From contig JAJFTE010000004.1 in NCBI GenBank assembly GCA_021373175.1, positions 19,588 through 43,587 on the forward strand: a stretch of DNA of 24,000 nt, given 5' to 3'. The stretch is from Actinomycetes bacterium (GTDB taxonomy: Bacteria; Actinomycetota; Coriobacteriia; Anaerosomatales; Anaerosomataceae). Each line of letters opens with the position of its first letter. The stretch's first letter is position 1. The notes beneath the pieces are model-generated. The model was not told where the DNA came from. It saw only the letters and a list, made by a program, of their open reading frames with translations, and ran no database searches. Shown here one piece after another: positions 1-24,000 of this stretch. The position numbers and the translations under genes are program-made.

Positions 1-1610
1 GGGAACTCAATGACTGGTGGTCCACCGGAAGGGGTCGCGACAACGGTCGGACAACGCAGCGTCCCGCTGTCCTGACGATCGGACCGGCAGGCGAGCGCAT
101 GACCCGGGTAGCGGCTCTCCTGCATGATGCCGGGAATGGCGCGGGTCAGGGCGGTTTTGGTGGAGTCTTCGGTTCGAAGAACCTCAAGGCGATAAGCGTC
201 ATCGGGACCGGTGGTGTGAAGGTGGCCGACCCCAGTGCCCTCATGGCTGCGCGCGAGTGGTCGAACAAGTACGCGATTGCCGGGAACTGGGACAACTACC
301 AGCCGGCTCCTTTTGGGATGGGTTTTCATTCCGCCCCCGGTTCCGCGGCAGCTGCGTACGCTCCGACGCCGCCCATCCCAATCGGCCCGATGGGCTGTAT
401 GGCGTGCCAGCATAATTGCCGAGTCCGCTTCGGAGGAGGTCAGACGAACGGGTCGAGCTGTCTGGACTTCCTCTTCTACATGTGGGACGCGAGGAAGCAT
501 GGTGGTAAGCCTACCCAGGTCTTGCAGGACGCCGTGGACCTCGTGCAACGTGCAGGGATCAACACCTTCGAGATGGAAGGCACCATCATCTGGCTAGCCA
601 ACCTCTATGGGATGGGCCTCATCGGCCGCGGCAAGAAGATCGAGAGCAGCCTTCCATTCGATCAGATCGGCGAGACGATCTTTGCCAAACAGCTCTTTGA
701 TGCGATCGTGGAGGGCAAGGATATCGGCAAGGACCTGGCACAGGGTTCCGCGCGTGCGGCCGAAGCATGGGGCCGCTACGACGAGGATACCGCGAGCGGC
801 GTCCTGCCGCTCCAGGCATGGGGATACCCACAGCATTACGACGCACGTACTGAGGTTGAATGGGGCTACGGCTCTCTGTTGGGCGAGCGGGACATCAACG
901 AGCATGATTTCAACATCTGGGTGTACTGGGTGCCCACCGTCGCCACTCTCTCCGGCGCGCAACCCCCGATGTCGGCCGAGGAGCTCTCAGAGCTCATGGC
1001 TAAGAAGCTTGTTCCGTACAGCGATCCCATGATGATGGACTACAGCGATGAGGGCATCTACTCTGAGTCGATGGCGAAGCTCGTTGCCTGGCACCGTCAC
1101 TACACACGCTTCTACAAGCAGTCGCTGGCTTACTGCGACTGGTCGTGGGCCGATTTCTACAATACCTATGGCCCCGACCATGTGGGTATGACCGGAGAAG
1201 GAGAGCAGAAGTTCTTCAATGCCGTGACCGGCAAGAACATCACCTTCGAGGAAGGGCTGGAGACGGGTCGGAAGATCTGGAACCTCGATCGAGCGATCTG
1301 GGTCCTTCAGGGGCGGCACAAGGACATGGAGTTTTTCACGGAGCAGAACTATCAGGTGGGCGCCGTGCCAGGGTTCACGACCTTCGAAGCTCCGTACGTA
1401 GTGCCGGTCCATGAGAACGGAACGTGGAGTTACAAGAACGTCGCCGGCCGCAAGCTCGACAAGGGCAAGGTCGAAGAGTGGAAGGTCAAGTACTACAAAC
1501 TCGAAGGCTGGGATCCTGAGAGCGGCTGTCCGACGCGGGAGACACTCGAGAAGCTGGGGCTTGCTAACGTGGCCGACGAGTTGGCGGCGGCCAAGAAGCT
1601 GCCGGCATGA
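1..1610 (+). CDS. Aldehyde:ferredoxin oxidoreductase (AOR) family tungsto/molybdopterin enzyme, 5'-truncated by the window edge
   Basis: The frame of ORF 99..1610 is open back to base 3. The upstream translation ..AVLTIGPAGERMTRVAALLHDAGNGAGQGGFGGVFGSKNLKAISV matches the AOR-family IGPAGE...GGxGxVxGSKNLKAI block. GCMACQHNC gives the C-x2-C-x3-C [4Fe-4S] ligands and LAYCDW a candidate fourth Cys. The C-terminal YYKLEGWDPESGCPTRETLEKLGL is typical of the AOR C-terminal domain. Confidence 0.85.
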   Translation, partial: ELNDWWSTGRGRDNGRTTQRPAVLTIGPAGERMTRVAALLHDAGNGAGQGGFGGVFGSKNLKAISVIGTGGVKVADPSALMAAREWSNKYAIAGNWDNYQPAPFGMGFHSAPGSAAAAYAPTPPIPIGPMGCMACQHNCRVRFGGGQTNGSSCLDFLFYMWDARKHGGKPTQVLQDAVDLVQRAGINTFEMEGTIIWLANLYGMGLIGRGKKIESSLPFDQIGETIFAKQLFDAIVEGKDIGKDLAQGSARAAEAWGRYDEDTASGVLPLQAWGYPQHYDARTEVEWGYGSLLGERDINEHDFNIWVYWVPTVATLSGAQPPMSAEELSELMAKKLVPYSDPMMMDYSDEGIYSESMAKLVAWHRHYTRFYKQSLAYCDWSWADFYNTYGPDHVGMTGEGEQKFFNAVTGKNITFEEGLETGRKIWNLDRAIWVLQGRHKDMEFFTEQNYQVGAVPGFTTFEAPYVVPVHENGTWSYKNVAGRKLDKGKVEEWKVKYYKLEGWDPESGCPTRETLEKLGLANVADELAAAKKLPA

Positions 1611-1624
1611 TGGGAGGTCTTGTA

Positions 1625-2071
1625 ATGGTGCACGATCTTCCTGCGCCTGAAGCGGAGCTCGCCGAACGGTTACTAGCGACCGTGCCCTTCGAGCAGCAGC
1701 TCATGGGGTCGCGGCTGAACCCGATGCGCGGCTCGGTGCGCGTCGACCTTCGGACGCTGAACGAGGCGGCGTCGTTCATGGAGACAGCTGCGTACGAGGA
1801 GATCATGGATCCCCGGGCGCAGGCGAACATCGGTTACGTCGATCCTCTGGGCCTCGCATTGTGGATTGAGACGGTCTTCGGTGACACGGGGCTCGCTGAC
1901 GCGGTGAGAGAGGTGGCCGCAGGCGCCGCTTCGTATGCGGCTGCCGTCGGTCCCGTGCGCGAACTCGTGCTGGGACGGCTCGAGCAGTGCGAGCAGGTGC
2001 TTGCCGCCGAAGGAGCGACGGACGAACGTGTGGCCTCTGACGCGCCACAGAGCGATGGAGAAGCAGGATAG
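1625..2071 (+). CDS. Hypothetical acidic Ala/Glu-rich cytoplasmic protein (148 aa); no family recognised
   Basis: ORF 1607..2071. The ATG at 1607 overlaps the AOR stop (ATGA). The in-frame ATG at 1625 is preceded by GGGAGG (1612-1617) at 7 nt spacing, so it is the preferred start. No TM segment, signal peptide or Cys motif. Same strand and tightly packed with its neighbours. Confidence 0.55.
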   Translation: MVHDLPAPEAELAERLLATVPFEQQLMGSRLNPMRGSVRVDLRTLNEAASFMETAAYEEIMDPRAQANIGYVDPLGLALWIETVFGDTGLADAVREVAAGAASYAAAVGPVRELVLGRLEQCEQVLAAEGATDERVASDAPQSDGEAG

Positions 2072-2104
2072 CGTGCGTTAGCCGGAGTTCGATCGTATAG
2101 CCGT

Positions 2105-2146
2105 GCCGGGCCATGAGACTGGCTGGTGGGACGCTCATGGCCCGGC
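2105..2146 (+). promoter_or_regulatory. Intercistronic stem-loop (13-bp perfect stem, 16-nt loop) between the unknown gene and the radical SAM gene
   Basis: gccgggccatgag (2105-2117) is the exact reverse complement of ctcatggcccggc (2134-2146). No U-tract follows. It lies in the 108-bp gap inside an otherwise overlapping operon. Confidence 0.5.
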
Positions 2147-2179
2147 CTCCGATAAAGTCCTCCCGAAAGGTGCAGTCTC

Positions 2180-3607
2180 TTGGACGTTGTGCTCTTCAAC
2201 GCACCGGTAACGAGCCGAAATCTGCACGCGCGGCTCTCACCTCCGTTGGGCCTGGCGTACATCGCGGGTGGTCTCGTTGAGGCTGGCTACCGGGTGAGCG
2301 CTTTGGACTTCAACGTGAGTGGCCTTGAGCTTCGCAGAGTCGATATGGTGATGGCGCACGATAAGCCAGCTGTCATCGGTATCTCGGCTATGACGGAGAC
2401 ATACGGCAACGCGTTGCGGATCGCGACACGAGCAAAAGAGCTGAACCCTGACACAGTGGTGGTACTGGGTGGCGCGCACCCAACGATCCTGCCCCGTGAG
2501 GTGATGGCGAGCGTGAACGTCGATTATGTCGTGGTGGGACCAGGTGAACGGTCCATGGTGGCACTCGTCAACGTGCTCCTGAGGTCGGAAGGCGACCTCG
2601 ACCAAGTGCCCGGGCTCGCTTATGCACGACGTGGTCAGGTGGTGATGAACCGTCCGGACGTGCTGCGTGCTCCGGAAGATATGCCCGAACCTCAGCGTGG
2701 CATCTTCCCAATCGAGTTGTACGAGGACAAATGGAACGTTCTGACGGCCACGGGGAGCTGCCCGTACCGATGCCCGTTCTGCTCCGCAGCGTCGCTGTGG
2801 CAAGGGCGGAGACGGATGCGCGATCCCGCGCATATCGTCGCTGAGATTCGTGATCTCACAGCCACCTATGGTGTGAGCGATGTGTTCTTCACCGATGACA
2901 TCTTCACGCTCAACCGTCGGTGGGTGCGTGAGTTGATGGACGAGCTTGGGACGCTGGAGCATCCGGTCCGGTGGGGCTGTGCGACGCGGGTGGACTCGGT
3001 GGACCGCGAACTGCTCACCTTGATGGCTGACAGCGGGTGTAGCGGTATCCAGTTCGGCGTGGAGTCAGGCTCCCAGGAGGTTCTCGACTCGGTGAAGGGT
3101 ATCGAGAAGGAACAGGTCATCGATGCGGTGACCATCAGTCTCGAACTGGGGATAGAACCGGTTTGCTCGTTCATCATGCCCTTCCCCGAAGACACCGAGC
3201 AGACGCTGCGCGAGACAAAGCTGTTCATCAAGGAGTTGCATTCGCTCGGATCAGGCATCTTCTTGTCCTACATGTGTCCGTTTCCCGGCACGCTGTACTA
3301 CGAACAGGCCGAGGAATTGGGCGTGCATATCTTGGGCCGAAGCTGGGATGAGTTCGATGCCAAGCACGTGGTCATGGAAACGAGGCATCTGGGCGCCAAA
3401 CGCATAACGGAGATCATGGAGGACATCGCGTCAGAGGTTGGAATGCGCCGGTCAGTACCGCTCCATCACGTTGCTGCCGAGGATGCCACAGACCGATCCC
3501 TGTGTGTGCGCACGATGGTGCGTCAAGACGCAGAAAGGGCTGAACTGGCGGCTGCGCCGATCGAGTTGATCTCTTCCAGCCGGGTTCGACAGGCACCAGA
3601 GCTATGA
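2180..3607 (+). CDS. Cobalamin (B12)-binding-domain radical SAM enzyme (class B type), substrate unknown
   Basis: The N-terminus MDVVLFNAP...PPLGLAYIAGGL...VVVLGGAHPT matches the B12-binding Rossmann-like domain layout. GSCPYRCPFCSA is the CX3CX2C radical SAM cluster motif, and GIQFGVESGS is a typical radical SAM core strand. TTG start at 2180 with AAGGTG 6 nt upstream. Confidence 0.85.
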   Translation: MDVVLFNAPVTSRNLHARLSPPLGLAYIAGGLVEAGYRVSALDFNVSGLELRRVDMVMAHDKPAVIGISAMTETYGNALRIATRAKELNPDTVVVLGGAHPTILPREVMASVNVDYVVVGPGERSMVALVNVLLRSEGDLDQVPGLAYARRGQVVMNRPDVLRAPEDMPEPQRGIFPIELYEDKWNVLTATGSCPYRCPFCSAASLWQGRRRMRDPAHIVAEIRDLTATYGVSDVFFTDDIFTLNRRWVRELMDELGTLEHPVRWGCATRVDSVDRELLTLMADSGCSGIQFGVESGSQEVLDSVKGIEKEQVIDAVTISLELGIEPVCSFIMPFPEDTEQTLRETKLFIKELHSLGSGIFLSYMCPFPGTLYYEQAEELGVHILGRSWDEFDAKHVVMETRHLGAKRITEIMEDIASEVGMRRSVPLHHVAAEDATDRSLCVRTMVRQDAERAELAAAPIELISSSRVRQAPEL

Positions 3608-4170
3608 AGAAGACAACGAGGGACTTTGAAGGGAGCGGAAGACCGATGAGAAGCCTGCTTCGTGCGCTGCTCGTTGCGTCGATTGCTGTGTTGATTCTCG
3701 GAGTGCTGTTGTTGGGCGCGGGATGTACCCCAAAGGAGGAACCCACGAGTACCCCGATCACGACGCCCCCCGCAACGGAATCCACGCAGACCGAGTCCGC
3801 CGAGCCAAGTACCCCTCCAGAGGTCGTCCTGGAGGGCGCTTGCACCCAATGTCATTCGACGACACAGATCTTCCTTCAGCCCACATACACGGACTGGAAG
3901 TCCGTCATCCTGAGGATGGAACAGGCGCACGGCGCGAAGCTGACTGACGCGCAGAAGACCGCTGTTGCCCAGTTCCTATCGACACGGCAAAGGCCGCTTG
4001 GCGAGCAGGTCATCGCAGGGAAGTGCACCGCGTGTCACACCTTGAGCCGCATCTATGCCAAGCCGAGCGGCACCGACTGGAAGCCGATAATCAAACGGAT
4101 GAAGGAGGCGCACGGTCTGGCGCTGACGCCACAAGAAGAAGCAGCGGTTCTCGATTACCTGGTCTGGTGA
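3604..4170 (+). CDS. Membrane-anchored (lipoprotein) dihaem c-type cytochrome with two tandem haem-binding modules
   Basis: Signal peptide MRSLLRALLVASIAVLILGVLLLGAG-C with a lipobox-like LGAGC. A Pro/Thr/Ser/Glu-rich linker follows. Two CxxCH motifs (CTQCH, CTACH) each sit in a repeated ~55-aa module: CxxCH..(8-10 aa)..TDWK..I(L/K)RM..AHG..LT....A..(F/Y)L. The start is either ATG 3604 (ATGA overlap with the radical SAM stop) or ATG 3646 (GAAGGGAG 10 nt upstream). Confidence 0.75.
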   Translation: MKKTTRDFEGSGRPMRSLLRALLVASIAVLILGVLLLGAGCTPKEEPTSTPITTPPATESTQTESAEPSTPPEVVLEGACTQCHSTTQIFLQPTYTDWKSVILRMEQAHGAKLTDAQKTAVAQFLSTRQRPLGEQVIAGKCTACHTLSRIYAKPSGTDWKPIIKRMKEAHGLALTPQEEAAVLDYLVW

Positions 4171-4208
4171 GCGACAGCCTTCGAGTCTTAGCCTCTAGCA
4201 GCGAGTTC

Positions 4209-4257
4209 CGAATACCGGCAGGCGTTCGACGATTTGTCGAACGCCTGCCGGTATTCG
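4209..4257 (+). terminator. Long perfect hairpin (22-bp stem, 5-nt loop) closing the AOR-rSAM-cytochrome operon
   Basis: cgaataccggcaggcgttcgac (4209-4230), loop gattt, gtcgaacgcctgccggtattcg (4236-4257); the arms are exact reverse complements. It begins 39 nt after the cytochrome stop. No U-tract. Confidence 0.6.
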
Positions 4258-4297
4258 CGTCGTGCGCCGGCGGCTCAAACTCACGCCACGAAGAGTC

Positions 4298-4341
4298 TTG
4301 ACAGAGCATCGTGGGTAATATGATACTGCTGCAATAGCAGT
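4298..4341 (+). promoter_or_regulatory. Candidate promoter plus palindromic operator upstream of the Rrf2-cydAB genes
   Basis: Consensus -35 TTGACA at 4298-4303. It is followed by the only AT-rich island nearby (gggtaatatgatact). -10 candidates are TATGAT at 4319-4324 and GATACT at 4322-4327, and the spacing is ambiguous. Inverted repeat actgct-gcaat-agcagt at 4325-4341, immediately before the RBS. Confidence 0.4.
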
Positions 4342-4361
4342 TAATGAGGAGAGCGGTCCCT

Positions 4362-4760
4362 GTGCAGATAACGCGACGTGCCGACTACGCTATCCGTCTC
4401 CTGCTTGAACTTGCCGGAACAACCGAGCGTCCCCTGTCGGTGCGCACCCTCTCGGAGCGCCAGGGTGTCCCGTATGCGTTCGCCCGCGCTGTGCAGCGCG
4501 ATCTGAGTGCCGCGAACCTCATCATGACCGTGCGCGGCGCGGCCGGTGGCGCGATTCTCGCCCGACCTCCGGAAGCGATCACCATGCTCGACGTCATCGA
4601 GGCGACGCAAGGCGCCCCCTCGATATCGGTATGTTCGCACGACCCCGATTGGTGCGCGCGGTCGGGTGAGTGCGCGGTCCATCGTGTCTGGTGCGGTGCC
4701 GATAGCATGCTCAGGGAGTACCTGGGCGGCAAGACCCTGGCGGGTCTCATACGAGGGTGA
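4362..4760 (+). CDS. Rrf2 family transcriptional regulator with a three-Cys putative Fe-S cluster site
   Basis: (V)QITRRADYAIRLLLELA...LSVRTLSERQGVPYAFARAVQRDLSAANLI..RGAAGGA is the Rrf2 winged-helix N-terminus. VCSHDPDWCARSGECAVHRVW gives C-x7-C-x5-C. ORF 4344..4760; the GTG at 4362 sits 8 nt after AGGAGAG, so it is the preferred start. Confidence 0.85.
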   Translation: MQITRRADYAIRLLLELAGTTERPLSVRTLSERQGVPYAFARAVQRDLSAANLIMTVRGAAGGAILARPPEAITMLDVIEATQGAPSISVCSHDPDWCARSGECAVHRVWCGADSMLREYLGGKTLAGLIRG

Positions 4761-4778
4761 GGAAAGCGAGGTGGGGGA

Positions 4779-6110
4779 ATGGACGTAGTCGTGCTCTCCA
4801 AACTGCAGTTCGCAGTGACGGTCGGCTACCATTTTCTGTTCGTGCCGCTGTCGATCGGGCTGGGGCTTGTGCTCGTGCTGGCCGAACGCCGGTTCTACAA
4901 GAGCGGGCTTGAGGAGGACCGCTCGGCTGCCGACTTCTGGGTGAAGCTCTTCACGGCGACGTTCGCGGTAGGCGTTGCGACCGGTATCACTATGGAGTTC
5001 GCGTTCGGCACGAACTGGGCGACGTACTCGCGCTTTGTTGGCGATATCTTCGGTGCGCCGCTTGCTGCCGAGGGACTCTTCGCGTTCTTCCTGGAGTCGA
5101 CGTTCCTGGCGGTGCTGATCTTCGGACGCCGCCGAGTCTCGAAGAGGTTCTTCTACACGAGCGCTTGGCTTGTGTGGGCGGGATCGCTTCTCTCGGCGCT
5201 GTGGATCATCATCGCCAACTCCTGGATGCAGACTCCCGCAGGCTACAAGATCGTCGGCGAGGGCGCCACGCGCAAGGCGCAACTCGTTGACTTCTTCGCC
5301 GCGGCGTTCAACCCCTCAACGCTTCCCCGGTACTTTCATACCGTCGATTCCACGCTCATCGTGGGCGGCTTTCTGGCGATGGCGATCGCGGCGTACTATC
5401 TGCGCCGTGGCACGCACGTGCGCTTCGCCCGCGCCACGATGAAGACGGGGATAGCGATTGCCGCGATCACCACGGTGCTGATCCTTCCCATCGGGCACTG
5501 GCAGGCACTTAACGTGCTTGCGCATCAGCCGAGCAAGATCGCCGCGTTCGAAGGCCACTGGGACAACGGCCCGATGTCCCTCGGGCTCATCGGTTATGTC
5601 GACCAGGCCAATGGCAAGACGGTCTCCCTGGCGATCCCCCGGGGCGTGAACATGCTCGCCGGTGACTTCGCCGGAAAGCGGTCGTTTACCGGGCTGAACA
5701 GCTTCGCGCCTGCGGACCGGCCGCCGCTGCAGCTCACCTATCAGACCTACCATCTGATGATCGCGCTGTGGGGGGTGATGCTCGTTCTCGCCGGGGTCTC
5801 GTGGTACCTGAACCGCTCGGGAAAGCTGGAGCACAACAGGCGGCTTCTCGGTCTGCTGATGTGGGCGCCACTCGTTCCGATGCTTTCGATTCAACTGGGA
5901 TGGGCGGCCGCCGAGGTCGGTCGTCAGCCGTGGATCGTCTGGAACGAGCTGAGGACCGTCGATGCTGTCTCGAAAGCGGTGCCCGCAGGCGAGGTCCTGA
6001 CGACGCTCGTTTTGTTCGTCTTGTTCTACACCATCATGTATGTCGCGTGGGGCCGGGTCGTTACCAAGATGATCAAGAACGGTCCCGCTCTTCCCGAGGA
6101 GGTGAGGTAG
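4779..6110 (+). CDS. cydA: Cytochrome bd-type quinol oxidase subunit I (short Q-loop form, 443 aa)
   Basis: LSKLQFAVTVGYHFLFVPLSIGLG (haem-ligand His region), ...GWAAAEVGRQPWIV signature, multiple TM helices. RBS GAGGTGGGGG lies just upstream. Confidence 0.95.
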   Translation: MDVVVLSKLQFAVTVGYHFLFVPLSIGLGLVLVLAERRFYKSGLEEDRSAADFWVKLFTATFAVGVATGITMEFAFGTNWATYSRFVGDIFGAPLAAEGLFAFFLESTFLAVLIFGRRRVSKRFFYTSAWLVWAGSLLSALWIIIANSWMQTPAGYKIVGEGATRKAQLVDFFAAAFNPSTLPRYFHTVDSTLIVGGFLAMAIAAYYLRRGTHVRFARATMKTGIAIAAITTVLILPIGHWQALNVLAHQPSKIAAFEGHWDNGPMSLGLIGYVDQANGKTVSLAIPRGVNMLAGDFAGKRSFTGLNSFAPADRPPLQLTYQTYHLMIALWGVMLVLAGVSWYLNRSGKLEHNRRLLGLLMWAPLVPMLSIQLGWAAAEVGRQPWIVWNELRTVDAVSKAVPAGEVLTTLVLFVLFYTIMYVAWGRVVTKMIKNGPALPEEVR

Positions 6111-7151
6111 ATGGGACTCGGTGAGATCTGGTTCGTGCTCCTGGGCGTGCTGTTCGCCGGATACGCCATTTTCGACGGCTTCGACCTGGGCGTCGGCATC
6201 CTCTACCCGTTCCTGGGCAAATCCGAGGGCGATAAGGCGACGATGCGGTTTTCGGTCGGCCCCATCTGGGATGGCAATGAGGTGTGGCTTCTAACTGCGG
6301 GCGGAGCGCTCTTCGCGGCGTTCCCAGCGGTATACGCTACCGTCTTCAGCGGCATGTACATCGCGCTTATGCTCCTGCTCTTCGCGCTGTTGTTCCGCGC
6401 GGGCGCGCTCGAATTCCGTAACCGTGATCCACAGTGGGCCGGGTTCTGGGACTGGGCGTTCTTCCTGGGGAGCGCCATTCCGGCGCTGTTGTTCGGCGTT
6501 GCCGTGGGCAACATCATCCGCGGCCTTCCCCTTACCGACGCGGGTGAGTTCATCGCCGGCGGCGGCCAGCCGGTCTTCCTCGGCAATCTGCTTGCCGCGC
6601 TCAACCCGTATGCGATCGTCATCGGAGTCTTGAGCGTGGCGTGGATCATGGTTCACGGCTCGGCCTGGCTTGCGCTGAAGACAACCGGCGAAGTGCACGA
6701 GCGCGCCGCAAAGGCGCGCGGCGCGCTGCTCGTCGTGTTTGTGGCGGTGCTTGTGGCGGCCACCGTGGCTACGATATTCCTTGCACCAGACGCATGGGCT
6801 CGGGCAACGGACAGTCCGCTGGGATGGTTGTTCGGCGTGCTCATCTTCGTTGGCGCGGGGCTGGTCCTGCTCGGGACGCGCAAGGGCGATGTGATGAGCT
6901 TTCTCGGCTCGACGCTTGCTGGCGCATCGATGGTGGCTACGTGGGCCGCGGCGATCTTCCCGGCGCTCGTGCCATCCATTGGGCCGGGCCAGGCGCTCAC
7001 GATCGCCAACGCCGCGGCATCGCCGGTCGCCCTTACGGCCATGCTGGTGATCGCGTGCATCGGTGTGCCGCTCGTGGTCTTCTACTTCTTCTTGATCTAC
7101 CGAACCTACGCCGGCCGCATCAGCGCAACGGATCTAGGGGAGCACTACTAG
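6111..7151 (+). CDS. cydB: Cytochrome bd-type quinol oxidase subunit II
   Basis: IWFVLLGVLFAGYAIFDGFDLGVGIL..GPIWDGNEVWLLTAGGALFAAFP are typical CydB N-terminal motifs. The ATG directly abuts the cydA stop (TAG ATG), with GAGGAGGTGAGG upstream. Confidence 0.93.
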   Translation: MGLGEIWFVLLGVLFAGYAIFDGFDLGVGILYPFLGKSEGDKATMRFSVGPIWDGNEVWLLTAGGALFAAFPAVYATVFSGMYIALMLLLFALLFRAGALEFRNRDPQWAGFWDWAFFLGSAIPALLFGVAVGNIIRGLPLTDAGEFIAGGGQPVFLGNLLAALNPYAIVIGVLSVAWIMVHGSAWLALKTTGEVHERAAKARGALLVVFVAVLVAATVATIFLAPDAWARATDSPLGWLFGVLIFVGAGLVLLGTRKGDVMSFLGSTLAGASMVATWAAAIFPALVPSIGPGQALTIANAAASPVALTAMLVIACIGVPLVVFYFFLIYRTYAGRISATDLGEHY

Positions 7152-7176
7152 CGGATTCGGAGTCCGAGGGAACGAT

Positions 7177-7209
7177 GAGGGGTCGCCTGCGGGCGGCCCC
7201 TCCTTTTTC
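7177..7209 (+). terminator. Intrinsic terminator after cydB; it may also serve convergent rpiA
   Basis: 11-bp stem gaggggtcgcc (7177-7187) / ggcggcccctc (7192-7202) with one G-U wobble, loop tgcg. It is followed by cTTTTTc (7203-7209). Confidence 0.75.
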
Positions 7210-7248
7210 AAGCATCCGCTGCGCTGAGCGCGCCGACGCTCGCCCCTG

Positions 7249-23794: not shown

Positions 23795-23908
23795 GGTCCT
23801 GGGTGCCCGCGATCAGCGGGAGAATAGGGAAGCCGGTGAGATTCCGGTACGGACCCGCCACTGTTACGAGGGAGCGTTCCTCGAAGTCAGGAGACCTGCC
23901 CAGGATTC
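23795..23908 (+). promoter_or_regulatory. Cobalamin (B12) riboswitch aptamer, compact form
   Basis: GGTGCC...AATAGGGAAGCCGGTGAGATTCCGGTACGGACCCGCCACTGT core and B12 box AGTCAGGAGACCTGCC (23885-23900). A 7-bp P1 helix forms between tcctggg (23798-23804) and cccagga (23899-23905). Oriented toward a gene beyond the right window edge. Confidence 0.85.
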
Positions 23909-23981
23909 CGCGATGCCGCCTTCGAGGATCGAGGCTCCGTCGCATGCGCATAGCGCGTGCCCGGAAGACCGAGAACTCGAA

Positions 23982-24000
23982 GACCCGCCAAGAGCGGGTC
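23982..24000 (+). other. Hairpin at the window edge, possibly part of the riboswitch expression platform
   Basis: gacccgc (23982-23988), loop caaga, gcgggtc (23994-24000). Truncated by the end of the window, so any U-tract or RBS context is unseen. Confidence 0.3.

Follow-up and report, generated by a model that had tools for sequence, protein, structure and literature searches.

The left end of the window (the whole stretch of DNA analysed, 24,000 nucleotides in length) carries part of a cassette in which an AOR-family large subunit is encoded together with a class-B (cobalamin-domain) radical SAM enzyme. In relatives, the cassette consists of genes coding for a cytochrome b, a Tat-signal subunit with four [4Fe-4S] clusters, an AOR of about 695 aa, a small protein, the B12-radical SAM enzyme and, in some cases, a dihaem cytochrome c. 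There is, in our judgement, about an even chance that it specifies a Tat-exported, membrane-anchored W/Mo-bis-pyranopterin AOR/WOR oxidoreductase with a dedicated radical SAM maturase. The narrower idea that the radical SAM enzyme installs a new modification on this exported respiratory AOR, namely a C-methylated W/Mo pyranopterin or active-site residue, is offered tentatively, at somewhat less than even probability. The pairing of an AOR with a class-B radical SAM enzyme was not found described in a literature search, and it is the dedicated class-B radical SAM gene that appears to be undescribed, membrane-wired AORs being already known.

Gene layout and boundaries of the cassette

The earlier note had read four genes on the same strand here, and all four are indeed consecutive on the + strand (Table 1). 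The ATGA sequences at 1607-1610 and 3604-3607, which it had described as stop/start overlaps, are present and each is in the correct frame, but they are doubtful as start sites, ATG codons further downstream being likelier; the tight packing of the genes holds with either choice of start codons. The small protein most likely begins at ATG 1625, which has a GGGAGG Shine-Dalgarno sequence 7 nt upstream. The protein is 148 aa long in an independent database protein (P0241) as well as in the gene call of L001, a near-identical contig which represents the same region as the window, and every homologue starts at the residue equivalent to this codon. Likewise, the cytochrome c most likely begins at ATG 3646, with GAAGGGAG upstream, from which it runs straight into a signal peptide (MRSLLRALL); the corresponding gene call in L001 has 174 aa.

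Table 1 Features of the cassette in the window
Feature	Position	Strand	Remarks
AOR/WOR-family large pterin subunit, C-terminal 535 aa	3-1610	+	AFOR_N and AFOR_C
[4Fe-4S] motif CxxCxxxC (CMACQHNC)	396-419	+	fourth cluster Cys at 1134-1136
Cys at the aligned position of E. coli YdhV Cys336, a proposed metal ligand	459-461	+	invariant in the clade
Small cytoplasmic protein, 148 aa	1625-2071	+	unannotated stand-alone family; 154 aa from ATG 1607
Second hairpin	2105-2146	+	perfect 13-bp GC-rich stem, 16-nt loop
Class-B radical SAM enzyme	2180-3607	+	B12-binding and Radical_SAM; alternative start GTG 2189
Exported dihaem cytochrome c	3646-4170	+	signal peptide, two haem domains; alternative start ATG 3604
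Hairpin	4209-4257	+	perfect 22-bp stem, 5-nt loop

The transcription unit probably ends at the hairpin that follows the cytochrome c gene (−48.7 kcal/mol, z = −9.6 versus shuffled sequences), which is the strongest inverted repeat within positions 1-4400. It is missing from the list produced by the consensus terminator scan because it has no T-run. It is not the only hairpin, for the second one lies in the 108 nt that separate the small gene from the radical SAM gene. Stems of 8-14 bp occur in the equivalent gap of 60-110 nt in roughly two thirds of the related loci, and the element may be an attenuator within the operon or may stabilise the mRNA.

Beyond the 3′ hairpin there is a promoter-like site at 4298-4327 followed by a separate Rrf2-cydAB unit (L001 includes only the start of its Rrf2 gene). 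It had been suggested that the cytochrome, and with it the AOR reaction, might be linked to the quinol oxidase encoded next door. This idea fails, as cydA and Rrf2 are present in 0 of about 160 related loci and, in the window, are separated from the cassette by the hairpin and their own promoter-like site; the neighbouring cydAB genes are unrelated to the cassette. At the other end, the claim of a four-gene unit has to be abandoned: in relatives the AOR gene is preceded by genes for the cytochrome b and the Fe-S subunit, so the unit is longer than four genes and is cut by the window edge. Judging by these relatives, positions 1-4257 represent the last four genes, or the 3′ two-thirds, of a six-gene cassette, and we infer that the organism of the window has both upstream genes.

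The AOR-family subunit and its partners

The AOR gene has lost its 5′ end at the window edge, and L001 adds 77 aa to its product. The HMM searches proposed in the earlier note matched all four domains expected, that is, AFOR_N and AFOR_C as well as B12-binding and Radical_SAM. For the AOR fragment the Pfam matches to AFOR_N (E = 3e-12, 47 bits) and AFOR_C (E = 4e-32, 112 bits) are both above the cut-off, and the full-length relatives, which share up to 70% identity with it, have both domains. These relatives are 685-702 aa long, compared with about 605 aa for the Pyrococcus AOR. The suggestion of a divergent clade is supported, and its members are long (about 695 aa). The length estimate behind that suggestion was roughly right, except that 535 aa is the size of the whole fragment, the part from the IGPAGE block to the C-terminus having 510 aa.

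The cysteines of the CxxCxxxC motif and the fourth cluster cysteine align with C288, C291 and C295 of PfAOR and with C307, C310, C314 and C558 of YdhV and are invariant in 20 out of 20 clade members; over the cluster motif the AOR profile was aligned to 1aor. A further cysteine occupies the position of YdhV Cys336, and all five are invariant in the alignment including YdhV. The metal is thus predicted to have a protein Cys ligand of the type proposed for YdhV (Cys336) and BamB (Cys322) (PMC12096430). The second-shell residues of aldehyde-oxidising AORs correspond to PfAOR Glu313 and His448 (PMC12096430). At the Glu313 position the profile alignment shows a hydrophobic residue in the clade; around His448 the alignment is unreliable.

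A Tat signal, which the earlier note had proposed to look for on the AOR, is not expected there, as the full-length relatives begin with a signal-free MxGGYxGKILR; in relatives it is borne by the Fe-S partner instead. The Fe-S gene adjoins the AOR gene in 51 of 53 loci of relatives, and 70 of the 77 complete N-termini of the Fe-S subunit carry an RR motif. The third subunit, a Ni_hydr_CYTB cytochrome b, was found in the closest relatives. It scores best against formate dehydrogenase gamma models without reaching the family cut-offs and looks like an ordinary FdnI-type protein, with four haem-ligand His invariant in 26 of 26 sequences and no conserved Cys.

The ydhYVWXUT operon of E. coli offers a similar set: alongside an AOR-family protein it encodes a ferredoxin-like protein with a Tat signal and a PhsC-like cytochrome b. 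In the 2026 classification by Putumbaka et al., YdhV-like enzymes make up the Class V WORs (clade 41), which account for more than a tenth of the AOR/WOR family, occur in E. coli and gut Coriobacteriia and are defined as Tat-exported and membrane-associated, with no substrate or activity known for any of them (PMC13328260). The AOR described here would qualify as a Class V WOR by the subunit criteria as read in relatives, which include one or more additional subunits and membrane association. A membrane-wired AOR is consequently not new, as Class V WORs and the ydh operon have already been described. It was this case that the survey of AOR partners in the earlier note had left out, while its statement that none of the described members combines a class-B radical SAM enzyme with a c-type cytochrome holds as far as searched.

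The small protein has no match in Pfam or NCBIfam and no similarity to YdhW or YdhT. Its family includes 173 cluster representatives, all of them stand-alone proteins of about 110-150 aa, and its gene lies directly 3′ of the AOR gene whether or not a relative has the radical SAM gene. The protein is predicted to be all-helical, and its AF2 model is helical and of low confidence (pLDDT 61). It may serve the AOR as a private assembly factor or chaperone.

The last gene of the cassette codes for a protein with an export signal and two CxxCH motifs (CTQCH at 3841-3855 and CTACH at 4024-4038) in SorB-like haem domains, which is what a c-type dihaem cytochrome would be expected to possess. The signal peptide, as read from the sequence, ends in LLGAGC (3709-3726) and is followed by a Thr/Pro/Glu-rich tether, so that the protein is probably a lipoprotein. 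It matches Pfam Dehyd-heme_bind (5e-14, 52.7 bits against a cut-off of 25.2) and falls under the whole-protein cut-offs of SorB (NF052246; 7e-17, 61 against 93 bits) and QH_alpha (TIGR03908; 48 against 274 bits). Besides the window, the only loci that possess it are L003/L004 and L013, in the equivalent position, and L012, where the homologue lies upstream. The cytochrome c is a lineage-specific addition to the cassette, not a conserved partner of the AOR.

The class-B radical SAM gene in other genomes

The radical SAM protein contains B12-binding (4e-24, 85 bits) and Radical_SAM (5e-24, 86 bits) domains, both above the Pfam cut-offs, and the motif CPYRCPFC at 2759-2782, in which C194, C198 and C201 are invariant. 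It has no signal peptide, its N-terminus being the first strand of the Rossmann-like domain. By its domain content it belongs to class B, and it may use cobalamin. All 25 matches to NCBIfam equivalogs are below the cut-off, the best scores being those of BchE (1.4e-48, 166 against 481 bits) and ApyD (163 against 750); TIGR04014, the family of MgmA, scores 100 against 360, and the other named class-B families are likewise below their cut-offs. The nearest solved folds to the AF2 model (pLDDT 82) are AprD4, TsrM and MgmA. The enzyme represents a compact class-B family with several hundred members and a well-defined genomic partner.

When synteny is anchored on the radical SAM gene, it adjoins the AOR gene in about 27 of 33 informative orthologous loci, in the order (cytochrome b)-FeS-AOR-(small)-radical SAM. 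The paired loci come from Coriobacteriia, Actinomycetes, Bacilli (including the cultured Neobacillus niacini and Bacillus sp. FJAT-29814), other Bacillota, Chloroflexota and one Betaproteobacteria MAG, as well as from three archaeal lineages: Halodesulfurarchaeum formicicum, Ca. Methanohalarchaeum and SCG-AAA382B04. The pair pointed out earlier is real and conserved, its gene order recurring in dozens of unrelated contigs. L013 contains two complete cassettes in tandem, both equipped with a radical SAM gene and a cytochrome c gene of their own, and in L088 a pair of structural sets precedes a pair of radical SAM genes; in genomes with two cassettes the AOR and radical SAM subfamilies match up consistently. 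The pairwise distances of the two proteins are correlated (Mantel r = 0.57, equalled in 0 of 2000 permutations). Only the genes for the Fe-S subunit and the AOR accompany the radical SAM gene constantly, the cytochrome b being absent from L025 and L040, the small protein from L021 and L027, and the cytochrome c being rare. A Moco sulfurase-type maturation gene, fdhD, is a neighbour of the radical SAM gene in L018 and L038, and in L031 it is located upstream of the cassette, which favours a maturase.

Metagenomic relatives of the AOR mostly lack the radical SAM gene, which is present in 6 of the 41 loci with enough downstream sequence, so the proposed modification is not needed family-wide. Among the residues and indels of the AOR and the Fe-S subunit, none cleanly splits the relatives with the radical SAM gene from those without it, with the exception of one position beside the ligand Cys, at which the window AOR itself departs from the pattern.

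The earlier note had considered the substrate, the cofactor and the AOR itself as possible targets of the radical SAM enzyme. The first option would make the enzyme a metabolic partner, converting the substrate or product of the AOR in the cytoplasm by methylation, rearrangement or dehydration as part of a short catabolic or respiratory pathway, and it is regarded as unlikely. AprD4, the best match among solved structures in both sequence and fold, is a small-molecule diol dehydratase which has a B12 domain and does not use cobalamin, and this speaks against a maturase; the class-B enzymes TokK, CysS, OxsB and BchE work on small molecules too, and orphan radical SAM orthologues with no AOR nearby occur (L016/L169, L023 and L042/L087). 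However, the AOR would be exported while the radical SAM enzyme is cytoplasmic, and neither the cassette nor its flanks in relatives contain a conserved transporter or any further catabolic or other pathway gene, and it is for these reasons that a private maturase acting before export is preferred, with the cofactor or the AOR as the favoured target. The retention of a radical SAM paralogue by each duplicated cassette and the consistent pairing of subfamilies also argue against a metabolic partner.

It is rather improbable that the enzyme modifies the haem of the cytochrome b or a quinone, in the way that BchE, BchQ and BchR act on tetrapyrroles. BchE is its top NCBIfam match and the radical SAM gene tracks the cytochrome b gene (both in 23 loci, only the cytochrome b gene in two, only the radical SAM gene in three and neither in 16), the two genes being adjacent in archaea, so the co-occurrence could indicate a target different from the AOR. 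This correlation is, however, confounded by phylogeny, the BchE score is far under its cut-off, L025 and L040 combine the radical SAM gene with FeS-AOR and no cytochrome b, and the cytochrome b is of the ordinary kind in its invariant His and lack of conserved Cys. We know of no requirement for such a radical SAM enzyme in the case of E. coli YdhU and FdnI. A merely fortuitous adjacency or shared regulation, with the radical SAM enzyme and cytochrome c unconnected to the AOR, would suit the handful of loci with the cytochrome c and the orphan radical SAM orthologues but is very hard to believe, being contradicted for the radical SAM gene by the same order in several bacterial phyla and three archaeal lineages, by the tandem duplication of the whole cassette including the radical SAM and cytochrome c genes, and by the correlated divergence of the AOR and the radical SAM enzyme.

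Proposed role and known systems

If the radical SAM enzyme is a maturase of the exported AOR, the large subunit would gain its pterin cofactor and [4Fe-4S] cluster in the cytoplasm and join the four-cluster Fe-S subunit. Prior to export the maturase would modify this subunit pair or the pyranopterin, with C-methylation as the likeliest chemistry. Guided by the twin-arginine signal of the Fe-S subunit, both subunits would cross the membrane, and outside the pair would dock to the FdnI-like dihaem cytochrome b as its link to the quinone pool. In the lineage of the window, the lipoprotein cytochrome c may provide a second electron route on the outer face.

That an AOR subclade has a cobalamin radical SAM enzyme of its own hints at a modification, of cofactor or protein, that has escaped notice and could account for the inactivity of recombinant large subunits. 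If true, maturation that depends on a radical SAM enzyme would be a first for the AOR/WOR family, and it would set apart a subclass of Class V WORs whose chemistry is altered. The proposal is directly testable, the cassette being present in the cultured Halodesulfurarchaeum formicicum, Neobacillus niacini JJ211 and Bacillus sp. FJAT-29814.

Among the closest described counterparts is the E. coli YdhYVWXUT system, along with other Class V WORs, which shares with the cassette an AOR subunit of about 700 aa with the Cys at the Cys336 position and four cluster Cys, a Tat-signal four-cluster Fe-S subunit and a Ni_hydr_CYTB membrane cytochrome b, and neither system has an assigned activity. YdhV is reportedly the subject of Reschke et al. 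2019. Identity of the AOR to E. coli YdhV is only 26%, and the cut-off of the YdhV model NF007354 (868 bits) is reached neither by a full-length relative (230 bits) nor by the window fragment (108 bits). The cassette has no homologues of YdhW or YdhT and instead adds the unannotated small protein, the class-B radical SAM enzyme and sometimes the dihaem cytochrome c, three proteins which are not mentioned in the main text of PMC13328260.

Formate dehydrogenase-N (FdnGHI) is built along the same lines: its pterin subunit faces outwards, its Fe-S subunit has four clusters and its dihaem cytochrome b is provided with four His ligands, and by analogy this suggests a redox loop to menaquinone. In contrast to FdnGHI, the catalytic subunit of the cassette belongs to the AOR family (bis-pyranopterin, no nucleotide) and not to the DMSO reductase family, and the Tat signal is on the Fe-S subunit instead of the catalytic one. 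BamB, too, belongs to the AOR family and has a protein Cys as metal ligand. It lacks the second-shell residues of aldehyde-oxidising AORs (PMC12096430), and it functions in a cytoplasmic, electron-bifurcating complex with BamC-I and has no Tat partner, cytochrome b or radical SAM enzyme.

As to the radical SAM enzyme, MgmA (9ccb; TIGR04014) is similarly compact, both enzymes having about 430-450 aa and consisting of a B12 domain plus a radical SAM core. It is among the top fold matches and offers a precedent, since this cobalamin radical SAM enzyme has a large metalloenzyme, methyl-coenzyme M reductase, as the target in which it C-methylates a residue; it is about 23% identical to the enzyme described here, which is below the TIGR04014 cut-off. 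The QhpA/QhpD operon also combines a periplasmic redox enzyme with a cytoplasmic radical SAM maturase, although QhpD is of the SPASM type and not of the B12 type. The Qhp operon and the SorAB sulfite dehydrogenase include a dihaem or monohaem cytochrome c of the same domain type as in the cassette, with the similarity confined to the haem domains and below the whole-protein cut-offs. Finally, the cmo gene located beside aor in Pyrococcus encodes a MoaA-like radical SAM protein long presumed to act on the pterin, but this protein lacks the cobalamin domain, and its partner is a cytoplasmic ferredoxin-linked AOR.

Gene content of the region and of the complete cassette

The run of four genes at window positions 1-4257 lies entirely on the plus strand and begins with an AOR/WOR-family gene whose 5′ end is cut by the window edge. 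The HMM searches proposed in the earlier note matched every expected domain in both the AOR and the product of the third gene.

Features of the four-gene run and of the neighbouring Rrf2-cydAB unit
Feature	Position	Strand	Basis
AOR/WOR-family large subunit, C-terminal 535 aa	3-1610	+	Pfam AFOR_N and AFOR_C; [4Fe-4S] motif CMACQHNC at 396-419
Small protein, 148 aa	likely start ATG 1625	+	no match in Pfam or NCBIfam
Class-B radical SAM enzyme	2180-3607	+	B12-binding domain and radical SAM core; CPYRCPFC at 2759-2782
Dihaem cytochrome c	likely start ATG 3646	+	two CxxCH motifs
Promoter-like site	4298-4327		TTGACA, 18 nt, GATACT
Rrf2 regulator gene	4344-4760		lies 3′ of the promoter-like site
cydA and cydB	4779-7151		downstream of the Rrf2 gene
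Canonical terminator	7177-7202		downstream of cydAB

Both ATGA tetranucleotides previously read as stop/start overlaps are present (1607-1610 and 3604-3607), but the true starts of the small protein and the cytochrome c more likely lie downstream of them. ATG 1625 is preferred for the former since GGGAGG is located 7 nt upstream and since the 148-aa database protein P0241, the gene call in L001, a near-identical contig of the same region, and all homologues begin there. ATG 3646 is preferred for the latter since it has a Shine-Dalgarno sequence, corresponds to the 174-aa gene call in L001 and opens directly with the signal peptide; no record of the 188-aa form of the cytochrome was found in the database.

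The hairpin at 4209-4257, with a perfect 22-bp stem and z = -9.6 compared to shuffles, had been considered the only strong one, but a second hairpin with a perfect 13-bp stem is located at 2105-2146, within the 108-nt gap preceding the radical SAM gene. About two thirds of the related loci, from several phyla, have gaps of 60-110 nt between the small-protein and radical SAM genes that contain a strong hairpin whose stem is perfect and 8-14 bp long; in the remaining loci the gap is short (20-40 nt) and hairpin-free. This recurrence, only suggestive in itself, would fit reduced expression of the accessory radical SAM gene. The Rrf2-cydAB genes (window 4298-7202) are a separate transcription unit, and the suggested link of the cytochrome to the quinol oxidase was rejected because neither cydA nor the Rrf2 gene adjoins the cassette in any other related locus.

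An exact search with the radical SAM protein gave only the 4.7-kb contig L001, which lengthens the AOR by 77 aa; full-length relatives of the AOR have 685-702 aa. The neighbourhoods of the latter include genes coding for a Ni_hydr_CYTB cytochrome b, a four-cluster Fe-S protein of 230-260 aa, the AOR, the small protein and the B12-radical SAM enzyme, joined by the dihaem cytochrome c in few lineages only. The four genes first described as one unit are indeed consecutive, but the window edge cuts the unit, to which the relatives add the cytochrome b and Fe-S genes upstream. The cytochrome b possesses four His residues invariant in all 26 sequences, and its top model matches are formate dehydrogenase gamma subunits.

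A twin-arginine motif (SRREFL, SRRNFL) is present in 70 of the 77 complete N-termini of the Fe-S proteins of these relatives. The AOR of the full-length relatives opens with MxGGYxGKILR and has no signal peptide; in these relatives the Tat signal that the earlier note proposed to look for on the AOR sits on the Fe-S protein. As known for NiFe hydrogenases, the AOR would be expected to be carried along in export by the Fe-S subunit, since only the latter bears the motif.

Linkage of the radical SAM gene to the AOR

The scan anchored on the radical SAM protein, with one genome per species, detected orthologues with 36-63% identity in Coriobacteriia, Actinomycetes, Bacilli, other Bacillota, Chloroflexota and archaea, as well as in a few MAGs labelled Betaproteobacteria or Bacteroidota. 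Below these, identity falls sharply to paralogues (26-31%) with AOR-free neighbourhoods; loci L047-L086 represent a distinct paralogous B12-radical SAM family within this range, from Nitrospirota, Leptospirillum and Methylomirabilota/Rokubacteria, with no nearby AOR. The AOR gene is located immediately upstream of the radical SAM gene in approximately 27 of the 33 informative orthologous loci, which shows the pair to be conserved. For the radical SAM gene, a merely fortuitous position next to the AOR is ruled out.

Cassettes are duplicated in some loci. L013:252-12799 from an uncultured member of Coriobacteriia carries two complete tandem six-gene cassettes, about 50% identical to each other, each with its own radical SAM and cytochrome c genes; the cytochrome c of the first copy is short and has one CxxCH only. 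In L088:1569-12697 (Anaerosomatales), two tandem sets of cytochrome b, Fe-S, AOR and small-protein genes are followed by two radical SAM genes belonging to subfamilies that match the two AORs. The subfamilies of both proteins match in rough neighbour-joining trees, also inside two-cassette genomes, and their pairwise distances are correlated with a Mantel r of 0.57, reached by none of 2000 permutations and partly reflecting organismal relatedness.

The second scan covered metagenomes and was anchored on the AOR. The Fe-S gene adjoins the AOR gene in 51 of 53 loci, and a radical SAM gene is found in only 6 of the 41 with enough downstream sequence, so the pairing marks one subclade of the AOR family; among the sufficiently flanked members of this subclade in the tree, none lacks the radical SAM gene. 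The distribution of the radical SAM gene follows that of cytochrome b: 23 loci possess both, two the cytochrome b gene only, three the radical SAM gene only and 16 neither. That cytochrome b is an obligatory partner of the radical SAM enzyme is made less likely by L025 and L040, which have the Fe-S, AOR and radical SAM genes without it, and the small protein is absent from the cassettes of cultured Bacilli. The radical SAM gene is consistently accompanied only by those for the Fe-S subunit and the AOR.

Several loci deviate from the usual arrangement. L036:4554-11284 from archaeon SCG-AAA382B04 contains one module of Fe-S, AOR, small-protein and cytochrome b genes followed by two different tandem radical SAM paralogues. 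In the Chloroflexota locus L037:593-9424, which lacks cytochrome b, the radical SAM gene is flanked by two Fe-S-AOR pairs, and in L040:6909-14857, also from Chloroflexota, the Fe-S, AOR and radical SAM genes are followed by genes coding for a second Fe-S protein with a Tat signal and a NiFe hydrogenase large subunit. The AOR of L015:7691-9793 is strongly divergent (42% identity) and basal in the tree, while the accompanying cytochrome b, Fe-S and radical SAM genes are of the main-group type; a search of this locus for the small-protein gene detected none. L038:853-2488 from a Robertmurraya MAG is a degraded copy, possibly a pseudogene or an assembly error, in which the radical SAM protein is N-terminally truncated, its motif, CPFKCPFY, lacks the third Cys, and the cytochrome b is also truncated.

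Putative roles of the radical SAM enzyme and the accessory proteins

The radical SAM enzyme scores under every curated family cut-off, the best being BchE (166 of 481 bits) and ApyD (163 of 750 bits). The closest folds to its AF2 model (pLDDT 82) are AprD4, TsrM and MgmA, and, like AprD4 and MgmA, it is predicted to be compact and devoid of a large C-terminal domain. It has no signal peptide, and the surroundings of the cassette in related loci contain no conserved transporter or other pathway gene. A gene for FdhD, the FdhD/NarQ-type sulfurtransferase of Moco sulfuration, neighbours the radical SAM gene in the Bacillaceae MAG contigs L018:9203-12393 and L038:2-2488, and lies upstream of the cassette in L031:3983-4681, a Coriobacteriia MAG; in Cetobacterium somerae, too, an FdhD-type gene has been reported in the vicinity of a Class V WOR (PMC13328260).

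We infer that the large/Fe-S subunit pair or its pyranopterin has a private maturase in the radical SAM enzyme, which would act before Tat export, because the catalytic pair appears to be exported while this enzyme is cytoplasmic, no transporter or pathway gene is conserved, cassette copies keep their own paralogue and fdhD is found nearby in some loci. The best guess as to its reaction would be C-methylation, the commonest chemistry of class-B radical SAM enzymes. Against this, most AOR relatives do without the radical SAM gene, orphan orthologues of it occur, and the search for a candidate modification site, i.e. a residue by which AORs or Fe-S subunits encoded with a radical SAM gene differ from the rest, gave nothing convincing. 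In addition, the best solved structural match, AprD4, is a small-molecule enzyme, which favours a metabolic partner acting on a small molecule that would be the AOR substrate or product. These points keep that alternative under consideration as an unlikely one, together with the still less probable modification of haem or quinone.

No match to the small protein was found in Pfam, NCBIfam or PDB sequences even with a 51-sequence profile, nor by hhalign against YdhW and YdhT. The word-indexed homologue search gave a single match, and the AF2 model built from a 2-sequence alignment reached a pLDDT of 61, too low to support a fold search. The exhaustive HMM search revealed 173 stand-alone representatives of the family, with no informative fusion among them and no detectable relative outside it. 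The small protein is an accessory independent of the radical SAM gene, since relatives without that gene also carry it, and is possibly an assembly chaperone. An 82-aa ORF located after the cytochrome c gene in a related locus (L003:5652-5900) has motifs P-x-SELA-x-R and GD-x-DLA resembling those of the small protein, and may be its remnant paralogue.

The signal peptide of the cytochrome c ends in Cys and is followed by a Thr/Pro-rich tether and two SorB-like haem domains. The AOR and radical SAM genes of the four-gene arrangement recur together, but few loci carry the cytochrome, which was rejected as a core subunit and most likely serves the window lineage only, as an additional electron partner at the outer face.

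Affiliation of the AOR and comparison with known systems

The clade profile aligns with Pyrococcus AOR over the N-terminal domain and the cluster motif and diverges afterwards. Among named families, E. coli YdhV is nearest, with a full-length identity of 26% and a model score of 230 bits, below the cut-off of 868. According to a 2025 review, YdhV (Cys336) and BamB both bind the metal through a Cys residue and are devoid of the second-shell residues seen in aldehyde-oxidising AORs (PMC12096430). A clade-invariant Cys (window 459-461) aligns with YdhV Cys336, all four cluster Cys residues are conserved in the clade in the YdhV alignment, and the position of PfAOR Glu313 is hydrophobic in the profile alignment.

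Class V WORs were defined in a 2026 classification by a small subunit bearing either a Tat signal or a membrane-spanning segment; they are described as membrane-associated, no member has a known activity, and a recombinant large subunit failed to oxidise any of the 46 aldehydes tested (PMC13328260). The predicted subunits of the cassette fit the definition of this class. An AOR-family enzyme wired to the membrane is thus known already, a case missing from the partners listed in the earlier note. Its other statement, that no family member wired to a class-B radical SAM enzyme plus a membrane-anchored c-type cytochrome was known, agrees with the literature search, in which no paper was found that names cobalamin radical SAM and AOR/WOR enzymes together, although the neighbourhood table of PMC13328260 could contain such a neighbourhood. 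The cassette would represent a subclade of Class V-type WORs that has its own class-B radical SAM enzyme; it is of relevance to the fields of molybdenum/tungsten and radical SAM enzymes, and its cultured hosts, among them Neobacillus niacini JJ211, Bacillus sp. FJAT-29814 and Halodesulfurarchaeum formicicum, make the pairing testable. In its overall layout the predicted complex resembles formate dehydrogenase-N, FdnG being replaced by an AOR-family protein.
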